This document shows positions 1 through 64,000 of a stretch of 64,000 nt of DNA, piece by piece. The notes under the pieces are model-generated. The model made no database searches. It had not been told where the DNA came from and was given only the letters and a program-made list of their open reading frames with translations. The stretch lies in the NCBI RefSeq assembly GCF_056746865.1, contig NZ_CM163382.1. One strand, written 5' to 3'. Positions within the stretch are counted from its first letter, which is position 1; every line of letters starts with the position of its first letter. Made by a program: the position numbers and the translations under genes.

Positions 1-474
1 CGCTTCGCTTAATTTTTGTCCGCCATATTCTGAAATTATCCCCACGCAGTTACCCGCCAGAAAACCCAGTAATGTCACCGTCCAGTTCATCCCGCTGGCA
101 AAAAATAGCGTCATGCCGAGAAAGCCTCCGGGAATAAAAGACAATAAACCGAAACGTCCTTGCCAGACCACCACCGCCGAGAAGGGTACAGTCATAATCA
201 CGCTCGCCCAGAACGTGGACAATCCACTCACCGAGGCCAGCCAACCGGCAGCCAGCGCGGCGAAAAACGCCCACACCATCCCAGAATAATTAACCGCCAG
301 GCTTCTGATAAACCCCGATTTACCGCCGCCTGCGGCATAAAAACTGCAAAAGGCGACGAAGCCAATAGTTCCTAATAATTCCCATCCCTGAGAGAGCCCG
401 ACATGTGAAGACACTAACTGCCAAAGCCCTGCACAAATACCGACGGTGACACCCGTTGCCGTGAGTCCGTTCAT
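1..474 (-). CDS. yahC: DUF1097-family inner membrane protein, 3' end outside window
   Basis: Minus-strand frame from ATG (cat at 472-474) translates MNGLTATGVTVGICAGLWQLV..., hydrophobic throughout; translated by eye, not in ORF track because it runs off the window edge. Confidence 0.6.
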   Translation of the reverse strand, partial: MNGLTATGVTVGICAGLWQLVSSHVGLSQGWELLGTIGFVAFCSFYAAGGGKSGFIRSLAVNYSGMVWAFFAALAAGWLASVSGLSTFWASVIMTVPFSAVVVWQGRFGLLSFIPGGFLGMTLFFASGMNWTVTLLGFLAGNCVGIISEYGGQKLSEA

Positions 475-731
475 CTTGTTCCCCTCTGGTTAGACATGGA
501 CGAAAGCTACTCTTACATGTGCAGACTATAGAGAAATAAAACCTGATTGAGTGAAAGGGTATCGGGTCAAAGAAACAAATATTGCACTACCGCACACTGC
601 GAAAAGATTGTTGAACATCATTCAACAAAAAGGCGAAATACGGCGAATTAAATTTAAGCGGGTTCTTTTATCAGATTATCGTTGCTATTCTCAATTCATC
701 GAAAACAGCCACAAAAACCAGGGGAATGTGA

Positions 732-1337
732 ATGACTATAAAAAATCTACCTGCCGACTATTTATTGGCTGCGCAACAGGGTGATATCGATAAAGTAAAA
801 ACATGCCTTGCGCTGGGTGTCGATATTAATACTTGCGATCGTCAGGGGAAAACGGCAATTACGCTGGCAAGTTTATATCAGCAATATGCTTGCGTTCAGG
901 CATTAATTGATGCCGGAGCGGATATTAATAAGCAAGATCAAATATGTTCAAATCCTTTTTTAATTAGCTGCCTGACCGGCGATTTAACCCTGTTACGGAT
1001 TATTTTACCGGCTAAACCTGATCTTAATTGCGTCACCCGTTTTGGCGGTGTCGGCCTGACGCCTGCCTGTGAAAAAGGCCATTTAAGTATTGTAAAAGAG
1101 CTTTTGGCGCATACGGAGATTAACGTTAACCAGACCAACCATGTTGGCTGGACGCCGCTACTGGAAGCAATTGTGCTTAATGATGGCGGGATTAAACAGC
1201 AGGCGATTGTCCAGTTATTGCTGGAACACGGTGCCAGCCCGCACATGACGGATAAATATGGCAAAACGCCGCTGGAACTGGCGCGGGAACGAGGCTTTGA
1301 AGAGATTGCGCAGTTACTGATTGCCGCAGGTGCATAA
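732..1337 (+). CDS. yahD: ankyrin-repeat protein
   Basis: ORF track 201 aa; repeated ankyrin-like motifs (GADIN, GKTAITLA, GWTPLLEA, GKTPLELA). Confidence 0.85.
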   Translation: MTIKNLPADYLLAAQQGDIDKVKTCLALGVDINTCDRQGKTAITLASLYQQYACVQALIDAGADINKQDQICSNPFLISCLTGDLTLLRIILPAKPDLNCVTRFGGVGLTPACEKGHLSIVKELLAHTEINVNQTNHVGWTPLLEAIVLNDGGIKQQAIVQLLLEHGASPHMTDKYGKTPLELARERGFEEIAQLLIAAGA

Positions 1338-1376
1338 ACCGGGAGGCTTGCTATCAACACACCAGAAAGACGGTGT

Positions 1377-2240
1377 GTGTGGGCGCTAACTGCGGATGCT
1401 GATTTTCTAGCGCAGCGGGGGCAAGGACAGGTTGAACAGGTCTTTGCCAGAGCGGTAAATATCGCACTTCCGGCCCGCCAGCAGTTGCTGACGCTGCTTT
1501 GTGAAGAGTACGACAATGCGCCAAACAGTTGTCGGTTGGCACTCACTCACTTTGATGGTCTGTTCCGGCATGGTGATAAGGTTCAGTTTGACGATCAAGG
1601 CATTACGATTGGTCAACATCTTCATATAGAGATGAGTCATTGCCTGCGTTGGCTGTCCCCAACCTTGCAAATGGCCGCTGTGAATTTTCACCTTATCGCC
1701 TGGCAACAGTGGCATGACATTATTCATCAGCACCTGGGGGAAAATGAAACCCTGTTTAATTATCGCGGCGATAATCCGTTTTATCAGGCGTTAAATAAAG
1801 CACTACATATTAAACGTCGGGCAGTTATTCAGGCAGTAAACGATAAACAAAATATCGCCTCAGCAGTCGCCAGTATGATGGGCTTAGGGATTGGCCTTAC
1901 GCCATCAGCCGATGATTATTTAACAGGTCTGGCGCTTATTTTATTTATTTCCGGGCATCCGGCAGAAAAATACAAAGAGGAATTTTATCGCGGTCTGCAA
2001 CGCGGCAGAAATAATACCACGTTATTAAGTGCCATAACGCTGGAAGCCGCATTACAACAACGCTGCCGGGAAAATATTCATCGTTTTATTCATAACATTA
2101 TTTATGACATCCCTGGGAACGCAACTCAGGCAATAGAAAAAATTAAACATATTGGCTCCAGTTCCGGCTGCGACATGCTGTATGGCATGGCCGATGGTTG
2201 TGCGCTGAGCCAAACCTACGGAGGGAATTATGTCAGTTAA
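1377..2240 (+). CDS. yahE: DUF2877-family protein (YlbF-like)
   Basis: ORF track 287 aa; matches recalled YahE length and position; overlaps yahF start by 11 nt. Confidence 0.8.
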   Translation: MWALTADADFLAQRGQGQVEQVFARAVNIALPARQQLLTLLCEEYDNAPNSCRLALTHFDGLFRHGDKVQFDDQGITIGQHLHIEMSHCLRWLSPTLQMAAVNFHLIAWQQWHDIIHQHLGENETLFNYRGDNPFYQALNKALHIKRRAVIQAVNDKQNIASAVASMMGLGIGLTPSADDYLTGLALILFISGHPAEKYKEEFYRGLQRGRNNTTLLSAITLEAALQQRCRENIHRFIHNIIYDIPGNATQAIEKIKHIGSSSGCDMLYGMADGCALSQTYGGNYVS

Positions 2241-3777
2241 AATAGTCATTAAACCGAATACCTATTTTGATTCTGTCTCGCTGATGTCTATCTCCACGCG
2301 TGCAAATAAACTCGACGGCGTCGAGCAGGCATTTGTGGCGATGGCGACCGAAATGAACAAAGGCGTGCTGAAGAATTTAGGACTGCTGACGCCGGAGCTG
2401 GAGCAGGCGAAAAACGGCGACCTGATGATTGTCATCAATGGTAAATCGGGTGTGGACAACGAGCAGTTGCTGGCGGAGATTGAAGAACTGTTCAACACCA
2501 AAGCGCAAAGTGGCTCGCACGAGGCGCGTTACGCCACTATTGCCAGCGCCAAAAAGCATATCCCGGAAAGTAACCTGGCGGTGATTTCGGTCAACGGTCT
2601 GTTTGCCGCTCGCGAAGCGCGTCAGGCGCTGCAAAACGATCTTAACGTGATGCTGTTTTCCGATAACGTCTCAGTTGAAGATGAACTGGCGCTCAAACAG
2701 TTGGCCCACGAAAAAGGGCTGCTGATGATGGGGCCAGACTGCGGTACGGCGATTATCAACGGCGCGGCGCTCTGCTTTGGTAACGCCGTGCGTCGCGGCA
2801 ACATCGGCATTGTTGGCGCATCCGGCACCGGTAGCCAGGAACTGAGCGTCCGTATCCATGAATTTGGCGGCGGCGTTTCGCAACTGATCGGCACCGGCGG
2901 GCGCGACCTGAGCGAGAAAATCGGCGGCCTGATGATGCTCGACGCCATCGGGATGCTGGAAAACGATCCGCAAACTGAAATCATTGTGCTTATCTCCAAA
3001 CCGCCTGCGCCTGCGGTGGCCCGCAAAGTGCTGGAACGCGCGCGCGCCTGCCGCAAGCCAGTGGTGGTTTGCTTCCTCGGTCGTGGCGAAACGCCGGTGG
3101 ATGAGCAGGGGCTACAGTTTGCCCGCGGCAGTAAAGAGGCGGCGCTGAAAGCGGTAATGCTCTCCGGCGTGAAACAGGAACATCTCGACCTGCATACCCT
3201 GAACCAGCCATTGATTGCTGACGTGCGCGCTCGCCTGCAACCGCAACAGAAATACATTCGTGGCCTGTTCTGCGGCGGCACGCTGTGCGACGAAACGATG
3301 TTCGCGGTGATGGAAAAACACGGCGATGTCTACAGCAACATTCAGCCCGATCCGGAATTCCGCCTGCAAGATATCAGCCGCAGCATCAAACACACCTTCC
3401 TCGACTTTGGTGATGACGACTTCACCAACGGCAAGCCGCATCCAATGATTGACCCGACCAACCGCATCAGTCGCTTGATCGAAGAAGCGCGCGATCCAGA
3501 AGTGGCGGTGATCGTGATGGATTTTGTGCTCGGATTTGGATCGCATGAAGATCCGGTCGGCTCCACCATCGAGGCGATCAAAGAAGCGAAAGCGATCGCC
3601 GCTGCCGAAGGACGTGAGTTGATCATTCTCGCCTATGTGCTGGGTACCGATCTTGATACGCCATCATTAGAACAACAAAGCCAGATGCTGCTTGATGCCG
3701 GAGTGATTCTGGCCAGCAGTAGCACCAATACCGGATTGCTGGCGCGTGAATTTATCTGCAAAGGGGAGGAAGCCTGA
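2230..3777 (+). CDS. yahF: FdrA-like acyl-CoA synthetase/CoA-binding family protein
   Basis: ORF track 515 aa; glycine-rich CoA-ligase-like motifs (GIVGASGTGSQE, GTGGRD). Confidence 0.85.
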   Translation: MSVKIVIKPNTYFDSVSLMSISTRANKLDGVEQAFVAMATEMNKGVLKNLGLLTPELEQAKNGDLMIVINGKSGVDNEQLLAEIEELFNTKAQSGSHEARYATIASAKKHIPESNLAVISVNGLFAAREARQALQNDLNVMLFSDNVSVEDELALKQLAHEKGLLMMGPDCGTAIINGAALCFGNAVRRGNIGIVGASGTGSQELSVRIHEFGGGVSQLIGTGGRDLSEKIGGLMMLDAIGMLENDPQTEIIVLISKPPAPAVARKVLERARACRKPVVVCFLGRGETPVDEQGLQFARGSKEAALKAVMLSGVKQEHLDLHTLNQPLIADVRARLQPQQKYIRGLFCGGTLCDETMFAVMEKHGDVYSNIQPDPEFRLQDISRSIKHTFLDFGDDDFTNGKPHPMIDPTNRISRLIEEARDPEVAVIVMDFVLGFGSHEDPVGSTIEAIKEAKAIAAAEGRELIILAYVLGTDLDTPSLEQQSQMLLDAGVILASSSTNTGLLAREFICKGEEA

Positions 3778-5195
3778 TGAGCCAGTCACTGTTTAGCCAA
3801 CCGTTGAACGTTATTAACGTCGGTATCGCCATGTTTAGCGATGATCTGAAAAAACAGCATGTAGAAGTGACCCAACTCGACTGGACGCCGCCGGGGCAGG
3901 GCAATATGCAGGTGGTGCAGGCGCTGGATAACATTGCCGATTCGCCGCTGGCAGACAAAATCGCCGCCGCTAACCAGCAGGCGCTGGAGCGCATTATCCA
4001 GTCGCATCCGGTGCTGATTGGTTTTGATCAGGCGATTAACGTGGTGCCGGGCATGACGCCGAAAACCATTCTTCACGCCGGGCCGCCGATCACCTGGGAA
4101 AAAATGTGCGGCGCGATGAAAGGCGCGGTCACCGGGGCGCTGGTGTTCGAAGGGCTGGCGAAAGATCTCGACGAGGCGGCTGAACTGGCGGCCTCCGGGG
4201 AGATCTCCTTCTCGCCGTGCCACGAACATGACTGCGTGGGATCGATGGCGGGTGTTACCTCGGCCTCGATGTTTATGCACATCGTAAAAAACAAAACCTA
4301 CGGCAACATCGCTTACACCAATATGAGCGAGCAGATGGCGAAGATTTTGCGTATGGGCGCTAACGACCAGAGCGTGATTGACCGCCTCAACTGGATGCGC
4401 GATGTGCAGGGGCCAATGCTGCGCGACGCGATGAAAATTATCGGCGAGATCGATCTGCGCTTAATGCTGGCGCAAGCGCTGCATATGGGCGATGAATGCC
4501 ATAACCGCAATAACGCCGGGACGACGCTGCTGATTCAGGCGCTGACGCCGGGGATTATTCAGGCGGGTTATTCCGTCGAGCAACAGCGCGAAGTGTTTGA
4601 GTTTGTCGCCAGCAGCGACTACTTCTCCGGCCCGACGTGGATGGCGATGTGTAAAGCGGCGATGGATGCGGCGCACGGCATCGAATACAGCACCGTGGTG
4701 ACCACCATGGCGCGTAACGGCGTCGAGTTCGGCCTGCGGGTCAGCGGCCTGCCGGGGCAATGGTTTACCGGTCCGGCGCAGCAGGTCATCGGCCCGATGT
4801 TTGCCGGTTATAAGCCGGAAGATTCGGGGCTGGATATCGGCGACAGCGCCATCACCGAAACCTACGGCATTGGCGGATTTGCTATGGCGACCGCGCCCGC
4901 GATCGTCGCGCTGGTGGGTGGCACGGTGGAAGAGGCTATCGATTTCTCCCGTCAGATGCGTGAAATCACCCTTGGCGAAAACCCCAACGTCACCATTCCG
5001 CTGCTCGGTTTTATGGGCGTGCCATCGGCAATCGACATCACCCGCGTGGGTAGCAGTGGCATTCTGCCGGTGATCAACACCGCCATCGCTCATAAAGATG
5101 CGGGCATCGGCATGATTGGCGCGGGCATTGTGCATCCACCATTCGCCTGCTTCGAGAAAGCCATTCTTGGCTGGTGCGAACGTTACGGCGTTTGA
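3777..5195 (+). CDS. yahG: DUF1116-family protein (YlbE-like)
   Basis: ORF track 472 aa; start overlaps yahF stop (ATGA). Confidence 0.8.
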   Translation: MSQSLFSQPLNVINVGIAMFSDDLKKQHVEVTQLDWTPPGQGNMQVVQALDNIADSPLADKIAAANQQALERIIQSHPVLIGFDQAINVVPGMTPKTILHAGPPITWEKMCGAMKGAVTGALVFEGLAKDLDEAAELAASGEISFSPCHEHDCVGSMAGVTSASMFMHIVKNKTYGNIAYTNMSEQMAKILRMGANDQSVIDRLNWMRDVQGPMLRDAMKIIGEIDLRLMLAQALHMGDECHNRNNAGTTLLIQALTPGIIQAGYSVEQQREVFEFVASSDYFSGPTWMAMCKAAMDAAHGIEYSTVVTTMARNGVEFGLRVSGLPGQWFTGPAQQVIGPMFAGYKPEDSGLDIGDSAITETYGIGGFAMATAPAIVALVGGTVEEAIDFSRQMREITLGENPNVTIPLLGFMGVPSAIDITRVGSSGILPVINTAIAHKDAGIGMIGAGIVHPPFACFEKAILGWCERYGV

Positions 5196-5217
5196 CTCTC
5201 CAACCGCACCTTACGAT

Positions 5218-5242
5218 CCCTTCTCCCTTCAGGGGAGAGGGG
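5218..5242 (+). other. stem-loop (10-bp stem with one G-T pair, 5-nt loop) in yahG-yahI spacer
   Basis: cccttctccc ttcag gggagagggg; no downstream T-tract. Confidence 0.4.
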
Positions 5243-5290
5243 CAACCTCACTCTCATAACCCCATCACCCTCTGTAGCGGACATAACAAC

Positions 5291-6241
5291 ATGAAAGAAC
5301 TTGTGGTCGTTGCCATTGGTGGCAACAGCATTATCAAAGATAACGCCAGCCAGTCGATTGAGCATCAGGCGGAGGCGGTGAAAGCCGTCGCTGATACGGT
5401 GCTGGAAATGCTGGCTTCCGATTACGACATTGTGCTGACCCACGGCAACGGGCCGCAGGTCGGGCTGGATTTACGCCGCGCGGAGATAGCCCACGAGCGC
5501 GAAGGGCTGCCCTTAACGCCGCTGGCGAACTGTGTGGCGGATACGCAAGGCGGCATTGGCTATCTGATCCAACAGGCGCTGAATAACCGACTGGCGCGTC
5601 ACGGTGAGAAAAAAGCCGTCACCGTGGTGACTCAGGTGGAAGTGGATAAAAACGATCCGGGGTTTGCCCATCCCACCAAGCCCATCGGCGCATTCTTTAG
5701 TGAAAGCCAGCGTGACGAATTACAAAAGGCAAACCCTGACTGGCGTTTTGTTGAAGATGCCGGACGGGGCTATCGCCGCGTGGTCGCCTCGCCGGAACCG
5801 AAACGTATTGTCGAAGCACCGGCCATTAAGGCGCTGATCCAACAAGGCTTTGTGGTGATTGGCGCGGGCGGCGGCGGAATCCCGGTGGTGTGCAGTGAAG
5901 CGGGGGATTACCAAAGCGTGGACGCGGTTATCGACAAAGATCTCTCTACCGCGCTATTGGCCCGTGAAATTCACGCTGACATTCTGGTGATCACCACTGG
6001 CGTCGAAAAAGTGTGTATTCACTTTGGCAAACCGCAGCAGCAGGCGCTGGATCGCGTAGATATTGCCACCATGAACCGCTATATGCAGGAAGGGCATTTT
6101 CCGCCTGGCAGCATGTTGCCAAAAATCATCGCCAGCCTGACGTTCCTGGAACAGGGCGGCAAAGAAGTGATTATCACCACGCCGGAATGCCTGCCTGCGG
6201 CGCTGCGCGGTGAAACGGGCACCCATATTATTAAAACGTAA
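5291..6241 (+). CDS. yahI: carbamate kinase-like protein
   Basis: ORF track frame 5174..6241; start moved to ATG 5291 (MKELVVVAIGGNS...) giving 316 aa typical of carbamate kinases. Confidence 0.85.
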   Translation: MKELVVVAIGGNSIIKDNASQSIEHQAEAVKAVADTVLEMLASDYDIVLTHGNGPQVGLDLRRAEIAHEREGLPLTPLANCVADTQGGIGYLIQQALNNRLARHGEKKAVTVVTQVEVDKNDPGFAHPTKPIGAFFSESQRDELQKANPDWRFVEDAGRGYRRVVASPEPKRIVEAPAIKALIQQGFVVIGAGGGGIPVVCSEAGDYQSVDAVIDKDLSTALLAREIHADILVITTGVEKVCIHFGKPQQQALDRVDIATMNRYMQEGHFPPGSMLPKIIASLTFLEQGGKEVIITTPECLPAALRGETGTHIIKT

Positions 6242-6250
6242 GGACGTAAG

Positions 6251-7633
6251 ATGAAAGAAAACAATAGCCGCCGTGAATTTCTGAGCCAGAGCGGTAAGAT
6301 GGTCACCGCCGCCGCGCTGTTTGGTACGTCTGTGCCGCTCGCCCATGCGGCAGTCTCTGGCACAATCCATTGCGACGCGAATAACACCATGAAAATCACT
6401 GACCCGCACTACTATCTCGACAACGTGCTGCTGGAAACCGGTTTTGACTACGAAAACGGTGTGGCGGTACAGACCCGCACGGCGCACCAGACCGTAGAGA
6501 TTCAGAACGGCAAAATTGTTGCCCTGCGCGAGAACAAGCAGCATCCGGACGCCACGCTGCCGCACTATGACGCTGGCGGTAAGCTGATGCTGCCCACCAC
6601 CCGCGACATGCATATTCATCTCGACAAAACCTTTTACGGCGGGCCGTGGCGCTCGCTCAATCGCCCGGCAGGCACCACCATCCAGGACATGATCAAACTC
6701 GAGCAGAAAATGCTGCCGGAGCTGCAACCGTACACTCAGGAACGAGCGGAAAAACTGATCGATTTATTGCAGTCGAAAGGCACTACCATTGCCCGCAGCC
6801 ACTGCAATATCGAACCGGTTTCCGGCCTGAAAAATCTGCAAAATTTGCAGGCGGTGCTGGCGCGACGTCAGGCGGGCTTCGAGTGTGAAATTGTCGCCTT
6901 CCCGCAGCACGGTTTGCTGCTGTCGAAATCGGAACCCTTAATGCGTGAAGCGATGCAGGCGGGGGCGCATTACGTCGGCGGTCTGGATCCGACCAGTGTT
7001 GATGGCGCGATGGAAAAATCCCTCGATACCATGTTCCAGATTGCGCTGGACTACGACAAAGGCGTTGATATTCACCTGCACGAAACCACTCCGGCAGGCG
7101 TGGCAGCCATCAATTATATGGTTGAAACGGTGGAGAAAACGCCGCAACTGAAGGGCAAGCTGACCATCAGCCACGCCTTTGCGCTGGCAACGCTCAATGA
7201 GCAACAGGTAGATGAACTGGCGCACCGGATGGCGGCGCAGCAAATTTCTATCGCCTCGACGGTGCCGATTGGCACGCTGCATATGCCGCTCAAACAGTTG
7301 CACGACAAAGGCGTAAAAGTGATGACCGGCACCGACAGCGTTATCGACCACTGGTCGCCTTACGGCCTGGGCGACATGCTGGAAAAAGCCAATCTGTACG
7401 CGCAGCTCTATATTCGTCCTAACGAACAGAACCTCTCCCGCTCGCTGTTTTTAGCCACTGGCGATGTATTGCCGCTCAACGAAAAAGGCGAGCGCGTGTG
7501 GCCCAAAGCGCAGGATGATGCCAGCTTTGTGCTGGTGGACGCCTCCTGTTCCGCCGAGGCGGTGGCGCGTATCTCGCCGAGAACGGCGACGTTCCATAAA
7601 GGGCAACTGGTGTGGGGGAGTGTGGCAGGTTGA
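6251..7633 (+). CDS. yahJ: amidohydrolase-family deaminase with twin-arginine (Tat) signal peptide
   Basis: ORF track 460 aa; N-terminus SRREFLSQSG...AAALFG...AHA; metal-dependent amidohydrolase-like HxH region (DMHIHLD). Confidence 0.85.
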   Translation: MKENNSRREFLSQSGKMVTAAALFGTSVPLAHAAVSGTIHCDANNTMKITDPHYYLDNVLLETGFDYENGVAVQTRTAHQTVEIQNGKIVALRENKQHPDATLPHYDAGGKLMLPTTRDMHIHLDKTFYGGPWRSLNRPAGTTIQDMIKLEQKMLPELQPYTQERAEKLIDLLQSKGTTIARSHCNIEPVSGLKNLQNLQAVLARRQAGFECEIVAFPQHGLLLSKSEPLMREAMQAGAHYVGGLDPTSVDGAMEKSLDTMFQIALDYDKGVDIHLHETTPAGVAAINYMVETVEKTPQLKGKLTISHAFALATLNEQQVDELAHRMAAQQISIASTVPIGTLHMPLKQLHDKGVKVMTGTDSVIDHWSPYGLGDMLEKANLYAQLYIRPNEQNLSRSLFLATGDVLPLNEKGERVWPKAQDDASFVLVDASCSAEAVARISPRTATFHKGQLVWGSVAG

Positions 7634-7894
7634 TACGCATTTGAAACGCCTGCAATGGTGAATCGTAAGAGATTTAAAGCCCCAGGGAGTGGGGCGGGAA
7701 TGGTTTGTTAATGAATGATCCTGAACTTTATAATCTCCCGGCATAATTTCCAGGGGATTATTTGAGAGAAATACACAAAAGTGAGTTTTAACAATATTTA
7801 TCAAGCCATAAATGTGACCGGCTTCGGATAAAAAAGATTAAACATAGAAAAACCAATGATCCTCTTGCTGATGGTTATCAACAGTAATTAAGAT

Positions 7895-8338
7895 GTGATT
7901 TTTTTCCGTAATCGCGAAAATATTCTCATGACCATAAAAGAAAAAATCTCACAAAAATATCCCCATGCTTCCTTTTGTACTTTTGGCGATTCAGCAGCGT
8001 TGGCCGATCACCTCGCAACGTTGATTGCGACAGGTGTTAAAACAGCTTCCTGTGGTTCGCTGGCGGGATGTATTGAAGACAACGCATTTCCGATGATTGG
8101 TGAGTATAAGATTGTAGAAAATAGCCGTGGTGAGCCTGTCTGTGTTATCAGAGTGATTGGCCTGCATTTACTGCGCTTTTCTGATGTCACCGCGGAGCTT
8201 GCCCGTAAGGAAGGTGAAGGTGACCTCAGTCTTGAATATTGGCGTAATGAACACCGTCGTTTTTTCCAGGCAGAAGGATGCTATTCACCCGAAATGGACG
8301 TTATCTTTGAAGAATATGCCCTTATTGACGTTGTGTAG
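7895..8338 (+). CDS. ASCH-domain (PUA-like fold) protein
   Basis: ORF track 147 aa; GxK motif (ATGVKTASCG); real start may be ATG at 7928; no strong Shine-Dalgarno at either. Confidence 0.55.
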   Translation: MIFFRNRENILMTIKEKISQKYPHASFCTFGDSAALADHLATLIATGVKTASCGSLAGCIEDNAFPMIGEYKIVENSRGEPVCVIRVIGLHLLRFSDVTAELARKEGEGDLSLEYWRNEHRRFFQAEGCYSPEMDVIFEEYALIDVV

Positions 8339-8588
8339 ATAACTATTTTTCTACGCGAAATAAGCTCACAAACATAAAATATCGCTAATTTTGTTTATTT
8401 TGCTATTTTTTACGTGATGAATGTCACACTTATTATTGCTGCCCGTTTTGTCCATATTTATAACCAAATTTTTAATAGCTGCCTGAAATAGGGCTGTTTA
8501 TTCTGCATAAAAATATTCGAAAATTCTTATTCTCTCCAGCGCGCTAATTTGGGCGAACACTTCCTGACTACCCTGCAATGAGGCTGAA

Positions 8589-9575
8589 ATGATGAATAAA
8601 CGTTTTGTTATCAATATGGTGTCTTCGCTGTTATTAGGCGCTGCGCTAATTTCTGCGCCGCTCCAGGCAGCGGAAAAAGTCGTGGTGAATATCTCTAAAG
8701 TCGATGGTATGCCGTGGTTTAATCGCATGGGCGAAGGTGTGGTCGAGGCGGGTAAAGCCTTTGGTGTTAATGCGTCACAGGTGGGGCCTTCAAGTACTGA
8801 TGCTCCGCAACAGGTTAAAATCATTGAGGATTTAATCGCCCGTAAGGTTAATGCAATTACAATTGTGCCAAACGATGCCAACGTGCTGGAACCGGTATTC
8901 AAAAAAGCGCGAGATGCCGGAATTGTGGTTCTGACCAACGAATCCCCCGGTCAGCCAAGTGCTAACTGGGATATCGAAATCATTGATAACGAAAAATTTG
9001 CCGCTGAATATGTTGAACATATGGCGAAACGCATGGGTGGCAAGGGCGGCTATGTGATTTACGTGGGTAGTTTGACCGTGCCGCAGCATAACTTATGGGC
9101 TGACTTGCTGGTGAAATACCAGAAAGAGCATTACCCGGATATGCATGAAGTTACCCGCCGCATGCCGGTTGCCGAGAGTGTGGATGACTCACGTCGTACC
9201 ACACTGGACCTGATGAAAACCTATCCTGACTTGAAAGCGGTTGTCTCCTTTGGTTCAAACGGTCCGATTGGCGCGGGACGTGCAGTGAAAGAGAAACGGG
9301 CGAAAAATAAAGTCGCAGTCTATGGCATGATGATCCCTTCACAGGCGGCATCACTGATTAAAAGTGGTGATATCACCGAAGGGATTACTTACGATCCGGC
9401 CTCTGCAGGTTACGCACTCGCGGCCGTCGCCAGCACGTTGCTGAAGGGTGAAGAGATCAAACCTGGATTAGAAATGCAGAATCTGGGGAAGGCCGACGTA
9501 GATATAGATAAGCGAATTATCCGTTTCCATAAGGTACTGCTGGTCAACAAAGACAATATCGACTCACTTTATTAA
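8589..9575 (+). CDS. periplasmic sugar-binding protein of ABC transporter (PBP type 1, LsrB/RhaS-like)
   Basis: ORF track 328 aa; cleavable signal peptide (MMNKRFVINMVSSLLLGAALISAPLQA); GAGG Shine-Dalgarno upstream. Confidence 0.75.
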   Translation: MMNKRFVINMVSSLLLGAALISAPLQAAEKVVVNISKVDGMPWFNRMGEGVVEAGKAFGVNASQVGPSSTDAPQQVKIIEDLIARKVNAITIVPNDANVLEPVFKKARDAGIVVLTNESPGQPSANWDIEIIDNEKFAAEYVEHMAKRMGGKGGYVIYVGSLTVPQHNLWADLLVKYQKEHYPDMHEVTRRMPVAESVDDSRRTTLDLMKTYPDLKAVVSFGSNGPIGAGRAVKEKRAKNKVAVYGMMIPSQAASLIKSGDITEGITYDPASAGYALAAVASTLLKGEEIKPGLEMQNLGKADVDIDKRIIRFHKVLLVNKDNIDSLY

Positions 9576-9623
9576 TCCATTTCTTCGGGGCGAAAGCCCC
9601 GATTCTTATTGCCAGGGGATGTT

Positions 9624-20248: not shown

Positions 20249-21139
20249 ATGTCTCTACACTCTCCAGGTAAAGCGTTTCGCGCTGCACTGTCTAAAGAAA
20301 ATCCATTGCAGATTGTTGGCACCATCAACGCTAACCATGCGCTGCTGGCGCAGCGTGCCGGATATCAGGCGATTTATCTTTCCGGCGGTGGCGTGGCGGC
20401 AGGGTCGCTGGGGCTGCCCGATCTCGGTATTTCTACCCTTGATGACGTGCTGACCGACATTCGCCGTATCACCGACGTCTGCTCGCTGCCGCTGCTGGTA
20501 GATGCGGATATCGGTTTTGGTTCTTCTGCTTTTAACGTTGCGCGCACCGTGAAATCGATGATTAAAGCCGGTGCGGCGGGATTGCATATTGAAGATCAGG
20601 TTGGTGCGAAACGCTGCGGCCATCGCCCGAATAAAGCGATCGTCTCGAAAGAGGAGATGGTGGATCGGATCCGCGCGGCGGTGGATGCGAAAACCGATCC
20701 TGATTTTGTGATCATGGCGCGCACCGATGCGCTGGCGGTTGAAGGGCTGGATGCGGCGATCGAGCGTGCGCGGGCCTATGTTGAAGCGGGTGCCGAGATG
20801 TTGTTCCCGGAGGCGATTACCGAACTCGCTATGTACCGCCAGTTTGCCGATGCGGTGCAGGTGCCAATCCTCGCCAACATTACCGAATTTGGCGCAACAC
20901 CGCTGTTTACTACCGATGAATTACGCAGTGCCCATGTTGCAATGGCGCTGTACCCGCTTTCAGCGTTTCGCGCCATGAACCGCGCCGCCGAACATGTCTA
21001 CAACGTCCTGCGTCAGGAAGGCACGCAGAAAAGCGTCATCGACACCATGCAGACCCGCAACGAACTGTACGAAAGCATCAACTATTACCAGTACGAAGAG
21101 AAGCTCGACGACCTGTTTGCCCGTAGCCAGGCGAAATAA
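20249..21139 (+). CDS. prpB: 2-methylisocitrate lyase
   Basis: ORF track 296 aa; isocitrate lyase/PEP mutase family; prp operon synteny. Confidence 0.95.
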
Positions 21140-21160
21140 AAAACGCCCGTTGGTTGTATT

Positions 21161-21625
21161 CGACAACCGATGCCTGATGCGCCGCTGACGCGGCTTATCA
21201 GGCCTACGGGATGAACTGAACTGTAGGTCGGATAAGACGCATAGCGTCGCATCCGACAACCGATGCCTGATGCGCCGCTGACGCGGCTTATCAGGCCTAC
21301 GGGGTGAACTGAACTGTAGGTCGGATAAGACGCATAGCGTCGCATCCGACAACCGATGCCTGATGCGCCGCTGACGCGGCTTATCAGGCCTACGGGGCGT
21401 GCTGAACTGTAGGTCGGATAAGACGTATGGCGTCGCATCCGACAACCGATGCCTGATGCGCCGCTGACGCGACTTATCAGGCCTACGGGGTGAACTGAAC
21501 TGTAGGTCGGATAAGACGCATGGCGTCGCATCCGACAACCGATGCCTGATGCGACGCTGACGCGGCTTATCAGGCCTGCGGGGTGAACTGAACTGTAGGT
21601 CGGATAAGACGCATAGCGTCGCATC
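21161..21625. repeat. tandem array of five 93-bp units built from inverted REP palindromes (BIME-type)
   Basis: cgacaaccgatgcc recurs at 21161, 21254, 21347, 21440, 21533; spurious ORFs 20960..21790 and 21085..21624 show a 31-aa periodic peptide. Confidence 0.9.
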
Positions 21626-21671
21626 CGACAACAATCTCGACCCTACAAATGATAACAATGACGAGGACAAT

Positions 21672-22841
21672 ATGAGCGACACAACGATCCTGCAAAACAG
21701 TACCCATGTCATTAAACCGAAAAAATCTGTGGCACTTTCTGGCGTTCCGGCGGGCAATACGGCGCTCTGCACCGTGGGTAAAAGTGGCAATGACTTGCAT
21801 TACCGTGGTTACGATATTATTGATCTGGCGGAACATTGCGAATTTGAAGAAGTGGCGCATCTGCTGATCCACGGCAAACTGCCGACCCGTGACGAACTCG
21901 CCGCTTACAAAACGAAACTGAAAGCCCTGCGTGGTTTACCAGCTAATGTGCGTACCGTGCTGGAAGCCTTACCGGCGGCGTCGCACCCGATGGATGTTAT
22001 GCGCACCGGCGTTTCCGCGCTCGGCTGCACGCTGCCAGAAAAAGAGGGGCATACCGTCTCTGGCGCGCGGGATATTGCCGACAAACTGCTGGCGTCACTT
22101 AGCTCGATTCTTCTCTACTGGTATCACTACAGCCACAACGGCGAACGCATCCAGCCGGAAACCGATGACGACTCCATCGGTGGTCACTTCCTGCACCTGC
22201 TGCACGGCGAAAAGCCATCGCAAAGCTGGGAAAAGGCGATGCATATCTCGCTGGTGCTGTACGCCGAACACGAGTTTAACGCCTCCACCTTTACCAGCCG
22301 GGTGATTGCGGGCACTGGCTCTGATATGTATTCCGCGATTATTGGCGCGATTGGTGCACTGCGCGGGCCGAAGCACGGCGGGGCGAATGAAGTGTCGCTG
22401 GAGATCCAGCAACGCTACGAAACGCCGGACGAAGCCGAAGCCGATATCCGCAAGCGGGTGGAAAACAAAGAAGTGGTCATTGGTTTTGGTCATCCGGTTT
22501 ATACCATCGCCGACCCGCGTCATCAGGTGATCAAACGTGTGGCGAAGCAGCTCTCGCAGGAAGGCGGCTCACTGAAGATGTACAACATCGCCGATCGCCT
22601 GGAAACGGTGATGTGGGAGAGCAAAAAGATGTTCCCCAATCTCGACTGGTTCTCCGCTGTTTCCTACAACATGATGGGCGTTCCCACCGAGATGTTCACA
22701 CCACTGTTTGTTATCGCCCGCGTCACCGGCTGGGCGGCGCACATTATCGAACAACGTCAGGACAACAAAATTATCCGTCCTTCCGCCAATTATGTTGGAC
22801 CGGAAGACCGCCAGTTTGTCGCGCTGGATAAGCGCCAGTAA
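21672..22841 (+). CDS. prpC: 2-methylcitrate synthase
   Basis: ORF track 389 aa; citrate synthase family. Confidence 0.95.
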
Positions 22842-22874
22842 ACCTCTACGAATAACAATAAGGAAACGTACCCA

Positions 22875-24326
22875 ATGTCAGCTCAAATCAACAACATCCG
22901 CCCGGAATTTGATCGTGAAATCGTTGATATTGTCGATTACGTGATGAACTACGAAATCAGCTCCAAAGTAGCCTACGACACCGCACATTACTGCCTGCTC
23001 GACACGCTCGGCTGCGGTCTTGAAGCTCTCGAATACCCAGCCTGTAAAAAACTGCTGGGGCCAATTGTCCCCGGCACCGTCGTACCTAACGGCGTGCGCG
23101 TCCCCGGAACTCAGTTCCAGCTCGACCCCGTCCAGGCGGCATTTAACATCGGCGCGATGATCCGTTGGCTCGATTTCAACGATACCTGGCTGGCGGCGGA
23201 GTGGGGGCATCCTTCCGACAACCTCGGCGGCATTCTGGCAACGGCAGACTGGCTTTCGCGCAACGCGGTCGCCAGCGGCAAAGCGCCGTTGACCATGAAA
23301 CAGGTGCTGACCGCAATGATCAAAGCCCATGAAATTCAGGGCTGCATCGCGCTGGAAAACTCCTTTAACCGCGTCGGCCTCGACCACGTTCTGTTAGTGA
23401 AAGTGGCTTCCACCGCCGTGGTCGCCGAAATGCTCGGCCTGACCCGCGAGGAAATTCTCAACGCCGTTTCGCTGGCGTGGGTGGACGGTCAGTCGCTGCG
23501 CACCTATCGCCATGCGCCGAACACCGGCACGCGTAAATCCTGGGCGGCGGGCGATGCCACTTCCCGCGCGGTACGTCTGGCACTGATGGCGAAAACGGGC
23601 GAAATGGGTTACCCGTCAGCCCTGACTGCGCCTGTGTGGGGCTTCTACGACGTCTCCTTCAAAGGTGAGTCGTTCCGCTTCCAGCGCCCGTACGGTTCTT
23701 ACGTGATGGAAAATGTGCTGTTCAAAATCTCCTTCCCGGCGGAGTTCCACTCCCAGACGGCAGTTGAAGCAGCGATGACGCTCTATGAACAGATGCAGGC
23801 AGCAGGCAAAACGGCGGCAGATATCGAAAAAGTGACCATTCGCACCCACGAAGCCTGTATTCGCATCATCGACAAAAAAGGACCGCTCAATAACCCGGCA
23901 GACCGCGACCACTGCATTCAGTACATGGTGGCGATCCCGCTGCTGTTCGGACGCTTAACGGCGGCAGATTACGAGGACAACGTTGCGCAAGATAAACGCA
24001 TCGACGCCCTGCGCGAGAAGATCAATTGCTTTGAAGATCCGGCATTTACCGCTGACTACCACGACCCGGAAAAACGTGCCATCGCCAATGCCATAACCCT
24101 TGAGTTCACCGACGGTACGCGATTTGAAGAAGTGGTGGTGGAGTACCCCATTGGTCATGCTCGCCGCCGTCAGGATGGCATTCCGAAGCTGGTCGATAAA
24201 TTCAAAATCAATCTCGCGCGCCAGTTCCCGACTCGCCAACAGCAGCGCATTCTGGAGGTTTCTCTCGACAGAGCTCGCCTGGAACAGATGCCGGTCAATG
24301 AGTATCTCGACCTGTACGTCATTTAA
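22875..24326 (+). CDS. prpD: 2-methylcitrate dehydratase
   Basis: ORF track 483 aa; MmgE/PrpD family. Confidence 0.95.
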
Positions 24327-24365
24327 GCAAACAGCGGTAAGGCGTAAGTTCAACAGGAGAGCATT

Positions 24366-26252
24366 ATGTCTTTTAGCGAATTTTATCAGCGTTCGATTAA
24401 CGAACCGGAGCAGTTCTGGGCCGAGCAGGCCCGGCGTATTGACTGGCAGACGCCCTTTACGCAAACGCTCGATCACAGCAATCCGCCGTTTGCCCGTTGG
24501 TTTTGTGAAGGCCGAACCAACTTGTGTCACAACGCTATCGACCGCTGGCTGGAGAAACAGCCAGAGGCGCTGGCGCTGATTGCCGTCTCTTCGGAAACAG
24601 AAGAAGAGTGCACCTTTACCTTCCGCCAGTTACATGACGAAGTGAATGCGGTGGCCTCAATGCTGCGCTCGCTGGGTGTGCAGCGCGGCGATCGGGTGCT
24701 GGTGTATATGCCGATGATTGCCGAAGCGCATATTACTCTGCTGGCTTGCGCGCGCATTGGCGCTATTCACTCGGTGGTGTTTGGGGGATTTGCCTCGCAC
24801 AGCGTGGCGGCGCGAATTGATGATGCTAAACCGGTGCTGATTGTCTCGGCTGATGCCGGAGCGCGCGGTGGCAAAATCATTCCCTATAAAAAATTGCTCG
24901 ACGATGCGATAAGTCAGGCGCAGCACCAGCCACGCCATGTTTTGCTGGTGGATCGCGGGCTGGCGAAAATGGCACGCGTCAGCGGGCGGGATGTCGATTT
25001 CGCGTCGTTGCGCCATCAACACATCGGCGCGCGGGTACCGGTGGCGTGGCTGGAATCCAACGAAACCTCCTGCATTCTCTACACCTCCGGCACGACCGGC
25101 AAACCTAAAGGCGTGCAGCGTGACGTTGGCGGATATGCGGTGGCGCTGGCGACCTCGATGGACACCATTTTTGGCGGCAAAGCGGGCGGTGTGTTCTTTT
25201 GTGCTTCGGATATCGGCTGGGTGGTGGGGCATTCGTATATCGTCTACGCGCCGCTGCTGGCGGGGATGGCGACTATCGTTTACGAAGGATTACCGACCTG
25301 GCCGGACTGCGGCGTGTGGTGGAAAATCGTCGAGAAATATCAGGTTAGCCGGATGTTCTCAGCGCCGACCGCCATTCGCGTGCTGAAAAAATTCCCTACC
25401 GCTGAAATTCGCAAACACGATCTCTCGTCGCTGGAAGTGCTCTATCTGGCGGGGGAGCCGCTGGACGAGCCGACCGCCAGTTGGGTGAGCAATACGCTGG
25501 ATGTGCCGGTCATCGACAACTACTGGCAGACCGAATCCGGCTGGCCGATTATGGCGATTGCTCGCGGTCTGGACGACAGGCCGACGCGTCTGGGAAGCCC
25601 CGGCGTGCCGATGTATGGCTATAACGTGCAGTTGCTTAATGAAGTCACCGGCGAACCGTGTGGCGTCAACGAGAAAGGGATGCTGGTGGTGGAAGGGCCA
25701 TTGCCGCCGGGGTGTATTCAGACCATTTGGGGCGACGACGACCGCTTTGTGAAGACGTACTGGTCGCTGTTTTCCCGTCCGGTGTACGCCACTTTTGACT
25801 GGGGTATCCGCGATGCTGACGGTTATCACTTTATTCTCGGGCGCACTGACGATGTGATTAACGTTGCCGGGCATCGGCTGGGGACGCGCGAGATTGAAGA
25901 GAGTATCTCCAGTCATCCGGGCGTTGCCGAAGTGGCGGTGGTTGGGGTGAAAGATGCGCTGAAAGGGCAGGTGGCGGTGGCGTTTGTCATTCCGAAAGAG
26001 AGCGACAGTCTGGAAGACCGAGACGTGGCGCACTCGCAAGAGAAGGCGATTATGGCGCTGGTGGACAGCCAGATTGGCAACTTTGGTCGCCCGGCGCACG
26101 TCTGGTTTGTCTCGCAATTGCCGAAAACGCGATCCGGAAAAATGCTGCGCCGCACGATCCAGGCGATTTGCGAAGGACGCGATCCTGGGGATCTGACGAC
26201 CATTGATGATCCTGCGTCGTTGGATCAGATCCGCCAGGCGATGGAAGAGTAA
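24366..26252 (+). CDS. prpE: propionyl-CoA synthetase
   Basis: ORF track 628 aa; AMP-binding motif YTSGTTGKPKG. Confidence 0.95.
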   Translation: MSFSEFYQRSINEPEQFWAEQARRIDWQTPFTQTLDHSNPPFARWFCEGRTNLCHNAIDRWLEKQPEALALIAVSSETEEECTFTFRQLHDEVNAVASMLRSLGVQRGDRVLVYMPMIAEAHITLLACARIGAIHSVVFGGFASHSVAARIDDAKPVLIVSADAGARGGKIIPYKKLLDDAISQAQHQPRHVLLVDRGLAKMARVSGRDVDFASLRHQHIGARVPVAWLESNETSCILYTSGTTGKPKGVQRDVGGYAVALATSMDTIFGGKAGGVFFCASDIGWVVGHSYIVYAPLLAGMATIVYEGLPTWPDCGVWWKIVEKYQVSRMFSAPTAIRVLKKFPTAEIRKHDLSSLEVLYLAGEPLDEPTASWVSNTLDVPVIDNYWQTESGWPIMAIARGLDDRPTRLGSPGVPMYGYNVQLLNEVTGEPCGVNEKGMLVVEGPLPPGCIQTIWGDDDRFVKTYWSLFSRPVYATFDWGIRDADGYHFILGRTDDVINVAGHRLGTREIEESISSHPGVAEVAVVGVKDALKGQVAVAFVIPKESDSLEDRDVAHSQEKAIMALVDSQIGNFGRPAHVWFVSQLPKTRSGKMLRRTIQAICEGRDPGDLTTIDDPASLDQIRQAMEE

Positions 26253-26278
26253 GGTATTGTCGGATGCGTCGTGTGGCG

Positions 26279-26994
26279 CATCCGACACCGTGCGCCGATG
26301 CCTGATGCGACGCTGACGCGTCTTATCATGCCTACAGGCCTGAACCGTAGGTCGGATAAGGCGCTCGCGCCGCATCCGACACCGTGCGCCGATGCCTGAT
26401 GCGACGCTGGCGCGTCTTATCATGCCTACAGGTCTGAACCGTAGGTCGGATAAGGCGCTCGCGCCGCATCCGACACCGTGCGCAGATGCCTGATACGACG
26501 CTGGCGCGTCTTATCATGCCTACAGGCCTGAACCGTAGGTCGGATAAGGCGCTCGCGCCGCATCCGACACCGTGCGCCGATGCCTGATGCGACGCTGGTG
26601 CGTCTTATCATGCCTACAGGCCTGAACCGTAGGTCGGATAAGGCGCTCGCGCCGCATCCGACACCGTGCGCAGATGCCTGATGCGACGCTGGTGCGTCTT
26701 ATCATGCCTACAGGCCTGAACCGTAGGTCGGATAAGGCGCTCGCGCCGCATCCGACACCGTGCGCAGATGCCTGATACGACGCTGGCGCGTCTTATCATG
26801 CCTACAGGCCTGAACCGTAGGTCGGATAAGGCGCTCGCGCCGCATCCGACACCGTGCGCAGATGCCTGATGCGACGCTGGTGCGTCTTATCATGCCTACA
26901 GGTCTGAACCGTAGGTCGGATAAGGCGCTCGCGTCGCATCCGACACCCCGCGCCGATGCCTGATGCGACGCTGACGCGTCTTATCAGGCCTACC
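26279..26994. repeat. tandem array of about 7.5 units of a 94-bp REP-pair repeat (BIME-type)
   Basis: catccgacacc recurs every 94 bp from 26279 to 26937; five identical-frame 61-aa spurious ORFs at 94-bp spacing in ORF track. Confidence 0.9.
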
Positions 26995-27070
26995 CACTAC
27001 CCACTGTTTTTACACCGATAATTTTTCCCCCACCTTTTTGCACTCATTCATATAAAAAATATATTTCCCC

Positions 27071-27086
27071 ACGAAAACGATTGCTT
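27071..27086 (+). promoter_or_regulatory. candidate PurR operator upstream of codB
   Basis: acgaaaacgattgctt matches 13/16 of recalled PurR box ACGCAAACGTTTTCTT. Confidence 0.4.
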
Positions 27087-27152
27087 TTTATCTTCAGATG
27101 AATAGAATGCGGCGAATTTTTTGGGTTTCAAACAGCAAAAAGGGGGAATTTC

Positions 27153-28412
27153 GTGTCGCAAGATAACAACTTTAGCCAGGGGCCAGTCCCGCAGTCGGCG
27201 CGGAAAGGGGTATTGGCATTGACGTTCGTCATGCTGGGATTAACCTTCTTTTCCGCCAGTATGTGGACCGGCGGCACTCTCGGAACCGGTCTTAGCTATC
27301 ATGATTTCTTCCTCGCAGTTCTCATCGGTAATCTTCTCCTCGGTATTTACACTTCATTTCTCGGTTACATTGGCGCAAAAACCGGCCTGACCACTCATCT
27401 TCTTGCTCGCTTCTCGTTTGGTGTTAAAGGCTCATGGCTGCCTTCACTGCTACTGGGCGGAACTCAGGTTGGCTGGTTTGGCGTCGGTGTGGCGATGTTT
27501 GCTATTCCGGTGGGTAAGGCAACCGGGCTGGATATTAATTTGCTGATTGCCGTTTCCGGTTTACTGATGACCGTCACCGTCTTTTTTGGCATTTCGGCGC
27601 TGACGGTTCTTTCGGTGATTGCGGTTCCGGCTATCGCCTGCCTGGGCGGTTATTCCGTGTGGCTGGCTGTTAACGGCATGGGCGGCCTGGACGCATTAAA
27701 AGCGGTCGTTCCCGCACAACCGTTAGATTTCAATGTCGCGCTGGCGCTGGTTGTGGGGTCATTTATCAGTGCGGGTACGCTCACCGCTGACTTTGTCCGG
27801 TTTGGTCGCAATGCCAAACTGGCGGTGCTGGTGGCGATGGTGGCCTTTTTCCTCGGCAACTCGTTGATGTTTATTTTCGGTGCAGCGGGCGCTGCGGCAC
27901 TGGGGATGGCGGATATCTCTGATGTGATGATTGCTCAGGGCCTGCTGCTGCCTGCGATTGTGGTGCTGGGGCTGAATATCTGGACCACCAACGATAACGC
28001 ACTCTATGCGTCGGGTTTAGGTTTCGCCAACATTACTGGTATGTCGAGCAAAACCCTTTCGGTGATTAACGGTATTATCGGTACGGTCTGCGCATTATGG
28101 CTGTATAACAATTTTGTCGGCTGGTTGACCTTCCTTTCGGCAGCTATTCCTCCGGTAGGTGGCGTGATCATTGCCGACTATCTGATGAACCGTCGCCGCT
28201 ATGAGCACTTTGCGACCACGCGTATGATGAGTGTCAATTGGGTGGCGATTCTGGCGGTCGCGCTGGGGATTGCCGCAGGCCACTGGTTACCGGGAATTGT
28301 TCCGGTCAACGCGGTATTAGGTGGCGCGCTGAGCTATCTGATCCTTAACCCGATTTTGAATCGTAAAACGACAGCAGCAATGACGCATGTGGAGGTTAAC
28401 AGTGTCGAATAA
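27153..28412 (+). CDS. codB: cytosine permease
   Basis: ORF track 419 aa, polytopic membrane protein; adjacent to codA. Confidence 0.95.
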
Positions 28413-29685
28413 CGCTTTACAAACAATTATTAACGCCCGGTTACCAGGCAAAGAGGGGCTGTGGCAGATTCATCTGCAGGACGGAAAAATCAGCGCCATT
28501 GATGCGCAATCCGGCGTGATGCCCATAACTGAAAACAGCCTGGATGCCGAACAAGGTTTAGTTATACCGCCGTTTGTGGAGCCGCATATTCACCTGGACA
28601 CCACGCAAACCGCCGGACAACCGAACTGGAATCAGTCCGGCACGCTGTTTGAAGGCATTGAACGCTGGGCCGAGCGCAAAGCGTTATTAACCCATGACGA
28701 TGTGAAACAACGCGCCTGGCAAACGCTGAAATGGCAGATTGCCAACGGCATTCAGCATGTGCGTACCCATGTCGATGTTTCGGATGCAACGCTAACTGCG
28801 CTGAAAGCAATGCTGGAAGTGAAGCAGGAAGTCGCGCCGTGGATTGATCTGCAAATTGTCGCCTTCCCTCAGGAAGGGATTTTGTCGTATCCCAACGGTG
28901 AAGCGTTGCTGGAAGAGGCGTTACGCTTAGGGGCAGATGTAGTGGGGGCGATTCCGCATTTTGAATTTACCCGTGAATACGGCGTGGAGTCGCTGCATAA
29001 AACCTTCGCCCTGTCGCAAAAATACGACCGTCTCATCGACGTTCACTGTGATGAGATTGATGACGAACAGTCGCGCTTTGTCGAAACCGTTGCAGCCCTG
29101 GCGCACCGTGAAGGCATGGGCGCGCGAGTCACCGCCAGCCACACAACGGCAATGCACTCCTATAACGGGGCGTATACCTCACGCCTGTTCCGCTTGCTGA
29201 AAATGTCCGGTATTAACTTTGTCGCCAACCCGCTGGTCAATATTCATCTGCAAGGACGTTTCGATACGTATCCAAAACGTCGCGGCATCACGCGCGTTAA
29301 AGAGATGCTGGAGTCCGGCATTAACGTCTGCTTTGGTCACGATGATGTCTTCGATCCGTGGTATCCGCTGGGAACGGCGAATATGCTGCAAGTGCTGCAT
29401 ATGGGGCTGCATGTTTGCCAGCTGATGGGCTACGGGCAGATTAACGACGGTCTGAATTTAATCACCCACCACAGCGCCAGGACGTTGAATTTGCAGGATT
29501 ACGGCATTGCCGCCGGAAACAGCGCCAACCTGATTATCCTGCCTGCAGAAAATGGGTTTGATGCGCTGCGCCGTCAGGTTCCGGTGCGCTATTCGGTACG
29601 TGGCGGTAAGGTGATTGCCAGCACCCAACCAGCACAAACCACCGTATATCTGGAGCAGCCAGAAGCCATCGATTACAAACGGTGA
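28402..29685 (+). CDS. codA: cytosine deaminase
   Basis: ORF track frame 28387..29685; start set to GTG 28402 ([19 protein letters not shown]...), 427 aa; amidohydrolase HxH motif. Confidence 0.9.
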
Positions 29686-29724
29686 TCGGCTGGGCTGTGT
29701 GTTGACAAAGCGAGCGTAGTTTAT

Positions 29725-29803
29725 GCCGGATGCGGCGTGAACGCCTTATCCGGCCTACGTAGAGCACTGAACTCGTAGGCCTGATAAGCGTAGCGCATCA
29801 GGC
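29725..29803. repeat. REP palindrome pair between codA and cynR
   Basis: gccggatgcggcgtgaacgccttatccggcctacg ... cgtaggcctgataagcgtagcgcatcaggc. Confidence 0.7.
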
Positions 29804-29817
29804 AATTGTGTCAGTGG

Positions 29818-30717
29818 TTACCGCGATTCATTCCCGCCAACAACCGCGCATTTATCCAACGCCATTTGCAAAAATGCCTTCGCGGCGGCTGTCTGCCAGC
29901 TATTTTTCCGCCGCAACAAAACCGCCGTTCTCTTCAGTAGTGGTGGGGCAAGAGAAATAGCTTTAAGCCCTTCATGTTGTGTGGCAATCGCTGCTGGCAA
30001 CAATGTGGAAAGGGAAGTGCGGCGAATCAGCTCCAGAACCGCGCTAATTGAGTTCGCCTCAATGACCACCTGTGGATGTAGCCCCGCTTTCTCACAGTAG
30101 TGGTCAATTTGCTCTCTGGTGGCAAATTCCGCGCTGAGCAGGACCAGTTTTTCATCATGCAAGCGACTCAACGCCACCTGTTCACAGGCAGCCAGCGGAT
30201 GATGTTGCGCCACGACTAACGCTAAACTTTCTGTCAGTAAAGGAATTGCCTCCAGCTCCGGCGAATGCACAGGCGCGAAGGCAATCCCAACGTCCAACTC
30301 GTCGCGACAAAGCAGATCTTCGATTTTCTCCTGCGACATTTCCTGTAGCTTGAGCGTGATGCCGGGGTAGCGCGCATAGAAATCCGCCATTAAAGGGCCG
30401 ATAAAGTAGCTCGTAAAGGTGGGGGTGACGGCGATACGCAGCGATCCTCGCGTCAGATCGGCAACATCATGAATCGCCCGTTTACCCGCCCCCAGTTCCT
30501 GTAACGCCCGGCTGGCGTACTGTCGCCAGACTTCTCCTGCATCAGTGAGACGAATCGTTCGCCCGCTACGGTCAAACAGCGGCACGCCTAAACTCTCCTC
30601 TAACTGGCGAATCTGCTGGGAAAGCGCAGGCTGGGAGACGTGCAACGCACTGGCGGCACGGGTAAAGCTGCCATGTTCAGCCACGGCAAGAAAATAATTG
30701 ATATGTCGAGAGAGCAT
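29818..30717 (-). CDS. cynR: LysR-family regulator of the cyn operon
   Basis: ORF track frame 29818..30741; start set to [18 protein letters not shown] (299 aa). Confidence 0.9.
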
Positions 30718-30826
30718 TCGCCAACCTATAAGTAAATCCAATAGAACTCATCATAAATGAGACTTTTACCTTATGACAATCGGCGAGTAGTCTGCCTCTC
30801 ATTCCAGAGACAGACAGAGGTTAACG

Positions 30827-31486
30827 GTGAAAGAGATTATTGATGGATTCCTTAAATTCCAGCGCGAGGCATTTCCGAAGCGGGAAGCCTTGTTTAAACA
30901 GCTGGCGACACAGCAAAGCCCGCGCACACTTTTTATCTCCTGCTCCGACAGCCGTCTGGTCCCTGAGCTGGTGACGCAACGTGAGCCTGGCGATCTGTTC
31001 GTTATTCGCAACGCGGGCAATATCGTTCCTTCCTACGGGCCAGAACCCGGTGGCGTTTCTGCTTCGGTGGAGTACGCCGTCGCTGCGCTTCGGGTATCTG
31101 ACATTGTGATTTGCGGTCATTCCAACTGTGGCGCAATGACCGCTATTGCCAGCTGCCAGTGCATGGACCATATGCCTGCCGTCTCTCACTGGCTGCGTTA
31201 TGCCGATTCTGCCCGCGTCGTTAATGAGGCGCGCCCGCATCGTGATTTACCGTCAAAAGCTGCGGCGATGGTGCGTGAAAACGTGATTGCTCAGTTGGCT
31301 AATCTGCAAACGCATCCATCGGTGCGCCTGGCGCTCGAAGAGGGGCGGATCGCCCTGCACGGCTGGGTCTACGACATTGAAAGCGGCAGCATCGCAGCTT
31401 TTGACGGCGCAACCCGCCAGTTTGTGCCACTGGCCGCTAATCCTCGCGTTTGTGCCATACCGCTACGCCAACCGACCGCAGCGTAA
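30827..31486 (+). CDS. cynT: carbonic anhydrase
   Basis: ORF track 219 aa; beta-carbonic anhydrase motifs (CSDSR, HSNCG). Confidence 0.95.
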
Positions 31487-31498
31487 CCTTATTTTTAA

Positions 31499-31987
<489 letters not shown>

Positions 31988-32019
31988 CAACCATGCGCGA
32001 CCATCAAAAGACGTTCACG

Positions 32020-33174
32020 ATGCTGCTGGTTCTGGTGCTGATTGGTCTTAATATGCGACCACTGCTCACCTCCGTCGGACCACTGCTACCGCAATTGCGT
32101 CAGGCGAGTGGAATGAGCTTTAGCGTGGCAGCCCTGTTGACTGCTCTGCCGGTGGTTACCATGGGCGGGCTGGCGCTGGCCGGAAGCTGGCTTCATCAGC
32201 ATGTCAGCGAACGTCGCAGCGTCGCCATCAGTTTGTTACTGATTGCCGTCGGTGCATTGATGCGTGAGCTTTACCCCCAAAGTGCGCTGCTGCTTAGCAG
32301 CGCACTGCTTGGTGGAGTGGGGATCGGCATCATTCAGGCAGTGATGCCTTCGGTAATTAAGCGGCGGTTTCAGCACCGTACGCCACTGGTGATGGGGCTG
32401 TGGTCCGCGGCTCTGATGGGCGGCGGTGGACTTGGTGCCGCCATTACGCCCTGGTTAGTTCAACATAGCGAAACCTGGTATCAAACACTCGCCTGGTGGG
32501 CGCTGCCTGCCGTTGTTGCGCTCTTTGCCTGGTGGTGGCAAAGCGCCCGCGAGGTCGCCTCTTCTCACAAGACAACAACCACTCCGGTTCGCGTGGTATT
32601 TACTCCCCGCGCCTGGACGCTGGGTGTTTACTTCGGTCTGATTAACGGCGGTTACGCCAGCCTGATTGCCTGGTTACCCGCTTTCTATATTGAGATTGGT
32701 GCCAGCGCGCAGTACAGCGGTTCCTTGCTGGCATTGATGACGCTTGGGCAAGCAGCAGGGGCATTGCTAATGCCTGCTATGGCTCGCCATCAGGATCGGC
32801 GCAAACTTTTGATGCTGGCGCTGGCGTTACAACTGGTGGGGTTCTGCGGCTTTATCTGGCTGCCGCTGCAATTGCCGGTATTGTGGGCAATGGTGTGTGG
32901 GTTAGGTCTGGGCGGCGCATTTCCGCTCTGTTTGCTGCTGGCGCTCGATCACTCTGCGCAACCCGCTATTGCTGGCAAACTGGTGGCGTTTATGCAGGGG
33001 ATCGGTTTTATCATCGCCGGGCTTGCCCCGTGGTTTTCTGGTGTGCTGCGTAGTATCAGTGGCAATTACTTGATGGACTGGGCGTTTCATGCGCTGTGCG
33101 TCGTTGGGCTGATGATCATAACCCTGCGTTTTGCACCAGCACGTTTTCCGCAGCTGTGGGTCAAAGAGGCATGA
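32020..33174 (+). CDS. cynX: MFS cyanate transporter
   Basis: ORF track frame 31993..33174; start set to MLLVLVLIGLNMRPLL (384 aa). Confidence 0.85.
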   Translation: MLLVLVLIGLNMRPLLTSVGPLLPQLRQASGMSFSVAALLTALPVVTMGGLALAGSWLHQHVSERRSVAISLLLIAVGALMRELYPQSALLLSSALLGGVGIGIIQAVMPSVIKRRFQHRTPLVMGLWSAALMGGGGLGAAITPWLVQHSETWYQTLAWWALPAVVALFAWWWQSAREVASSHKTTTTPVRVVFTPRAWTLGVYFGLINGGYASLIAWLPAFYIEIGASAQYSGSLLALMTLGQAAGALLMPAMARHQDRRKLLMLALALQLVGFCGFIWLPLQLPVLWAMVCGLGLGGAFPLCLLLALDHSAQPAIAGKLVAFMQGIGFIIAGLAPWFSGVLRSISGNYLMDWAFHALCVVGLMIITLRFAPARFPQLWVKEA

Positions 33175-33261
33175 TGCGACGCTTGTTTCGCCAGATAATG
33201 GAAGAGTGAATTATTGTCGGATGTGCCCAATGGCGCATCCGACATTTATTTCAGTGCTAAT

Positions 33262-33873
33262 TTAAACTGAAGGTTCAACTTTATAATCTTTGTAATAATA
33301 GTGCTTATCCCGGTCGTTTATTTCGCGAATAACCCGGCAAGGAACGCCAGCAGCCACGACGTTTGGTGGAATGTCTTTTATGACGACACTACCCGCGCCA
33401 ATAACAGAATTATCCCCGATGGTGACGCCTGGATTAATGACCACATGACTTCCGATCCAGACGTTATTGCCAATCGTTATCGGAAAAGAGTACATCTCAC
33501 CGTTTTTTCTTAATTCATGGTGTACCGGGTGTCCCGTAACGGAAAGAGTAACGTTGGGTGCAATCAGTACGTTATCACCGATTGTTACCGTGTAGTCATC
33601 GACAATGGTTAAATTAAAATTTGCATAAAAATTGCGGCCTATATGGATGTTGGAACCGTAAGAGAAATAGACGGGAGGTTCTACCCAGGCGTTTTCCCCT
33701 ACCGTGGCAAACATTTCTTTAATCAGGCTTTCTCTTTTTTCAACTTCTGATGGATGCGAGTGATTAAACTCATACATTAACGTTTTCCCACGAAGTCTTT
33801 TTTCCGGTAAGCCTTCGCACATATCGGTAAATAGCTTGCCTGCTTTTATTCTTTCGGTCATTGGCATGTTCAT
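33262..33873 (-). CDS. lacA: galactoside O-acetyltransferase
   Basis: ORF track frame 33262..33924; start set to MNMPMTERI... (203 aa); hexapeptide-repeat acetyltransferase. Confidence 0.95.
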   Translation of the reverse strand: MNMPMTERIKAGKLFTDMCEGLPEKRLRGKTLMYEFNHSHPSEVEKRESLIKEMFATVGENAWVEPPVYFSYGSNIHIGRNFYANFNLTIVDDYTVTIGDNVLIAPNVTLSVTGHPVHHELRKNGEMYSFPITIGNNVWIGSHVVINPGVTIGDNSVIGAGSVVIKDIPPNVVAAGVPCRVIREINDRDKHYYYKDYKVEPSV

Positions 33874-33897
33874 TGCGATCATTCCGTTATGATATGT

Positions 33898-33932
33898 TGG
33901 TCGGATAAGGCGCTCGCGCCGCATCCGACATT
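33898..33932. repeat. REP palindrome between lacY and lacA
   Basis: ggtcggataaggcgctcgcgccgcatccgaca. Confidence 0.6.
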
Positions 33933-33938
33933 GATTGC

Positions 33939-35237
<1,299 letters not shown>

Positions 35238-35243
35238 TTATTA

Positions 35244-38356
<3,113 letters not shown>

Positions 38357-38362
38357 CCACAC

Positions 38363-38392
38363 AACATACGAGCCGGACGCATAAAGTGTAAA
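38363..38392 (-). promoter_or_regulatory. lac promoter (-35 TTTACA, 18-bp spacer, -10 TATGTT)
   Basis: Reverse complement reads tttacactttatgcGtccggctcgtatgtt. Confidence 0.9.
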
Positions 38393-38409
38393 GCCTGGGG
38401 TGCCTAATG

Positions 38410-38425
38410 AGTGAGCTGACTCACA
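38410..38425 (-). promoter_or_regulatory. CRP (CAP) binding site of the lac promoter
   Basis: Reverse complement TGTGAGTCAGCTCACT (K-12 has TGTGAGTTAGCTCACT). Confidence 0.85.
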
Positions 38426-38427
38426 TT

Positions 38428-38448
38428 AATTGCGTTGCGCTCACTGCC
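38428..38448 (-). promoter_or_regulatory. lac auxiliary operator O3, overlapping lacI 3' end
   Basis: Reverse complement GGCAGTGAGCGCAACGCAATT. Confidence 0.8.
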
Positions 38449-39523
38449 CGCTTTCGAGTCGGGAAATTTGTCGCGCCAGCTGCATTAAAGAATCTGCCAA
38501 CGCCTGGGGAGAAGCGGTTTGCGTATTGGGCGGAAGGGTGGTTTTTCTTTTCACCAGTGAGACGGGCAACAGCTGATTGCCCTTCACCGCCTGGCCCTGA
38601 GAGAGTTGCAGCAAGCGGTCCACGCTGGTTTGCCCCAGCAGGCGAAAATCCTGTTTGATGGTGGTTAACGGCGGGATATAACACGAGCTGTCTTCGGTAT
38701 CGTCGTATCCCACTACCGAGATATCCGCACCAACGTGCAGCCCGGACTCGGTAATGGCGCGCATTGCGCCCAGCGCCATCTGATCGTTGGCAACCAGCAT
38801 CGCAGTAGGAACGATGTCCTCATTCAGCATTTGCATGGTTTGTTGAAAACCGGACATGGCACTCCAGTCGCCTTCCCGTTCCGCTATCGGCTGAATTTGA
38901 TTGCGAGTGAGATATTTATGCCAGCCCGCCAGGCGCAGACGTGCCGAGACAGAACTTAATGGACCTGCTAACAGCGCGATTTGCTGGTGACCCAATGCGA
39001 CCAGATGCTCCACGCCCAGTCGCGTACCGTCTTCATGGGAGAAAATAATACTGTTGATGGGTGTCTGGTCAGAGACATCAAGAAATAAAGCCGGAACATT
39101 AGTGCAGGCAGCTTCCACAGCAATGGCATCCTGGTCATCCAGCGGATAGTTAATGATCAGCCCACTGACGCGTTGCGCGAGAAGATTGTGCACCGCCGCT
39201 TTACAGGCTTCGACGCCGCTTCGTTCTACCATCGACACCACCACGCTGGCACCCAGTTGATCGGCGCGAGATTTAATCGCCGCGACAATTTGCGACGGCG
39301 CGTGCAGGGCCAGACTGGAGGTGGCAACGCCAATCAGCAACGACTGCTTGCCCGCCAGTTGTTGTGCCACGCGGTTGGGAATGTAATTCAGCTCCGCCAT
39401 CGCCGCTTCTACTTTTTCCCGCGTTTTCGCAGAAACGTGGCTGGCCTGGTTCACCACGCGGGAAACGGTCTGATAAGAGACACCGGCATACTCTGCGACA
39501 TCGTATAGCGTTACTGGTTTCAC
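38441..39523 (-). CDS. lacI: lactose operon repressor
   Basis: ORF track frame 38441..39532; start set to GTG 39523 (VKPVTLYDVAEYAGVSYQTVSRVVNQ..., 360 aa). Confidence 0.98.
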   Translation of the reverse strand: MKPVTLYDVAEYAGVSYQTVSRVVNQASHVSAKTREKVEAAMAELNYIPNRVAQQLAGKQSLLIGVATSSLALHAPSQIVAAIKSRADQLGASVVVSMVERSGVEACKAAVHNLLAQRVSGLIINYPLDDQDAIAVEAACTNVPALFLDVSDQTPINSIIFSHEDGTRLGVEHLVALGHQQIALLAGPLSSVSARLRLAGWHKYLTRNQIQPIAEREGDWSAMSGFQQTMQMLNEDIVPTAMLVANDQMALGAMRAITESGLHVGADISVVGYDDTEDSSCYIPPLTTIKQDFRLLGQTSVDRLLQLSQGQAVKGNQLLPVSLVKRKTTLPPNTQTASPQALADSLMQLARQISRLESGQ

Positions 39524-39599
39524 ATTCACCACCCTGAATTGACTCTCTTCCGGGCGCTATCATGCCATACCGCGAAAGGTTTTGCGCCATTCGATGGTG

Positions 39600-40433
39600 T
39601 CAACGTAAATGCATGCCGCTTCGCCGTCCGGCCACCAGAATAGCCTGCGATTCAACCCCTTCTTCGATCTGTTTTGCCACCCGTTGTAGCGCCGGAAGAT
39701 GCTTTTCCGCTGCCTGTTCAATGGTCATTGCGCTCGCCATATACACCAGATTCAGACAGCCAATCACCCGTTGTTCACTGCGCAGCGGTACGGCAATAGA
39801 GGCGATCTTTTCTTCTTGATCCCAGCCGCGGTAGTTCTGTCCGTACCCCTCTTTGCGCGCGCGCGCCAGAATGGCTTCCAGCTTTAACGGTTCCCGTGCC
39901 AGTTGATAGTCATCACCGGGGCGGGAGGCTAACATCTCGATTAATTCCTTGCGTTCTTGTTCCGGGCAAAAGGCCAGCCAGGTCAGGCCCGAGGCGGTTT
40001 TCAGGAGCGGTAAACGTCGCCCGACCATTGCCCGGTGAAAGGATAAGCGGCTGAAACGGTGAGTGGTTTCGCGTACCACCATTGCATCAACATCCAGCGT
40101 GGACACATCTGTCGGCCATACCACTTCGCGCAACAGATCGCCCAGCAGTGGGGCCGCCAGTGCAGAAATCCACTGTTCGTCACGAAATCCTTCGCTTAAT
40201 TGCCGCACTTTGATGGTCAGACGAAAACTGTCATCGGAGGGACTACGCCGGACATATCCCTCTTCCTGCAGCGTCTCCAGCAGTCGCCGCACAGTGGTGC
40301 GATGCAGGCCGCTGAGTTCCGCCAGCAGCCCGACGCTGGCACCGCCATCAAGTTTATTTAACATATTTAATAACATTAGACCGCGGGTTAAGCCGCGCAC
40401 GGTTTTGTATTCCGTCTGCTCATTGTTCTGCAT
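39600..40433 (-). CDS. mhpR: IclR-family activator of the mhp operon
   Basis: ORF track frame 39600..40547; start set to MQNNEQTEYKTVRGL (277 aa). Confidence 0.9.
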   Translation of the reverse strand: MQNNEQTEYKTVRGLTRGLMLLNMLNKLDGGASVGLLAELSGLHRTTVRRLLETLQEEGYVRRSPSDDSFRLTIKVRQLSEGFRDEQWISALAAPLLGDLLREVVWPTDVSTLDVDAMVVRETTHRFSRLSFHRAMVGRRLPLLKTASGLTWLAFCPEQERKELIEMLASRPGDDYQLAREPLKLEAILARARKEGYGQNYRGWDQEEKIASIAVPLRSEQRVIGCLNLVYMASAMTIEQAAEKHLPALQRVAKQIEEGVESQAILVAGRRSGMHLR

Positions 40434-40623
40434 ATTAATTGACATTTCTATAGTTAAAACAACGTTGTGCACCTGGTGCACATTCGGGCATGTTTTGATT
40501 GTAGCCGAAAACACCCTTCCTATACTGAGCGCACAATAAAAAATCATTTACATGTTTTTAACAAAATAAGTTGCGCTGTACTGTGCGCGCAACGGCATTT
40601 TGTCCGAGTCGTGAGGTACTGAA

Positions 40624-42288
40624 ATGGCAATACAACACCCTGACATCCAGCCTGCTGTTAACCATAGCGTTCAGGTGGCGATCGCTGGTGCCGGTCCGGT
40701 CGGGCTGATGATGGCGAACTATCTCGGCCAGATGGGCATTGACGTGCTGGTGGTGGAGAAACTCGATAAGTTGATCGACTACCCGCGGGCGATTGGTATT
40801 GATGACGAGGCGCTGCGCACCATGCAGTCGGTTGGCCTGGTCGATAATGTTCTGCCGCACACTACGCCGTGGCACGCGATGCGTTTTCTCACCCCGAAAG
40901 GCCGCTGTTTTGCTGATATTCAGCCAATGACCGATGAATTTGGCTGGCCGCGCCGTAACGCCTTTATTCAGCCTCAGGTCGATGCGGTGATGCTGGAAGG
41001 ATTGTCGCGTTTTCCGAATGTGCGCTGCCTGTTTTCCCGCGAGCTGGAGGCCTTCAGCCAGCAAGATGACGAAGTGACCTTGCACCTGAAAACGGAAGAA
41101 GGGCAGCGGGAAACGGTCAAAGCCCAGTGGCTGGTGGCCTGTGATGGTGGGGCAAGTTTTGTCCGTCGCACCCTGAATGTGCCGTTTGAAGGTAAAACTG
41201 CGCCAAATCAGTGGATTGTGGTAGATATCGCCAACGATCCGTTAAGTACGCCCCATATCTATTTGTGTTGTGATCCGGTGCGCCCGTATGTTTCTGCCGC
41301 GCTGCCTCATGCGGTACGTCGCTTTGAATTTATGGTGATGCCGGGAGAAACCGAAGAACAGCTGCGTGAGCCGCAAAATATGCGCAAGCTGTTAAGCAAA
41401 GTGCTGCCTAATCCGGACAATGTTGAATTGATTCGCCAGCGTGTCTATACCCATAACGCGCGACTGGCGCAACGTTTCCGTATTGATCGCGTACTGCTGG
41501 CGGGCGATGCCGCGCACATCATGCCGGTGTGGCAGGGGCAGGGCTATAACAGTGGTATGCGCGACGCCTTTAACCTCGCATGGAAACTGGCGTTGGTTAT
41601 CCAGGGGAAAGCCCGTGATGCGCTGCTCGATACCTATCAACAAGAACGTCGCGATCACGCCAAAGCGATGATTGACCTGTCCGTGACGGCGGGCAACGTG
41701 CTGGCTCCGCCGAAACGCTGGCAGGGTACGTTACGTGACGGCGTTTCCTGGCTGTTGAATTATCTGCCGCCAGTAAAACGCTACTTCCTCGAAATGCGCT
41801 TCAAGCCGATGCCGCAATATTACGGCGGTGCGCTGGTGCGTGAGGGCGAAGCGAAGCACTCTCCGGTCGGCAAGATGTTTATTCAGCCGAAAGTCACGCT
41901 GGAAAACGGCGACGTGACGCTGCTCGATAACGCGATCGGCGCGAACTTCGCGGTAATTGGCTGGGGATGCAATCCACTGTGGGGGATGAGCGACGAGCAA
42001 ATCCAGCAGTGGCGCGCGTTGGGCACACGCTTCATTCAGGTGGTGCCGGAAGTGCAAATTCATACCGCACAGGATAACCACGACGGCGTACTACGCGTGG
42101 GCGATACGCAAGGTCGCCTGCGTAGCTGGTTCGCGCAACACAATGCTTCGCTGGTGGTGATGCGCCCGGATCGCTTTGTTGCCGCCACCGCCATTCCGCA
42201 AACCCTGGGCAAGACCCTGAATAAACTGGCGTCGGTGATGACGCTGACCCGCCCTGATGCCGACGTTTCTGTCGAAAAGGTAGCCTGA
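40624..42288 (+). CDS. mhpA: 3-(3-hydroxyphenyl)propionate hydroxylase (FAD monooxygenase)
   Basis: ORF track 554 aa; FAD-binding GAGPVG. Confidence 0.95.
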
Positions 42289-42289
42289 T

Positions 42290-43234
42290 ATGCACGCTTA
42301 TCTTCACTGTCTTTCCCACTCGCCGCTGGTGGGGTATGTCGACCCGGCGCAAGAGGTGCTCGATGAGGTCAATGGCGTGATTGCCAGCGCCCGCGAGCGT
42401 ATTGCGGCTTTCTCCCCTGAACTGGTGGTGCTGTTTGCGCCAGATCACTACAACGGCTTTTTCTATGACGTGATGCCACCGTTCTGTTTAGGCGTTGGAG
42501 CGACGGCAATTGGTGATTTCGGTAGTGCGGCAGGAGAGCTGCCCGTGCCTGTTGAGCTGGCGGAGGCCTGTGCGCATGCCGTCATGAAGAGCGGGATCGA
42601 TCTTGCCGTTTCTTACTGTATGCAGGTGGACCACGGGTTCGCCCAGCCGCTGGAGTTCCTGCTCGGCGGGCTGGATAAGGTGCCGGTTTTGCCTGTGTTC
42701 ATCAACGGTGTCGCCACGCCGTTGCCCGGTTTCCAGCGTACCCGCATGTTGGGTGAAGCCATTGGACGTTTCACCAGTACTCTCAATAAACGCGTGCTGT
42801 TCCTGGGTTCCGGTGGGCTTTCCCATCAGCCGCCGGTGCCAGAACTGGCGAAAGCCGATGCCCATATGCGCGACCGTCTGTTGGGGAGCGGGAAAGATTT
42901 ACCCGCCAGTGAGCGCGAATTGCGTCAGCAACGGGTGATTAGCGCCGCTGAGAAGTTTGTTGAGGATCAGAGAACGCTGCATCCCCTCAACCCGATTTGG
43001 GATAACCAGTTCATGACTTTGCTGGAGCAGGGACGCATACAGGAACTGGATGCCGTCAGTAACGAAGAGCTTTCCGCCATTGCCGGAAAGTCGACACATG
43101 AAATCAAAACCTGGGTCGCCGCTTTTGCCGCTATTTCTGCGTTTGGCAACTGGCGTAGCGAAGGGCGTTATTACCGCCCAATCCCGGAGTGGATTGCCGG
43201 ATTTGGCTCGTTAAGCGCCAGAACAGAGAACTGA
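42290..43234 (+). CDS. mhpB: 2,3-dihydroxyphenylpropionate 1,2-dioxygenase (extradiol)
   Basis: ORF track 314 aa. Confidence 0.95.
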
Positions 43235-43251
43235 ATATGCAGGAGAAGATG

Positions 43252-44118
43252 ATGAGTTATCAGCCACAAACCGAAGCCGCCACCAGTCGTTTTCTGAATG
43301 TAGAAGAAGCGGGTAAAACGCTGCGCATCCATTTTAATGACTGCGGACAAGGCGACGAAACTGTTGTCCTGCTGCATGGTTCCGGCCCGGGTGCTACTGG
43401 CTGGGCGAACTTCAGCCGCAATATCGATCCGCTGGTAGAGGCGGGCTATCGGGTGATCCTGCTGGATTGTCCGGGTTGGGGTAAGAGCGATTCGATCGTT
43501 AATAGTGGTTCGCGATCGGATCTTAATGCGCGAATCCTGAAAAGCGTGGTGGATCAACTGGATATCGCCAAAATCCACCTGCTGGGCAACTCGATGGGCG
43601 GCCACAGTTCTGTGGCGTTCACTCTTAACTGGCCGGAGCGCGTCGGCAAACTGGTGCTGATGGGCGGCGGTACGGGCGGCATGAGTTTGTTTACGCCGAT
43701 GCCAACCGAAGGTATTAAGCGACTGAATCAGCTTTATCGTCAGCCGACTATCGAAAACCTGAAGCTGATGATGGATATCTTCGTTTTTGATACCAGCGAT
43801 TTGACCGACGCCCTGTTTGAAGCGCGCCTGAATAATATGCTGTCGCGCCGCGATCACCTGGAAAACTTCGTTAAGAGCCTGGAAGCCAATCCGAAACAGT
43901 TCCCGGATTTTGGCCCACGTCTGGCGGAAATCAAAGCGCAAACCCTGATTGTCTGGGGGCGCAACGACCGCTTTGTGCCGATGGATGCGGGTCTGCGTCT
44001 GCTGTCCGGCATTGCCGGTTCTGAACTGCATATCTTCCGCGACTGTGGTCACTGGGCGCAGTGGGAACATGCCGACGCTTTCAATCAACTGGTGCTGAAT
44101 TTCCTCGCACGCCCTTAA
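43252..44118 (+). CDS. mhpC: 2-hydroxy-6-ketonona-2,4-dienedioate hydrolase (alpha/beta hydrolase)
   Basis: ORF track frame 43189..44118; start set to [14 protein letters not shown] (288 aa); GNSMGG nucleophile elbow. Confidence 0.9.
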
Positions 44119-45880
<1,762 letters not shown>

Positions 45881-45884
<4 letters not shown>

Positions 45885-46894
45885 ACGGTAAAAAACTTTA
45901 TATTTCGGACGTCACGTTGCGTGACGGTATGCACGCCATTCGTCATCAGTATTCGCTGGAAAATGTCCGCCAGATTGCCAAAGCACTGGACGATGCCCGC
46001 GTGGATTCGATTGAAGTGGCCCACGGCGACGGTTTGCAAGGTTCCAGCTTTAACTATGGTTTCGGCGCACATAGCGACCTAGAATGGATTGAAGCAGCGG
46101 CGGATGTGGTGAAGCACGCCAAAATCGCGACGTTGTTGCTGCCAGGAATCGGCACTATTCACGATCTGAAAAATGCCTGGCAGGCTGGCGCGCGGGTGGT
46201 TCGTGTGGCAACGCACTGTACCGAAGCTGATGTTTCCGCCCAGCATATTCAGTATGCCCGCGAGCTCGGAATGGACACCGTTGGTTTTCTGATGATGAGC
46301 CATATGACCACGCCGGAGAATCTCGCAAAGCAGGCAAAGCTGATGGAAGGCTACGGTGCGACCTGTATTTATGTGGTGGATTCTGGCGGTGCGATGAACA
46401 TGAGCGATATCCGTGACCGTTTCCGCGCCCTGAAAGCAGAGCTGAAACCAGAAACGCAAACCGGCATGCACGCTCACCATAACCTGAGTCTTGGCGTGGC
46501 GAACTCTATCGCGGCGGTGGAAGAGGGCTGTGACCGAATCGACGCCAGCCTCGCGGGAATGGGAGCGGGCGCAGGTAACGCGCCGCTGGAAGTATTTATT
46601 GCCGCCGCGGATAAACTGGGTTGGCAGCATGGGACCGATCTCTATGCGTTAATGGATGCCGCTGACGACCTGGTGCGTCCGTTGCAGGATCGACCGGTAC
46701 GAGTCGATCGCGAAACGCTGGCGCTGGGATACGCTGGTGTTTACTCCAGCTTCCTGCGTCACTGTGAAACGGCGGCGGCGCGTTATGGCTTAAGCGCGGT
46801 GGATATTCTCGTTGAGTTGGGCAAACGCCGGATGGTTGGCGGTCAGGAGGATATGATCGTCGATGTGGCGCTGGATCTGCGCAACAACAAATAA
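45881..46894 (+). CDS. mhpE: 4-hydroxy-2-oxovalerate aldolase
   Basis: ORF track 337 aa; 4-bp overlap with mhpF. Confidence 0.95.
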
Positions 46895-46924
46895 TGATGA
46901 CTGCCGAGAACGTGCATTTTGTAT

Positions 46925-46990
<66 letters not shown>

Positions 46991-47069
46991 CAGTCATTAA
47001 ATGGTTCTGATTACGCGGCTGACAATGTATCAGCCGCGATTCACCTGCACTCGCAACGAGGTTCATCTT

Positions 47070-48281
47070 ATGTCGACTCGTACCCCTTCATCATCTTCAA
47101 CCCGCCTGATGCTGACCATCGGGCTTTGTTTTTTGGTCGCTCTGATGGAAGGGCTGGATCTTCAGGCGGCTGGCATTGCGGCGGGTGGCATCGCCCAGGC
47201 TTTCGCACTCGATAAAATGCAAATGGGCTGGATATTCAGCGCCGGAATACTCGGTTTGCTACCCGGCGCGCTGGTTGGCGGAATGCTGGCGGACCGTTAT
47301 GGTCGTAAGCGTATTTTAATTAGCTCAGTTGCGCTGTTTGGTTTGTTCTCACTGGCAACGGCGATTGCCTGGGATTTCCCCTCACTGGTCTTTGCGCGAC
47401 TGATTACCGGTGTCGGGCTGGGGGCGGCGTTGCCGAATCTGATCGCCCTGACGTCTGAAGCCGCGGGGCCACGTTTTCGTGGGACGGCAGTGAGCCTGAT
47501 GTATTGCGGTGTTCCCATTGGCGCGGCGCTGGCGGCGACACTGGGTTTCGCGGGGGCAAACTTAGCATGGCAAACGGTGTTTTGGGTAGGTGGTGTGGTG
47601 CCGTTGATTCTGGTGCCGCTATTAATGCGCTGGCTGCCGGAGTCGGCGGTGTTCGCTGGCGAAAAACAGGCCGCGCCTCCACTGCGTGCGTTATTTGCGC
47701 CAGAAACGGCAACCGCGACGCTGCTGCTGTGGTTGTGTTATTTCTTCACTCTGCTGGTGGTCTACATGTTGATCAACTGGCTACCGCTGCTTTTGGTGGA
47801 GCAAGGATTCCAGCCATCGCAGGCGGCAGGGGTGATGTTTGCACTGCAAATGGGTGCGGCAAGCGGGACGTTAATGTTGGGCGCATTGATGGATAAGCTG
47901 CGTCCAGTAACCATGTCGCTACTGATTTATAGCGGCATGTTAGCTTCGCTGCTGGCGCTGGGAACGGTGTCGTCATTTAACGGTATGTTGCTGGCGGGAT
48001 TCGTCGCGGGGTTGTTTGCGACAGGTGGGCAAAGCGTTTTGTATGCCCTGGCACCGTTGTTTTACAGTTCGCAGATCCGCGCAACAGGTGTGGGAACAGC
48101 CGTGGCGGTAGGGCGTCTGGGGGCTATGAGCGGTCCGTTACTGGCCGGGAAAATGCTGGCATTAGGCACTGGCACGGTTGGCGTAATGGCCGCTTCTGCG
48201 CCGGGTATTCTTGTTGCTGGCCTGGCAGTGTTTATTTTGATGAGCCGGAGATCACGAATGCAGCCGTGCGCCGATGCCTGA
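47070..48281 (+). CDS. mhpT: MFS transporter for 3-hydroxyphenylpropionate
   Basis: ORF track frame 47001..48281; start set to MSTRTPSSSSTRL (403 aa). Confidence 0.85.
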   Translation: MSTRTPSSSSTRLMLTIGLCFLVALMEGLDLQAAGIAAGGIAQAFALDKMQMGWIFSAGILGLLPGALVGGMLADRYGRKRILISSVALFGLFSLATAIAWDFPSLVFARLITGVGLGAALPNLIALTSEAAGPRFRGTAVSLMYCGVPIGAALAATLGFAGANLAWQTVFWVGGVVPLILVPLLMRWLPESAVFAGEKQAAPPLRALFAPETATATLLLWLCYFFTLLVVYMLINWLPLLLVEQGFQPSQAAGVMFALQMGAASGTLMLGALMDKLRPVTMSLLIYSGMLASLLALGTVSSFNGMLLAGFVAGLFATGGQSVLYALAPLFYSSQIRATGVGTAVAVGRLGAMSGPLLAGKMLALGTGTVGVMAASAPGILVAGLAVFILMSRRSRMQPCADA

Positions 48282-48381
48282 CGCGCCTTATTAAGCAGGG
48301 ACGAAAGGGACTTGCCCCAATACACCTACGGCGTTTACAGGTATACTCGCTAAAAATTATTCAGCGGGTTTGGAAACAAAG

Positions 48382-48921
48382 ATGGCAAAACTTACCTTAC
48401 AAGAGCAGTTGCTCAAAGCAGGATTAGTCACCAGCAAAAAAGCGGCGAAGGTCGAGAGAACGGCGAAAAAATCGCGCGTTCAGGCGCGTGAAGCTCGGGC
48501 GGCGGTAGAAGAAAATAAAAAGGCACAGCTTGAACGTGATAAACAGCTTAGCGAGCAGCAAAAACAAGCGGCGTTGGCGAAAGAATATAAAGCTCAGGTG
48601 AAGCAGCTCATTGAAATGAACCGAATCACCATTGTTAATGGCGATATTGGTTTTAACTTCACTGACGGTAATCTGATTAAGAAAATCTTTGTCGATAAGC
48701 TCACGCAAGCGCAGTTAATTAATGGTCGTCTGGCGATTGCCCGCTTGTTGCTCGATAACAATAGCGAAGGTGAATACGCCATTATTCCCGCCAGCGTTGC
48801 CGATAAAATTGCTCAGCGTGATGCCAGCAGTATTGTGTTGCACAGCGCGCTCAGTGCCGAAGAGCAGGATGAAGACGATCCGTATGCCGACTTCAAAGTG
48901 CCTGATGATTTGATGTGGTAA
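48382..48921 (+). CDS. yaiL: DUF2058-family protein
   Basis: ORF track frame 48370..48921; start set to MAKLTLQEQLL (179 aa); lysine/glutamate-rich. Confidence 0.8.
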   Translation: MAKLTLQEQLLKAGLVTSKKAAKVERTAKKSRVQAREARAAVEENKKAQLERDKQLSEQQKQAALAKEYKAQVKQLIEMNRITIVNGDIGFNFTDGNLIKKIFVDKLTQAQLINGRLAIARLLLDNNSEGEYAIIPASVADKIAQRDASSIVLHSALSAEEQDEDDPYADFKVPDDLMW

Positions 48922-48929
48922 ACATAGAT

Positions 48930-49040
48930 AAGTCGTGCGCAGATGCCTGATGCGACGCTATGCGCGTCTTATCATGCCTACGGCCTGCGGGCGAAATGTA
49001 GGCGGATAAGGCGTTCACGCCGCATCCGGCAGTCGTGCAC
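48930..49040. repeat. REP palindrome cluster between yaiL and frmB
   Basis: gcagatgcctgatgcgacgctatgcgcgtcttatcatgcctacgg ... ggcggataaggcgttcacgccgcatccggcag. Confidence 0.65.
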
Positions 49041-49045
49041 TATTA

Positions 49046-49879
49046 TTAACGCATATTCAGTTTATTGGCGTGATAGGCAATATGCTCGCCAATAAAACTG
49101 GAGACAAAATAATAGCTGTGATCATAACCCTCGTGATAACGGATTAACGTCTTGATATTCATCTCCTGGCAGATCTTTTCAAGATTTGGAGTCCGCAGCT
49201 GTTCTGCGTAAAAATCATCACTCAACCCCTGATCAACCATGATTTCCGCAACGCGTTGACCTTGTGAAATAAGGCTCACCGGGTCGTAATCCAACCAGGC
49301 TTCTTTATTTTCACCAAGATATGCGGTAAAGGCTTGCTGTCCCCACGGTACTTGCGATGGGGAGACAATGGGCGAAAACGCTGAGACGCTGACATATTCA
49401 TCTGGATTACGTAACGCCAGCACCAGTGCGCCCAGCCCGCCCATAGAATGACCTGAGATAGACTTTCTGGCCGTTGCCGGAAAATGTTGCATCACTAAAT
49501 CCGGCAGCTCGTTGCGGATATAGTCATACATTTTGTAATGTTCATTCCACGGCGCTTGCGTTGCGTTCAGGTAAAACCCGGCACCTTGCCCGAGATCGTA
49601 ACGGTCAGCATCTGCGACATGACTGCCTCGCGGACTGGTGTCCGGCGCAACAACAATAATGTTGTGCTCAGCCGCGTAACGTTGCATCCCCGATTTAGTA
49701 ATGAAATTCTGCTCGTTGCAAGTCAGCCCTGAAAGCCAGTACAACACCGGCAATTTTTCACTTGCGGCTTTTGGTGGGAGATAGACGCCGACATTCATTT
49801 CACATTTCAGTGATGGGGAATAATGCCGATACACATTTTGCCAGCCGCCAAAGCTGGCATGTTTTTCAATGAGTTCCAT
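49046..49879 (-). CDS. frmB: S-formylglutathione hydrolase
   Basis: ORF track 277 aa; esterase D family, GHSMGG. Confidence 0.95.
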   Translation of the reverse strand: MELIEKHASFGGWQNVYRHYSPSLKCEMNVGVYLPPKAASEKLPVLYWLSGLTCNEQNFITKSGMQRYAAEHNIIVVAPDTSPRGSHVADADRYDLGQGAGFYLNATQAPWNEHYKMYDYIRNELPDLVMQHFPATARKSISGHSMGGLGALVLALRNPDEYVSVSAFSPIVSPSQVPWGQQAFTAYLGENKEAWLDYDPVSLISQGQRVAEIMVDQGLSDDFYAEQLRTPNLEKICQEMNIKTLIRYHEGYDHSYYFVSSFIGEHIAYHANKLNMR

Positions 49880-49970
49880 CAGTCATTATCTCACGGTTAA
49901 TCCCCCGGACGGCTGCCCGGGGAGAGTATTAAGAACCCCGTCTGAACTGGACGGGTAAACCTGCGGGAAA

Positions 49971-51110
<1,140 letters not shown>

Positions 51111-51114
51111 TCAG

Positions 51115-51390
51115 CTATTTAAGATAGGCACGAACCAGTTCAATAGTGTCGTCAACGGATTGGCTGACTTCGCGGCTGTAGCAGTCATTTCGGTCAAACG
51201 TTTCCCGGATATGGCTTTCAAGCACTTCTGCCATCAGCCCGTTAGCCGCGCCCCGAACGGCAGCGATCTGTTGGAGTATGGCACGGCATTCGGCATCACC
51301 CTCCAGCGACCGTTCCAGAGCATCAATCTGCCCCCGAATACGACGAACTCGAGTAAGGACCTTTTTCTTCTCTTCCGGAGTACTGGGCAT
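51115..51390 (-). CDS. frmR: formaldehyde-responsive repressor (RcnR/CsoR family)
   Basis: ORF track frame 51115..51411; start set to [21 protein letters not shown] (91 aa). Confidence 0.9.
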
Positions 51391-51416
51391 TTCGCACCTC
51401 ATCATCTGCACGCAAT

Positions 51417-51465
51417 ATACTATAGGGGGGTATGCTATATGTCAATGCATACCCCCCTATAGTAT
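51417..51465 (-). promoter_or_regulatory. candidate FrmR operator: perfect 19-bp inverted repeat with G6/C6 tracts, 11-bp spacer
   Basis: atactataggggggtatgc tatatgtcaat gcatacccccctatagtat, 27-75 bp upstream of frmR ATG. Confidence 0.75.
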
Positions 51466-51577
51466 ATAACACTGGAGAATAAAATTTATCCGGTGAATGT
51501 GGTCGGAAAACAAAGAGGAAAGGGGGTGGGGCTAATCGGCAGGGAAGGCCGCCCCGGATAGCGGGCGGCAGAAGCAA

Positions 51578-52351
51578 TCAGAATTTCCAGGTCAGATGGG
51601 CTGCAAGTTGCAGACCGTTATAATCATCGGTTGGGGTGTCGTACCACACTTTACCTGCCGTCAGCCCGAGATTAAGTTGCTCAGTCAGCGGTTGAATACG
51701 TTGCAAACTGACGCTCTTCATGCTGCCGTAGCGTGTTTCTGGCGTCCAGTCATAGGTGTAAGCACCTGTTCCGCGGCTTAGCCATAGTTGCGTATAACCA
51801 GTGCCGCGCGGGTCATTCAGACGCACGGAAATCATATTGCTGTAACTACCACCTGCATCGCTGGAGTCATAATGGGTATAGCGGTAGCTGGAGATCACCG
51901 GGCCAGTATAGAGTGATACGCCGCCTTGCCAGGCATCGACTTCGACATCATCGTAATATTTAGTGTAGCGATAACCGGTCGTGAAAAGCGTTTTTGGCAA
52001 CAGTGCCAGGTTAATATCCTGACGAAAATCCTGGCGGGCAAAGACCGGCGTATTATCCGCAAAGGCAATACCCATTCGGGTTGTCAGCCAGTTATTCCAT
52101 TTATACCAGACCGCACCCTGACCGCGAGTGGCATTGAAATGTTCAGTTTCATAATCACGACGCCCCTGGGAAAGATTAAAAAGCAGCGTTGCGTTTTCAA
52201 CTTTCGCCACCAGTTCAGCATACGCTAAATTACGGTTGCCATGATCGCCAGAATAATCGGTAAAATCGTAGCCCGCGGTAATGGAAGTTAACCCGGCATA
52301 AGCGGGCAATGTGCTAAAAATTGCTGCCGCTAATAACGTCCGTTTTATCAT
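51578..52351 (-). CDS. yaiO: outer membrane beta-barrel protein
   Basis: ORF track 257 aa; signal peptide; C-terminal aromatic residue (WKF). Confidence 0.9.
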   Translation of the reverse strand: MIKRTLLAAAIFSTLPAYAGLTSITAGYDFTDYSGDHGNRNLAYAELVAKVENATLLFNLSQGRRDYETEHFNATRGQGAVWYKWNNWLTTRMGIAFADNTPVFARQDFRQDINLALLPKTLFTTGYRYTKYYDDVEVDAWQGGVSLYTGPVISSYRYTHYDSSDAGGSYSNMISVRLNDPRGTGYTQLWLSRGTGAYTYDWTPETRYGSMKSVSLQRIQPLTEQLNLGLTAGKVWYDTPTDDYNGLQLAAHLTWKF

Positions 52352-52352
52352 T

Positions 52353-53045
52353 TTAATCTCCTGTACGGATAAGTTCTTGTCGGAGTGAATAAGTTCCGGG
52401 AGGTAAATTACGTTCTACAATCACGCGCGGGCCAAGTTGCGTGTTCGGGGAAATAATTCGCCCAGGCAAAATAATAACTTGTACGCCAAGGCGTGAACGC
52501 TGCCCGATATAACAACCTAATTTATCGCATCCGGTAGCGATAATTCCCTCTGGAGTTCGAACAGACACGGGCTGTTGATCCAGACGATGATTACTGGTAC
52601 GTACTTGTGCGCCCAAATATGCCTGGTTTGCAACTACCGAGTCGGCGATAAAGCATTGCGGACCAATCGTTGCTTCCGCTTCAATAACCGCATTTTTAAT
52701 TTCGGTGGCGAAACCAATTTTTACGCCATTGCTGATTATTGTGCCAGGACGAATAAACGCATAATTACCTATCAGGCAGTTTGCGCCAATCACTACCGGA
52801 CCCTGAATAACGGCACCGTGACAAATACGGGTATTCGCGCCGATAACAACTTCACCTGCAGTTTCATCAATAATTACCTGGTCTGCAATCTGAATATTTT
52901 TCTCTTTAACATTAAGCTTCAGAAAGTTTTTCAGTTCCTGTGACAGAAGGTTGGGAATAAGAGGTTGACGCTTCCACCAGTGCGGAATAGCGGGTGGGTT
53001 TGTCGCGCTGAGGTTCGCGTCCAGTAAAAAAGGCAATAAGTCCAT
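52353..53045 (-). CDS. yaiX: hexapeptide-repeat acyltransferase, apparently intact
   Basis: ORF track frame 52353..53063 (236 aa); left-handed beta-helix repeats; 5' end overlaps yaiP 3' end by more than 130 bp so the true start is uncertain. Confidence 0.65.
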   Translation of the reverse strand: MDLLPFLLDANLSATNPPAIPHWWKRQPLIPNLLSQELKNFLKLNVKEKNIQIADQVIIDETAGEVVIGANTRICHGAVIQGPVVIGANCLIGNYAFIRPGTIISNGVKIGFATEIKNAVIEAEATIGPQCFIADSVVANQAYLGAQVRTSNHRLDQQPVSVRTPEGIIATGCDKLGCYIGQRSRLGVQVIILPGRIISPNTQLGPRVIVERNLPPGTYSLRQELIRTGD

Positions 53046-54108
53046 AAATAATCCAGATGGCATAAGCTAATAATACATACACAACGGAAAGCGGTGCTAA
53101 AGGCACCAACAACCAGCAACGATGAAACCAGGCGCTAAAAGCACCAATAACACAAACTACGCCGACCCAGATAAGCGGAAACATTGCCAACACCACACCA
53201 TACGGCCCGGTGGTGATGAATTCATTAAACCAGGTAGTGAGATAAATCCCAACGCCATAAAGCACAACCAACAGCATAGGAAATATACTGAAGATACCGA
53301 AGCGGCTAAATAAAAGCCTTTTATGCAGGCGCATACAGACCGCGTAGCCCACAATCCAACGCCGCCAGCGACGCCATTCCTCACGCGGGCTGTTGCATTC
53401 CTGTGGGTATACGATGCAGCGATTCGCCTGCCGAATACGATAGCCGTTTGCCACCAATGTCCAGGTGAGATCAAGGTCTTCGACTTTAGTACGATCAGAG
53501 AAACCGAACTTACGCAATACATCAGTACGGAACATCCCGCAGGCACCGCTGATAATAAACGGTGCGCCGCCCAGGAGCTGCTGTAGCGTGCGCTTCATAA
53601 CAATCATCGGCAACTTTACGGTCGCGCGGATGTGCGGTAACAGACCCGCGCCTTTCAACGCAGTAGAGGGAATGCCGCCTACGGCATCAGCACCGCGCTC
53701 TATTTCTGCAAGCATATAGCCCATTCCGTCTTGATCGGGCGGAACATAGGTGTCGGCATCACTTAAAAAAACCTGGTCGCAGGTGGCGTAATTGAGGCCA
53801 TTCATCAGCGCACCACCTTTACCGGTATTTTTTTGCGTGACGGCAACAAAGCGGTCGCCCCATTTGCGTTTGACTTCCGCCATGACCGCTTCGGTATTGT
53901 CCGTGGAGCCGTCGTTTACGCAAATTACCCGGCAAAAATAAGGATTACGCAGCAGATTATCCAGTGACTGTGCCAGACACGGGCCTTCGTTATAAGCAGG
54001 TATAATGGCGTCAATACAGCCTTTCTTTTGACTGGGTTTACGTTTTAGCGTACTTAAAAACCATAGCAACATTGCTATGGACATACAGATAAATATCCAG
54101 GTTTTCAT
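52912..54108 (-). CDS. yaiP: family 2 glycosyltransferase, membrane-associated
   Basis: ORF track 398 aa; GT-A motifs (VICVNDGSTDNT, DAD); C-terminal TM helices. Confidence 0.85.
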   Translation of the reverse strand: MKTWIFICMSIAMLLWFLSTLKRKPSQKKGCIDAIIPAYNEGPCLAQSLDNLLRNPYFCRVICVNDGSTDNTEAVMAEVKRKWGDRFVAVTQKNTGKGGALMNGLNYATCDQVFLSDADTYVPPDQDGMGYMLAEIERGADAVGGIPSTALKGAGLLPHIRATVKLPMIVMKRTLQQLLGGAPFIISGACGMFRTDVLRKFGFSDRTKVEDLDLTWTLVANGYRIRQANRCIVYPQECNSPREEWRRWRRWIVGYAVCMRLHKRLLFSRFGIFSIFPMLLVVLYGVGIYLTTWFNEFITTGPYGVVLAMFPLIWVGVVCVIGAFSAWFHRCWLLVPLAPLSVVYVLLAYAIWIIYGLIAFFTGREPQRDKPTRYSALVEASTSYSQPSVTGTEKLSEA

Positions 54109-54117
54109 GCAATTTGC

Positions 54118-54789
54118 TCAAAGAATCATTTTATGAATTACAAAGCCTTCACCCAGATCGCTATTGACCTGTTGCCCGCGAAATTGTGCAACTGCACGCA
54201 GGCGATCATGACGCATATAATCGCGTCGTTCCTGGCTTTTATGTTTTTTTAATGCAGCAAGTTTGACTGTGAAATATTCTTCTTTAACGGATTCAAAAAC
54301 CTGAGGCATAAATGAAAGCCAGGTGCTTGGGGTTTCGTAGCCGAGAATTTGTGGAATAGTTCGGCAGGCAACCATTGAAGCTTGATAAACAGCAAGATGA
54401 TCCTGATGGCGGTCGGCATCATGCATGGTATATACCCGCATGATTTCAACATCAGAAGGAATTTGATTTTTAATGATGTCTTCCAGGGCGGAAATCATAT
54501 CATTGAGCTGCAAATGCGCGCGGGTGTCAGCAAAATTAAGATGAATAGTTTGGTGGCACCCTAATATCTTTAGGGCGTTGCGCGATTCTTCATGGCGATC
54601 GATTATTCCATCTGTGCCAGAGTTGCCGGTAGTCATCACCACGGCTGCGATATAAATTCCTTTTTGCGCAAGACGAGCAAGCGACGCGCCACAGCCCAAT
54701 TCTATATCGTCAGGATGTGCGTCAATAGCAAGGATACCCTTTCTTTTATTTGCCGAAGAAAGGATGGCTGAATCTAAAACCTTATCCAC
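54118..54789 (-). CDS. yaiS: PIG-L/LmbE-family deacetylase
   Basis: ORF track 223 aa; N-terminal AHPDDIELG motif; exact start uncertain. Confidence 0.75.
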   Translation of the reverse strand: MDKVLDSAILSSANKRKGILAIDAHPDDIELGCGASLARLAQKGIYIAAVVMTTGNSGTDGIIDRHEESRNALKILGCHQTIHLNFADTRAHLQLNDMISALEDIIKNQIPSDVEIMRVYTMHDADRHQDHLAVYQASMVACRTIPQILGYETPSTWLSFMPQVFESVKEEYFTVKLAALKKHKSQERRDYMRHDRLRAVAQFRGQQVNSDLGEGFVIHKMIL

Positions 54790-55397
54790 TTAATGACACT
54801 CCATTTTATTTATTATACTACAAGCACAACGATGCCCGCAGAGACGTAATCTCTGGCACAGACAGATGCTAATTTTTAAGTGTTAAAAATTACTGATAGC
54901 TGAAAAATAAGGGGCTTTCAGGTACGGGGATACGACTGCGTAATCTTTTATGTAGTTCATATGTTAAGTGTTTGTGTGTTTGGTTTGTATAGTTATTTTG
55001 TTTTATATATTGTATTTAGATGTGATTTAGTTTGTCAATTAATTACATATTAAAAATATGTTCTAGGCACAAATATGGATTATATACATTATGTGAATGT
55101 ATTATGTGGTTGATTGAGAATGATACAGTTATATATGCAATGTGAATATAATGATTTCATTATATGTATTGCTGTTAATAAAATAAAAGACATTATGTTC
55201 TGCTTGTTTATGCATTAATAAAAATGAAGTGCAGTAACTTACTGAATTGTCAGCGTGGGTGTAATTGCATATTTAATCTTTCCTTTGCCGCTTTTTTGCT
55301 AAGAATAAAATCATCTGTGCGATAACGACTAATTCTTTTAATGAATGTTTTTATTCCTGAATACTGCTCCTATAACAAGACAGGGGAGCAGACAATC

Positions 55398-56360
55398 ATG
55401 GCAATTTCATCGCGTAACACACTTCTTGCCGCACTGGCATTCATCGCTTTTCAGGCACAGGCGGTGAACGTCACCGTGGCCTATCAAACCTCCGCTGAAC
55501 CGGCGAAAGTGGCTCAGGCTGATAACACCTTTGCTAAAGAGAGCGGGGCGACGGTGGACTGGCGTAAGTTTGACAGCGGAGCCAGCATCGTGCGGGCGCT
55601 GGCTTCAGGCGATGTCCAAATCGGTAACCTCGGTTCCAGCCCATTAGCGGTGGCAGCCAGCCAACAGGTGCCGATTGAAGTCTTCTTACTGGCGTCAAAA
55701 CTGGGTAACTCCGAAGCGCTGGTGGTAAAGAAAACTATCAGCAAACCGGAAGATCTGATTGGCAAACGCATCGCCGTACCGTTTATCTCCACCACCCATT
55801 ACAGCCTGCTGGCGGCGCTGAAACACTGGGGTATAAAACCCGGACAAGTGGAGATAGTGAACCTGCAGCCACCCGCGATTATCGCCGCATGGCAACGGGG
55901 AGACATTGATGGTGCTTATGTCTGGGCACCGGCGGTTAACGCCCTGGAAAAAGACGGCAAGGTGCTGACCGATTCTGAACAGGTCGGGCAGTGGGGCGCG
56001 CCGACGCTGGATGTTTGGGTAGTGCGCAAAGATTTTGCCGAGAAACATCCTGAGGTCGTGAAAGCGTTCGCTAAAAGCGCCATCGATGCTCAGCAACCGT
56101 ACATTGCTAACCCAGACGCGTGGCTGAAACAGCCGGAAAACATCAGCAAGCTGGCGCGTTTAAGCGGCGTGCCGGAAGGTGACGTGCCGGGGCTGGTGAA
56201 GGGGAATACCTATCTGACGCCGCAGCAACAAACGGCAGAACTGACCGGACCGGTGAACAAAGCAATTATCGACACCGCGCAGTTTTTGAAAGAGCAGGGC
56301 AAAGTCCCCGCCGTGGCGAATGATTACAGCCAGTACGTTACCTCGCGCTTCGTACAATAA
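55398..56360 (+). CDS. tauA: taurine ABC transporter periplasmic binding protein
   Basis: ORF track frame 55341..56360; start set to MAISSRNTLLAALAFIAFQAQA (320 aa); GGGGAG Shine-Dalgarno. Confidence 0.95.
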   Translation: MAISSRNTLLAALAFIAFQAQAVNVTVAYQTSAEPAKVAQADNTFAKESGATVDWRKFDSGASIVRALASGDVQIGNLGSSPLAVAASQQVPIEVFLLASKLGNSEALVVKKTISKPEDLIGKRIAVPFISTTHYSLLAALKHWGIKPGQVEIVNLQPPAIIAAWQRGDIDGAYVWAPAVNALEKDGKVLTDSEQVGQWGAPTLDVWVVRKDFAEKHPEVVKAFAKSAIDAQQPYIANPDAWLKQPENISKLARLSGVPEGDVPGLVKGNTYLTPQQQTAELTGPVNKAIIDTAQFLKEQGKVPAVANDYSQYVTSRFVQ

Positions 56361-56372
56361 AAGGAGGCGCGG

Positions 56373-57140
56373 ATGCTGCAAATCTCTCATCTCTATGCCG
56401 ATTATGGCGGCAAACTGGCGTTGGAAGATATCAACCTGACGCTGGAAAGCGGCGAGCTGCTGGTGGTGCTGGGGCCGTCTGGCTGCGGCAAAACCACCTT
56501 GCTGAATCTGATTGCCGGTTTTGTGCCTTATCAGCATGGCAGCATTCAACTGGCGGGTAAGTGCATTGAGGGACCGGGAGCAGAGCGGGGCGTGGTTTTT
56601 CAGAATGAAGGGCTGTTGCCGTGGCGTAATGTGGTAGACAACGTGGCGTTCGGCCTGCAACTGGCAGGTGTAGAGAAAGCACTGCGCCTGGAAATCGCGC
56701 ACCAGATGCTGAAAAAAGTGGGGCTGGAAGGCGCAGAAAAACGCTATATCTGGCAGCTTTCCGGCGGTCAACGTCAGCGGGTAGGGATTGCCCGCGCGCT
56801 GGCGGCGAATCCCCAGCTGTTATTACTCGACGAACCGTTTGGCGCGCTGGACGCCTTCACCCGCGATCAGATGCAAACTCTGCTGCTGAAACTCTGGCAG
56901 GAGACAGGTAAGCAGGTGCTGTTGATTACCCACGATATAGAAGAAGCGGTGTTTATGGCAACCGAACTGGTTCTGCTTTCACCCGGCCCAGGCCGTGTGC
57001 TGGAGCGGCTGCCGCTCAACTTTGCTCGCCGCTTTGTTGCGGGAGAGTCGAGCCGCAGCATCAAGTCCGATCCACAATTCATCGCCATGCGCGAATATGT
57101 TTTAAGCCGCGTATTTGAGCAACGGGAGGCGTTCTCATGA
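56373..57140 (+). CDS. tauB: taurine ABC transporter ATP-binding protein
   Basis: ORF track 255 aa; Walker [18 protein letters not shown]. Confidence 0.95.
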
Positions 57141-57964
57141 GTGTGCTCATTAATGAAAAACTGCATTCGCGGCGGCTGAAATGGCGCTGGCCGCTCTCGC
57201 GTCAGGTGACCTTAAGCATTGGCACGTTAGCGGTTTTACTCACTGTATGGTGGACGGTGGCGGCGCTGCAACTGATTAGCCCGCTGTTTTTGCCGCCGCC
57301 GCAACAAGTACTGGCAAAACTGCTCACCATTGCCGGACCGCAGGGATTTATGGACGCCACCCTGTGGCAGCATCTGGCAGCCAGCCTGACGCGCATTGTG
57401 CTGGCGCTACTTGCGGCGGTGTTGATCGGCATTCCGGTTGGGATCGCCATGGGGCTAAGCCCGACGGTGCGCGGCATTCTGGATCCGATAATTGAATTGT
57501 ATCGCCCGGTGCCGCCGCTGGCGTATTTGCCGCTGATGGTGATCTGGTTTGGTATTGGTGAAACCTCGAAGATCTTACTGATCTATTTAGCGATTTTTGC
57601 ACCTGTGGCGATGTCGGCGCTGGCGGGGGTGAAAAGCGCGCAGCAGGTTCGCATTCGTGCCGCCCAGTCGCTGGGTGCCAGCCGTGCGCAGGTGCTGTGG
57701 TTTGTTATTTTGCCCGGTGCGCTGCCGGAAATTCTCACCGGATTACGCATTGGTCTGGGTGTGGGCTGGTCTACCCTGGTGGCGGCGGAGCTGATTGCCG
57801 CGACGCGCGGTTTGGGTTTTATGGTCCAGTCAGCGGGTGAATTTCTCGCGACTGACGTGGTGCTGGCGGGGATCGCGGTGATTGCGATTATCGCCTTTCT
57901 TTTAGAACTGGGTCTGCGCGCGTTACAGCGCCGCCTCACGCCCTGGCATGGAGAAGTACAATGA
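57137..57964 (+). CDS. tauC: taurine ABC transporter permease
   Basis: ORF track 275 aa; 4-bp overlaps with tauB and tauD. Confidence 0.95.
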
Positions 57965-58598
57965 GTGAACGTCTGAGCATTACCCCGCTGGGGCCGTATA
58001 TTGGCGCACAAATTACGGGTGCCGACCTGACGCGCCCGTTAAGTGATAACCAGTTTGAACAGCTTTACCATGCGGTACTGCGTCATCAGGTGGTGTTTCT
58101 GCGTGAACAGGCCATTACGCCGCAGCAGCAACGCGCGCTGGCCCAGCGTTTTGGCGAGCTGCATATTCATCCTGTTTACCCTCATGCCGAAGGGGTTGAC
58201 GAGATTATCGTACTGGATACTCATAACGATAATCCGCCAGATAACGACAACTGGCATACCGATGTGACATTTATTGAAACGCCTCCTGCTGGGGCGATTC
58301 TGGCGGCGAAAGAGTTACCCTCGACTGGCGGCGATACGCTATGGACCAGCGGTATTGCGGCGTATGAGGCACTCTCTGTTCCCTTCCGCCAGCTGTTGAG
58401 CGGGCTGCGTGCGGAGCATGATTTCCGTAAATCGTTCCCAGAATACAAATACCGCAAAACGGAGGAGGAGCATCAACGCTGGCGCGAGGCGGTCGCGAAA
58501 AATCCGCCGTTACTACATCCGGTGGTGCGAACGCATCCGGTGAGCGGTAAACAGGCGCTGTTTGTGAATGAAGGCTTTACTACGCGATGGATTTGCCC

Positions 58599-59504
58599 CT
58601 ATATTTCCAGACACCTGTTATCACTTAACCCATTACTGGCCCGCTGCCGTAGATATTCCCGTGGCGAGCGATAACCCAGTGCACTATGCGGATGCCATTC
58701 GTTATAATGCTCGAACGCCTCTGCAAGGTTCTTTGCTGCCGTTAACCCGTCTGGTTTAGGCATGATACTGATGTAGTCACGCTTTATCGTTTTCACGAAG
58801 CTCTCTGCTATGCCGTTACTCTCCGGACTCCGCACCGCCGTGTTCTTCGGTTCAAGCCCCAACATCCGGGCAAACTGCCGTGTTTCATTAGCCCGGTAGC
58901 ATGAACCATTATCCGTCAGCCACTCTACTGGAGACGCCGGAAGCTCGTTGCCGAAGCGGCGTTCCACCGCTCCCAGCATTACGTCCTGTACTGTTTCACT
59001 GTCGAAGCCGCCCGTAGTGACTGCCCAGTGCAGTGCCTCACGGTCACAGCAGTCCAGCGCGAACGTGACTCGCAGTTTTTCTCCGTTATCACAGCGGAAC
59101 TCGAACCCGTCAGAGCACCATCGTTGATTGCTTTCTTTCACGGCCACTTTGCCAGTATGTGCCCGTTTCGATGGCGGTACAGCGGTTTTTCGCTCAAGCA
59201 ACAGCGCATTCTGGCGCATGATCCGGTAAACACGTTTGGCATTGATCGCAGGCATACCATCAAGTTCGGCCTGTCTGCGAAGCAGCGCCCATACCCGACG
59301 ATAACCATACGTGGGCAGCTCTCCGATAACATGGTGTATACGGAGAAGCACATCCGTATCATCTGAGTGACGGCTGCGGCGACCATCTTTCCAGTCATCG
59401 GTTCGTCTGAGAATGACGTGCAACTGCGCACGCGACACCCGGAGACAACGGCTGACTAAGCTTACTCCCCATCCCCGGGCAATAAGGGCGCGTGCGCTAT
59501 CCAC
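58599..59504 (-). CDS. insD: IS2 transposase OrfB (InsD)
   Basis: ORF track 301 aa identical to 14757..15662. Confidence 0.95.
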
Positions 59505-59872
59505 TTTTTTGCACGCCCGTATTCAACGGCTTCTTTAAGGAGTTCATTTTCCATCGTTTTTTTGCCGAGCAGGCGCTGGAGTTCTTTAATCTGCTTCATG
59601 GCAGCAGCAAGTTCAGAGGCAGGAACGACCTGCTCTCCTGCGGCCACAGCAGTAAGACTTCCCTCCTGGTATTGCTTGCGCCAGAGAAATAACTGGCTGG
59701 CTGCCACACCGTGTTGCCGGGCAACAAGGGAGACCGTCATTCCCGGTTCAAAACTCTGCTGAACAATAGCGATCTTTTCCTGTGTAGTACGCCGTCTGCG
59801 TTTCTCCGGTCCTAAGACATCAATCATCTGCTCTCCAATGACTAGTCTAAAAACTAGTATTAAGACTATCAC
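59462..59872 (-). CDS. insC: IS2 transposase OrfA (InsC)
   Basis: ORF track 136 aa identical to 14389..14799. Confidence 0.95.
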
Positions 59873-60157
59873 TTATTTAAGTGATATTGGTTGTCTGGAG
59901 ATTCAGGGGGCCAGTCTACGCGAATTGTTGATGTCAGCGAGAAAGAGAGCGAAGCCTTGTTAAGTTTTTTGTTTGCCCATATCACCAAACCGGAGTTTCA
60001 GGTGCGCTGGCGCTGGCAACCAAATGATATTGCGATTTGGGATAACCGCGTGACTCAGCACTATGCCAATGCGGATTACCTGCCACAGCGGCGGATAATG
60101 CATCGGGCGACAATCCTTGGGGATAAACCGTTTTATCGGGCGGGGTAAGGGGGAAAT

Positions 60158-60177
60158 GCCGGGTTGGATAACCCGGC
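60158..60177. terminator. candidate stem-loop terminator between convergent tauD and hemB
   Basis: gccgggtt ggat aacccggc, perfect 8-bp stem; weak flanking T-tracts. Confidence 0.35.
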
Positions 60178-60187
60178 ATAATGATCA

Positions 60188-61162
60188 TTAACGCAGAATC
60201 TTCTTCTCAGCCAAATCCAGCGCAAAGTAGCTGAAAATCAGATCCGCACCCGCACGCTTAATCGAACCTAAGCTTTCGAGCACGACTTTCTCTTCATCTA
60301 TAGCACCCGCCAGCGCGGCGAACTTAATCATCGCATACTCACCGCTCACCTGATACGCGCCAATCGGCAATTCAGTACGTCCACGCAGCTCACGCACGAT
60401 GTCGAGGTACGCTCCAGCTGGTTTCACCATCAGGCAGTCTGCGCCCTGGGCTTCATCCAGCAATGATTCACGAATCGCCTCACGACGGTTCATTGGGTTC
60501 ATCTGATAGCTTTTGCGGTCGCCTTTTAATGCGCTTCCTGCCGCTTCGCGGAACGGGCCATAAAAGGAAGAGGCAAACTTGGTCGAATACGACATAATCG
60601 CCGTATCTTTAAAGCCCGCAGCGTCCAGCGCCTGGCGAATCGCCTGTACCTGACCATCCATCGCGGCGGAAGGGGCGATGAAGTCCGCACCTGCAGCAGC
60701 TGCAACCACGGCTTGCTTGCCTAAATTTTCCAGAGTCGCGTCGTTGTCGACGCCATGCTCGCACAGCACACCGCAGTGACCGTGAGAAGTGTATTCACAA
60801 AAGCAGGTGTCTGACATCACGATCATTTCAGGCACGGTCTGCTTGCAGATGCGCGACATCCGCGCCACCAGTCCATCTTCCCGCCAGGCATCGCTGCCGG
60901 TTTCATCGGTATGGTGAGAGATGCCGAAAGTCATCACGGAACGAATACCGGCGTTGGCGATGCGTTCAATTTCGCGTGCCAGATGTTTCTCAGGAATGCG
61001 CATCACGCCTGGCATGGCTTCAACGGCTTTGTAGTCGTCAATTTCTTCTTCAACAAAGATCGGCAACACCAGGTCGTTAAGGCTAAGTGTTGTCTCTTCA
61101 AACATAGCGCGCAGCGCAGGAGATTTGCGCAGGCGACGAGGGCGTTGGATTAAGTCTGTCAT
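60188..61162 (-). CDS. hemB: porphobilinogen synthase (delta-aminolevulinate dehydratase)
   Basis: ORF track frame 60188..61273; start set to [18 protein letters not shown] (324 aa). Confidence 0.95.
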
Positions 61163-61687
61163 GGTCTGCCTGATGTTTGTGGAATCGAGGGGCATAGTAT
61201 ACCTGAAGCAGGGTGGGGATGTTTTACGAAAGTTGTCGCGATGTTGACAAGAAGAGAATGAAAGAGAGTCCATGACATCTTTGTAATAGAAACAGCAATA
61301 ATTTCATATTCACTGAAAATATTTTTAATTTTTATTTATATCCCTGGATTATTGTTTTTACGGATTTGATTGCGTTATCAAAAACAGAATGATTTAAAGT
61401 TCATTGGTTATTGATAGATTATTTGTCTGGTTTGTGTGTTTGATATTTTAAATGCATATGCTTTAAAAATGGAACTCCTGTTAACTTGTTGAAACATCAA
61501 GCCTTTATCAATTTTTTCTTTGTGTGTTCCTCCGTGCTTTATATATGTCCGTAACCGGACTTCGGGGAAAGAATAATTGAACCATTCCTCTATAACGCCG
61601 CATAATCGTCAACGCGAAACATAAGATGTTTTCTATGCATTGATAATTGATGGATCAACTTATTACGTCCCTGAGGAGGGATGACAA

Positions 61688-64000
<2,313 letters not shown>

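Follow-up and report, generated by a model that had tools for sequence, protein, structure and literature searches.

yahDEFGIJ of Escherichia coli: sequence evidence for a distinct paralogue of the AllFGH oxamic transcarbamylase and its carbamate kinase

Background

The nearest described relative of the yah genes is the allFGHK operon of E. coli (Kim & Kim 2022, 2024), in which genes of the same three families lie beside one for a carbamate kinase, co-directional and packed, with products 25–46% identical to their yah counterparts. AllFGH (FdrA, YlbE and YlbF) was shown in 2024, with purified protein and deletion mutants, to be the oxamic transcarbamylase (OXTCase) [PMC11326118], full activity requiring AllH; the original prediction had this role right, but "proposed" is an outdated description of it. 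YbcF (AllK) was shown in 2022 to be a catabolic carbamate kinase [PMC9843812].

A third AllFGH-like module is found in ExPEC/APEC strains (the tkt1 island of APEC O1; GR29 of BEN2908), and nitrifiers carry allFGHK beside biuH/trtA. As in yah, AllH/F/G-like proteins and a carbamate kinase are encoded together with a hydrolase and a nucleobase-type permease [PMC3349570, PMC12928451, PMC12625717], and one metagenomic locus (L093) resembles these cassettes. Unlike yah, their feeder enzyme is an isochorismatase-family hydrolase (BiuH/RutB-like) and their carrier belongs to NCS1; the DUF1116 protein of the third module shares only some 46% identity with YahG, and an ankyrin protein is not reported there. 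The arginine deiminase, agmatine deiminase and YgeW–YqeA pathways follow the energetic logic that we propose for yah, the carbamoyl group passing to phosphate and carbamate kinase yielding ATP, NH3 and CO2. Their transferases, however, are trimers with the ATCase/OTCase fold, each encoded by a single gene, whereas those of yah and all are unrelated proteins of three to four subunits [PMC11326118].

The yah locus

The window is a stretch of 64,000 nucleotides from contig NZ_CM163382.1, the first 10 kb of which match E. coli strain 118UI at 100% identity, and there RefSeq has the same six genes. The features considered here are:

1..474, minus strand: yahC, DUF1097 inner-membrane protein; 3' end cut by the window edge, divergent from yahD
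581..693, plus strand: predicted upstream regulatory region of yahD; sequence blocks conserved across genera
732..1337, plus strand: yahD, ankyrin-repeat protein of 201 aa; ankyrin-repeat matches
1377..2240, plus strand: yahE, AllH/DUF2877-like subunit; Pfam PF11392
2230..3777, plus strand: yahF, AllF/FdrA-like subunit; CoA_binding and Ligase_CoA, NCBIfam FdrA
3777..5195, plus strand: yahG, AllG/DUF1116-like subunit; Pfam PF06545
5196..5290, no strand: yahG–yahI spacer of 95 bp; sequence inspection and locus comparison
5291..6241, plus strand: yahI, carbamate kinase family protein; PRK12352
6251..7633, plus strand: yahJ, AtzC/CodA-type aminohydrolase with Tat signal; PRK06846 and structure matches

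For yahI we use the start annotated in RefSeq (5291), the reading frame opening earlier with a GTG at 5174. The six genes yahD-E-F-G-I-J are intact and co-directional as predicted, and tightly packed: yahE and yahF overlap by 11 bp and yahF and yahG by 1 bp, the remaining gaps being 39, 95 and 9 bp. Domain matches bore out the protein types originally named for all six (ankyrin, DUF2877, FdrA-like, DUF1116, carbamate kinase-like, amidohydrolase). Against E. albertii, Citrobacter amalonaticus and Kluyvera, dN/dS was 0.02–0.12 for five of the genes (0.04–0.12 for yahD) and 0.20–0.27 for yahE; all six are under strong purifying selection, and because of these low ratios the ORFs are real genes rather than chance reading frames. 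Full-text literature searches brought up no experiment that assigns the cluster a function, in agreement with the original prediction, and yahC, yahE, yahG, yahH, yahI and yahJ were listed as uncharacterised in a 2024 y-ome survey [PMC11551758].

Relationship to AllFGH and AllK

That yah is a paralogue of the fdrA-ylbE-ylbF-ybcF module was upheld by significant similarity to the K-12 All proteins in all four pairs. In pairwise BLASTP YahF is 38% identical to AllF (FdrA) [3e-102], YahG 46% to AllG (YlbE) [6e-120] and YahE 25% to AllH (YlbF) across 273 residues [4e-11]; in pairwise comparison YahI is 38% identical to AllK (YbcF) [2e-57]. HMM searches likewise placed YahE, YahF and YahG in the AllH/DUF2877, FdrA/CoA-ligase and AllG/DUF1116 families, so that all three families of OXTCase subunits (FdrA/AllF, AllG PF06545 and AllH PF11392) are present in yah, with a carbamate kinase gene 95 bp downstream of yahG.

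The two modules differ in several respects. The gene order is H-F-G-K in yah and F-G-H-K in all, and the border between F and G lies about 45 residues away from its position in AllF/AllG. Unlike all, yah has a conserved ankyrin protein, an AtzC/CodA-type aminohydrolase with a Tat signal and, outside Escherichia, a dedicated permease; its regulator is the LysR protein YahB rather than AllS/AllR/ArcA. Nor does it have allantoin genes nearby, allB, allC, allE and allD being absent beside yah both in the window and in the Pfam-annotated yah-type loci L003–L005 and L086–L088. Judged by sequence, yahDEFGIJ is a genuine paralogue of AllFGH and its carbamate kinase, though a distinct one.

YahE, YahF and YahG

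YahE matches the Pfam AllH/DUF2877 family [PF11392, 1.6e-28]. The gene is missing in about 25 species of the Enterobacter group, a loss which, given the need for AllH in full OXTCase activity, counts against the reading that we prefer below.

YahF scores 491 bits with the NCBIfam model "acyl-CoA synthetase FdrA" (cut-off 433), matches PDB 3dmy ("Protein fdrA") at 1e-82 and contains Pfam CoA_binding and Ligase_CoA domains, related to the succinyl-CoA-synthetase (SCS) alpha fold. Such domains might point to a YahEFG which does not transcarbamoylate at all, and which acts instead as an acyl-phosphate- or CoA-dependent ligase or lyase on the deamination product, or biosynthetically, transferring carbamoyl phosphate made by YahI to an acceptor. 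Even for OXTCase, the assay followed the reaction in the direction of synthesis, starting from carbamoyl phosphate and oxamate [PMC11326118], and the fold of YahE is without a solved relative. We nevertheless consider other chemistry of this kind very unlikely. FdrA showed no succinyl-CoA synthetase activity [PMC8550087]; on inspection the GHAG phosphohistidine motif, expected from known SCS, was not seen in YahF or AllF; and repeated linkage across phyla to catabolic-type carbamate kinase, importers and hydrolases suggests catabolism. YahF His404 lies within a conserved motif, G-K/R-x-H-P-M-I-D-P, and the alignment of SCS alpha to YahF covers residues 101–315 only.

YahG matches the Pfam AllG/DUF1116 family [PF06545, 9.3e-89]. 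Its N-terminal 55 or so residues are the counterpart of the C-terminal tail of AllF, residues 12–53 matching the last 42 residues of AllF [5e-8, with an NCBIfam match too]. Fusion proteins of FdrA and DUF1116 also exist; an F–G complex is suggested by these fusions and by a linker segment which belongs to AllF in one module and to YahG in the other.

YahG is 73–97% identical to its own orthologues across Proteobacteria and Firmicutes (73–79% for those of Firmicutes and Betaproteobacteria) whereas its identity to the other DUF1116 subfamilies nowhere exceeds 49%. A set of 1.84 billion representatives contained a single full-length sequence above 50% identity to YahG (76%), the next reaching no more than 49%. 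From these identities YahG forms a tight clade of its own, recognised here for the first time. Orthology to AllG/AllF was not found, YahG falling outside the clade of the characterised enzyme.

One might still suppose that yah specifies a second OXTCase like AllFGH, under the control of YahB and serving exogenous oxalurate, parabanate or related compounds instead of oxalurate derived from allantoin. The identities of YahG to AllG (46%) and of YahF to AllF (38%) and the common make-up of three subunits plus carbamate kinase speak for it. So does PDB 3clq, matched by YahG at 2e-195: this solved structure is of a yah-type DUF1116 protein, presumably from Enterococcus, a group with reported oxamate transcarbamylase activity. 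PMC3364942 cites 1960s reports of that activity for this group, including induction by parabanic acid. Furthermore, an allFGH deletion strain formed oxamate in part when given allGH alone (16%) or allFG alone (7%) [PMC11326118], which could mean that Yah subunits substitute weakly. Against a second OXTCase, E. coli maintains the two modules together; a gap in identity, between 76% and at most 49%, sets the yah-type clade apart from all other DUF1116 proteins; yah has its own ankyrin protein, deaminase and dedicated permease; and in the loci inspected yah-type genes never stand beside allC, allD or allE. K-12 allF, allG and allFGH deletion mutants, moreover, made no oxamate from allantoin [PMC11326118], so that the chromosomal yah genes were no substitute for allFGH under those conditions, which may merely reflect lack of expression. 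On balance we regard a second OXTCase as rather unlikely.

The carbamate kinase family protein YahI

YahI belongs to the carbamate kinase subfamily PRK12352 [646 bits, cut-off 266] and is 46% identical to YqeA. Since it passed this model and just missed the arcC equivalog TIGR00746 [347 bits, cut-off 358], it is a member of the carbamate kinase family and not the curated equivalog.

The yahG–yahI interval and yahC

In most genera a permease of 517 residues (Perm517) is encoded between yahG and yahI, as it also is in a module that IS elements flank on E. coli plasmids of mostly avian origin. The protein gave no sequence match in Pfam, NCBIfam or PDB, and only weak ones with GhxQ and XanQ (hhalign E about 0.03), a weak sequence link to NCS2. 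All top Foldseek matches of its predicted structure were SVCT1, UraA, BicA or SLC26 proteins (E about 1e-5, TM 0.45–0.6; pLDDT 61). We took as diagnostic of the NCS2/SLC23–SLC26 "7+7" architecture a fourteen-helix inverted repeat whose TM3 and TM10 contain short strands; the low-confidence model (pLDDT 61) has strands at residues 84–85 and 304–305, and Perm517 may be a 7+7 NCS2/SLC26-type transporter.

In Escherichia REP DNA occupies this spacer instead; it measures 95 bp in the window and 421 bp in K-12, where it is annotated "yahH" [PMC11551758]. YahC is encoded in 17 loci without Perm517 and absent from about 60 with it; yahC occurs only in the Escherichia-type, permease-less variant of the cluster. 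Its product is annotated DUF1097 in RefSeq (identical strain), the translation is hydrophobic, and its DUF1097 paralogue YcdZ is a predicted transporter of the nucleoside regulon [PMC3454398].

Replacement of a permease gene by REP DNA of variable length might be taken to mean that the chromosomal cluster of Escherichia is a decaying remnant, its function lost with the permease. A premature stop in a DUF1116 gene did arise in laboratory culture without obvious cost [PMC6306219], and no phenotype is reported in the literature for yah of K-12. Decay is scarcely credible, however, where all six ORFs are intact and E. coli and E. albertii, neither of which has the permease, give a dN/dS of 0.03–0.05 (yahE, 0.20). 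The Tat signal of YahJ and operator-like blocks upstream are conserved as well, and a yahJ deletion mutant competed slightly but significantly less well in mice [CI 0.70, p 0.022; PMC7549933].

The aminohydrolase YahJ

YahJ falls into amidohydrolase subfamily PRK06846 [716 bits, cut-off 447], its closest solved structures being of the AtzC family [3.8e-44], with CodA next. It has the fold and mononuclear-metal set (HxH, His, Asp, the Glu of HxxE, and Gln) of AtzC (N-isopropylammelide isopropylaminohydrolase) and CodA (cytosine/isoguanine/creatinine deaminase). The catalytic residues of CodA are kept as H121, H123, Q219, H275, E278, H308 and D362: H121/H123, H275, D362, E278, H308 and Q219 align with CodA H61/H63, H214, D313, E217, H246 and Q156. 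The set is thereby complete in metal ligands (HxH, His, Asp), catalytic Glu and His, and substrate-binding Gln, while Ser stands in place of CodA Asp314. These residues and matches make YahJ, by homology, a mononuclear-metal aminohydrolase of the AtzC/CodA type. It scored below the cut-off for all cytosine-deaminase equivalogs, which rules out a CodA orthologue.

AtzC and CodA are cytoplasmic; proteobacterial YahJ, unlike them, carries a Tat export signal. It comprises residues 1–33 (MKENNSRREFLSQSGKMVTAAALFGTSVPLAHA, window 6251–6349), and inspection of the N-terminus revealed the twin-arginine sequence SRREFLS, of the S/T-R-R-x-F-L-K type, then a hydrophobic stretch and an A-x-A cleavage site in LAHA-A. 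The RR-x-F-L motif is present in 74/74 proteobacterial YahJ orthologues, and YahJ is among listed Tat substrates [PMC7549933]. The enzyme should act in the periplasm; given the conserved signal YahJ, originally suggested to supply the substrate of the module, could do so only from there.

Complete modules of Aeromonas allosaccharophila, Janthinobacterium and an IncF plasmid copy lack YahJ, which on this account is an accessory, optional component. The deaminase slot of the cluster is filled by either of two non-homologous folds, YahJ-family or CDA-fold.

Putative regulatory region, YahD and conserved neighbours

Upstream of yahD are GCAC-N5-GCAC at 581–596, a dyad of the T-N11-A type, ATTGTTGAA-N5-TTCAACAA, at 607–629, and the block GTTGCTATTCTCA at 681–693. 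Aligned across nine genera, ranging from E. coli to Aeromonas, and the IncF plasmid copy, all three show little or no variation. The dyad is a candidate box for YahB, and expression of yah is probably controlled by this LysR regulator through it. A generic sigma-70 scan upstream of yahD gave nothing above chance.

The N-terminus of YahD shows no signal peptide on inspection, and the protein is predicted to be cytoplasmic. In every Enterobacterales locus covered far enough upstream the gene precedes those of the AllH/F/G-like proteins, and a yahD-type gene is likewise placed in Aeromonas, Janthinobacterium, Brevibacillus, Trichococcus and Neobacillus; YahD is an additional component that yah-type modules conserve. 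In 80 Enterobacterales loci, probed with reference proteins of the yah cluster only, the partners detected were the ankyrin protein, YahJ, Perm517 and YahB. Across phyla the module is accompanied by YahD and by a regulator of the LysR or PucR type, the other conserved neighbours being carbamate kinase, Perm517 or an NCS1 allantoin-permease-like carrier, and a YahJ-family or CDA-fold deaminase. Related subfamilies adjoin enzymes that make open ureides from heterocycles: AtzD/TrzD ring-opening amidohydrolase, BiuH-like isochorismatase with UPRTase, and hydantoinase [PMC12625717, PMC12928451].

Proposed pathway

We favour, at somewhat better than even confidence, the view that yahDEFG–yahI represents a separate orthologous lineage of AllFGH–AllK, specifying a multi-subunit "ureide phosphorylase" and carbamate kinase fed by a periplasmic deaminase. 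YahJ would fold with its metal in the cytoplasm, be exported through Tat and, in the periplasm, hydrolytically strip an exocyclic amino or alkylamino group from an amino-oxo N-heterocycle, presumably a cytosine-, ammelide- or creatinine-like compound. The oxo product would then be imported, in most genera via Perm517 and in Escherichia perhaps through the adjacent DUF1097 protein YahC or an unlinked carrier. Since a CodA/AtzC-type deaminase should give a cyclic ureide and no ring-opening enzyme is encoded in the yah cluster, a link between YahJ and YahEFG is missing.

YahF–YahG, with YahE and YahD as accessory subunits, would split an N-carbamoyl (acyl-ureide) bond with phosphate to give carbamoyl phosphate and an amide; phosphorolysis is suggested by homology to AllFGH, which was shown to carry it out on oxalurate. 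Judging from its family, YahI would convert carbamoyl phosphate and ADP to ATP, CO2 and NH3. With a substrate that is most likely not allantoin-derived oxalurate, the yah module probably harvests ATP and ammonia from a ureide other than that of AllFGH.

Gene content and organization

The first 10 kb of the window are 100% identical to the chromosome of E. coli strain 118UI, and the RefSeq annotation of that strain places yahC, yahD, yahE, "fdrA" (that is, yahF), yahG, yahI and yahJ at exactly the coordinates originally given. Both the open reading frames and the annotation of this identical DNA agree with the description of six co-directional genes in which yahE and yahF overlap by 11 bp and yahF and yahG by 1 bp, the remaining junctions being gaps of 39, 95 and 9 bp. 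The families proposed for YahE, YahF and YahG were recovered in Pfam and FdrA profile searches.

The yah cluster and the families of its products
Window 1–474, minus strand: yahC
Window 732–7633, plus strand: yahD, yahE, yahF, yahG, yahI, yahJ
YahD: ankyrin repeats (profile search)
YahE: AllH, formerly DUF2877 (Pfam, 1.6e-28)
YahF: FdrA-type (491 bits against a cut-off of 433), with CoA_binding and Ligase_CoA domains (profile searches)
YahG: AllG, formerly DUF1116 (Pfam, 9.3e-89)
YahI: carbamate-kinase family (profile search)
YahJ: amidohydrolase subfamily PRK06846 (profile search)

All six genes are under purifying selection, with dN/dS values of 0.02–0.12 in five of them and 0.20–0.27 in yahE. 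A generic scan of window positions 1–8600 for sigma-70 promoters and terminators returned sites no more numerous than in shuffled sequence, and a sigma-54 promoter upstream of yahD was discarded when inspection by eye gave no GG-N10-GC match. The block upstream of yahD is conserved from E. coli to Aeromonas and includes a T-N11-A-type dyad (window 607–629), a plausible candidate for the operator of the LysR regulator YahB.

Relationship to the AllFGH–AllK system

The original prediction that the cluster is a paralogue of the fdrA-ylbE-ylbF-ybcF module of the allantoin region is confirmed by pairwise comparison with the K-12 proteins: YahF/AllF (38% identity, 3e-102), YahG/AllG (46%, 6e-120), YahI/AllK (38%, 2e-57) and YahE/AllH (25% over 273 residues, 4e-11). 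Similarity is significant in all four pairs, so the paralogy stands. It is not new in itself, since Pfam already names AllG and AllH and NCBI labels yahF "FdrA"; the yah module represents a separate variant within an enzyme system that was defined only recently, and not a new kind of system.

Purified AllF-AllG-AllH possesses oxamic transcarbamylase (OXTCase) activity; allF, allG and allFGH deletion mutants produce zero oxamate from allantoin, and an allH deletion mutant reaches only about 7% of the wild-type level [PMC11326118]. AllK has been shown to be a carbamate kinase of the catabolic type [PMC9843812]. The role originally ascribed to FdrA-YlbE-YlbF was thus correct, though to call it "proposed" is out of date given these purified-protein and mutant data. 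Neither paper mentions the yah genes, and searches of the literature by gene name, domain family and OXTCase synonym found no functional study of any of them, in line with the earlier statement that the cluster has no experimentally assigned function; yahC, yahE, yahG, yahI and yahJ were still among the "y-ome" genes in a 2024 survey [PMC11551758].

The two systems differ in gene order, which is H-F-G-K in yah and F-G-H-K in the all operon. The N-terminal ca. 55 residues of YahG correspond by homology to the C-terminal ca. 45 of AllF (E 5e-8; the segment is also picked up by the FdrA profile), such that the F and G genes of the two systems are split on opposite sides of a common "VINVGL...W.P" segment. 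In the representative search many members of the family proved to be single FdrA-DUF1116 fusions of about 1000 aa in which this segment is the linker. By the Rosetta-stone argument, such fusions are evidence that F and G act together as a single enzyme.

The alpha subunit of succinyl-CoA synthetase (SCS) aligns only to residues 101–315 of YahF, and its GHAG phosphohistidine motif was not seen in YahF or AllF, which agrees with the reported absence of SCS activity in FdrA [PMC8550087]. A G-K/R-x-H-P-M-I-D-P motif, containing His404 of YahF, is conserved in AllF and the fusion proteins, and is a candidate catalytic site.

A separate lineage

YahG is 86–99% identical across the Enterobacterales, 88% in Aeromonas, 79% in Janthinobacterium, and 73–77% in Brevibacillus, Paenibacillus, Neobacillus, Trichococcus and 3clq, a solved structure that carries no annotation. 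Among 1.84 billion representatives clustered at 50% identity, a single full-length sequence exceeded 50% identity to YahG (76%), all others being at or below 49%. By this sequence criterion the YahG clade is a distinct lineage and no recent duplicate. YahE is far less conserved, at 46–65% identity already within the Enterobacterales, and yahE is missing from about 25 otherwise complete loci of Enterobacter, Leclercia, Lelliottia, Silvania and Huaxiibacter, where yahD abuts yahF (for example L042, 7736–8454). The ankyrin protein, in which no signal peptide was detected, occurs with the module in all phyla sampled; the locus encoding the 3clq protein is the single exception.

It could be argued that the module duplicates the function of AllFGH as another OXTCase. 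Its separate clade and different partners (see below) speak against this, as does the zero oxamate of the allFGH deletion mutants, although a silent yah operon in K-12 would explain the last.

YahJ and alternative feeder enzymes

YahJ retains the complete CodA-type catalytic set, and its nearest solved structures belong to the AtzC family (3.8e-44), followed by CodA. Its N-terminus is a twin-arginine signal, the RR-x-F-L motif being present in all 74 proteobacterial orthologues examined. YahJ has been listed among the Tat substrates of E. coli, and a yahJ deletion strain was slightly less competitive in mice (CI 0.70) [PMC7549933]. The Gram-positive Trichococcus has two tandem YahJ-family enzymes, neither with a signal.

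In Brevibacillus and Neobacillus the position of yahJ is occupied by a gene for a 150-aa deaminase of the CDA fold. Because two unrelated deaminase folds share one position, the module would appear to be fed by a deaminase reaction on a compound resembling cytosine, guanine or ammelide. Some complete modules, in Aeromonas allosaccharophila, in Janthinobacterium and on a plasmid, have no deaminase at all, which shows the deamination step to be accessory.

After the yah-type genes of Trichococcus (L087, 12971–14239) lies a gene for a 422-aa protein built of three domains of the RidA type (enamine/imine deaminase); RidA genes with one domain are present upstream, both in this genus and in Brevibacillus. 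These genes hint at the formation of a reactive enamine or imine along the pathway.

Permease, YahC and neighbouring genes

A scan of 100,044 species genomes yielded 80 loci, the commonest layout being yahB (LysR, on the opposite strand) followed by yahD, yahE, yahF, yahG, a permease gene, yahI and yahJ. The permease, Perm517, is a polytopic membrane protein of 512–526 aa, found also in Janthinobacterium, Aeromonas and Neobacillus, with two paralogues in a more distant module. It has no match in Pfam (even at E ≤ 10) or NCBIfam, nor by sequence in the PDB, and hhalign comparison with GhxQ, XanQ, UacT and one NCS1 carrier gave a best E of 0.03. A low-confidence model produced fold matches only to 7+7 transporters of the NCS2/SLC23 and SLC26 families.

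Escherichia, Kluyvera, Klebsiella, Raoultella, Pseudocitrobacter and C. amalonaticus lack the permease, having a short spacer between yahG and yahI, and carry, between yahB and yahD, the gene yahC, whose product is a membrane protein of the DUF1097 type. Across the loci yahC and Perm517 are perfectly anticorrelated (17 loci versus about 60), which probably reflects one event in one cluster lineage. DUF1097 proteins are predicted nucleoside- or pyrimidine-related transporters [YcdZ; PMC3454398]. The Brevibacillus module has an NCS1 carrier closest to allantoin permeases, and a PucR-type regulator.

One might suppose that the permease-less module is a relic in Escherichia; against this, dN/dS between E. 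coli and E. albertii, both lacking the permease, is 0.03–0.05 (yahE 0.20).

Two module-linked membrane-protein families are without a Pfam or NCBIfam model, namely Perm517 and a protein of about 393 aa. An unannotated gene of the latter size in Firmicute loci cannot be treated as one family: in Neobacillus it encodes a long ankyrin protein, in L086 and L087 membrane proteins.

Spacers and membrane-protein genes associated with the module
Window 5196–5290: yahG-yahI spacer, 95 bp, site of the permease gene in other genera
K-12 (L095) 8745–9165: counterpart of this spacer, 421 bp, made up of REP elements and annotated as a doubtful gene, yahH
L005 11540–13093: example of the Perm517 family, found in Proteobacteria and bacilli
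L086 (3clq-encoding locus) 11198–12379 and L087 (Trichococcus) 11485–12669: membrane protein of about 393 aa, the copies 68% identical

Between yahJ and yahK (window 7928–13025) lie a gene for an ASCH-domain protein and four genes of a sugar/AI-2-type ABC transporter. As a missing uptake system these were rejected, being absent in K-12, in which only 376 bp separate yahJ from yahK, and in all other genera examined; no ASCH homologue was found in the 80 loci of other genera. This is a strain-variable island, probably unrelated to yah.

Related modules

The nearest non-yah subfamilies adjoin enzymes which open N-heterocycles or trim them to ureides. In metagenomic contig L092 (6614–10428) a ring-opening amidohydrolase of the AtzD/TrzD (cyanuric-acid-hydrolase/barbiturase) family, scoring 350 bits, is encoded directly upstream of AllF-like and AllG-like genes; no AllH-like gene was called there. 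Another module combines a BiuH-like isochorismatase with two Perm517 paralogues, a carbamate kinase and a uracil phosphoribosyltransferase, and a further subfamily lies beside a hydantoinase/dihydropyrimidinase. A third E. coli module is known from the ExPEC/APEC tkt1 island (isochorismatase-E-F-G-CK-NCS1), and nitrifier allFGHK genes adjoin biuret and triuret hydrolases [PMC3349570, PMC12928451, PMC12625717]. Since feeders and carriers vary between modules, the cassette looks like a general device converting acyl-ureides to carbamoyl phosphate and then ATP, to which interchangeable feeders and carriers are attached. The module could perform other chemistry or run biosynthetically; its catabolic neighbours argue otherwise.

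Mobile copy and neighbouring elements

A complete IS-flanked module is present on the E. coli plasmid pMTY1886_IncF (L089, 3107–11540), comprising a LysR gene and genes for ankyrin, DUF2877, FdrA and DUF1116 proteins, Perm517 and carbamate kinase, without yahJ. Its YahF, YahG and YahI are 83–93% identical to the chromosomal proteins. Modules of this type, at least 99.8% identical, occur in 141 of 5426 complete E. coli genomes, and 106 of 151 copies are on large plasmids, mostly of 130–260 kb. About 33 of 60 evenly sampled records came from chickens or other birds, a raw count not normalised to the collection; an avian bias of the plasmid-borne module is therefore only a lead.

The window also contains two identical, inverted IS2-family copies, 96% identical to K-12 IS2H, which bracket about 43 kb including prp, codBA, cyn, lac, mhp, frm and tau. 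Both are absent from 118UI, which is otherwise 99.97–100% identical. In 118UI yahN, for a LysE-family exporter (L001, 23894–24565; window region ca. 15894–17900), contains an internal stop and has been annotated as a pseudogene.

Repeats in the window
Ca. 14343–15673 and ca. 58588–59918: IS2-family copies
21161–21632, prpB-prpC: REP/BIME-like tandem array, 93 bp x 5.1, 96% self-identical
26277–26993, prpE-codB: REP/BIME-like tandem array, 94 bp x 7.6, 96% self-identical

Proposed pathway and its implications

Alongside the observed paralogy, family memberships, export signal and gene linkage, we infer a series of catalytic steps. YahJ would deaminate a substrate in the periplasm; the product would be taken up through Perm517, or in Escherichia possibly through YahC; YahF-YahG, with YahE and YahD, would phosphorolyse a carbamoyl-amide bond; and YahI would form ATP. 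The earlier suggestion that this may be a second carbamoyl-phosphate-yielding catabolic module, with YahJ supplying the substrate, fits all of the results. The proposed chain is weakest at ring opening: a CodA/AtzC-type reaction would be expected to leave the ring closed, and no ring-opening hydrolase is encoded in the yah cluster. Opening may be spontaneous, or be carried out by an unlinked enzyme or by the complex itself.

A wider reading, which we offer tentatively and think somewhat doubtful as a whole, makes YahD-E-F-G a four-component ureide phosphorylase acting on a substrate other than oxalurate, preceded by a periplasmic deaminase. The substrate would be an acyl-ureide originating from a triazine, pyrimidine or imidazolone with an amino substituent, the ring of which YahD-E-F-G might itself open. 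Candidate sources are ammelide/cyanurate, 5-azacytosine, and creatinine or oxidised-purine products, for instance parabanate, methyl-oxalurate, triuret or carboxybiuret. Uptake in Escherichia would have passed from the 517-aa permease to YahC, and the complete module would spread on plasmids of avian E. coli because bird hosts are rich in urate-derived ureides. If true, enterobacteria and bacilli would possess an oxygen-independent, ATP-yielding N-heterocycle route.

None of the seven genes has an assigned catalytic function, in the best-studied bacterium, and AllFGH, their sole characterised relative, defined a new transcarbamylase class in 2024. The dedicated permease is missing from the chromosomal copies of K-12 and most E. 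coli, a possible reason for the lack of signal in phenotype screens. The comparative results favour the Citrobacter, Enterobacter or IncF-plasmid module as test systems, and indicate which subunits to co-express, the ankyrin protein included, and that YahJ should be assayed as the mature periplasmic enzyme. Were yah a second member of the class with another substrate, the class would represent a general O2-free route from ureides to ATP and ammonia, with relevance to niches in the gut, the urinary tract and poultry, and to what becomes of triazine, biuret and creatinine-type compounds.

Follow-up and report, generated by a model that had tools for sequence, protein, structure and literature searches.

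BoxC is an enterobacterial repeat said to have been described by Bergler et al. in 1992, and Hoyne et al. reportedly gave it the name PIT element in 2000. The repeat is interspersed, is built of three blocks, and is also known under the aliases PIT and TMECO triplex motif (Holder et al. 2015, PMC4666352); E. coli K-12 carries 22–23 copies of it (PMC2267715, PMC4666352). Its position is unrelated to gene class or to distance from genes (PMC4666352), and the tests of Hoyne and Maher (2002), as far as they are recounted in PMC4666352, found neither promoter nor terminator activity. According to Holder et al., loci of the motif are much more variable among E. coli strains than control intergenic regions, and the family is described as including degenerate copies as well as stem-loops that persist where an inverted pair has been partly deleted (PMC4666352). 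Two other kinds of element invite comparison: REP/BIME elements, which are GC-rich palindromes in intercistronic gaps (Stern et al. 1984), and intrinsic terminators, which are stable GC-rich stem-loops downstream of a stop codon and require a U-tract after the stem. The hairpin that we analyzed, between yahG and yahI of an E. coli strain, most likely represents what is left of the core of a BoxC repeat; since it lacks the third block, a defining feature, we class it as a decayed relic of the family and not as a full member. In the portion of the supplement of Holder et al. (PMC4666352) that was searched, no entry names either of the two genes or yahH.

The window (the whole 64-kb stretch of DNA that was analyzed) comes from E. 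coli but not from K-12; its segment 4900–5600 matches strain 118UI and others at 100% identity and most genomes compared at 95–99%. On the plus strand, yahG (3777..5195) encodes a DUF1116/AllG-family protein (Pfam PF06545, 6.9e-89) and ends with a TGA stop at 5193–5195, as given by the ORF list and by the RefSeq annotation of identical genomes. It is followed on the same strand by yahI (5291..6241), which the ORF list, annotation, and Pfam assign to the amino-acid kinase family (carbamate kinase family). The spacer between them spans 5196–5290 and is 95 nt long, 1 nt shorter than the first-pass annotation had stated, since the ATG of yahI begins at 5291. Its left part (5196..5217, plus strand) is C-rich (10 C, 2 G) and varies more than any other stretch when strains that carry the hairpin allele are compared. 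Its right part (5243..5290, plus strand) is the yahI leader, which lies outside the repeat and has one variable column among the hairpin alleles.

Between these two parts, 22 nt past the yahG stop and 48 nt ahead of the yahI start, the sequence reads CCCTTCTCCC-TTCAG-GGGAGAGGGG (5218–5242). The 5′ arm CCCTTCTCCC (5218..5227, plus strand) matches a pyrimidine block of BoxC in HMM and covariance-model alignments, and the 3′ arm GGGAGAGGGG (5233..5242, plus strand) matches the purine block; the loop TTCAG (5228..5232, plus strand) is TTCTG or TTTTG in most other strains with this allele. The first-pass annotation had described a 10-bp stem with one G-U pair, a 5-nt loop, and no U-run, and had proposed a folding prediction as a check. 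Sequence and prediction agree with that description: the stem has 10 pairs including one G·U (T5221·G5239), and RNAfold predicts the isolated hairpin at about −19.5 kcal/mol, drawing it preferentially with 11 pairs and a 3-nt loop by way of an added U5228·G5232 pair. The fold of the spacer (a 96-nt stretch) has a predicted energy of −23.1 kcal/mol (z = −2.13), which 5 of 200 shuffles equaled. Hairpins of the same class (stem of at least 10 bp, at most one G·U, at least 6 G-C pairs, loop of 3–8 nt) occur at six distinct places in the 64-kb window, amounting to 13 stem/loop registers against a mean of ∼0.9 in dinucleotide shuffles. The purine arm GGGAGAGGGG has a second, weaker pairing partner in CCTCACTCTC (5246–5255), across a 3-nt loop and at −10.4 kcal/mol; this alternative at 5233–5255 gives a pyrimidine–purine–pyrimidine layout with two mutually exclusive hairpins, of which the upstream one is far more stable.

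As a stable GC-rich stem-loop downstream of a stop codon, the hairpin resembles an intrinsic terminator, but the sequence 3′ of the stem, CAACCTCACTCTCATAACC, holds no T-run, none follows the stem on either strand, and a terminator scan of the spacer returned no site on either strand. We therefore rejected this assignment, and the doubt already voiced in the first-pass annotation holds, all the more as the BoxC family had no terminator activity in the published tests recounted above. A known RNA family was rejected likewise: an Rfam covariance-model search of 4900–5600 gave two chance-level matches (E ≥ 4.6), neither overlapping the hairpin. On the plus strand of 4700–5800 no promoter-like site was found, and we infer from this that the gap would be transcribed within the yahEFG–yahIJ message.

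The same lack of an intrinsic terminator, together with the composition of the spacer (38 C and 15 G among its 95 nt; 10 C:2 G to the left of the stem and 20 C:4 G to its right), could suggest a rut-like Rho-loading region that attenuates yahG→yahI expression when translation is uncoupled, with the hairpin looped out between C-rich tracts. We consider this very improbable. The argument is one of composition only, and the C-richness can be traced to BoxC-derived sequence and the conserved yahI leader; with the yahI start no more than 48 nt away, much of the region should be covered by ribosomes; and REP alleles at the same site differ strongly in composition.

To place the hairpin, we aligned the 22 published K-12 copies of BoxC (Cozzuto et al., PMC2267715, supplement 69) and built a covariance model and an HMM from the alignment. 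In the nhmmer search of the 64-kb window, the hairpin was the sole significant match, with 18.2 bits (E = 1.2e-4) on the minus strand and 13.6 bits (E = 0.003) on the plus strand, and everything else scored at most 3 bits. With cmsearch it scored 16.4 bits on the minus strand and 14.9 bits on the plus strand, and all other matches in the window reached 9 bits at most; the profile search thus gave no second BoxC match in the window. The classical BoxC upstream of fabI in K-12, used as a positive control, scored 72 bits with the covariance model. The best match to the profile extends over 5209..5241 on the minus strand and covers model positions 18–50 of 51, that is, the core palindrome and the tail. 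The core palindrome of BoxC (CCCTCTCCCC, 3–4 nt, GGGG(C/A)GAGGGG; blocks 2 and 1) is present in the hairpin, and the location between the yahG stop at 5195 and the yahI start at 5291 is intergenic, as in BoxC. The conserved 3′ tail of BoxC has the form (G)ACCGnnCG; on the minus strand, 5209–5217 is a weak match to it (GGGATCGTAAGG vs. the consensus GGGGACCGACCG), which gains only about 1.5–4.6 bits over the plus-strand alignment.

The remainder of the repeat is missing. Model positions 1–17 (TTTTCCCCTCACCCTAA) were unaligned on both strands with cmsearch and nhmmer, and the third block CCCCTCACCC with its TAA or CCG loop is absent, the two flanks of the hairpin reading CCTTACGAT and CAACCTCACTCTC. 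What the hairpin shares with BoxC/PIT/TMECO is the core palindrome in the form CCCTCTCCCC-N3-5-GGG(G)AGAGGGG, perhaps part of the 3′ tail, the intergenic position, and a hypervariable locus. It differs in having no third block, and thus no potential for the three-block intrastrand triplex, and in scoring 16–18 bits vs. 30–72 bits for complete copies. Because the third block is absent, an assay for an intrastrand triplex formed in vitro by the hairpin segment is expected to be negative. A second, very degenerate BoxC at 5257–5272 (TAACCCCATCACCCT, block-3-like) was considered and rejected; it scored only 2.3 bits, and the same flank is kept in genera that also hold full BoxC copies.

Polypurine/polypyrimidine palindromes could come to look alike by convergence, and the hairpin might accordingly be a locus-specific stem-loop, G/C-rich and unrelated to BoxC. 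Several features would suit such an origin: the likeness extends no further than the palindrome and a few positions of the tail, there is no third block, the scores are only 14–18 bits, and the 64-kb window holds no second copy. We nevertheless give little credence to it. The hairpin stands out in the window at E = 1.2e-4 against noise of at most 3 bits. When 5193–5252 was compared by blastn with 5,426 E. coli genomes, the sole other locus found was the BoxC between ycjD and fabI, a classical copy, at E = 5; the same search found no near-identical copies of the spacer, with a median of one place per genome. Finally, other genera have complete BoxC copies at the orthologous position, and the flanks there can be aligned. 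Descent from BoxC remains an argument from similarity and position, drawing on 33 of the 51 model positions at moderate scores.

Evidence from the other genera came from a YahG scan with one genome per species, which delivered 80 orthologous loci (498 kb; numbered with the prefix L). The BoxC model had 81 matches in these 80 loci, and all 81 lay in the spacer that immediately precedes the yahI ortholog. In Kluyvera (L017, L019, and L042) and Klebsiella spallanzanii (L020), where yahG and yahI are adjacent, the gap holds either one complete BoxC or an inverted pair, directly after yahG and at 25–61 bits. A MAFFT alignment placed the window hairpin on the Kluyvera BoxC core with collinear flanks, and the left flank CAACCGCACC aligned with CAGCGCAC, which precedes the Kluyvera copy. 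The orientation of the hairpin is read differently by the two approaches, the profiles favoring the minus strand and the synteny alignment the plus strand. In Enterobacter, Leclercia, Buttiauxella, Serratia, Silvania, and others, BoxC lies between a membrane-protein gene and the kinase gene, and yet other genera have other palindromes in the spacer. At about 25 orthologous loci, among them those of Trabulsiella, ten Citrobacter species, several Enterobacter, Leclercia, and Lelliottia, the spacer measures 0–26 nt and the genes overlap or the spacer is essentially structureless, although some of the zero-length Enterobacter spacers arise because the upstream ORF runs through a BoxC copy, so that the palindrome is present.

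Several features of these loci were noted in passing. The membrane-protein gene, situated between yahG and the carbamate kinase gene in many Enterobacterales, encodes a predicted multipass protein of 517 aa (for example, L043 3922–5475 in Enterobacter vonholyi, with equivalents in L026–L076), and this protein had no match to a Pfam or NCBIfam family. Its ORF continues across the BoxC copy in several Enterobacter species and thereby gains a C-terminal extension. In Serratia oryzae (L062 5616–6096), five direct BoxC copies with a period of 88 nt, followed by one inverted copy, lie upstream of the yahI ortholog.

Within E. coli, the hairpin allele was found by blastn of 5193–5252 in 651 of the 5,426 complete genomes (12%), at 88–100% identity. 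The other sequenced alleles have 1, 2, 4, or 5 BIME units (REP pairs) at the same place, and most of the other E. coli genomes examined carry REP arrays where the hairpin would be; in K-12, the yahG–yahI gap is 421 bp long and contains four REP pairs (BIME units). BIME arrays are also present at the locus in E. albertii, E. whittamii, Escherichia sp. E1V33, and Pseudocitrobacter, and all sampled non-coli Escherichia carry BIME and none BoxC. The right-hand leader CATAACCCCATCACCCTCTGTAGCGGACATAACAAC is common to all alleles, and the hairpin segment is an alternative to the REP array. In E. whittamii, the right flank of the hairpin, CATAACCTTACTCT, is retained beside the BIME array, which indicates that the array occupies the hairpin's own slot; these 14 nt are gone from K-12-type alleles. 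The hairpin and REP/BIME thus resemble each other as GC-rich palindromes of an intercistronic gap, and REP/BIME is the alternative allele at exactly the hairpin's site in E. coli, E. albertii, and E. whittamii, but the hairpin has no sequence similarity to the REP consensus and is a single copy rather than an array. Its assignment as a REP element was rejected, as it matches neither the consensus GCCGGATGCGGCGTGAACGCCTTATCCGGCCTAC nor the Z-type partner of that consensus; a pattern search allowing up to three mismatches gave only 29725 and 46943 in the window. Those two places hold canonical REP sequences (29725–29758 and 46943–46976).

The annotated gene yahH is probably an artifact of the REP array and not a real gene. 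Its ORF lies wholly within the four-unit BIME array of K-12 (L001 9770–10090, corresponding to NC_000913.3 339769–340089), and similar ORFs are annotated as "hypothetical protein" or "protein YahH" in other REP alleles.

We aligned seven representative hairpin alleles and found five variable columns in the left flank, a variable loop, and one variable column in 5243–5290. Three positions of the stem vary among strains. One change (C→T) turns a pair into G·U, another (G→A) turns the G·U into A-U, and the third (C→A) breaks the terminal pair. Retention of pairing in two of the three changes is compatible with selection on the structure, for which it is weak evidence at best, and the variability of the stem (3 of 20 positions) can be set against that of the left flank (5 of 22).

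Taken with the distribution among genera, these alleles suggest a history in which the single real intergenic gap of the yahEFG–yahIJ cluster would have been colonized repeatedly by different repeat families. A BoxC copy or an inverted pair may once have been present in the gap, as it still is in Kluyvera and Klebsiella, with the third block lost afterward. This loss could have taken either of two routes. A single, yahI-proximal BoxC copy may have decayed; alternatively, an inverted pair may have collapsed, since two inverted BoxC copies carry two direct copies of the core, which is itself palindromic, and a deletion between these would leave one hairpin and no third block. Residual stem-loops of just this sort are among those that Holder et al. 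describe (PMC4666352). Because all sampled non-coli Escherichia carry BIME and not BoxC, a BoxC relic can have persisted in Escherichia only if the polymorphism is old or if recombination has spread the BIME allele. On balance, we think it likely that the hairpin is a decayed BoxC relic without its third block in a recurrently colonized gap, and probably one that is tolerated rather than kept as a selected signal. Its toleration without selection is argued by the REP arrays that substitute for it in most other E. coli examined, by the genera that have no spacer, and by a stem that is not notably conserved.

The role of REP elements as barriers to 3′ exonucleases is well known, and Newbury et al. 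are said to have reported in 1987 that REP stabilizes upstream mRNA. REP-containing structured mRNAs need RNase R or PNPase for their decay (PMC12320835). By analogy, a passive barrier to 3′→5′ exonucleases is also plausible for the hairpin, which the first-pass annotation had considered as a possible RNA processing or stability element. As RNA, a hairpin of −19.5 kcal/mol would not stop RNA polymerase and would at most slow such exonucleases passively, protecting the upstream yahEFG segment as REP hairpins do. It would neither terminate transcription nor cover a ribosome-binding site, because it lacks a U-tract and lies 22 nt past the yahG stop and 48 nt before yahI, and its stem of 10–11 bp is too short for RNase III.

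A stronger version of this idea holds that the structure is a selected intercistronic stabilizer or decay barrier that uncouples yahEFG from yahIJ mRNA levels, with BoxC, BIME, and other palindromes being interchangeable. Nearly every ortholog spacer longer than ∼50 nt does contain a stable palindrome, be it BoxC, REP-like, or of another kind, and these spacers fold at −18 to −96 kcal/mol, pairing survives in two of the three stem changes noted above, and both the dependence of REP mRNA decay on RNase R or PNPase and the stabilization by REP of upstream mRNA provide a precedent. We still judge a selected stabilizer to be unlikely. The loci with spacers of 0–26 nt (about 25, counting the zero-length Enterobacter cases that still carry the BoxC palindrome) do without such an element, the stem is conserved no better than the left flank, and one of its changes breaks a pair. 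Moreover, the published tests of PIT/BoxC, in the part recounted by Holder et al., showed no measurable effect on transcription, and repeats would naturally build up in the sole free spacer of a tight cluster. In a further form of the proposal, the stem-loop at the junction is itself what is selected, unrelated repeat families (BoxC, BIME, and REP-like) are recruited to supply it interchangeably, and the hairpin is a minimal functional remnant, retained once the triplex block of BoxC had gone. This we regard as quite unlikely; if true, selfish repeat families would here have replaced one another functionally in nature.

A tolerated BoxC relic is mainly of value for annotation, where the proper label would be a degenerate BoxC/PIT/TMECO repeat and not a regulatory RNA or a terminator. 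The hairpin's identity as a degenerate BoxC at a repeat hot spot is most likely what the first-pass annotation overlooked. The replacement of the hairpin by REP arrays and the existence of spacerless genera argue against a dedicated, selected RNA signal, and most likely the hairpin is a degenerate member of a known repeat family with no dedicated RNA signal evident. In addition, the locus shows cleanly, in a natural setting, how a single intergenic position is held by different repeat families across strains and genera, in agreement with the instability that has been reported for BoxC loci. As its alleles are distinguished by the spacer alone, it could serve to test the effect of a palindrome on operon expression.

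The conserved cis-element of the spacer may be 5243–5290 and not the hairpin. The right flank from 5255 onward is common to the REP alleles and recognizable in Kluyvera, Citrobacter, and Raoultella by MAFFT. The yahI leader (…CATCACCCTCTGTAGCGGACATAACAAC) has its one variable column among seven diverged hairpin alleles, and Kluyvera, Citrobacter amalonaticus, and Raoultella carry a motif related to it, CATCACCTTCTGCACTGGAA, ahead of the kinase start.

Three further observations concern the surrounding sequence. Elsewhere in the window, two near-identical palindromes of 11–13 bp (TGTCGGATGCG…CGCATCCGACA) occur at 26258–26287 and 33215–33244, each directly after one of two gene ends that resemble each other (…ATGGAAGAGTAA and …ATGGAAGAGTGA). 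Plasmid-labeled records (for example, NZ_CP132021.1, a 40.5-kb record) account for about 120 matches to the yahG/yahI region, which may be true plasmid copies or misassigned chromosome fragments. The YahG protein itself is 86–99% identical in amino acid sequence from Escherichia to Providencia, Proteus, and an Aeromonas contig (L008–L087), a conservation far above that typical between these genera.

Follow-up and report, generated by a model that had tools for sequence, protein, structure and literature searches.

Introduction

Among the Tat substrates of Escherichia coli that lack complex redox cofactors are AmiA, AmiC, SufI, MdoD, and YcbK, and YahJ has been tabulated alongside them. What they have in common with YahJ is an N-terminal motif of the S/T-RR-x-F-L type, an h-region of moderate hydrophobicity, and an AxA site. 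In Bacillus subtilis, phoD-tatAd-tatCd encodes a Tat substrate together with its own translocase. In the KatB-AnkB pair of Pseudomonas aeruginosa, the enzyme reportedly requires a periplasm-associated ankyrin protein to be fully active. AllFGH was shown experimentally to be an oxamate carbamoyltransferase of anaerobic allantoin degradation; that study does not mention the yah genes (PMC11326118).

The Tat signal of YahJ is already known. Listings and tests of it date back to the 2000s, and it is nothing new on its own. YahJ is included in a TATFIND-derived E. coli list, and Table 2 of PMC7549933 gives it as a Tat substrate with the signal MKESNSRREFLSQSGKMVTAAALFGTSVPLAHA, predicted with TatP 1.0. 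Its function appears in Tat lists as "Unknown" or "putative deaminase." Deletion of yahJ in ExPEC caused a mild competitive defect (CI, 0.70; P = 0.02) (PMC7549933). Passages of PMC6788121, which cite Tullman-Ercek 2007 and Fisher 2008, state that the YahJ signal (ssYahJ) mediates periplasmic translocation, is recognized by both Tat and Sec, and functions in both E. coli and V. natriegens as a tag for secretion. In the literature that we searched, we found nothing on the location of native full-length YahJ and nothing relevant to the function of yahD, yahE, yahF, yahG, or yahI. The new element in the present work is the broader gene neighborhood around the YahJ signal.

Results

The yahJ locus and its start codon

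The window, a 64,000-nucleotide stretch of DNA, is E. coli chromosome. Several E. coli chromosomes match its yahJ region at 100% identity and annotate it as "yahJ: amidohydrolase family protein." The features that we located are listed in Table 1. The yahI stop codon and the yahJ ATG are 9 nt apart, and a Shine-Dalgarno (SD)-like sequence, TAAGGA, precedes the ATG. We found SD-like matches of at least 5 nt at the same yahJ start in 61 of 74 orthologue loci. Because TAAGGA is present and most orthologues carry such a match, the start codon at position 6251 is well supported.

Table 1. Features of the yahD-to-yahJ region (positions in the window)
Feature	Position	Strand	Details
yahD, ankyrin-repeat protein, signal-less	732..1337	+	Pfam Ank families
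yahE, AllH family	1377..2240	+	PF11392, E = 8.6e-29, 100.8 bits
yahF, FdrA/AllF-like	2230..3777	+	NF004760 "acyl-CoA synthetase FdrA," 491 vs 433; Pfam CoA_binding, Ligase_CoA
yahG, AllG family	3777..5195	+	PF06545, E = 6.9e-89, 297.5 bits
yahG-yahI intergenic stretch, former "yahH"	5196..5290	.	Site of the 516-aa permease-like gene in relatives
yahI, carbamate kinase family, signal-less	5291..6241	+	NF009007, 645.7 bits vs 266 cutoff
yahJ SD-like TAAGGA	6239..6244	+	Read from sequence; overlaps yahI stop TAA (6239-6241)
yahJ ORF	6251-7633	+	460 aa; stop codon included in coordinates
YahJ signal peptide, residues 1-33	6251..6349	+	MKENNSRREFLSQSGKMVTAAALFGTSVPLAHA, then AVSGTIH
Twin-arginine motif S6-R7-R8-E9-F10-L11	6266..6283	+	
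h-region, M17-L30	6299..6340	+	MVTAAALFGTSVPL, 14 residues; mean Kyte-Doolittle hydropathy 1.56
c-region, A31-H32-A33	6341..6349	+	AxA signal-peptidase-I-type site, no basic residue; then A34
Predicted cleavage after A33	between 6349 and 6350	+	
Variable linker, residues 34-48	6350..6394	+	Cleavage site to catalytic domain
Amidohydrolase domain, CodA/AtzC branch	6395..7633	+	NF005312, 716 bits vs 447 cutoff
HxH metal motif, H121/H123	6611-6619	+	

The N terminus of YahJ has the anatomy of a Tat signal

The preliminary description of this DNA identified a Tat signal at the YahJ N terminus from SRREFLSQSG, a hydrophobic stretch, and AHA. We found all three elements where they had been placed, and the identification was right. 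S12 stands at the K position of the consensus S/T-R-R-x-F-L-K, and the h-region sits within a 25-residue uncharged run. Among the 114 window ORFs of at least 100 aa, only YahJ has a strict [ST]RRxF[LIVM] motif in its first 35 residues; the chance expectation is ~2e-4 per protein N terminus by our own approximation, which is distinct from TatP and TATFIND. The YahJ motif also matches the TatP pattern, RR.[FGAVML][LITMVF].

With the Tat-signal model TIGR01409, the E. coli YahJ peptide scored 15.2 bits, just below the 16.7-bit cutoff, and residues 6 to 33 aligned to profile positions 2 to 29 of 29. The Serratia orthologue (21.0) and the orthologue P0126 (21.7) scored above the cutoff, and others scored 11.7 to 11.9 or had no match. 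The controls, a Sec-type signal from the same window and YahI, gave no match to TIGR01409. A scan of the 40-residue YahJ N terminus against the Pfam library also gave none.

The early mature region of YahJ, AVSGTIHCD, has zero positive charge. The rule that links positive charge to Sec avoidance is said to come from Tullman-Ercek 2007, and the lack of positive charge in the c-region and early mature region of YahJ fits the reported ability of the isolated signal to use both Sec and Tat. This promiscuity, reported in passages of PMC6788121, would set the YahJ signal apart from those of AmiA, AmiC, SufI, MdoD, and YcbK, in that it is not Tat specific. The two checks that the preliminary description had proposed, a TatP prediction and export fusions, are in substance already in the literature. 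The published TatP prediction is positive for a peptide one residue away from that of the window (MKENN... versus MKESN..., N4 versus S4), and the same passages of PMC6788121 state that ssYahJ drives periplasmic export via Tat and Sec; this report is the source for the export capacity of the isolated signal.

The signal is conserved, and Bacillaceae homologues are encoded with tatA and tatC

Across 73 proteobacterial yahJ loci, we found that RR is invariant (73/73), with F at +3 and L or I at +4 in 72 each and S at -1 in 57. All 73 orthologues have AxA-like sites, by a permissive pattern. In contrast to the conserved signal, the linker that follows the cleavage site is hypervariable, and this combination argues for continued use of the signal. 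The wider YahJ family is mostly signal-less. Those homologues start at the catalytic domain, at about residue 49, which is also where the family model NF005312 begins. Judged from these alignments, the signal appears to be an add-on to a family that otherwise begins with the catalytic domain.

In Priestia, Ectobacillus, and Metabacillus, the gene for a signal-bearing YahJ homologue is directly followed on the same strand, within 30 to 75 bp, by tatA and tatC. Fredinandcohnia has a 72%-identical signal-less homologue with no adjoining tatA-tatC pair. The Bacillaceae arrangement resembles phoD-tatAd-tatCd, although the cargo is an amidohydrolase rather than a phosphodiesterase and E. coli yahJ has no adjoining tat genes. 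The adjacency provides independent genomic support for Tat dependence.

These data bear on whether the YahJ N terminus in practice works as a Sec signal, or as one that serves either pathway, so that the twin arginines are not decisive for export of the native protein. Such a signal would account for the reported promiscuity, for the missing "Sec-avoidance" charge, and for the TIGR01409 score below the cutoff, but Sec targeting would not need an RR-x-F-L motif that is essentially invariant over 73 loci. It is also at odds with the dedicated tatA-tatC pair of the signal-bearing Bacillaceae homologues and with the h-region, which by our own script is less hydrophobic (1.56) than the bona fide Sec-type signal of an ABC-transporter binding protein in the same window (2.04). 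Furthermore, a metal-containing enzyme of ~430 residues that is already folded is typical of Tat cargo and ill suited to Sec. We consider the Sec reading very unlikely.

The signal could also be vestigial or bypassed, leaving YahJ cytoplasmic or dually localized, for example, through initiation at Met47 (ATG at 6389). Signal-less homologues begin almost exactly there, and 37 of 74 loci have an ATG in the 10 codons that precede the domain. However, half of the loci lack the internal Met, and the SD-like matches upstream of it are mostly weak (3 nt in 21 loci, 4 nt in 10, and 5 nt in 5), in contrast to those at the N-terminal start. A bypassed signal would agree with a distant gene cluster, L094 (see below), whose enzyme is signal-less, but not with a signal architecture that is conserved as a whole while the linker drifts. 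Alternative initiation at Met47 giving a cytoplasmic isoform is not supported, and we regard a vestigial or bypassed signal as highly improbable. We conclude that the YahJ N terminus is very probably a genuine, selectively maintained, and functional Tat export signal.

YahJ is an amidohydrolase related to AtzC and CodA

YahJ also matched Pfam Amidohydro_3 (PF07969; 68.9 versus a cutoff of 29.7). We found that H121, H123, D125, K126, H275, H277, and D362 are invariant over 17 diverse homologues. PDB relatives of YahJ are 6nbo (3.8e-44), AtzC (2qt3/4cqb; ~3e-30), and CodA (1k6w; ~1e-15). AtzC and CodA are among the best solved sequence relatives, and the alignment of the YahJ family shows no variation at the HxH, His, and Asp positions. 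In contrast to YahJ, the solved AtzC/CodA-type chains have no counterpart to its first ~50 residues; these chains of 403 to 426 aa align from near their N termini to YahJ residues 77 to 107 onward. YahJ scored below the NCBIfam equivalog or subfamily cutoffs for cytosine deaminase (NF005759, 69.9 versus 403; NF005748, 103.4 versus 438; NF006685, 82.6 versus 483), which rules out membership in that equivalog and makes YahJ a relative only.

The Priestia yahJ homologue adjoins a Xan_ur_permease gene, and one signal-less homologue adjoins a Bmp-family ABC transporter, a family with nucleoside specificity. Conserved clusters include PucR-family regulators and a permease named "xanthine / adenine-guanine-hypoxanthine permease" in the source databases. 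The substrate of YahJ is probably a nucleobase-like compound.

The neighboring genes resemble an AllFGH-type set, and E. coli lacks the cluster permease

The preliminary description called the rest of the cluster cytoplasmic looking, with no signal peptides on YahE, YahF, YahG, and YahI. On inspection, the N termini of these four proteins and of YahD had neither an RR motif nor an n/h/c signal architecture; the first reading was therefore borne out, and YahD likewise has no signal. The hydrophobic start of YahI falls inside the carbamate kinase model match, which begins at residue 1. As a description of the cluster, "cytoplasmic looking" holds for these E. coli proteins but not for most of its relatives, since 27 of 37 loci with yahI have, between yahG and that gene, one for a permease-like membrane protein of 516 aa.

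The E. coli locus does not have that permease gene. The former yahH stretch is reported to be filled with REP sites, and a tblastn search of the whole window found no permease remnant. By this comparison, E. coli has lost the permease here. The 516-aa protein gave no sequence match in Pfam, NCBIfam, or PDB, and a profile comparison with Xan_ur_permease was not significant (probability, 0.1; Neff, 1.16). Its label as a nucleobase permease rests on source-database names and one precomputed PF00860 match.

YahE, YahF, and YahG match AllH, FdrA/AllF, and AllG, respectively, and they are encoded together with an adjoining carbamate kinase, YahI, as in an AllFGH-type set. By family membership, YahEFG would be an AllFGH-type carbamoyltransferase, and the yah proteins are paralogues of the AllFGH set. 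By analogy, the two sets may share a logic that leads from a carbamoyl compound through carbamoyl phosphate to ATP. The yah cluster differs in that it also has an ankyrin protein and, except in E. coli, which has lost it, an AzgA-like permease; where the allantoin pathway has AllB/AllC/AllD, it has an exported amidohydrolase of the CodA/AtzC type.

The cluster recurs in distant genomes, and yahJ also occurs without it

In three distant contigs (L092 to L094), we found the permease, the ankyrin protein, the AllH/F/G-like proteins, and the amidohydrolase together again, with carbamate kinase in two of the three. Identity among the YahJ homologues of these contigs, or between them and E. coli YahJ, is 36 to 52%. 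L094 has the same gene cluster with a signal-less amidohydrolase, which argues that the pathway does not depend on export. The recurring cluster carries an exported amidohydrolase in some genomes and a cytoplasmic one in others.

yahJ is found without yahEFGI at about 35 of 80 genomic loci, typically with only a LysR regulator as its neighbor and sometimes with an ankyrin protein. Such loci occur in Xenorhabdus, Photorhabdus, Shewanella, Rahnella, Pantoea, Halomonas, and all sampled Alphaproteobacteria. In Erwinia, Cedecea, and Enterobacter sp. Ag1, yahD directly adjoins yahJ and the yahEFG-permease-yahI block is absent. Cassettes with AllFGH-like proteins and carbamate kinase also accompany other hydrolases, such as an isochorismatase on the APEC O1 tkt1 island. 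All of these arrangements favor a periplasmic but self-contained YahJ, a scavenging or detoxifying enzyme with no obligatory link to YahEFGI, for which the E. coli operon would reflect coregulation or history. Three very distant contigs have the amidohydrolase in one cluster with AllH/F/G, the permease, and the ankyrin protein; such recurrence would be difficult to account for if no functional link existed, and it weakens this proposal. We regard a self-contained YahJ as possible but doubtful; since yahJ is frequently found without yahEFGI, a shared pathway is tentative.

According to the preliminary description, export of YahJ constrains what the cluster can be doing. The export signal is real. 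The signal-less L094 enzyme and the yahJ loci without yahEFGI, however, show that the compartment of the amidohydrolase step is evolutionarily flexible and not a fixed constraint.

yahD is the most consistent companion of yahJ

Across taxa, the gene that most consistently accompanies yahJ is yahD, ahead of the carbamoyltransferase genes. Ankyrin homologues are also present in the three distant clusters. At alphaproteobacterial yahJ loci, the ankyrin protein has its own Sec- or lipoprotein-type signal, whereas YahD of Enterobacterales has none. The arrangement is similar to KatB-AnkB in that an ankyrin gene lies beside an enzyme gene and in that the alphaproteobacterial ankyrin protein carries a signal. 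It differs in that enterobacterial YahD is signal-less and that a YahD-YahJ interaction is putative. We modeled a YahD-(GGGGS)6-mature YahJ fusion with AlphaFold2 from a shallow, 15-row genome-paired alignment, without PAE. The model had a pTM of 0.56, a mean pLDDT of 78.6, and low-confidence active-site loops, and at this alignment depth it showed no confident YahD-YahJ interface.

Discussion

We propose that YahJ most likely folds and gains its metal in the cytoplasm. TatABC would then recognize SRREFL and translocate YahJ through the inner membrane in its folded state; cleavage after AHA by signal peptidase I would free a ~47-kDa enzyme in the periplasm. There, YahJ would most likely deaminate or hydrolyze a small, nucleobase-type N-heterocyclic compound. 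In the ancestral cluster, the AzgA-like permease, whose gene lies between yahG and yahI, may have imported the product. YahEFG, as an AllFGH-like carbamoyltransferase, and YahI, as a carbamate kinase, would then have received it, so that the carbamoyl group would end up in ATP. We infer the localization of native YahJ, its substrate, and the link from periplasm to cytoplasm, and we put forward the pathway logic that joins YahJ to the permease, YahEFG, and YahI only tentatively. Because E. coli does not have the permease, the proposed ancestral import step would have no dedicated carrier at this locus.

A bolder proposal, which we think unlikely as a whole, is that the true conserved partner of exported YahJ is YahD. 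YahD would either be coexported by hitchhiking on the Tat signal of YahJ or act as a cytoplasmic export chaperone. On a wider scale, the set of ankyrin protein, permease, AllHFG, carbamate kinase, and amidohydrolase would be an ancient, uncharacterized pathway from N-heterocycle through carbamoyl phosphate to ATP, whose first, hydrolytic step would have shifted repeatedly between cytoplasm and periplasm and would have recruited a dedicated TatAC in Bacillaceae.

The Tat signal of YahJ is an anchor for an uncharacterized part of the E. coli "y-ome." The comparative data indicate that yahD to yahJ form an old, widely distributed cluster, of which the E. coli version is without the cluster permease at this locus, and these data narrow the path to the YahJ substrate. 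The association of yahD with yahJ suggests, as a lead only, a possible new case of Tat hitchhiking.

A twin-arginine signal peptide on YahJ

The preliminary description read the N-terminus of YahJ as a Tat signal, and we found all the classical elements of one there. The 460-residue product begins with MKENNSRREFLSQSGKMVTAAALFGTSVPLAHA|AVSGTIHCDANNTMKITDPHYYLDN and has a polar n-region, the motif S-R-R-E-F-L (the consensus S/T-R-R-x-F-L-K with Ser replacing Lys), a 14-residue h-region within a 25-residue uncharged run, and the cleavage site A-H-A. The h-region is modestly hydrophobic (mean Kyte-Doolittle value, 1.56), less so than the Sec-type signal of the ABC transporter binding protein in the same window (2.04). 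Among the 114 window ORFs of at least 100 aa, YahJ alone had [ST]RRxF[LIVM] in its first 35 residues; by our own approximation, about 2e-4 such motifs per protein would be expected by chance. YahE, YahF, YahG, and YahI had been described as unsignalled, and their N-termini indeed lack an RR motif and signal architecture, as does that of YahD.

HMM support for the Tat signal is weaker than the motif implies. TIGR01409 (TAT_signal_seq), a curated Tat signal model, aligned end to end with YahJ residues 6 to 33 but scored 15.2 bits against a cutoff of 16.7, and a Pfam scan of the YahJ N-terminus matched nothing. When orthologous N-termini were scored with TIGR01409, Serratia (21.0) and the database protein P0126 (21.7) exceeded the cutoff, three scored 11.7 to 11.9, and three had no match. 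Other weak HMM matches of these N-termini were solely to families whose members bear Tat signals (formate dehydrogenase TAT target, PhoD, PhsA, and MelC1). The controls, a Sec signal and the YahI N-terminus, gave no Tat match.

The Tat reading of YahJ is correct and had already been published. TatP 1.0 named YahJ (MKESNSRREFLSQSGKMVTAAALFGTSVPLAHA, function "Unknown") as 1 of 25 Tat substrates in an ExPEC genome, and a yahJ deletion mutant was mildly outcompeted in mice (CI, 0.70; p = 0.022) (PMC7549933). It also appears as b0324 yahJ, "putative deaminase," in an E. coli Tat substrate table after Dilks et al. 2003 (PMC3027627), and the isolated signal peptide, ssYahJ, has served to direct secretion, as a tag, in both E. 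coli and Vibrio natriegens (PMC6788121). Because YahJ is in these lists and export of ssYahJ has been reported, the TatP and export checks proposed earlier have in substance been done.

The YahJ c-region and the start of the mature protein (SVPLAHA|AVSGTIHCD) have no positively charged residue. Under the charge rule, positive charge in this region bears on Sec versus Tat routing. Its absence from YahJ agrees with the Sec/Tat promiscuity that has been reported for the peptide in isolation.

Coordinates of features in the window and at related loci (L-numbers)
Feature	Locus	Coordinates	Strand
yahD	window	732-1337	+
yahG-yahI gap	window	5196-5290	
yahJ	window	6251-7633	+
yahJ signal, codons 1-33	window	6251-6349 (6251-6350 in the preliminary description)	+
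ASCH-domain gene	window	7928-8338	
Four-gene sugar/AI-2-type ABC transporter	window	8589 to about 13025	
516-aa membrane protein	L011	7461-9011	
516-aa membrane protein	L024	7466-9046	
516-aa membrane protein	L049	7336-8889	
Homologue-tatA-tatC unit	L003 (Priestia)	10001-12438	
Homologue-tatA-tatC unit	L088 (Ectobacillus)	5001-7474	
Homologue-tatA-tatC unit	L089 (Metabacillus)	5001-7498	
Signal-bearing ankyrin gene	L002	2937-3611	
Signal-bearing ankyrin gene	L067	11432-12109	
Signal-bearing ankyrin gene	L068	12404-13081	
Signal-bearing ankyrin gene	L063	8007-8798	
Plasmid copy of cluster	L095 (E. coli)	3107-11540	
Isochorismatase-family hydrolase	L058 (Serratia)	11405-12031	
Isochorismatase-family hydrolase	L059 (Serratia)		
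Isochorismatase-family hydrolase	L005 (Acinetobacter)	1952-2761	

Conservation and spread of the signal

The motif, h-region, and AxA site are retained in nearly all of the 120 database proteins nearest to YahJ (identity of 70% or more; Escherichia, Citrobacter, Klebsiella, Serratia, Xenorhabdus, Erwinia, Cedecea, Aeromonas, and Pragia), and the 15 to 20 residues from the cleavage site to the conserved HYYLDN are hypervariable. We also collected 80 yahJ loci, one genome per species, 73 of which were analysable for the N-terminus. RR was present in 73/73, F at +3 in 72/73, L/I at +4 in 72/73, and S at -1 in 57/73. A constrained signal beside a linker free to vary is the mark of a signal that the cell uses.

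A vestigial signal, or translation from the internal Met47, is not supported: this ATG is present in only half of the loci, and the SD-like matches upstream of it are weak, mostly 3 nt. The N-terminal start has an SD-like match of at least 5 nt in 61/74 loci. In the window, TAAGGA lies 7 to 12 nt 5' of the yahJ start codon, which is therefore well supported; the yahI stop codon lies within it. Several E. coli YahJ entries of just 414 to 434 aa (P0016, P0019, P0023, and P0034 to P0036) have the signal intact, which suggests C-terminally truncated alleles. YahI and YahJ are fused as a single protein of 677 to 780 aa in some entries (P0001 to P0003 and P0008), all singleton clusters and possibly artefacts of assembly or sequencing at the 9-nt spacer.

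We searched 50%-identity representatives exhaustively and obtained 169 relatives in all at an E value of 1e-30 or less. Of these, the nearest branches have Tat-type N-termini (P0122, 62% identity; P0123, 51%; P0126, 48%; P0134; P0145, 36%; and P0215), and P0124 has an RK variant of the motif. The remaining full-length representatives examined (about 400 to 450 residues) start at the catalytic domain or within about 25 residues of it, and the match of the subfamily model NF005312 to YahJ begins only at residue 49. Thus, the signal is an addition to a family whose members are mostly cytoplasmic. In Bacillaceae and Paenibacillaceae, signal-bearing (FSRRKFLGN..KIGGASAVLG) and signal-less forms stand side by side at 70 to 75% identity, implying repeated gain or loss of the signal.

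tatA-tatC beside Bacillaceae homologues

In Priestia (L003 and L004), Ectobacillus (L088), and Metabacillus (L089), tatA and then tatC lie 30 to 75 bp 3' of the signal-bearing homologue on the same strand. This arrangement resembles phoD-tatAd-tatCd of B. subtilis, in which a Tat substrate gene lies beside its own translocase genes. As judged from gene order, the genes of these three genera form a unit of substrate and dedicated translocase, and the tat neighbours are independent genomic support for Tat dependence. Export of YahJ by Sec only is unlikely, since RRxFL is invariant across loci and dedicated TatAC pairs accompany the homologues of these genera. Upstream of the Priestia homologue is a divergent Xan_ur_permease gene. 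In Fredinandcohnia, the homologue has no signal (72% identity to the Priestia protein), and the genes downstream of it instead encode an AraC regulator, an MFS transporter, and a creatininase. No tat genes were found downstream of a signal-bearing Paenibacillus gene, whose upstream side ends at the contig edge.

Enzyme class of YahJ

YahJ matched Amidohydro_3, Amidohydro_1, and NF005312 (716 bits) and fell short of the cytosine deaminase equivalog models. The nearest solved structures are 6nbo, AtzC (2qt3 and 4cqb), and CodA (1k6w), and an alignment of 17 members (34 to 62% identity) shows no variation at H121, H123, D125, K126, H275, H277, or D362. On the basis of these matches, structures, and residues, YahJ is probably catalytically active, as a metal-dependent enzyme that deaminates or hydrolyses an N-heterocycle. 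The need for folding and metal loading before export is a common rationale for Tat use.

The yah gene cluster

The window is E. coli chromosomal DNA. Bases 5000 to 8500 are 100% identical to several complete E. coli genomes, in which yahG, yahI, yahJ, and the ASCH-domain gene are annotated. The annotated order around yahJ is betT, pdeL, yahB (LysR), yahC, yahD, yahE, fdrA-like (yahF), yahG, yahI, and yahJ. The ASCH-domain gene and the ABC transporter genes lie between yahJ and yahK, a segment that K-12 presumably lacks. At least 80% of bases 5000 to 8500 is covered in just 2213/5426 E. coli genomes; therefore, the segment 3' of yahJ is variable within the species.

By family, YahE is AllH, YahG is AllG, YahF is FdrA/AllF-like, and YahI is a carbamate kinase, making YahEFG paralogous to AllFGH. 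AllFGH was characterised in 2024 as oxamate carbamoyltransferase, in a paper that does not discuss the yah genes (PMC11326118). The 80 loci differ in gene content. Those of Escherichia, Pseudocitrobacter, Citrobacter, Kluyvera, Enterobacter, Lelliottia, Klebsiella, Raoultella, Serratia oryzae, Buttiauxella, and Providencia have the arrangement yahD-E-F-G-...-I-J. The yahJ neighbourhoods of Xenorhabdus, Photorhabdus, Shewanella, Rahnella, Pantoea, Halomonas, and every alphaproteobacterium sampled lack it; at loci without it, a LysR regulator is the usual neighbour.

In 27/37 yahI-bearing loci, a highly conserved 516-aa polytopic membrane protein is encoded between yahG and yahI (hosts include Citrobacter, Enterobacter, Providencia, and Serratia). 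Pfam, NCBIfam, and PDB sequence searches gave no match to it; in source databases, its homologues go under the names "xanthine permease," "AGZA family xanthine/uracil permease-like," and "adenine/guanine/hypoxanthine permease." The E. coli yahG-yahI gap is 95 bp of REP-like sequence, formerly "yahH," and we found no remnant of the permease-like gene in the window. The gene is present in 141/5426 E. coli genomes, with 106/151 places on plasmids. The E. coli IncFII plasmid p24A16CRGN010_A bears a second, Citrobacter-like copy of the cluster (LysR, ankyrin, AllH, FdrA-like, YlbE-like, the 516-aa membrane protein, and carbamate kinase) that ends in IS fragments; yahJ is not annotated in the region shown.

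On the tkt1 pathogenicity island of APEC O1, a further set resembling yahE/yahF/yahG is accompanied by genes for a carbamate kinase, a putative permease, and a putative isochorismatase hydrolase (table in PMC3349570), which suggests that AllFGH-like and carbamate kinase cassettes are modular and paired with different hydrolases. Genes for isochorismatase-family hydrolases also recur near YahJ homologues: in Serratia proteamaculans and S. marcescens, one lies immediately 3' of the homologue, and in Acinetobacter, one is close to the signal-less homologue, along with genes for an amidase and a Bmp-family ABC transporter.

The ankyrin protein YahD as a possible partner

Where the yahEFG-permease-yahI block is missing, a YahD-like gene abuts yahJ, with gaps of 14 bp in Erwinia persicina and about 65 bp in Cedecea neteri and Enterobacter sp. 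Ag1; no signal was seen on these three YahD proteins. At alphaproteobacterial-type loci, the adjacent ankyrin protein, unlike enterobacterial YahD, has a Sec-type or lipoprotein-type (LTGC) N-terminus. This circumstantial evidence suggests that it works with YahJ outside the cytoplasm. If so, the enterobacterial protein could be co-exported on the YahJ Tat signal or could be a cytoplasmic chaperone. At about 35 loci, no ankyrin gene accompanies yahJ. AlphaFold2 gave a YahD-linker-YahJ fusion a pTM of 0.56 (15-row paired alignment), and the literature searched held no published YahD function.

Distant clusters and the location of the enzyme step

Three distant contigs have the same set. L092 encodes a permease (70% identical), an ankyrin protein, AllH, AllF, AllG, and carbamate kinase, flanked by PucR and LysR regulators, and its YahJ-like protein has the Tat signal SRRRTFIKGG. 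L093 has this set minus the kinase; a PucR regulator is encoded there, and the YahJ-like protein bears LSRRKFINGIG. L094 has AllF, AllG, the permease, an ankyrin protein, carbamate kinase, an AraC regulator, and a signal-less YahJ-like protein (MSSTYWLYNVRLESGY). The YahD homologues of all three (392 to 455 aa; no Pfam family on record, no signal) are about 36% identical to YahD over about 190 residues (tblastn against window 732-1319; E values, 1e-28 to 1e-33). YahJ may instead act by itself, with no link to YahEFGI, but this reading is weakened by the recurrence of the set in distant taxa. The yah-type cluster thus appears to be ancient and occurs with both exported-type and signal-less amidohydrolases; the amidohydrolase step would be part of a conserved pathway, but the compartment of that step is not fixed. 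Export had been proposed to constrain what the cluster does. This inference is partly supported: export means that the substrate of E. coli YahJ must be reachable in the periplasm, but what chemistry the cluster performs does not follow from it. The Tat signal as first described was known, and the comparative results are modestly interesting leads toward the function of the yah cluster.

Follow-up and report, generated by a model that had tools for sequence, protein, structure and literature searches.

An independent ASCH-fold gene in the yah region of Escherichia coli: a probable small hydrolase of an uncharacterised branch

The DNA analysed here (hereafter the window) is a stretch of 64,000 nucleotides from contig NZ_CM163382.1 of RefSeq assembly GCF_056746865.1. 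It comprises the yah region of an Escherichia coli chromosome, and over its segment 7600-8600 strain 118UI and numerous others have an identical sequence (100%). The annotated genes follow one another in the order betABIT, pdeL, yahB-yahG, yahI, yahJ, a gene encoding an ASCH-domain protein, the four genes of a sugar-type ABC transporter, and yahK. The ASCH ORF is already annotated, under the RefSeq label "ASCH domain-containing protein"; it was missing from the original annotation of O157 Sakai, and was only later added there as ECs_5377. As the first-pass annotation of this DNA had described, the gene stands alone upstream of the transporter, being separated by 294 bp from yahJ on its 5' side and by 250 bp from aauA on its 3' side, all on the same strand. 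It has a GC content of 0.453, and the leader in front of it is AT-rich, as had likewise been described, with a GC content of 0.367 vs 0.567 in yahJ and 0.523 in the whole window. The gene had also been placed at the edge of an island; its position next to the transporter is correct, but the 'island' is better regarded as sequence that has been deleted in K-12. The features of the locus are collected in Table 1.

Table 1. Coordinates of the ASCH-domain gene and of the features that surround or compose it, in window positions.
Feature	Coordinates	Strand	Remarks
AT-rich leader/intergenic region	7634..7927	+	GC 0.367; without Shine-Dalgarno; sigma-70-like TTGTTA-18-TATAAT at 7705-7734
GC-rich hairpin GCCCCA-GGGAG-TGGGGC	7679..7695	+	3' of the yahJ stop; no U-tract
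In-frame upstream extension from GTG	7895..7927	+	Allele-specific; outside the conserved gene
ASCH-domain gene	7928..8338	+	136 aa + stop; RefSeq WP_000152768.1; ECs_5377 in O157 Sakai; PGAP CDS
ASCH octapeptide G36-V-K38-T-A-S41-C-G43	8033..8056	+	Candidate catalytic Lys and Ser
EGEGD subfamily signature E95-G-E97-G-D99	8210..8224	+	E95 aligned to catalytic Glu74 of YqfB
Paau reporter fragment	8283..8590	+	Primers of Supplementary Table 3 of PMC11127945 mapped onto the window
aauABCD (Z0415-Z0419, O-island 17)	8589..13025	+	SBP, ATPase and two permeases; PGAP; neighbour, separate unit

The extent of the gene differs from that first proposed. An ORF of 147 aa that opens with GTG (7895-8338, plus strand) is present in the window as had been stated, but the conserved CDS comprises 136 aa from the ATG at 7928. 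The GTG at 7895 lies in frame in the window allele only, because a T-run is 2 bp shorter there; owing to this 2-bp indel it is out of frame in four other alleles. In E. coli W, where the GTG frame was read directly, it runs into a TAA, and it is also out of frame in CE10 and in Escherichia sp. E2593. The homologues are nearly all 136 aa long, and the 19 orthologues that were aligned all share the start Met that corresponds to ATG 7928. The GTG was thus rejected as a start, and the PGAP start, the Met shared by the orthologues and the displaced frame of the GTG in other alleles together define the gene as 7928-8338, with a product of 136 aa.

The earlier assignment of the product to the ASCH/PUA-like domains proved right on the grounds of its Pfam score, its similarity to solved structures and its predicted fold. 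A Pfam search, which had been named as a check, detected the ASCH profile PF04266 at 78.2 bits (gathering score 21.2; E=8.7e-22; positions 5-102 of the 103 of the profile), and such a score shows that this is not a chance ORF. A sequence search of the PDB matched only EF3133 of Enterococcus faecalis (1T62, 6e-19) and an ASCH domain of Lactobacillus crispatus (3S9X, 2.6e-16). The AlphaFold (AF2) model has a pLDDT of 97.4 and a pTM of 0.88. When this model was compared with the PDB by Foldseek, 3S9X and 1T62 ranked first (TM 0.81-0.86), followed by YqfB (9KYF/9KYH; target TM 0.82-0.84, rmsd 2.3-2.4 A) and then by PH0355 and ZmASCH, and 17 of the 17 best matches were ASCH proteins. The gene encodes a real ASCH-fold protein that consists of a single ASCH (PUA-like beta-barrel) domain.

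Within the ASCH family, the protein is a member of the EF3133/YhfF branch (COG4405, formerly DUF984), an uncharacterised branch whose members close to the E. coli protein carry the JGI name 'uncharacterized protein YhfF'. An exhaustive search over 1.84 billion representative proteins, with a cut-off of E<=1e-3, yielded 1,756 clusters of relatives at 50% identity. EF3133 and 3S9X, the closest to the ASCH protein by both sequence and fold, are 26-29% identical to it in the structural alignment and share with it the signature FGD...GxK[T/R]A[T/S]C[S/G]...EGEGDxSLxYW...H..FF, but are ~20 residues longer; they are structural-genomics entries without an assigned function, and are uninformative on mechanism. 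Literature on the function of COG4405, YhfF, 1T62 or 3S9X was searched for, and nothing was found beyond the use of 1T62 as a modelling template; nor were biochemical, transcript or protein data on the ASCH protein or its branch found in the literature. With a pI of 4.9 and a net charge of ~ -8 the protein is acidic, and it is presumably cytoplasmic, since no N-terminal signal peptide is evident in its sequence.

A characterised protein with the same ASCH beta-barrel exists in E. coli itself, namely the N4-acetylcytidine/N4-acylcytosine amidohydrolase YqfB (1TE7, 9KYF-9KYH). Both proteins are small, acidic and stand-alone, but they share only ~12% identity and differ in length (103 aa in YqfB vs 136 aa), and K-12 possesses yqfB while lacking the ASCH gene. 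In YqfB, Thr24 serves as the catalytic nucleophile, Lys21 supplies the base and Glu74 the acid, while Arg26 forms the oxyanion hole; the K21A, T24A and R26A variants are inactive and E74A is 100- to 1000-fold less active, whereas T24S is as active as the wild type (PMC6972931). The ATGVKTASCG motif, on which the first-pass annotation had based its assignment, is present in the ASCH protein and contains the octapeptide listed in Table 1. In comparison with the canonical GxKxx[E/T/S]xR, this octapeptide retains G36, K38 and S41, but has Gly43 in place of the final Arg, as is typical of the branch. A profile alignment by hhalign, for which the YqfB sequence agreed with 1TE7/9KYF, pairs K38 with K21, S41 with T24, G43 with R26 and E95 with E74; its probability is only 39%, and the equivalence of these residues therefore rests on a weak profile alignment combined with the shared fold. 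The T-x3-A-x2-E spacing is the same in the two proteins.

According to this alignment (hhalign 39%), the Thr/Ser-Lys-Glu set that characterises YqfB-type enzymes has its counterpart in S41, K38 and E95. The essential Arg26, on the other hand, has none, as the aligned residue is Gly43, and His70 of YqfB is Leu in the ASCH protein. Column counts from an alignment of 81 diverse relatives, with the consensus FGD...GxKTATCS...EGEGDxSLxYWR..H..FF, show what the branch has in common: L29, K38, E95 and E97 are invariant in 81/81, position 41 is T or S in 81/81, D99 occurs in 78/81, and position 43 is S, G, W, C or A, with Arg in 0/81. In addition, Glu97, Asp99, Trp105 and His109 are conserved residues of the subfamily that go beyond those of YqfB.

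By analogy with YqfB, we infer a small-hydrolase function for the ASCH protein, with amidohydrolase or deacylase activity the likeliest. Ser41 would act as the nucleophile, Lys38 as the base and Glu95 as the acid, in a triad homologous to Thr24-Lys21-Glu74 of YqfB, and stabilisation of the transition state would perhaps be provided by Glu97, Asp99, Trp105 and His109 instead of Arg. Because the Arg oxyanion hole is replaced by Gly/Ser, both the stabilisation of the transition state and the substrate are probably different from those of YqfB. Among 20 long family members examined, fusions were found with GNAT acetyltransferases (3/20), cupins (2) and DUF2007 (2), and other fusion partners are PLP enzymes, GATase, RidA, histidine phosphatase and a glyoxalase-fold domain. 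Together with the pI of 4.9, these partners suggest that the protein acts enzymatically on small molecules and is not a reader of nucleic acids, and a small N-acylated metabolite or a nucleobase/nucleoside is a more likely class of substrate than a nucleic acid.

More remote ASCH proteins differ from the present one at the decisive positions or in their activity. Those with the GxKxxExR motif (TthASCH 2DP9, EOLA1, TRIP4-ASCH and archaeal ASCH), reported to be erasers of tRNA ac4C, have the same domain and an activity-essential Lys, but their motif has Glu at position 6, where Ser/Thr stands in the present branch, and the terminal Arg has been kept. In a recent survey, 19 of 19 diverse ASCH proteins deacetylated ac4C and removed it from tRNA, and those bacterial members in which the last motif position is substituted were left out (bioRxiv 10.64898/2026.02.27.708502). 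The class left out by that survey is exactly the EF3133/YhfF branch. ZmASCH of Zymomonas mobilis (5GUQ/5GUS) also has the ASCH fold (Foldseek E ~1e-3, TM ~0.5-0.6), but is far more distant (8-11% identity) and is a single-strand-specific ribonuclease without nucleoside amidohydrolase activity. As to the 'alternative N4-acetylcytosine route' of PMC6972931, the ASCH gene was ruled out as a candidate, because that route was seen in DH10B, a K-12 strain, which lacks the gene.

The ASCH protein might instead be a non-catalytic PUA-like 'reader' of a modified base, nucleoside or nucleic acid, as has been proposed for EVE/YTH/ASCH domains, and we consider this rather unlikely. PUA-like/ASCH domains were first predicted to be RNA-binding, nucleic acids are bound by ZmASCH and TRIP4-ASCH, and the Arg on which catalysis by YqfB depends is absent from the protein. 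However, an acidic protein of this charge is unlike a nucleic-acid reader, and the absolute conservation of a Lys, a Thr/Ser and two Glu in the pocket-forming motif of the 81 relatives looks catalytic. Moreover, every ASCH protein so far tested in the 2026 survey had deacetylase activity, and no effector is fused to the protein or conserved beside its gene. A role in defence finds no better footing, as the protein had no match among the PADLOC models and no conserved neighbour that could serve as an effector.

The distribution of the gene within Escherichia bears on its relation to the transporter. K-12 lacks both the ASCH gene and aau, but retains scars of them: it matches the window up to 7695, then at 8291-8360 (48 bp from the 3' end of the ASCH ORF and 22 bp beyond it), and then again from 12954, a segment in which ~74 bp from the 3' end of the final permease gene survive and are labelled a partial pseudogene by PGAP. 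In the unclassified Escherichia sp. E2593, the ASCH gene and its leader are intact and aau is deleted, giving the order yahJ-ASCH-yahK. The aau deletion of E2593 shares its right-hand junction with K-12, and the left junction of K-12 contains a 20-bp insert that is otherwise seen in E2593, which suggests that the K-12 haplotype arose from a state with the ASCH gene and without aau. The ASCH gene and aau have been lost by two separate, adjacent deletions. These deletions were independent, and the region is an ancestral one that was not inserted, whereas O-island 17, which contains aau, has been described as horizontally acquired in EHEC. Of 5,426 complete E. coli genomes, 2213 carry the ASCH-specific segment (scored at >=80% coverage), and the number that carry aau is likewise 2213. 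The near-identical carriage within E. coli fits tight physical linkage of adjacent deletions, and for that reason is not evidence of a shared function.

The transporter next door is a published one, Aau (Z0415-Z0419, O-island 17). Along its whole length, the binding protein encoded in the window aligns with PDB 9I1M (E=1.4e-213). Only L-arabinose induces Aau, by way of AraC, and fitness in the gut requires the system (PMC11127945); it binds D-ribulose with a Kd of 2 µM vs 598 µM for L-arabinose, and the imported D-ribulose is phosphorylated by AraB (PMC12307932). Neither PMC11127945 nor PMC12307932 mentions the ASCH gene. The host used for Aau complementation, TUV93-0, derives from EDL933, and the O157 genomes in our search carry the ASCH gene; the published complementation is therefore probably no test of whether the ASCH gene is dispensable. 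In an RNA-seq table of PMC11127945, 'Z0414, hypothetical protein' appears among the L-arabinose-induced entries, with a 3.7-fold increase. Z0414 is the tag directly before Z0415, its candidate identity is either the ASCH ORF or yahJ, and it constitutes the sole, tentative lead on expression.

A functional link between the ASCH gene and this transporter, which had been left open at first, can now be answered mostly in the negative. It is improbable that the ASCH protein is an accessory of Aau, either processing or sensing something linked to the imported pentose or being co-regulated through AraC and L-arabinose. Their adjacency on one strand, with no predicted terminator in the 250 bp between them, their equal carriage in E. 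coli and the induction of Z0414 would all agree with such a role. The Paau fragment, however, covers the last 56 bp of the ASCH ORF and the whole ASCH-aauA spacer, and the AraC-responsive promoter it contains thus lies 3' of all the rest of that ORF, so that the ASCH gene is not transcribed from the aau promoter; an AraC-like half-site at 8440-8456 within the fragment is not significant as a match on its own. Aau is in this way a separate transcription unit, and its plain pentose substrates are handled by AraB and offer no amide to cleave (PMC12307932). The intact ASCH gene of E2593 exists without aau, and two adjacent deletions carried on the same haplotype account for the covariation in E. 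coli.

In the loci covered outside Escherichia, the two do not occur together. The co-occurrence analysis, another check that had been proposed, used a scan profile built from 19 closer sequences and covered 80 ASCH loci of other species among the matches listed, mostly from Enterobacterales with some from Pseudomonas. An orthologue of YahJ, YahI, YahG or Aau lay within 8 kb in 0/80 of these loci, and the most that 2/80 contained was a paralogous binding protein of 26% identity, located on the opposite strand at a distance of over 3 kb. When all flanking ORFs (within 5 kb, 80 loci) were clustered, no family exceeded 10 loci, and the flank families that do recur (SDR, LysR, the iclR/aceK region) reflect the shared synteny of related genera; the neighbourhood of the ASCH gene differs in almost every genus that carries it. 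A DUF6998 gene near the ASCH gene in Yersinia canariae and Pseudenterobacter was dismissed as a coincidence, since it occurs in 0/80 loci and is absent from the window. From the other side, four-gene cassettes orthologous to aau, with binding proteins 74-79% identical, were found in Atlantibacter, Providencia, Yersinia and Mannheimia in four different contexts, with an ASCH gene near 0/4 of them; two of the four adjoin AraC-type regulators together with FGGY kinase/araBA genes, which fits the pentose role of the transporter.

The gene would be expressed either under the control of its AT-rich leader or through transcription that reads on from yahJ. The leaders of E. coli and Escherichia sp. 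E2593 are conserved at ~90%; promoter-like matches in the leader are not above chance (2 found vs 2.5 expected from shuffles). On neither side of the gene, toward yahJ or toward aauA, was an intrinsic terminator found, matches being no commoner than in shuffles, and the interval 7500-8700 gave no Rfam match at E<=1. The hairpin 3' of the yahJ stop (-19.6 kcal/mol, z=-2.7) is invariant in five aligned alleles, and the left breakpoint of the ASCH deletion in K-12 falls just 3' of it. As first reported, a Shine-Dalgarno sequence is absent before both candidate starts, GTG 7895 and ATG 7928, the sequence 5' of the latter being cgcgaaaatattctc; an SD-like motif occurs 4-17 nt upstream in 56/72 orthologues from other species. 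The start region is A/U-rich and weakly structured (-8.4 kcal/mol), and is compatible with initiation that would be SD-independent and probably weak.

Because the Shine-Dalgarno is missing and the gene has been lost from 59% of complete E. coli genomes, the ASCH gene is dispensable and perhaps poorly expressed. That it is a decaying, effectively silent gene, left over untranslated in E. coli, would accord with these two features, with the truncated ASCH variants that occur in protein clusters and with its having been overlooked in the original Sakai annotation. We nevertheless regard this as quite improbable. The ORF is intact and was annotated as a CDS in 24/24 full-coverage genomes sampled across the ranking, the residues of the catalytic signature are all retained, and the A/U-rich start suits translation without a Shine-Dalgarno. 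In comparison with E2593, the gene shows a dN/dS of 0.21 at a dS of 0.24 (18.5 synonymous vs 15.5 non-synonymous differences), and the substitution pattern thereby points to purifying selection.

It is very improbable indeed that the ASCH gene is the last gene of a yahDEFGIJ unit and acts with YahJ, for instance by deacylating a base that YahJ then deaminates: the gene does lie on the same strand after yahJ with only the U-less hairpin between them, and the best NCBIfam relatives of YahJ include cytosine deaminases, the activity that YqfB feeds in ac4C salvage, but YahJ, YahI or YahG occurs near none of the 80 listed loci of other species, K-12 keeps a complete yah cluster while lacking the ASCH gene, and the SRREFL twin-arginine-like N-terminus of YahJ suggests a periplasmic protein, whereas the ASCH protein has no signal peptide. 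The ASCH gene is independent both of the Aau ABC transporter and of the yahDEFGIJ cluster.

Taken as a whole, the observations are best explained by an independent ASCH-fold gene whose product is probably a small hydrolase acting on a substrate other than that of YqfB, an explanation that we favour with some reserve. A broader and more tentative possibility, to which we would give distinctly less than even chances, is that the EF3133/YhfF branch constitutes an unrecognised class of very small hydrolases, in which the Lys-Ser/Thr-Glu core of YqfB is kept, the EGEGD/Trp/His residues replace the Arg oxyanion hole and the substrate is not ac4C but, for example, an N-acylated metabolite, such that the enzymes might be deacetylation partners of GNATs.

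For the window itself the finding is of little importance, as the ASCH gene was already annotated and its neighbour has been published. The scars in K-12 mean that O-island 17 is absent there through deletions, and its phylogenetic distribution is accordingly to be read differently. The Arg-less ASCH branch was skipped by the 2026 survey, so that a dispensable gene in E. coli offers an easy entry point to it; if the branch is indeed a class of small hydrolases, this gene would be a convenient, dispensable model for its activity.

Published work treats O-island 17 as a horizontal acquisition in EHEC. Comparison with the K-12 locus (L002) shows that two separate deletions removed the ASCH gene and aau from K-12, each leaving a gene end behind, namely the final 48 bp of the ASCH ORF (window 8291-8338) and ~74 bp from the 3' end of the final permease gene of aau, the latter annotated by PGAP as a partial pseudogene. 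With two deletions and retained gene ends, O-island 17 is therefore missing from K-12 by deletion. An intermediate haplotype, yahJ-ASCH-yahK, is found in Escherichia sp. E2593 (L008 7400-9000), in which ASCH is intact and the aau deletion has its right junction in common with K-12. E2593 also carries a 20-bp insert, CTATCTGAATATGAGTGTGT, 3' of the yahJ hairpin (columns 62-81 of A3, the alignment of Escherichia alleles), and the K-12 junction has this insert with one difference. The intermediate haplotype and the common insert thus suggest that the K-12 state derives from an ASCH+/aau- ancestor.

Feature coordinates in the window and in compared loci
Feature	Sequence	Coordinates	Description
yahJ	window	6251-7633	amidohydrolase, NCBIfam PRK06846, distantly cytosine-deaminase-like
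GC hairpin GCCCCA-GGGAG-TGGGGC	window	7679-7695	46 nt 3' of yahJ stop codon; conserved
K-12 ASCH deletion	window	7696-8290	relative to L002 2700-3120
K-12 aau deletion	window	about 8361/8436-12953	relative to L002 2700-3120
AraC half-site-like TGCCCGTTTTGTCCATA	window	8440-8456	2 mismatches to TAGC-N7-TCCATA
ECs_5377, 'hypothetical protein', the ASCH gene	L097 (O157:H7 Sakai)	9398-9808	between ECs_0373 (yahJ) and ECs_0374
DUF6998 gene near ASCH	L004	9843-10736	
DUF6998 gene near ASCH	L006	5641-6519	

The hairpin, which lacks a U-tract, lies in a 66-nt stretch of -19.6 kcal/mol (z=-2.7); it is unchanged in five Escherichia alleles and also kept in K-12, where the ASCH deletion begins just 3' of it, past the 20-bp insert. 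The AraC-like half-site lies within Paau, the mapped AraC-dependent reporter fragment, and just 3' of the left boundary of the deletion that removed aau in K-12 and E2593. Across the whole window, matches of this kind are no rarer than chance would give (35 found against 40.8 expected).

The window has an intact Aau ATPase gene (9609/9624-11108, 494-499 aa). The O157 Sakai annotation gives this gene only as the shortened CDS ECs_0375 (L097 11400-12578), and in EDL933 it is split (Z0416-7), which matches the published statement that Aau is non-functional in the EDL933-derived TUV93-0 (Aau paper). Elsewhere, the orthologous cassette adjoins araC-araB-araA and a codB/codA-like pair in Providencia stuartii (L094 6034-17935), and is flanked by an AraC-family regulator and an FGGY kinase in Mannheimia (L096 7954-15026); both contexts agree, independently, with the published pentose/ribulose function of Aau. 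The N-terminus of YahJ, MKENNSRREFLSQSGKMVTAAALFGTSVPLAHA, is a twin-arginine-type signal sequence, and hence suggests a periplasmic enzyme.

Members of the ASCH branch outside the window (P0230, P0233, P0256, P0179, P0192, P0191, P0205 and others) include fusions to GNAT acetyltransferases (3), cupins (2) and DUF2007 (2), and single fusions to PALP, an aminotransferase, GATase, RidA, histidine phosphatase, glyoxalase, GT2, a 4Fe-4S domain and an LPG-synthase membrane domain. Some of all these fusions may have arisen from faulty gene calling in metagenome assemblies. A DUF6998 gene lies <2.5 kb from ASCH in Yersinia canariae and Pseudenterobacter, the sources of the two homologues closest outside Escherichia; this vicinity is probably coincidence, since a tblastn search of the window and the 80 other loci with the Yersinia canariae copy gave no match.

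The original Sakai annotation missed the ASCH gene, as ECs_5377 is a tag added late. Under EDL933 tags, the 'hypothetical protein' Z0414, directly preceding aauA (Z0415), is listed as induced 3.7-fold by L-arabinose (adjusted p 1.45e-08; PMC11127945 supplementary file 3). If Z0414 is the ASCH ORF rather than yahJ, the gene would thereby gain its first transcript evidence, and a hint of co-induction.

Follow-up and report, generated by a model that had tools for sequence, protein, structure and literature searches.

REP elements, the BIME-2 arrays that they form, the copy-number polymorphism of such arrays, and the effects of their hairpins on operon mRNAs have a literature going back to the 1980s and 1990s. 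The malE-malF stabilizer is one described case. Newbury et al. (1987) reportedly thought that the malE-malF REPs shield the upstream cistron from 3' exonucleases and so give differential expression within the operon, and Khemici and Carpousis (2004) is said to be a further reference for a REP stabilizer of this type. Older work on REP stabilizers and on attenuation by BIMEs points in the same direction as the results for REP325, an array of six tandem y/z2 pairs (naRNA1-6) between yjdM and yjdN, two co-oriented genes of one operon. Deletion of REP325 raises yjdN about 8- to 10-fold, and yjdM falls about 3-fold when the array is deleted at its native locus and far more steeply on a plasmid. Transcripts of the array form a ladder of species that end in hairpins, and the attenuation that it causes is partly Rho-dependent (10.64898/2026.03.23.713779). 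Genome-wide, tandem gene pairs with a REP show a higher upstream/downstream expression ratio, and the same study stresses that what a REP does depends on its context and that longer half-lives do not generally go with terminal REPs (10.64898/2026.03.23.713779).

A BIME-2 is defined by z2 and y REPs that face in opposite directions and recur as several tandem copies joined by short linkers; at any one locus the units are well conserved, and their tandem copy number varies among strains (PMC3333891). The element that lies between prpB and prpC in K-12 MG1655 (349606-349970) is catalogued as REP25 (10.64898/2026.03.23.713779, supplement). Here, we describe the array found at the same locus in a 64-kb stretch of Escherichia coli DNA, referred to below as the window. 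Like the malE-malF stabilizer, it places REP hairpins in an intercistronic region, but it is a five-unit BIME-2 array rather than a single REP pair.

A BIME-2 array in the prpB-prpC spacer

The array is wholly extragenic and lies between the prpB stop codon (21139) and the prpC start codon (21672), positions that set the length of the spacer at 532 bp. Tandem Repeats Finder reports a 93-bp period with 5.1 head-to-tail copies over 21161-21632 (96% matches, 0% indels, score 874), and an independent repeat search of the window finds 201-nt copies at exact steps of 93, 93, and 93 bp. There are five complete units (21161-21253, 21254-21346, 21347-21439, 21440-21532, and 21533-21625) followed by the first 7 bases of a sixth, the array ending at 21632. 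The units differ from their consensus at 1, 0, 5, 2, and 2 bases, respectively; units 1 and 2 differ from each other by a single base, and pairwise identity among the five is 92 to 99%. A 93-bp repeat of such length and identity far exceeds what chance would produce. A degenerate half-REP hairpin (21148..21172, plus strand) forms the left edge of the array and begins 9 nt past the prpB stop codon. Together, array and edge (21148-21632) make up about 90% of the spacer, and its repeat-free 3' end (21633..21671, plus strand) holds the prpC ribosome-binding region (GAGGA).

Each unit consists, in order, of a y-type REP, a 15-nt linker, an inverted z2-type REP, and a 6-nt linker (AACCGA). Read directly from the sequence, the first y-type REP (21171..21207, plus strand) is TGCCTGATGCG-CCGCTGACGCGG-CTTATCAGGCCTAC, and the first z2-type REP (21223..21257, plus strand), which has the opposite orientation, is GTAGGTCGGATAAGACGC-ATA-GCGTCGCATCCGAC. 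Further y-type REPs start at 21264, 21357, 21450, and 21543 and further z2-type REPs at 21316, 21409, 21502, and 21595, with the final z2 ending at 21629. Both types are imperfect palindromes within the 30- to 40-nt range of REPs and can form a stem-loop. The GTAG/CTAC foot is present in nine of the ten REPs, the exception being the fifth y copy, which has CTGC. An IHF-binding linker (L motif) is the mark of BIME-1, and the IHF consensus WATCAANNNNTTR has no match within 21140-21671. With alternating inverted y and z2 REPs, conserved tandem units, variable copy number, and linkers of 6 and 15 nt, the prpB-prpC array is a BIME-2 of REP elements. An earlier note on this DNA had described five 93-bp REP-pair repeats at 21161-21625, built of inverted REP pairs and making the spacer essentially one array of inverted REP palindromes. 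All of this holds: the two repeat searches agree on the period, y and z2 stand in opposite orientation, and their pairs account for most of the spacer.

The array of the window is the REP25 element of E. coli K-12, with which it shares its locus, flanks, 93-bp unit, and left and right junctions. The two differ in the number of units, which is four in K-12 and five in the window, and the prpB-prpC region (window positions 20700-22100) is about 95.6% identical to that of K-12. As a textbook element that is already catalogued, the array matters little for discovery. What the present analysis adds is specific, i.e., a five-copy allele, an allelic series from 0 to 5 copies, the presence of the array in Escherichia albertii, recurrent REP occupancy of the same spacer in Citrobacter, and a false RefSeq protein.

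The units also match the Rfam naRNA4 model (RF02564; 77 positions, gathering cut-off of 59.5 bits), which was built from REP325. Four z2-linker-y modules on the plus strand (21226-21297, 21319-21390, 21412-21483, and 21505-21576) score 67.4, 67.4, 63.5, and 61.8 bits, and a weak match of 36 bits lies at the left array edge (21152-21204). Both hairpins are conserved in the alignment, and six model positions are absent from the linker between them. The prp array thus resembles REP325 in being made of tandem y/z2 pairs between two co-oriented genes of one operon but has five units instead of six and a shorter inter-hairpin linker, by those six positions.

Because four units score above the Rfam gathering threshold, they might be taken for genes of naRNA4-like nucleoid-associated small RNAs that condense the chromosome with HU, a role that a 2015 mBio paper proposed for the REP325 RNAs, with homologous REPs as possible substitutes. 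We consider this very improbable for the prp units. The Rfam model recognizes essentially any z2-linker-y module, on either strand, and in the absence of propionate, prp expression is low (prpC baseMean of about 31). Moreover, deletion or overexpression of REP325/naRNA4 leaves nucleoid volume unchanged, and no REP-REP contacts were found, according to a 2026 preprint that shares an author, S. Adhya, with the 2015 paper (10.64898/2026.03.23.713779).

In the window as a whole, the REP-foot motif has 19 matches at three loci, and by megablast the array query finds up to 8 to 10 places per genome; the cognate RAYT (TnpA-REP) gene, another hallmark of REPs, would not be expected to lie in the window. 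The second of the three loci is another array (26277-26993) between prpE, which ends at 26252, and codB, which starts at 27153. It has a period of 94 bp, 7.6 copies with 96% matches, and seven naRNA4 matches of 70.6 to 72.4 bits. Its K-12 counterpart, REP26, is only 171 bp long (10.64898/2026.03.23.713779, supplement), and the prpE-codB array is therefore much expanded in the window strain. It is of BIME-2 type, like the prpB-prpC array, has the same orientation, and matches naRNA4 more strongly; it differs in its linkers and in sitting at the end of the operon instead of inside it. The genes prpCDE are therefore bracketed by two arrays of the same orientation. Two further REP-foot motifs, forming a single REP pair, lie at about 29745-29790, just downstream of codA.

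The 93-bp period has a consequence for annotation. Since 93 bp equal 31 codons and two of the three minus-strand frames of the consensus unit contain no stop codon, two long antisense ORFs stay open across the array: one of 276 aa (20960..21790, minus strand), which runs from within prpC across the array into prpB, and one of 179 aa (21085..21624, minus strand), which consists of translated repeat units. They had been called spurious when the window was first read, and they are explained as repeat artifacts. In numerous RefSeq genomes with five copies, PGAP lists the 179-aa ORF as a hypothetical protein (WP_001526095.1), but there is practically no chance that it is a genuine protein-coding gene. 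Five repeats of the 31 residues encoded by one unit of REP DNA make up its sequence; no Pfam model matches it above the cut-off; it extends over the 3' end of prpB; and alleles with 0 to 4 copies contain it in shortened form or not at all. The adjoining array gives no such ORF; its period, 94, is not divisible by 3, so the frame shifts from one unit to the next and no array-wide ORF arises. A Pfam scan of both antisense ORFs yielded sub-threshold noise plus one borderline match to SepSecS, which reaches exactly its 21.1-bit cut-off without any single matched stretch passing. Both ORFs overlap prpB (and the longer one also prpC), and their length falls with copy number. WP_001526095.1 is a propagated false gene call, and in practical terms the array is a generator of false "hypothetical proteins" in RefSeq annotations. 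At the second array, a 354-aa minus-strand ORF (25359-26423) that is mostly antisense to prpE overlaps the first ~150 bp of the repeats.

Copy number and distribution of the array

The earlier note had expected copy number to vary between strains, and it does so at this locus, from 0 to 5 across sequenced and sampled E. coli. A megablast search of 5,426 complete E. coli genomes matched the locus in about 5,220, and copy counts were inferred from match spans in two rank-spread samples of these (40 and 60 records). Among the 100 sampled records, 38 have no unit (a 44-bp spacer), 24 have one, 1 has two, 8 have three, 23 have four, and 4 have five, and the prpB-prpC locus is disrupted in the remaining 2; no allele above five units was found in this sample. 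The aggregate counts agree with the samples: identity to the window allele reaches 99% or more in about 150 records, and query coverage is below 80% in about 2,086 of 5,221 records (40%). At least 60 other E. coli, an ST69 strain included, match the window allele at 100% identity across 1401 bp (20700-22100). About 4% of the complete E. coli genomes have no match to the locus.

Sequenced spacers measure 532 bp in the window (five units), 439 bp in K-12 MG1655 (four), 346 bp in NCTC122 (three), 159 bp in p4A (one), and 44 bp in UTME-8 (none), and in O157:H7 records the one-unit span is 4 bp shorter, for a spacer of about 155 bp by span arithmetic. Spacer lengths thus differ by multiples of 93, apart from 1 to 4 bp in the flanks. 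As its three units, NCTC122 carries K-12 unit 1, a hybrid of units 2 and 3, and K-12 unit 4, an order that unequal exchange between units predicts. Copy number presumably tracks lineage: K-12 belongs to phylogroup A (four copies), O111 to B1 (none), O157:H7 to E and ST131 to B2 (one copy each), and ST69 to D (five copies). The K-12 substrain GM4792 (NZ_CP011342.2) has a three-unit span (935 bp) versus four units in MG1655 records; either a unit was lost within the laboratory history of the strain or the assembly collapsed the repeat. Short-read assemblies are also broken by the array; the 454 assembly of NCM3722, a K-12 relative, has a contig break at the "prpB // prpC repeat," and this remark is all that we found in the literature on prpB or prpC together with REP.

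Array-free records, which make up about 40% of E. coli records, keep an intact prpB-prpC pair, and the array is therefore dispensable. A copy number that ranges down to zero between intact flanking genes is what one would expect if the array were a passenger, neutral or selfish, in an intergenic site that tolerates it, drifting in its number of units and mattering to neither prp expression nor the chromosome. We regard this as the main rival to a functional reading and give it an appreciable chance, though one well below even. The comparison with other species bears on it in both directions. We scanned genome contigs with a degenerate prpC pattern, obtaining at least 120 loci; the close relatives among them were E. 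albertii, two Citrobacter, and two Photorhabdus, with Salmonella, E. fergusonii, and other Escherichia not included. Among these loci, the median prpB-prpC spacer in 85 other species is approximately 45 bp, like that of the empty E. coli allele. It is also in keeping with a passenger that REPs are mobilized by their own transposase (PMC3333891) and that REP effects are highly context-dependent (10.64898/2026.03.23.713779).

On the other side, E. albertii retains the same array, with three full units and a y REP, the last z2 REP being deleted, in a spacer of 405 bp, and its left junction is the one common to K-12 and p4A. The Citrobacter spacers also hold REPs; there is one unrelated REP pair in Citrobacter werkmanii and a single, likewise unrelated REP in Citrobacter sp. 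FP75. This suggests that REP occupancy of the prpB-prpC junction is recurrent or persistent, and it counts against a neutral passenger.

The flanks of the array speak to the direction of change. Besides the array, the empty E. coli allele is missing 9 bp (ATGATAACA) directly upstream of the prpC ribosome-binding site, which are kept in array-bearing E. coli alleles and in E. albertii and have an equivalent stretch in Citrobacter. A short direct repeat (AATGA) flanks these missing 9 bp, and the array-free allele retains ACAAC, which matches the right array end. Because E. albertii shares the array and its junction, and because the empty allele lacks ATGATAACA and keeps ACAAC, the most economical reading of these sequences is that the array would be older than the split of E. 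coli and E. albertii and that the 44-bp allele would be a later deletion.

Two strains, SCU-171 and 2017_APHA (ST131), carry deletions that remove the array with breakpoints within coding sequence, one giving a prpB'-'codB fusion that loses prpCDE and the other a prpB'-'prpC fusion. We considered whether prpCDE had been deleted by recombination between the flanking arrays and rejected this, as both inspected disrupted loci break inside coding sequence.

Probable transcription and predicted folding of the array

In the window, prpB (methylisocitrate lyase; 20249..21139, plus strand, from the ORF list and the RefSeq annotation of identical DNA) precedes the array, and prpC (2-methylcitrate synthase; 21672..22841, plus strand) lies downstream of it. 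They are followed by prpD (22875-24326) and prpE (24366-26252), the prpC-prpD and prpD-prpE spacers being 33 and 39 bp. A sigma-54 -24/-12 element (20187..20202, plus strand; TGGCACACCCCTTGCT), located 47 nt upstream of the prpB ATG, matches TGGCAC-N5-TTGCW exactly; the sole other match in the 64-kb window has a mismatch. Neither a sigma-70-like promoter nor an intrinsic terminator was detected across 20000-22500, a region that includes the spacer, and the sigma-54 element is presumed to be the sole promoter feeding transcription through the array. Given this upstream element, a spacer free of promoters and terminators, and the short later spacers, the array is almost certainly transcribed within the prpBCDE mRNA. 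Its sense strand, at 27.7% C and 31.6% G, is neither C-rich nor G-poor and therefore offers no obvious Rho-loading site, and the sole Rho-site peak beside REP25 is on the antisense strand (10.64898/2026.03.23.713779, supplement table).

Two smaller features lie in and near the control region. A 12-bp tandem (TGAAACGTTAAC, 2.6 copies, 20082-20112) precedes the sigma-54 element in the control region between the divergent prpR and prpB and may be a binding site of the activator (PrpR), and an IHF-consensus match is present at 20222-20234 on the minus strand.

The sense RNA of the spacer is predicted to be strongly structured, with a minimum free energy of -267.9 kcal/mol versus -188.6 ± 7.0 for shuffles (z = -11.3). 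In comparison with shuffles, the predicted y hairpin reaches -23.5 kcal/mol (z = -5.9) and the z2 hairpin -17.8 kcal/mol (z = -5.2). One whole 93-bp unit is predicted at -47.8 kcal/mol, in a fold that pairs the CUAC and GUAG feet across the 15-nt linker, and the half-REP at the left edge is predicted to form a 10-bp hairpin (-11.3 kcal/mol, z = -3.6). Both the location of the array inside the prpBCDE unit and extensive RNA secondary structure had been proposed in the earlier note; the promoter and terminator search supports the former, and the predicted fold is consistent with the latter.

Structure is predicted to stop short of prpC. No structure is predicted for the stretch 21630-21690 (-2.3 kcal/mol, z = +0.8) or for the 40 nt ahead of the prpC start, GAGGA included. 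An effect of the array on prpC translation is therefore less likely.

The pairing scheme was also examined in 14 distinct units taken from this window, K-12, NCTC122, p4A, and E. albertii. In these, 96.3% of stem cells are paired, versus about 30% in slid controls. A covariation test of three helices per unit in the same 14 units found none significant, with shuffles scoring equally; since the set of units is nearly invariant, this speaks neither for nor against the structure.

Candidate roles of the array

The explanation that we favor, and to which we give a slightly better than even chance, is that this REP25 BIME-2 changes copy number stepwise and acts as an RNA stabilizer and attenuator within prpBCDE. 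At the DNA level, the array would gain and lose whole 93-bp units by unequal recombination or slippage between near-identical units. RAYT (REP-associated transposase) cleavage and strand exchange may assist in this, as TnpA-REP cleaves and recombines BIMEs in vitro (PMC3333891). On induction of the operon, the array would be transcribed within the polycistronic prpBCDE mRNA and its fold would comprise ten strong REP hairpins and, in addition, five CUAC/GUAG helices. With 3'-to-5' exonucleases halted at the hairpins, decay intermediates carrying prpB would persist, and the array would cause a partial, partly Rho-dependent loss of transcription ahead of prpC. The net outcome would be more PrpB than PrpCDE in array-bearing strains relative to strains with the 44-bp spacer, possibly graded by the number of units.

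This RNA-level role is proposed because the REP325 array in yjdMN behaves in this manner. The earlier note had suggested that the array may make prpB and the genes after it differ in mRNA stability or translation; a difference in stability or expression is a reasonable proposal. Stabilization of the upstream mRNA and attenuation downstream have been shown there, and the prp array is likened to it by sequence and predicted fold. The supplement of the REP325 study holds no usable prpB/prpC expression pair (10.64898/2026.03.23.713779). The predicted fold also counts against a pure passenger, in that ten hairpins worth some -240 kcal/mol would be unlikely to go unnoticed by RNases and RNA polymerase, given the 8- to 10-fold effect of REP325.

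Alternatively, the array could act mainly on DNA by strongly attracting binding and cleavage by DNA gyrase, a property described for BIME-2s, and so manage supercoiling of the prp-cod region. In vivo gyrase cleavage sites are significantly enriched in BIME-2s, mainly in y-type REPs and independently of transcription, but the cleaved BIME-2s are a subset only (PMC6379681). The locus has five y REPs and a second BIME-2 array 4.6 kb downstream, as such a role would have it; against it, prpB and prpC were not found in the supplementary Topo-seq tables of that study (PMC6379681), and the array is missing from about 40% of records. We therefore consider a mainly DNA-level role quite unlikely.

The series from 0 to 5 units could further serve as a heritable rheostat that sets the PrpB:PrpCDE ratio, and hence the handling of toxic methylcitrate-cycle intermediates, by lineage. 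Under this reading, selection for an RNA barrier at exactly the prpB-prpC junction would account both for an array older than the split of E. coli and E. albertii and for the unrelated REPs in Citrobacter. This extension seems to us unlikely. The same natural series of 0, 1, 2, 3, 4, and 5 copies is nonetheless a handy test bed for the claim that REP arrays are tunable terminator-stabilizers.

Liang, Rudd, and Deutscher (2015) reportedly found that a REP near a stop codon can stall terminating ribosomes. At this locus, the first canonical REP starts 32 nt past the prpB stop codon, and only the weak degenerate hairpin of the left edge is as close as 9 nt; because of this distance, we give ribosome stalling at the prpB stop little weight.

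Follow-up and report, generated by a model that had tools for sequence, protein, structure and literature searches.

The 64,000-nucleotide stretch of DNA analysed here, hereafter the window, carries prpE and codB on the same strand, separated by a 900-bp spacer that runs from the prpE stop codon (TAA, 26250-26252) to the codB start codon (GTG, 27153). Gene names were taken from the PGAP annotation of genomes matching the window at 100% identity across 25253-27993. Tandem Repeats Finder detects a repeat of period 94 in this spacer, with 7.6 copies, 96% matches, 0% indels and a score of 1315 at 26277-26993, which bears out the original prediction, made from the sequence, of some 7.5 tandem 94-bp REP-pair units downstream of prpE: each unit does pair one z2-type with one y-type palindrome in inverted orientation. 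The array is wholly extragenic, being confined to this spacer, and together with a leading hairpin it measures 736 bp, or 82% of the spacer, most of which it had indeed been expected to fill. Since at least 40 complete and independent genomes of ST69-type strains contain the identical array, it is not an assembly artefact. The features of the locus are listed below, where naRNA4 matches are those of an Rfam scan described further on.

24366..26252, + strand: prpE (propionate--CoA ligase), the upstream gene; ORF, and PGAP annotation of a 100% identical genome
26258..26993, + strand: whole array, assigned to BIME-2 (leading degenerate hairpin, eight y and seven z2 REPs); Tandem Repeats Finder, unit register and REP census
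26258..26287, + strand: leading perfect hairpin, a degenerate z2 REP; inverted repeat, 100% complementary
26300..26335, + strand: y REP 1 (iREP orientation, CTAC at the 3' end); census, 1 mismatch to the y pattern
26347..26380, + strand: z2 REP 1 (GTAG at the 5' end); 0 mismatches, first hairpin of naRNA4 match 26350-26426
26394..26429, + strand: y REP 2; census, second hairpin of naRNA4 match 26350-26426
26441..26474, + strand: z2 REP 2; census, naRNA4 match 26444-26520
26488..26523, + strand: y REP 3 (GATACGAC variant, unit type C); census and unit typing
26535..26568, + strand: z2 REP 3; census, naRNA4 match 26538-26614
26582..26617, + strand: y REP 4; census
26629..26662, + strand: z2 REP 4; census, naRNA4 match 26632-26708
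26676..26711, + strand: y REP 5; census
26723..26756, + strand: z2 REP 5; census, naRNA4 match 26726-26802
26770..26805, + strand: y REP 6 (GATACGAC variant, second type C unit); census and unit typing
26817..26850, + strand: z2 REP 6; census, naRNA4 match 26820-26896
26864..26899, + strand: y REP 7; census
26911..26944, + strand: z2 REP 7 (C-to-T variant giving a G.U pair); census, naRNA4 match 26914-26990
26958..26993, + strand: terminal y REP 8, canonical sequence; census, 0 mismatches
26994..27152, + strand: unique AT-rich rest of the spacer, codB 5' region; sequence, promoter scan and allele comparison
27153..28412, + strand: codB (cytosine permease), the downstream gene; ORF and PGAP annotation

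Read on the prpE-sense strand, the unit consists of a z2-type REP and then an inverted y-type REP, each followed by an 11-nt linker. The z2 element (GTAGGTCGGATAAGGCGCTCGCGCCGCATCCGACA) and the y element (TGCCTGATGCGACGCTGGCGCGTCTTATCATGCCTAC) are both imperfect palindromes; GTAG marks the 5' end of the former and CTAC the 3' end of the latter. Of the two linkers (about 11 nt each), CCGTGCGCAGA and AGGCCTGAACC, the second follows the y REP and closes the unit. A pattern census found eight y and seven z2 REPs in a single orientation, which with the leading hairpin makes 16 palindromic units. The y matches had 0-2 mismatches to the y pattern, and the y REPs of the array show one mismatch when compared with the y REP query given in PMC11208160. 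On the + strand every z2 is preceded 5' by GTAG and every y ends 3' in CTAC, and the bulges of both stems are conserved (AA/GC in z2, C/T in y). Seven full units keep the 94-bp register, with variation confined to five columns and to column 94 of the seventh unit. Among the y REPs, the terminal one alone has the canonical foot, ATCAGGCC; in all the internal ones this is replaced by ATCATGCC, which gives a C.T mismatch.

The leading hairpin begins 6 nt past the prpE stop codon and has 11-bp arms (TGTCGGATGCG/CGCATCCGACA) around an 8-nt loop, made from the right arm of a z2 REP; its RNA folds at -25.1 kcal/mol (z = -5.2). In B2-type strains (E302, ST131-like) a full z2 REP begins inside the prpE stop codon, whose TAG is shared with GTAG. 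Stalling of terminating ribosomes has been reported for REPs that lie very near a stop codon. At the other end of the array, a 7-bp tandem duplication (CTACCCA twice, 26990-27003) spans the boundary of the last REP. The window, PSJ-42 and strain 10205 all have this duplication; K-12, O157:H7 and others have a single copy of the motif. Inserts fall into length subclasses of 72/78 bp and 729/736 bp because CTACCCA is either single or duplicated. Beyond it, the promoter scan places a promoter-like site at 27037-27065 within the AT-rich codB 5' region. Isolated z2-like REP matches occur elsewhere in the window, at 29725-29758 (- strand), 33896-33929 (+ strand) and 46943-46976 (- strand), for instance just after codA.

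A second array occupies the prpB-prpC spacer (21161-21632; period 93, 5.1 copies in Tandem Repeats Finder). The two arrays had been called related but distinct, and so they are: the consensus unit of the second is 77% identical to the prpE-codB unit, with indels in both linkers. It is likewise an array of the BIME-2 type, with z2 and y REPs, in the prp operon, and differs from the prpE-codB array by its linkers and by compensatory stem changes. Both arrays match the Rfam model of naRNA4 (RF02564; gathering threshold 59.5 bits), which represents one z2+y pair of REP325, a 12-hairpin array between yjdM and yjdN in K-12 (PMC4550694). The prpE-codB array gives seven + strand hits of 70.6-72.4 bits, with all minus-strand hits below threshold, and the prpB-prpC array gives the sole other hits above threshold in the 64-kb window, four in number; the Rfam scan of the window found no other RNA family. 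Since the prpB-prpC array also matches, the naRNA4 model recognises BIME-2 pairs generally. A dedicated small RNA gene was considered and rejected, the hits being read as recognition of BIME-2 sequence only.

The repeat also accounts for five minus-strand ORFs of 61 amino acids whose starts lie 94 bp apart. The original prediction was right to ascribe these ORFs to the array and wrong to describe them as sharing one frame: what they share is a register within the unit, and their frames rotate through all three because 94 = 3x31+1. That they encode real small proteins has virtually no likelihood. All five start with ATG, are equally long and have almost the same sequence; but they sit in rotating frames, each reading through about two repeat units, have no Pfam match and no PGAP annotation in identical genomes, lie antisense to both flanking genes and are gone in alleles with fewer units. 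Coding potential was rejected for the 61-aa and 42-aa ORFs alike (no Pfam match, no PGAP annotation, rotating frames). The array thus breeds spurious ORFs and repeated naRNA4 'gene' hits, which annotators should not over-interpret. Elsewhere in the window, yahN (LysE family transporter, about 17230-17901, minus strand) is a pseudogene with an internal stop in a 100% identical ST69 genome.

Folded as a single transcript, the whole array reaches -403 kcal/mol (z = -11.8), with a minimum free energy structure dominated by pairing between y and z2. Hairpins that join a y to a z2 REP fold at -40.1 and -43.3 kcal/mol, compared with -14.8 for y and -18.8 for z2 folded separately (sum -33.6). On thermodynamic grounds, and given its use in the whole-array structure, the mobile or structural unit could be a y:z2 doublet forming one long REPIN-like hairpin rather than two REP hairpins. 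Covariation speaks otherwise. Over an alignment of 32 distinct z2-linker-y segments, drawn from the two arrays of the window, from REP325 and from six further strains, the two-hairpin model has 96.4% of cells paired, against 23-46% with partners slid; compensatory double changes occur in three pairs (nine cells), and none of 500 shuffles reaches its covariation score. The doublet model has one double change only and a covariation score that all 500 shuffles reach, thus nothing above the shuffles on the 32-unit alignment, and local hairpins are moreover favoured by co-transcriptional folding. We regard the doublet as an unlikely unit. Since covariation supports the two-hairpin model and not the doublet, the separate REP hairpins are, as judged from this alignment, the conserved structure, the independent compensatory events being few (three).

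Array length was compared across strains with a query made of the flanks only: 5,230 of 5,426 complete E. coli genomes matched, and the length between the flanks was read off. Two rank-spread samples were pooled into a set of 115 genomes, in which extra units were counted as 94-bp units beyond the shortest allele, itself composed of the leading hairpin and one y REP (insert of about 72 bp). Insert lengths in this sample fall into classes about 94 bp apart (72, 166, 260, 350, 541 and 730 bp), and the genomes are distributed as follows.

0 extra units: 34 of 115 genomes (30%), BL21-type strains
1 extra unit: 52 of 115 genomes, K-12
2 extra units: 12 of 115 genomes
3 extra units: 1 of 115 genomes
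5 extra units: 2 of 115 genomes
7 extra units: 9 of 115 genomes, window type and O157:H7
locus interrupted by IS621: 5 of 115 genomes

A hotspot of length polymorphism had been anticipated at this site, along with a comparison of unit counts among E. coli genomes as the means to reveal it. Both ideas proved sound: the number of extra units in the 115 genomes is 0, 1, 2, 3, 5 or 7, unless IS621 interrupts the locus, and array length varies from lineage to lineage as well as within the set of strains whose flanks are identical. In O157:H7 the array likewise has seven extra units, but it differs from that of the window at about 40 positions, which implies that these two long arrays have had separate histories. 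The five-unit array of FDAARGOS_946 corresponds to the O157:H7 array minus two internal units. In strain 10035776-3, the flanks are about 1.8% different from those of the window and the array (window 26088-26933) differs by 1 base over about 850 bp; this strain shares the window-specific head variant, and its right end has a deletion into the unique spacer. Such a pattern suggests that its array region was imported by recombination.

Variation within a lineage was followed in the best 60 matching genomes, each of which agrees with the window at 100% across a 2001-bp flank query. The 736-bp insert of the window is found in 43 of the 60 and a 454-bp insert (three units fewer) in 14; one genome has 548 bp (two units fewer) and another 830 bp (one unit more), the counts of extra units among identical-flank strains being 4, 5, 7 and 8. 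The one remaining genome, NZ_CM135151.1, was first taken as a +1 allele and then discarded as scrambled: its array contains truncated units and has flank sequence embedded inside, probably through misassembly of the tandem repeat. With one public record scrambled here, the array is a trap for assemblers. Typing of the units by their SNP pattern gives the following strings.

Window: ABCDECF (reference string)
SCAID WND2-2021: ABCDEECF (E duplicated)
PK8275: ABCDF (EC deleted)
WP7-S17-ESBL-01: ABCD plus a recombinant last unit (three units lost)

The last unit of WP7-S17-ESBL-01 is internal-type in its left half and terminal-type in its right half, with a crossover between columns 20 and 40. All internal y REPs at the prpE-codB locus, in every strain examined, carry the same private ATCATGCC. 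As the unit sequences indicate, a single locus-specific unit has been amplified in place, and length then changes by whole units, in register. Recombination or slippage between 94-bp direct repeats would produce such gains and losses of whole units, the simplest mechanism being presumably RecA-type unequal exchange or replication slippage.

An enzymatic route deserves consideration as a minor possibility, in which copy number would be changed not by recombination or slippage but by the REP-associated tyrosine transposase TnpA-REP (RAYT), which would cut iREPs at CT dinucleotides and rejoin them there. TnpA-REP binds REPs that have a 5' GTAG and a stem mismatch, cleaves C^T sites in the iREP and linker, performs strand exchange between BIMEs in vitro, and has been proposed to act in BIME-2 copy-number variation (PMC3333891); GTAG, CTAC and stem mismatches are all retained by the units of the array. 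However, direct repeats of 94 bp at 96-100% identity suffice for RecA-dependent or slippage events, the position of the WP7-S17-ESBL-01 crossover, between columns 20 and 40, fits homologous exchange, there is no RAYT gene within the window, and RAYT-dependent amplification in vivo was not found in the literature covered. Homologous exchange or slippage is the mechanism we favour.

Binding of IHF or gyrase to the array had also been put forward in the original prediction. The IHF part does not hold: a search of the whole spacer (26253-27152) for the consensus WATCAANNNNTTR, tolerating up to one mismatch, found nothing, and 11-nt linkers cannot accommodate the L motif, which is where IHF binds in BIME-1. 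Certain REP clusters do bind IHF, but the sites are those of BIME-1, single-copy z1 + y elements whose long L linker often contains an IHF site (PMC3333891). It is scarcely credible that the prpE-codB array, multi-copy and made of z2 and y, is an IHF-binding element of this kind (BIME-1, RIP/RIB). As for gyrase, the BIME-2 elements of K-12 are significantly enriched in its cleavage sites. These lie mostly in y, which is cut far more than z2; loops and mismatches of the stem are the places of cleavage, which does not depend on transcription (PMC6379681). By analogy, the y REPs of the array are likely to be preferred gyrase cleavage sites at the DNA level.

The y REPs are also relevant to IS621, an IS110-family element with a bridge-RNA recombinase, whose target is known (PMC11208160). 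Within the array the exact target, ATCAGGCCTAC, is found only in the terminal y REP (26983-26993), the seven internal y REPs reading ATCATGCCTAC, with one mismatch to it. In five of the 115 genomes (about 4%) IS621 sits in the terminal y REP of the array, and its insertion point is directly after ...TTATCAGGCCT (as seen in two of the extracted loci, around positions 1080-1180 and 2340-2400 of their own sequences). The y REPs of the prpB-prpC array keep the canonical ATCAGGCCTAC and provide four exact targets, at 21197, 21290, 21383 and 21476; a further exact target lies on the reverse strand at 29775. In strain 10205 the last y REP reads CTTATCAGTATCTACCCAC in place of CTTATCAGGCCTACCCAC, and its TATCT is that of the IS621 right-end junction ...AACAGTATCT|ACCCAC seen in two IS621-carrying loci. 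This y REP end looks like the scar of an imprecise loss of IS621.

Turning to the transcript, the array would, by analogy with other REP arrays, be transcribed as the 3' UTR of the prpBCDE mRNA. Its series of REP hairpins may block 3'-to-5' decay of the prpE mRNA, as a local and dose-tolerant element, and may attenuate read-through into codBA. An AT-rich region of their own (26994-27152) precedes the codBA genes. The closest precedent is REP325, which makes the mRNA of the upstream gene, yjdM, more stable and attenuates transcription of yjdN by about 8-10-fold, partly through Rho, with a ladder of hairpin-ended RNAs (bioRxiv 10.64898/2026.03.23.713779). REP effects are nonetheless strongly context-dependent, and terminal REPs do not generally lengthen mRNA half-life (Harris et al., bioRxiv 10.64898/2026.03.23.713779). 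Protection of the 3' end of the prpBCDE mRNA, together with limitation of read-through into codBA, is by this analogy the most likely function of the array. An intrinsic terminator scan found no terminator-like site on the + strand of 26100-27300; the nearest T5 run begins 14 nt after the last REP, which does not correspond to an intrinsic terminator. Nor, with C 241 and G 224, does the array have the C>G skew that typically marks a Rho utilisation site. Sigma-70-like matches (CTGATA-16-TATCAT, 9/12 of the consensus) occur at 26490-26517 and 26772-26799, in type C units only; they are created by one G-to-A variant in the y stem and were set aside as probably meaningless.

A more ambitious role would make the array a source of naRNA4-like RNAs which, with HU, bridge cruciform DNA and condense the chromosome, as has been proposed for REP325 in the original nucleoid model (PMC4550694). 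Seven units score above the Rfam naRNA4 threshold on the prpE-sense strand, and naRNA4, a 77-nt RNA, is bound by HU at a Kd of about 32 nM (bioRxiv 10.64898/2026.03.23.713779). The same preprint, which has one author (Adhya) in common with the original naRNA4 paper (PMC4550694), reports however that nucleoid volume is unchanged by REP325 deletion or overexpression, that a stable HU-cruciform-naRNA4 complex does not form, and that REP-REP contacts are absent from Hi-C and not HU-dependent (bioRxiv 10.64898/2026.03.23.713779). Here, moreover, the Rfam model matches any z2+y pair and hence indicates BIME-2 sequence rather than function, and alleles without a complete z2+y unit are common. We consider such a role very unlikely for the prpE-codB array, and protection of the mRNA end remains our preferred reading.

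The allele series also has a bearing on whether the number of units matters. Exact copy number is probably near neutral, since natural alleles span 2 to 18 hairpins, and a large array must be dispensable because two-hairpin alleles are common (30% of the sample). One may still conceive of unit number as a heritable and rapidly mutable 'dial', its gains and losses serving contingency-locus-like regulation as opposed to neutral drift, although this seems to us improbable. Were it true, ST69 and O157:H7 (seven extra units) would differ from K-12 (one) and BL21-type strains (none), and lineages would differ in prpE mRNA stability, in the insulation of codBA from propionate-induced read-through and in local gyrase loading. 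Beyond this question, the array is a real VNTR that changes within a clone-level lineage and could serve as a fine typing marker. With 16-18 hairpins it offers a longer natural series than the REP325 model, and natural alleles with 0, 1, 2, 3, 4, 5, 7 and 8 extra units are ready-made for tests of REP number, addressing 3'-end stability, read-through and gyrase loading. Its importance for basic biology is small, this kind of element being already known.

Taken together, we hold with considerable confidence that the prpE-codB locus contains a BIME-2 cluster that was amplified in place, changes length in register and has a function best assigned by analogy. BIME-2 elements combine z2 and y REPs in inverted orientation with short linkers, in tandem copies that are alike within a locus and whose number varies between strains (PMC3333891). 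The array displays all the sequence-level features of this class: inverted alternation of y and z2 palindromes, GTAG and CTAC, short linkers without the long L motif, tandem copies conserved within the locus, strain-variable copy number, conserved mismatches and an extragenic position. Because of this complete agreement, the array is, as far as sequence can tell, a BIME-2 cluster, a known kind of E. coli element, unusually long here (16 hairpins). The call of z2 rather than z1 rests on architecture and on likeness to the z2 of REP325, to which the z2 of the array is 86% identical, with two of the five differences forming a compensatory pair and a loop of CTCG here versus TTTA in REP325. BIME-2 arrays and their strain-to-strain copy-number variation have already been described, and a BIME-2 is also present at the prpE-codB locus in K-12.

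Among other repeat classes, a CRISPR array was rejected: the sequences between palindromes are constant 11-nt linkers, and it is the whole 94-bp unit that repeats. BIME-1 or RIP elements share REP palindromes with the array, including the y REP, whereas the array is multi-copy, made of z2 and y, has 11-nt linkers and lacks an IHF consensus, which places it outside BIME-1. REP325, whose sequence we fetched for comparison (period 100, 5.8 copies), is much closer. Both have the z2-linker-y-linker unit in the same orientation to the upstream gene and lie between two same-strand genes, and their units are 78% identical. They differ in period (94 instead of 100 bp, owing to a shorter second linker), in copies (7.6 versus 5.8), in the z2 element (one compensatory pair and the loop) and in setting, the prpE-codB array lying between two operons and REP325 inside one, so that the analogy is imperfect. 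Compared with BIME-2 elements as a class, the array has a peculiarity of its own, the private ATCATGCC of its internal y REPs with a C.T mismatch at the stem foot, but nothing categorical sets it apart: this allele has 16 palindromic units and that of a sister strain 18, while annotated K-12 REP elements hold 1-12 units (Harris et al., bioRxiv 10.64898/2026.03.23.713779).

Follow-up and report, generated by a model that had tools for sequence, protein, structure and literature searches.

The inverted repeat located upstream of frmR in the window (the window being the whole 64-kb stretch of DNA that was analyzed) is the FrmR operator pair already published for the E. coli frmRAB promoter and is, as such, a known feature. 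We consider it highly probable that the repeat serves as a double operator of the sigma-70 promoter of frmRAB, where FrmR represses transcription and formaldehyde releases it. For E. coli Pfrm, Denby et al. (2016, Sci Rep 6:38879) described a large inverted repeat centred at -29 that holds tandem type I FrmR sites (PMC5146963). The element in the window is the same one, with two ATAC-N9-GTAT sites and their G/C tracts, and nothing substantive differs between the two descriptions: we count 32 bp between the site centres, versus 31 bp in PMC5146963, and the perfect arms are 21 nt long in this strain, versus 19 nt of uninterrupted pairing in K-12. The proposal of the earlier note on this DNA, that the repeat is bound by a repressor of the FrmR family, is thus supported by the FrmR gene lying downstream, by sites close to the consensus and by the published description of the same element.

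Structure and statistics of the inverted repeat

The 19-mer ATACTATAGGGGGGTATGC occupies 51417-51435 and is followed, after a gap of 11 nt, by its exact reverse complement at 51447-51465. The perfect 19-bp pairing that had been described therefore stands, but the arms are actually 21 nt in length, as complementarity continues outward for another 2 nt on either side. The distance of the 19-mers from frmR was also given correctly, at 27-75 bp upstream of the start codon (counted from the ATG listed in Table 1), as were the G6 tract at 51425-51430 and the C6 tract at 51452-51457 on the plus strand. The repeat finder reported arms with 100% complementarity and a spacer of 11 nt; this spacer reads TATATGTCAAT on the plus strand and is asymmetric. 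On the sense strand of frmR, the layout is ...TGTT-ATATACTATAGGGGGGTATGC-ATTGACATATA-GCATACCCCCCTATAGTATAT-TGCGTGCAGATGATGAGGTGCGAA-ATG. The coordinates of the repeat, of the promoter elements and of the neighboring genes are collected in Table 1.

Table 1 Features of the frmR upstream region and its surroundings, in window coordinates.
Feature	Position	Strand	Remarks
Whole palindromic element, dual FrmR operator of the frmRAB promoter	51415..51467	.	Two 21-nt arms and an 11-nt asymmetric spacer (53 bp)
frmR-proximal arm	51415..51435	-	ATATACTATAGGGGGGTATGC on the plus strand, GCATACCCCCCTATAGTATAT on the frmR sense strand
frmR-distal arm	51447..51467	-	GCATACCCCCCTATAGTATAT on the plus strand, ATATACTATAGGGGGGTATGC on the sense strand
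Proximal 17-bp type I FrmR site, ATACC-CCCCTAT-AGTAT	51417..51433	-	9/10 half-site positions; extends over the -35/-10 spacer and the -10
Distal 17-bp type I FrmR site, ATACT-ATAGGGG-GGTAT	51449..51465	-	9/10 half-site positions; mirrors the proximal site; located upstream of the -35, at a distance of 3 bp
Predicted -35 hexamer, TTGACA	51440..51445	-	Inside the 11-nt spacer between the arms; promoter scan
Predicted -10 hexamer, TAGTAT	51417..51422	-	Inside the proximal arm and proximal site; promoter scan
Shine-Dalgarno-like GAGGTG	51395..51400	-	4 nt before the frmR ATG; seen in the sequence
frmR	51115..51390	-	276-nt CDS, 91 aa, with Pro2, Cys35 and His60; start codon 51390-51388; matches the RefSeq annotation of identical sequence
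Second operon ORF, putative frmA (S-(hydroxymethyl)glutathione dehydrogenase)	49971..51080	-	369 aa; named from its position after frmR and the published frmRAB operon
Third operon ORF, putative frmB (S-formylglutathione hydrolase)	49046..49879	-	277 aa; named from its position and the literature
yaiO	51578-52351	-	Upstream of frmR; named from RefSeq annotation

Within the 64-kb window, this is the sole perfect inverted repeat with arms of at least 12 nt and a spacer of up to 40 nt, and hence the longest there. When the whole window was shuffled 30 times with dinucleotides preserved, the longest arm measured 9-14 nt, with a mean of 10.5. As the repeat is the only one of its size in the window and shuffled arms do not exceed 14 nt, a chance origin is excluded. 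When folded as single-stranded DNA, the repeat reaches -21.5 kcal/mol, compared with -6.9 ± 2.0 kcal/mol in shuffles (z = -7.4). A second G+C-rich inverted repeat, GCCGCCC...GGGCGGC, is seen at 51549-51571, just past the yaiO stop codon; because it is not accompanied by a T-run, the terminator scan made no call there.

Judged from its sequence, the gene downstream of the repeat is frmR. The product matches the NCBIfam equivalog NF008464 with 189 bits (cut-off of 133), and the best sequence match in the PDB is chain 5lbm_A, entitled 'Transcriptional repressor FrmR'. Both names, frmR and yaiO, come from the RefSeq annotation of E. coli sequence that is identical or nearly so. ORF calling extends the frmR frame to 51411, from a GTG start.

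The promoter and the two FrmR sites

A scan of 51300-51700 returned a single sigma-70-like match, TTGACA-N17-TAGTAT, which lies on the minus strand and agrees at 10 of 12 positions. From the position of the assigned -10 hexamer, transcription of frmRAB is predicted to start near 51410, giving a leader of ~20 nt that includes the GAGGTG. The +1 position differs according to source, as the -10 assignment places it at ~51410, while the 'centred at -29' of Denby et al. implies ~51412. No divergent promoter running from the distal-arm TATAGTAT on the other strand was found in the window by the promoter scan.

Each arm contains, together with its G6/C6 tract, a 17-bp palindrome ATAC-N9-GTAT, which corresponds to ATACT-N7-AGTAT with one mismatch. 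The cross-species consensus described below has the 17-bp core ATACTCCCCTATAGTAT, from which the proximal site departs at one base. The outer half-sites are perfect (ATATACT / AGTATAT), whereas the inner ones, located beside the -35, are degenerate (GGTATGC / GCATACC) because the G6/C6 tract extends into them. The centres of the two sites, at 51425 and 51457, are 32 bp apart. When ATACT-N7-AGTAT was searched for with up to one mismatch, two matches were obtained in the 64-kb window, both in the arms of the repeat, with no further FrmR sites at this threshold. The chance expectation for this pattern with one mismatch is 0.61 per window and 16 of 100 shuffles gave at least two matches; the pattern is thus loose, and the match count alone is weak evidence.

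A type I operator is defined by a G/C tract of 3-8 bp in its core (PMC5146963). The two sites contain such tracts (G6 and C6), carry the AT-rich TACT/AGTA half-sites of CsoR/RcnR (DUF156) operators at a 7-bp spacing and overlap the core promoter of the operon that encodes the cognate DUF156 repressor. The resemblance to TACT-G6-N-AGTA that had been noted earlier holds for the half-sites and their 7-bp spacing, but not for a G tract centred between symmetric AT-rich arms. Instead, the G6 tract and the dyad do not coincide in either site, and the tract enters one half-site, turning AGTAT into GGTAT. A register centred on the G6 tract and flanked by 8-bp AT-rich arms, as implied by the earlier note and by the description of the Salmonella site, matches at 6/8 positions in the proximal arm and at 4/8 in the distal arm. 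ATACT-N7-AGTAT fits better, and the centred register is also the poorer of the two on the cross-species data.

Comparison with characterized systems

Much of the biochemistry of this operator is available from previous work. E. coli FrmR binds Pfrm DNA with a Kd of ~220 nM, compared with ~3600 nM for an unrelated control promoter, and is dissociated from the Pfrm fragment by formaldehyde; in vitro transcription is inhibited in an FrmR-dependent manner and the inhibition is relieved by formaldehyde, with a Pro2-Cys35 methylene bridge acting as the allosteric trigger (PMC5146963). In a biosensor study from 2024, a constitutive promoter that had received ATAC-N9-GTAT upstream of its -35 and in its spacer was repressed in an FrmR-dependent manner (PMC11127321). 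The literature surveyed yielded neither a site-resolved footprint nor binding data from point mutants for the E. coli FrmR sites. Sort-seq of Pfrm was reportedly performed by Rohlhill et al. in 2017, and critical repressor-binding positions are said, in passages of reviews citing that work, to have been identified. The part of a 2024 metal-sensor review consulted here gives no structure of a CsoR-family protein in complex with DNA.

FrmR is paralogous to RcnR (the RcnR model matches with 68 bits), and RcnR operators, namely TACT-G6-N-AGTA in E. coli and TACT-C7-AGTA, present twice in the Salmonella rcnRAPro probe, have the same half-sites, 7-bp spacing and G/C tract in the core. The rcnR-rcnA intergenic region likewise contains two sites per promoter. 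The two systems differ in the distance between site centres, which is 19 bp in rcnR-A and 32 bp at frmR, in the core, which is C4-TAT between ATACT/AGTAT half-sites for FrmR but an unbroken G/C run for RcnR, and in the effector, which is formaldehyde for FrmR and Ni/Co for RcnR. The repeat is not an RcnR operator proper, as its sites read TACT-ATAGGGG-GGTA and are found beside frmR, rather than showing G6 directly after TACT beside rcnR-rcnA.

Salmonella offers a second reference for FrmR. According to the mutant probe sequence, Salmonella frmRAPro shares a C6 tract and the TATAGTATAT that follows it with the E. coli proximal arm. FrmR no longer binds the Salmonella site when one of its AT-rich flanks is mutated (Osman et al., 2016; PMC5016687), and two Salmonella FrmR tetramers bind a 33-bp probe although just one C6-tract site is described for it (Osman et al., 2015, 2016; PMC4528141, PMC5016687). 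It should be considered that Salmonella FrmR is distant from E. coli FrmR, with 90 bits for 5lcy versus 186 bits for 5lbm.

Conservation across frmR loci

To describe conservation, we used 80 loci obtained by a FrmR protein scan with one genome per species. These loci range from Escherichia to Brucella, Lysobacter and Variovorax, with protein identities of 52-100%; the Salmonella locus lies outside this set. A motif was counted when ATACT-N7-AGTAT was matched at 9 or more of the 10 half-site positions between -150 and +6 of the frmR start. By this count, the motif is present upstream of frmR in 75 of the 80 loci, spanning alpha-, beta- and gamma-proteobacteria, so that conservation upstream of orthologous regulators can be added to the type I operator features listed above. 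The 12.5 kb of upstream sequence contain 94 sites, as compared with 6 in the other 197 kb of the same loci, which corresponds to a ~250-fold enrichment. Among the exceptions, three loci have versions with a 6-bp spacing (L066, L073, L077) and one has an 8/10 site (L030); upstream of frmR in L068, no site was seen. Fifty distinct promoter-proximal sites give the consensus cATACT-CCCC-TAT-AGTATAT.

Two sites are found in 19 loci, with TTGAY between them in 15. In Escherichia, Edwardsiella, Enterobacter, Pantoea, Providencia, Aeromonas, Serratia, Morganella and Erwinia, the sites flank TTGAC(A/G/T), with centres 32-35 bp apart. The 7-bp cores, which are not palindromic, are mirror images of one another in 13 of the 19 two-site loci (5-7 of 7 positions): they are exact reverse complements in all five loci of the Escherichia lineage and in L008, L010, L015 and L018, and agree at 5-6 of 7 positions in four others. 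Both arms have changed together between lineages, reading ATAGGGG/CCCCTAT in Escherichia versus ATAGTGG/CCACTAT in several others. In Erwinia endophytica, the cores are in direct orientation, and in Deefgea they are unrelated, so that mirror symmetry is common but not universal.

Several loci deserve separate mention. In Escherichia albertii, the proximal site is the perfect consensus ATACTCCCCTATAGTAT and the inner arm ends differ, such that the long repeat is imperfect even though the sites are, if anything, better. In Lysobacter and its relatives (six loci), ATACT-CCCCCCC-ACTAT at ~1185-1203 of the locus overlaps the first two bases of the aligned frmR ATG, which implies a leaderless mRNA or a true start codon at another position. 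Near-identical frmR genes and upstream regions are shared by a Citrobacter MAG, Klebsiella grimontii and the marine Maribrevibacterium harenarium, and likewise by an Edwardsiella anguillarum plasmid, Enterobacter sp. and Morganella psychrotolerans (L008, L010 and L018). Such likeness across unrelated hosts suggests that an frmR cassette moves horizontally or that some of the assemblies are contaminated.

Variation within E. coli

At least 5409 of 5426 complete genomes contain the 73-bp stretch surrounding the element, and 3554 of 5135 matching E. coli records have the exact 53 bp. K-12 differs from the window by one base in the 53 bp; in K-12 J53, the differing base sits where the proximal arm meets the spacer. 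With one exception, the sampled variants alter the innermost two arm bases, which lie outside the 17-bp sites. These inner-arm alleles include GAATAC in place of GCATAC in K-12 and TATGT, TATGG or TCATAC in others, while strain 06-00048 has a changed distal G tract in addition to an inner base. As the variants concentrate outside the 17-bp sites, perfection of the arms beyond the sites is not strongly constrained. The element occupies a median of one place per genome, with a maximum of 2 (5134 genomes), and does not show the many copies of a repetitive or mobile element, such as a REP, a MITE or an IS end.

In some E. coli strains, fbpC (ferric ABC transporter ATPase) replaces yaiO upstream of frmR (two loci). 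The repeat stays with frmR in these strains, and similarity breaks ~20-30 bp upstream of the repeat, at ~51483-51494 of the window. About 1,130 of 5,416 records match just the frmR-proximal part of the 251-bp query.

E. coli FJ_Ec_21 (NZ_CP143627.1; locus 151-223, corresponding to window 51415-51467) carries an exact inversion of the inter-arm segment relative to the K-12-type allele. The inverted length is 15-53 bp, as breakpoints within the arms are indistinguishable. In this strain, TTGACA is on the other strand and the best promoter match, TTGACA-N17-TAGTAT (10/12), faces away from frmR. The inverted allele has one full-length exact match among the 5,426 complete genomes, and a second record falls in the band of at least 99% identity.

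Discussion

The present analysis shows the overlap of the element with the predicted promoter, its anatomy and the conservation of its sites, and the following scheme is proposed for their operation. Without formaldehyde, FrmR tetramers would occupy both sites, bracketing the -35 and covering the -10 together with the spacer between the two hexamers, and the bound FrmR would exclude RNA polymerase from the promoter. With polymerase kept off, frmR would regulate itself and frmA and frmB would stay off. Formaldehyde would then cross-link Pro2 to Cys35 between subunits, the cross-link would reshape the DNA-binding face such that FrmR leaves the DNA, and frmRAB would be transcribed. From this scheme, it is the contacted bases, the number of tetramers and polymerase occlusion as the mode of repression that we infer. 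Binding of one tetramer to each site of the E. coli double site should be taken as an assumption, since Salmonella FrmR places two tetramers on a 33-bp probe described as containing a single site.

The way in which the two sites work together can be read differently. The earlier note took the perfect symmetry to suggest two repressor tetramers or a looped complex, and both options do appear in Denby et al. (2016), where a two-tetramer model is given and a bridging tetramer is regarded as possible. There, the spacing of 31 bp at Pfrm, versus 19 bp at rcnR-A, was discussed in terms of one tetramer that might use both of its faces (PMC5146963). The 53-bp palindrome might accordingly be one unit bound by a two-fold symmetric FrmR complex, either as touching tetramers or as one tetramer that bridges the sites and bends the -35 region, with the mirror orientation being required. 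We regard this as possible but rather unlikely. It would account for cores that mirror each other and for the joint change of both arms between lineages (GGGG/CCCC versus GTGG/CCAC), and a distance of 32 bp between centres amounts to about three helical turns. However, the distance is 32, 33, 34 or 35 bp depending on the taxon, so that helical phase is not conserved and one rigid bridged geometry does not fit, while bridging 32 bp would in itself demand severe bending. The direct cores of Erwinia endophytica and the unrelated cores of Deefgea also argue against a required orientation, as does the fact that most frmR promoters carry a single site. Moreover, the mirror symmetry can be explained by an ancestral inverted duplication that was kept uniform by template switching, or by the constraint that the -10 imposes on the proximal site alone.

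A more speculative extension, which we think improbable, is that the mirror orientation is under selection through a symmetric complex across the -35, and that, as a side effect, the perfect arms occasionally let the -35 spacer invert, redirecting the promoter, FJ_Ec_21 being the one natural isolate with such an inversion. This idea is based on the co-variation of the non-palindromic cores in both arms across enterobacterial lineages.

The remaining readings depart from the double operator altogether, and we give them very little credence. One is an RNA or DNA hairpin formed by the repeat, serving as a terminator or stabilizer of the yaiO transcript or as a structured leader of the frmR mRNA. 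The predicted fold is indeed very stable, and the repeat is located downstream of yaiO and on the same strand. Nonetheless, it is not the G+C-rich stem with a T run of an intrinsic terminator: the sequence following the stem is TGCGTGCAGATG, without a T-run, and no terminator-like site was found in 51300-51700. The predicted frmR start lies downstream of the repeat, which therefore falls outside the frmRAB mRNA, and in the fbpC strains the repeat accompanies frmR rather than yaiO. Other taxa keep the half-sites without the long stem, and many have one site. Searching Rfam at a permissive E-value gave just eukaryotic miRNA-precursor models with 20-27 bits, versus gathering scores of 73-139, which we take as chance.

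Equally improbable is a phase-variable switch, in which the arms would serve as substrate for inversion of the spacer, flipping the -35. FJ_Ec_21 does carry the exact inversion with its promoter match facing away from frmR, but there is no associated invertase gene, and a rare template-switch mutation or an assembly error explains the allele equally. Given that this is the sole full-length exact match among 5,426 complete genomes, either of these is the simpler explanation.

We thus return to the double FrmR operator. As the element, its regulator and the effector chemistry have already been published, the repeat carries little weight as a discovery, and Pfrm is already in use as a part of formaldehyde and methylglyoxal biosensors. 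What is added here is a cross-phylum consensus, ATACT-CCCC-TAT-AGTAT, that fixes the register of the site; a layout of two sites bracketing the -35 that is common to enterobacterial and related gamma-proteobacterial loci, with a looser form in Deefgea; and the finding that E. coli strains vary in how perfectly the arms pair outside the 17-bp sites, with the spacer inverted in one isolate. These additions could aid the rational design of FrmR-controlled promoters, and they frame the question of how DUF156 tetramers, which have no classical DNA-binding motif, sit on DNA.

Follow-up and report, generated by a model that had tools for sequence, protein, structure and literature searches.

We found that yaiX in the window (the whole stretch of 64,000 nucleotides that was analyzed) is carried by a continuous reading frame. 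As judged by comparison of orthologous loci, YaiX is most likely 230 aa long, starts at the ATG at position 53045 and has a real 134-nt overlap with the upstream gene yaiP. Taken as a whole, an intact yaiX with this start and with a dual-coding overlap that grew in the enteric lineage is probably the best explanation of the sequences compared. An intact yaiX is already in the literature, while the position of its start and the overlap with yaiP are unaddressed in the papers found or in the RefSeq models.

The start position matters for the use of the annotation. The RefSeq YaiX in thousands of E. coli genomes is probably missing 37-56 N-terminal residues, including an invariant Trp-Trp pair; if the start is at 53045, a YaiX cloned or modeled from RefSeq records would be a truncated protein. 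The coordinates are collected in Table 1.

Table 1. Positions of genes, candidate starts and overlap segments at the yai locus of the window.
Feature	Position	Strand	Description
Promoter-like TTGACA-18-TACAAT	55009..55038	(-)	Upstream of yaiS; candidate operon promoter; 11/12 consensus matches (consensus match only)
yaiS	54118..54789	(-)	PIG-L family deacetylase, first in the block; Pfam PIG-L, E = 2e-24
yaiP	52912..54108	(-)	398 aa, family-2 glycosyltransferase; Pfam Glycos_transf_2, E = 5e-28
yaiX, best delimited	52353..53045	(-)	230 codons + stop; putative LbH (hexapeptide-repeat) acetyltransferase; the conserved ATG, Met7 in the 236-codon ORF, as candidate start
yaiO	51578..52351	(-)	Outer-membrane beta-barrel; Pfam YaiO; TIGR04390, 183.8 bits
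First ATG, Met1	53061..53063	(-)	152-nt overlap with yaiP; not kept outside E. coli and E. whittamii
ATT, Ile26	52986..52988	(-)	Three codons 5' of Trp-Trp; possible non-canonical start
TGGTGG, Trp-Trp	52974..52979	(-)	Invariant; marks the ancestral N-terminus of the LbH family
CTG, Leu44	52932..52934	(-)	Where the 193-aa RefSeq/PGAP model starts; overlap of 23 nt
GTA, Val63	52875..52877	(-)	GTG in strain G749, where the RefSeq 174-aa model begins, downstream of yaiP
Dual-coding overlap	52912..53045	(-)	134 nt; yaiX is read in the +1 frame relative to yaiP
Region A	52980..53045	(-)	yaiX Met7-His28; candidate new N-terminal extension, overprinting a conserved motif of yaiP, YGLIAFFTGREPQRDKPTRYSA
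Region B	52912..52979	(-)	Conserved yaiX N-terminal segment (Trp29 onward) over the lineage-specific Ser/Thr/Pro-rich yaiP C-terminal tail

The yaiX reading frame, its product and its neighbors

The original prediction, made from the DNA sequence alone, was that a continuous 236-codon hexapeptide-repeat ORF is present. The ORF listing of the window indeed has an ATG-initiated open frame of 236 aa at 52353..53063 (-), and its translation matched Pfam PF00132 (Hexapep) with 64.3 bits (cut-off, 27; E = 5.3e-18), which places YaiX in the hexapeptide-repeat family. An in-frame TAG is located two codons 5' of the first ATG (53067-53069). The ATG codons predicted to lie 130-150 bp within yaiP on the same strand gave overlaps of 152 nt (53063) and 134 nt (53045). 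That these are the only ATG starts of the ORF in this stretch was also correct, but they are not the only canonical starts: TTG 53036 (Leu10), which the prediction did not mention, is the sole further one 5' of the beta-helix domain. The stretch from this TTG to the beta-helix was scanned and had no ATG, GTG or TTG codon.

The AF2 model of YaiX had a mean pLDDT of 92.8, with short strands recurring from residue 52 onward; residues 21-50, Trp-Trp included, had pLDDT of 86-91. Foldseek matches of this model were the left-handed parallel beta-helix (LbH) domains of ST0452, GlmU and LpxD, so the model has the fold of this class. The best solved match was the C-terminal LbH domain of Sulfolobus tokodaii ST0452 (PDB 5z0a, 2ggo), likewise a left-handed beta-helix, with ~34% identity over ~185 aligned columns and a Foldseek E-value of 4e-13. 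The NCBIfam model Arch_glmU (archaeal/bacterial GlmU-type) covers YaiX residues 47-210. We rejected YaiX as a GlmU ortholog: only the C-terminal LbH part aligns (129.6 bits versus a cut-off of 292.1), and every GlmU model scored far below its cut-off on YaiX. Unlike the GlmU-type enzymes, YaiX has no nucleotidyltransferase domain and has its own short N-terminal segment opening with Trp-Trp. From its sequence, yaiX in the window is a functional-looking, intact gene of a putative LbH acetyltransferase, with acyl-CoA-dependent activity and trimeric assembly as presumed properties.

The gene is the third in the yaiS-yaiP-yaiX-yaiO block. The end of yaiS is 9 nt from the start of yaiP, the last 45 codons of yaiP (44 sense codons and the stop) are shared with yaiX, and the yaiX stop is 1 nt apart from the yaiO start, with a GGAG within the end of yaiX. 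YaiP is weakly PgaC/IcaA-like (100.9 bits versus the PgaC cut-off of 422.3). A promoter scan within yaiP, 5' of yaiX, detected no promoter-like site; the only strong match was the one upstream of yaiS.

The gene has yaiP and yaiO as its neighbors and frmR close by, in the same gene order and with 98-100% DNA identity, which identifies it as the yaiX ortholog. Disruption of yaiX by IS2 in K-12, as stated in the prediction, was borne out: in a K-12-like chromosome an IS2 transposase separates two yaiX fragments, with an identity of about 98% to yaiX of the window. The K-12 pseudogene yaiX' and the gene of the 236-aa YaiX of non-K-12 strains occupy the same locus between yaiP and yaiO as the gene in the window; yaiX' carries IS2, whereas yaiX of the window is uninterrupted. 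A 1.1-kb junction query, which takes in the whole yaiX, had a single continuous match over at least 80% of its length in 4,452 of 5,426 complete E. coli genomes. The 171-nt junction was at least 97.7% identical in nearly all genomes listed, a variation too low for a within-species test of the frames.

A 236-aa YaiX has been described in many strains, with a 71-aa form in K-12; the 236-aa protein is the form that was cloned and named, and the 71-aa K-12 fragment was likewise used (PMC13058169, 2026). According to Hongu et al., a Shine-Dalgarno sequence is absent. EcoGene 3.0 reports that repair of yaiX in K-12 leads to a clumping phenotype which depends on yaiP (PMC3531124). In the literature on yaiX, yaiP, yaiO and yaiS we found nothing on start mapping, start-site profiling, N-terminal proteomics or the overlap with yaiP. 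Most literature matches for 'yaiP' were unrelated words.

Conservation of the junction in enteric and outgroup loci

The Trp-Trp pair, located 65 nt upstream of the yaiP stop, was present in 65 out of 65 family sequences. It is retained in Firmicutes though the two genes do not overlap there; therefore, its conservation belongs to the LbH protein. In the nine outgroup loci with the intact arrangement, an ATG or GTG stands immediately 5' of Trp-Trp, and the pair likewise directly follows an ATG/GTG start in frameshifted loci and in loci of candidate phyla. The outgroup glycosyltransferase stop begins 8 nt after the first Trp codon, which makes a 14-nt overlap; this arrangement was seen in non-enteric Proteobacteria (Pseudomonas, Stenotrophomonas, Acinetobacter and sphingomonads). 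The same bases encode the glycosyltransferase end, ...RY-x-x-V-V-E-stop, and the LbH start, ATG-TGG-TGG, with the AGG codon for Arg doubling as a Shine-Dalgarno element.

All 15 enteric loci are without the ancestral ATG, without the AGG codon (CGN in all of them) and without the old yaiP stop. Instead, each of the 15 has an ATG 21-23 codons upstream of the ancestral start with the frame open; its equivalent in the window is the ATG at 53045. The alignment of orthologs proposed as a check in the original prediction thus put the conserved Trp-Trp N-terminus inside yaiP, and no conserved start was seen 3' of the yaiP stop in any of the orthologs aligned.

In a simulation that shuffled codons while keeping the yaiP protein, the chance of an ATG followed by an open frame was 0.07-0.64 per locus. 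The product of these chances over nine lineages was about 1e-4, a value that overstates independence because the enteric loci are related and were partly moved by horizontal transfer. In the outgroup, an ATG with an open frame occurred in three of nine loci compared to 2.8 expected. The start in enterics is, therefore, kept beyond the demands of the yaiP protein.

We also observed a division of constraint between the two halves of the overlap. In region A, the identity was 0.82 in the yaiP frame versus 0.60 in the yaiX frame. The synonymous codon identity in yaiP was 0.62 there compared to 0.39 in the rest of the gene, where none of 113 windows reached as high a value. By distance, this identity was 0.34 just upstream of the ATG-bearing codon, 0.98 in codons 0-4 and 0.70 in codons 5-9; the onset of the synonymous suppression is exactly at the codon carrying the ATG at 53045. 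In the outgroup the suppression was absent (0.45 versus 0.43). It spans just about the first ten codons, and another overlapping element could in principle produce it.

In the first 16 codons of region B the identity was 0.58 in the yaiX frame versus 0.32 in the yaiP frame, and nucleotide variability was 0.57 at yaiX third positions versus 0.29 and 0.28. As read from the aligned loci, substitutions in region B track the yaiX frame. Taken together, the two regions show signs of selection on both frames, with the yaiP tail itself little constrained (0.32). A conservation value of 0.42 for the LbH core, computed at a fixed offset, was discarded, as the alignment is shifted by indels in the stretch from Trp-Trp to the helix.

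From the observed geometry and conservation statistics we infer cellular use of the ATG at 53045; the comparison with the outgroup suggests how the overlap would have originated. The ancestral state would be a 14-nt glycosyltransferase/LbH overlap with AGG as the Shine-Dalgarno element. In the enteric lineage, the ATG of yaiX, the AGG and the stop of yaiP would all have disappeared. The yaiP frame would then have continued for another 2-24 codons (19 in the window), the extension being a poorly conserved Ser/Thr/Pro-rich tail over the conserved yaiX N-terminus. Initiation of yaiX would have shifted 22 codons upstream, to an ATG made by TAT-GGA (Tyr-Gly) of yaiP, and would have added to the N-terminus of YaiX the new peptide M-D/E-L-L-P-F-L-L and, after it, a variable linker. 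The candidate N-terminal peptide predicted for YaiX of the window is MDLLPFLLDANLSATNPPAIPHWWK. This initiation would probably be independent and weak, with little Shine-Dalgarno pairing, in AU-rich unstructured RNA.

On balance, we lean towards reciprocal and datable overprinting in enterics, in which the overlap would have grown from 14 nt to 134 nt. Both genes would have gained from it: YaiX a new N-terminal peptide, out of frame with the end of the last membrane helix of YaiP, and YaiP a new C-terminal tail, out of frame with the old YaiX N-terminus. The new hydrophobic N-terminus of YaiX might serve to anchor the acetyltransferase at the synthase or at the membrane. A single base change (TAT to TAC) would delete the candidate start at 53045 and leave YaiP unchanged.

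Initiation signals and alternative starts

Analysis of Shine-Dalgarno pairing at all candidate starts detected no strong pairing anywhere and did not discriminate the starts. Upstream of the ATG at 53045 the anti-SD pairing is weak (TGGA, -3.1 kcal/mol), and the strongest pairings of all are at sites within region B, with -4.9 kcal/mol at ATT Ile36 and -4.3 kcal/mol at the RefSeq CTG. The RNA around the ATG at 53045 had a minimum free energy of -3.9 kcal/mol versus -8.7 +/- 2.3 kcal/mol for shuffles (z = +2.1). In six of nine lineages the ATG window was within the least-structured 4% of windows over both genes; this structural minimum was missing in the other three. We consider the RNA openness at the ATG as weak evidence, since the AT-rich codons of the membrane helix are a confounder. 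Encoding this helix, which is rich in Ile, Phe and Tyr, accounts in part for the low GC content and the low degree of structure. Ribosomes translating yaiP cross the site at 53045, and initiation could be hindered.

Under the original prediction, the start could be non-canonical, the overlap could be real or one of the ORFs could be wrongly delimited. The orthologs favor the real overlap, and mis-delimitation seems to apply to the RefSeq models, which with their CTG or GTG starts look to sidestep the overlap. The non-canonical start survives as a rival in the form of ATT 52988, close to the ancestral site, although we regard it as unlikely. It would give a protein of ~211 aa and a 77-nt overlap and would retain the ancestral N-terminus. 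ATT is a proven, if rare, start codon in E. coli, with infC as a precedent. At the matching position, 14 of the 15 enteric loci carry ATT, ATA or ATG, and the remaining one, L029, carries TTG. However, the first two bases are fixed by a conserved Tyr codon of yaiP, so the presence of the ATT is no sign of selection. In addition, it has no upstream anti-SD pairing (+0.4 kcal/mol), the ancestral AGG is gone, and such a start leaves unexplained why an ATG is conserved 22 codons upstream, why the frame stays open and why synonymous change is suppressed. Four enteric loci have a true extra ATG 2-4 codons 5' of Trp-Trp; given these, the yaiX start may vary among lineages, as far as the codons themselves indicate.

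A start at the first ATG, 53063, would give the 236-aa protein of KEGG-type annotations; for E. coli we consider it quite unlikely. The open frame has its first ATG here, and YaiX was cloned and named in its 236-aa form (PMC13058169). Among enterics with the same geometry, however, only E. coli and E. whittamii have this ATG; the codon is Thr in four other loci and Met again in C. cronae, and in several enterics a stop closes the frame between this codon and Met7. Furthermore, it has no anti-SD pairing (+0.9 kcal/mol), and yaiP has no synonymous suppression 5' of Met7. We rejected Met1 as a conserved start, and prefer 230 codons to 236, because of this restriction to two species.

It is very unlikely that RefSeq is correct and that yaiX starts at CTG 52934 (193 aa) or farther downstream (174 aa, GTG at Val63), with the upstream frame untranslated. 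The CTG was placed at 52934 by mapping the locus coordinates 2867..3448. PGAP uses the RefSeq yaiX starts in thousands of genomes, the cluster of 193-aa proteins has 1,845 members, and AGGA is present just upstream of the CTG (-4.3 kcal/mol). Nevertheless, such a start drops the invariant Trp-Trp and about 15 residues under yaiX-frame constraint, with pLDDT of ~90. The AGGA is 1 nt from the CTG, too near for the normal spacing, as a Shine-Dalgarno element needs a wider one. In E. coli, CTG works very weakly as a start, and this position varies among enterics, the Leu44 codon being CTG, GTG, TTG, GTA, ATG, TCT, GCA or GAA. CTG 52934 is probably not the true start of yaiX.

Least probable of all, and highly so, is an enteric yaiX that is an untranslated decaying relic with no working start, or that is made only as a YaiP-YaiX fusion via +1 ribosomal frameshifting: the loss of the ancestral start and of the Shine-Dalgarno codon, the lack of a good Shine-Dalgarno upstream and a T6 run (CCTTTTTTAC) within the overlap would fit it, but the LbH body keeps all family-invariant residues among enterics at 51-93% identity, repaired yaiX gives a phenotype in K-12 (PMC3531124), and the programmed frameshift was rejected given that the T6 run is not kept in the Salmonella and Enterobacter copies, that no glycosyltransferase-LbH fusion occurs among the 120 homologs listed of 523, and that frameshifting has no need of the conserved ATG.

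Comparison with known operons and overlaps

The yai block resembles the PNAG-type operons (pgaABCD / icaADBC): both are tight operons in which a synthase-like membrane glycosyltransferase of family 2 is accompanied by a deacetylase and by a barrel protein of the outer membrane. The clumping phenotype reported for the yai block (PMC3531124) adds to the likeness. On the other hand, the yai deacetylase is of the PIG-L type and that of the PNAG-type operons is of the PgaB type; in addition, the yai block, unlike the PNAG-type operons, has a putative LbH acetyltransferase.

Bacterial overlaps are mostly 1 or 4 nt long, and annotated overlaps longer than 60 nt are mostly start-site errors; in bacteria, long same-strand overlaps that have been verified are rare. 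With its preferred start at 53045, the yaiP-yaiX pair would be a further example of a known phenomenon rather than a new kind of biology. Still, it could serve as a small model of the growth of an overlap and of new peptide segments, with living short-overlap outgroups and with the older frame readable in each half. As in other long same-strand overprinted pairs of bacteria, each half of the yaiP-yaiX overlap has an older frame under constraint and a younger one that is freer. Unlike most overlaps, this one has a short 14-nt ancestor still visible in outgroups, and both of its genes appear to have extended into each other.

The yaiX-yaiP junction and its existing gene models

Pfam searches identified the yaiX ORF as a hexapeptide-repeat (LbH) protein (E = 5e-18) and yaiP as a family-2 glycosyltransferase, with a PIG-L deacetylase gene (yaiS) upstream and the YaiO gene downstream. 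The block is tightly packed: yaiS stops 9 nt before yaiP, and the yaiX-yaiO gap is 1 nt. The yaiX frame is +1 relative to yaiP, and a TAG closes it two codons upstream of the 236-codon ORF. The long same-strand overlap described in the original prediction was observed, 152 nt from Met1 or 134 nt from Met7 (residues numbered from Met1). Both ATGs lie inside yaiP, as had been claimed; TTG 53036 is the sole further canonical start ahead of the beta-helix. A sigma-70-like match lies some 220 nt before yaiS, in the gap towards tauA, which is transcribed divergently; by its sequence it is a candidate operon promoter.

Coordinates of the features discussed (window positions)
Feature	Position	Strand	Remark
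Promoter-like site	55009..55038	minus	TTGACA-18-TACAAT, strong sigma-70-like match, 11/12
yaiS	54118..54789	minus	full 223-codon ORF
yaiS codon 23	about 54721..54723	minus	PIG-L motif AIGAHPDD
yaiP	52912..54108	minus	398 aa
yaiX ORF	52353..53063	minus	236 codons, ATG start, from the ORF listing
Met1 ATG	53063	minus	152 nt upstream of last base of yaiP stop
Met7 ATG	53045	minus	134 nt upstream of last base of yaiP stop
TTG	53036		canonical start
ATT	52988		non-canonical
Trp-Trp	52974..52979	minus	65 nt upstream of yaiP stop
CTG (Leu44)	52934		RefSeq start
Region A	52980..53045		Met7-His28
Region B	52912..52979		Trp-Trp to yaiP stop

In a K-12-like chromosome an IS2 transposase splits yaiX into two fragments, which bears out the disruption described in the original prediction. 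That strains other than K-12 have an intact yaiX was known before; new here are the delimitation of its start and the account of the overlap's origin. A 1.1-kb junction query covering the whole of yaiX had a single continuous match over at least 80% of its length in 4,452 of 5,426 complete E. coli genomes.

RefSeq starts of yaiX are inconsistent between strains. The 193-aa model, from a strain whose sequence across the junction query equals that of the window, begins at CTG 52934 with a 23-nt overlap, while the 174-aa model in strain G749 begins at Val63, coded by GTG there and by GTA in the window. A large ENA-derived cluster of 230 aa has Met7 as its first residue. The 236-aa form was used in a 2026 paper, where the absence of a Shine-Dalgarno sequence was remarked (PMC13058169).

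The K-12-like strain also has TAG instead of CAG at yaiS codon 186 (L004 683-833). Therefore, the 185-aa YaiS of K-12 represents a truncated allele, and with the IS2 the operon carries two K-12 lesions. The untranslated yaiS remnant is overlapped in antisense by the small gene ykiC. Codon 23 of yaiS encodes Asp in the window compared to Gly in K-12; in the strain that shares the window's yaiX junction sequence exactly, RefSeq flags yaiS as a partial pseudogene.

The conserved N-terminus and the arrangement in other lineages

Distant homologs (~50% identity) have 204-208 aa and begin with M/V-W-W-R-E-L, matching His28-Trp29-Trp30 of the window, and both Trp residues were invariant in a 65-sequence alignment built with corrected starts. 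In Firmicutes, which have the two genes without overlap, the LbH protein begins with MYRWW all the same; therefore, Trp-Trp belongs to the LbH protein itself and does not echo the yaiP frame. The original prediction named as its refutation a conserved start beyond the yaiP stop, and none was found among the orthologs. The start of yaiX is very likely upstream of Trp-Trp, which implies an overlap of about 70 nt or more.

Thirty loci were gathered by a scan of species-representative genomes and by individual homolog look-ups. In the outgroup, nine non-enteric Proteobacteria loci whose arrangement is intact, the C-terminus of the glycosyltransferase reads ...TGREPxRDKPTRYxxVV[EDAG]-stop and the LbH gene has ATG or GTG immediately ahead of TGGTGG. 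The glycosyltransferase stop begins 8 nt past the first Trp codon, which gives a 14-nt overlap, and an Arg codon AGG, 7-9 nt upstream of the LbH start, is an apparent Shine-Dalgarno element. The PTRY-motif Arg in these loci (L011-L023) is AGG in eight of nine and AGA in the ninth. AGG is uncommon in many bacteria; here it apparently supplies the Shine-Dalgarno of the overlapping LbH gene, the codon choice being set by the neighboring gene. L014 (a Sphingomonas bin) and L017 (a Stenotrophomonas maltophilia strain) have a shift in the glycosyltransferase frame shortly ahead of the junction, which puts LbH in the +2 frame instead of +1; this may reflect a pseudogene or an assembly error.

The 15 enteric-type loci are the window, E. 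whittamii, Citrobacter, Superficieibacter, Salmonella, Enterobacter, an E. coli paralog, a Yersinia-labelled contig and an Ignatzschineria-labelled metagenome bin. All 15 have lost the ATG before Trp-Trp and have CGN as the Arg codon, and their glycosyltransferase stop begins 14-80 nt past the first Trp codon (65 nt in the window). All 15 also have an ATG 21-23 codons upstream of Trp-Trp with no stop between; it arises from yaiP codons TAT-GGA or CAT-GGA.

The block adjoins Pap/Mrp-type fimbrial genes and IS elements in Salmonella, Enterobacter and the Yersinia-labelled contig (L027, L028, L033, L034), which suggests that the four genes move as a cassette linked to adhesion loci. A few matches were on plasmids (30 and 27 places in two sequence searches). 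The second, divergent E. coli copy of the whole block (L032; LbH protein 62% identical, 55 contigs) has junction peptides that hardly differ from those in the Ignatzschineria-labelled bin (L010), pointing to transfer or bin contamination.

Selection within the overlap and the choice of start

When synonymous codons were redrawn per locus with the yaiP protein fixed, the chance of an ATG with an open frame was 0.07-0.64 per locus; multiplied over nine roughly separate enteric lineages, whose independence is imperfect, it is ~1e-4. Both were present in three of nine outgroup loci, compared to 2.8 expected; yaiX coding is not anticipated in this stretch there.

Mean pairwise identity in region B was 0.58 in the yaiX frame compared to 0.32 in the yaiP frame, and nucleotide variability peaked at yaiX position 3 (0.57 versus 0.29 and 0.28). 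Therefore, constraint in region B lies on the yaiX frame, with the tail of yaiP drifting. In region A the yaiP frame was better conserved (0.82 versus 0.60 for yaiX), with unusually quiet synonymous sites: codons were identical in 62% of identical-residue pairs compared to 39% in the rest of yaiP, a level attained by 0 of 113 sliding windows. The same test in the outgroup gave 0.45 versus 0.43, with 33 of 114 windows as high. Along yaiP, synonymous codon identity was 0.34 for codons -5 to -1, 0.98 for codons 0 to 4, 0.70 for codons 5 to 9 and 0.41-0.47 for codons 10 to 18; the ATG-bearing codon (codon 0) is exactly where the suppression began. This profile is consistent with a start codon, then a conserved N-terminal peptide (M-D/E-L-L-P-F-L-L) and after it a free linker.

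ATG 53045 is probably the main start, giving a 230-aa protein and the 134-nt overlap. The 71 nt around it fold very weakly (-3.9 kcal/mol versus -8.7 +/- 2.3 for shuffles, 200 of 200 folding at least as well), and in six of nine enteric lineages the ATG-centered RNA was among the least-structured 4% of windows across both genes; this is weak evidence, since the same stretch encodes a membrane helix with AT-rich codons. Anti-Shine-Dalgarno pairing before this ATG is just -3.1 kcal/mol.

One rival is a non-canonical start at ATT 52988, also upstream of Trp-Trp. Another is Met1, whose codon is not conserved: other enterics have Thr there, or a stop has already ended the yaiX frame. The RefSeq start at CTG 52934 would cut off a segment modelled confidently by AF2 from the 65-sequence alignment (mean pLDDT 92.8; 86-91 for residues 21-50, Trp-Trp included, 80 for residues 1-10 and 64 for 11-20), and the codon at its position varies among enterics. 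The last alternative is that yaiX is untranslated or made as a +1 frameshift fusion.

Relation to known systems

Delimiting the yaiX start has practical value for annotation. According to the EcoGene 3.0 account, itself drawn from a meeting abstract, repair of yaiX in K-12 leads to vegetative clumping, for which yaiP is also needed (PMC3531124). Taken together with the similarities of YaiX and YaiP, this report suggests that the block is a surface-polysaccharide system. Among solved structures, YaiX is matched best by the C-terminal LbH acetyltransferase domain of Sulfolobus ST0452 (~34% identity), with GlmU domains next; NCBIfam GlmU-type models match the LbH part only, far below their cut-offs. 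YaiP is weakly similar to PgaC/IcaA, at 100.9 bits compared to a cut-off of 422.3.
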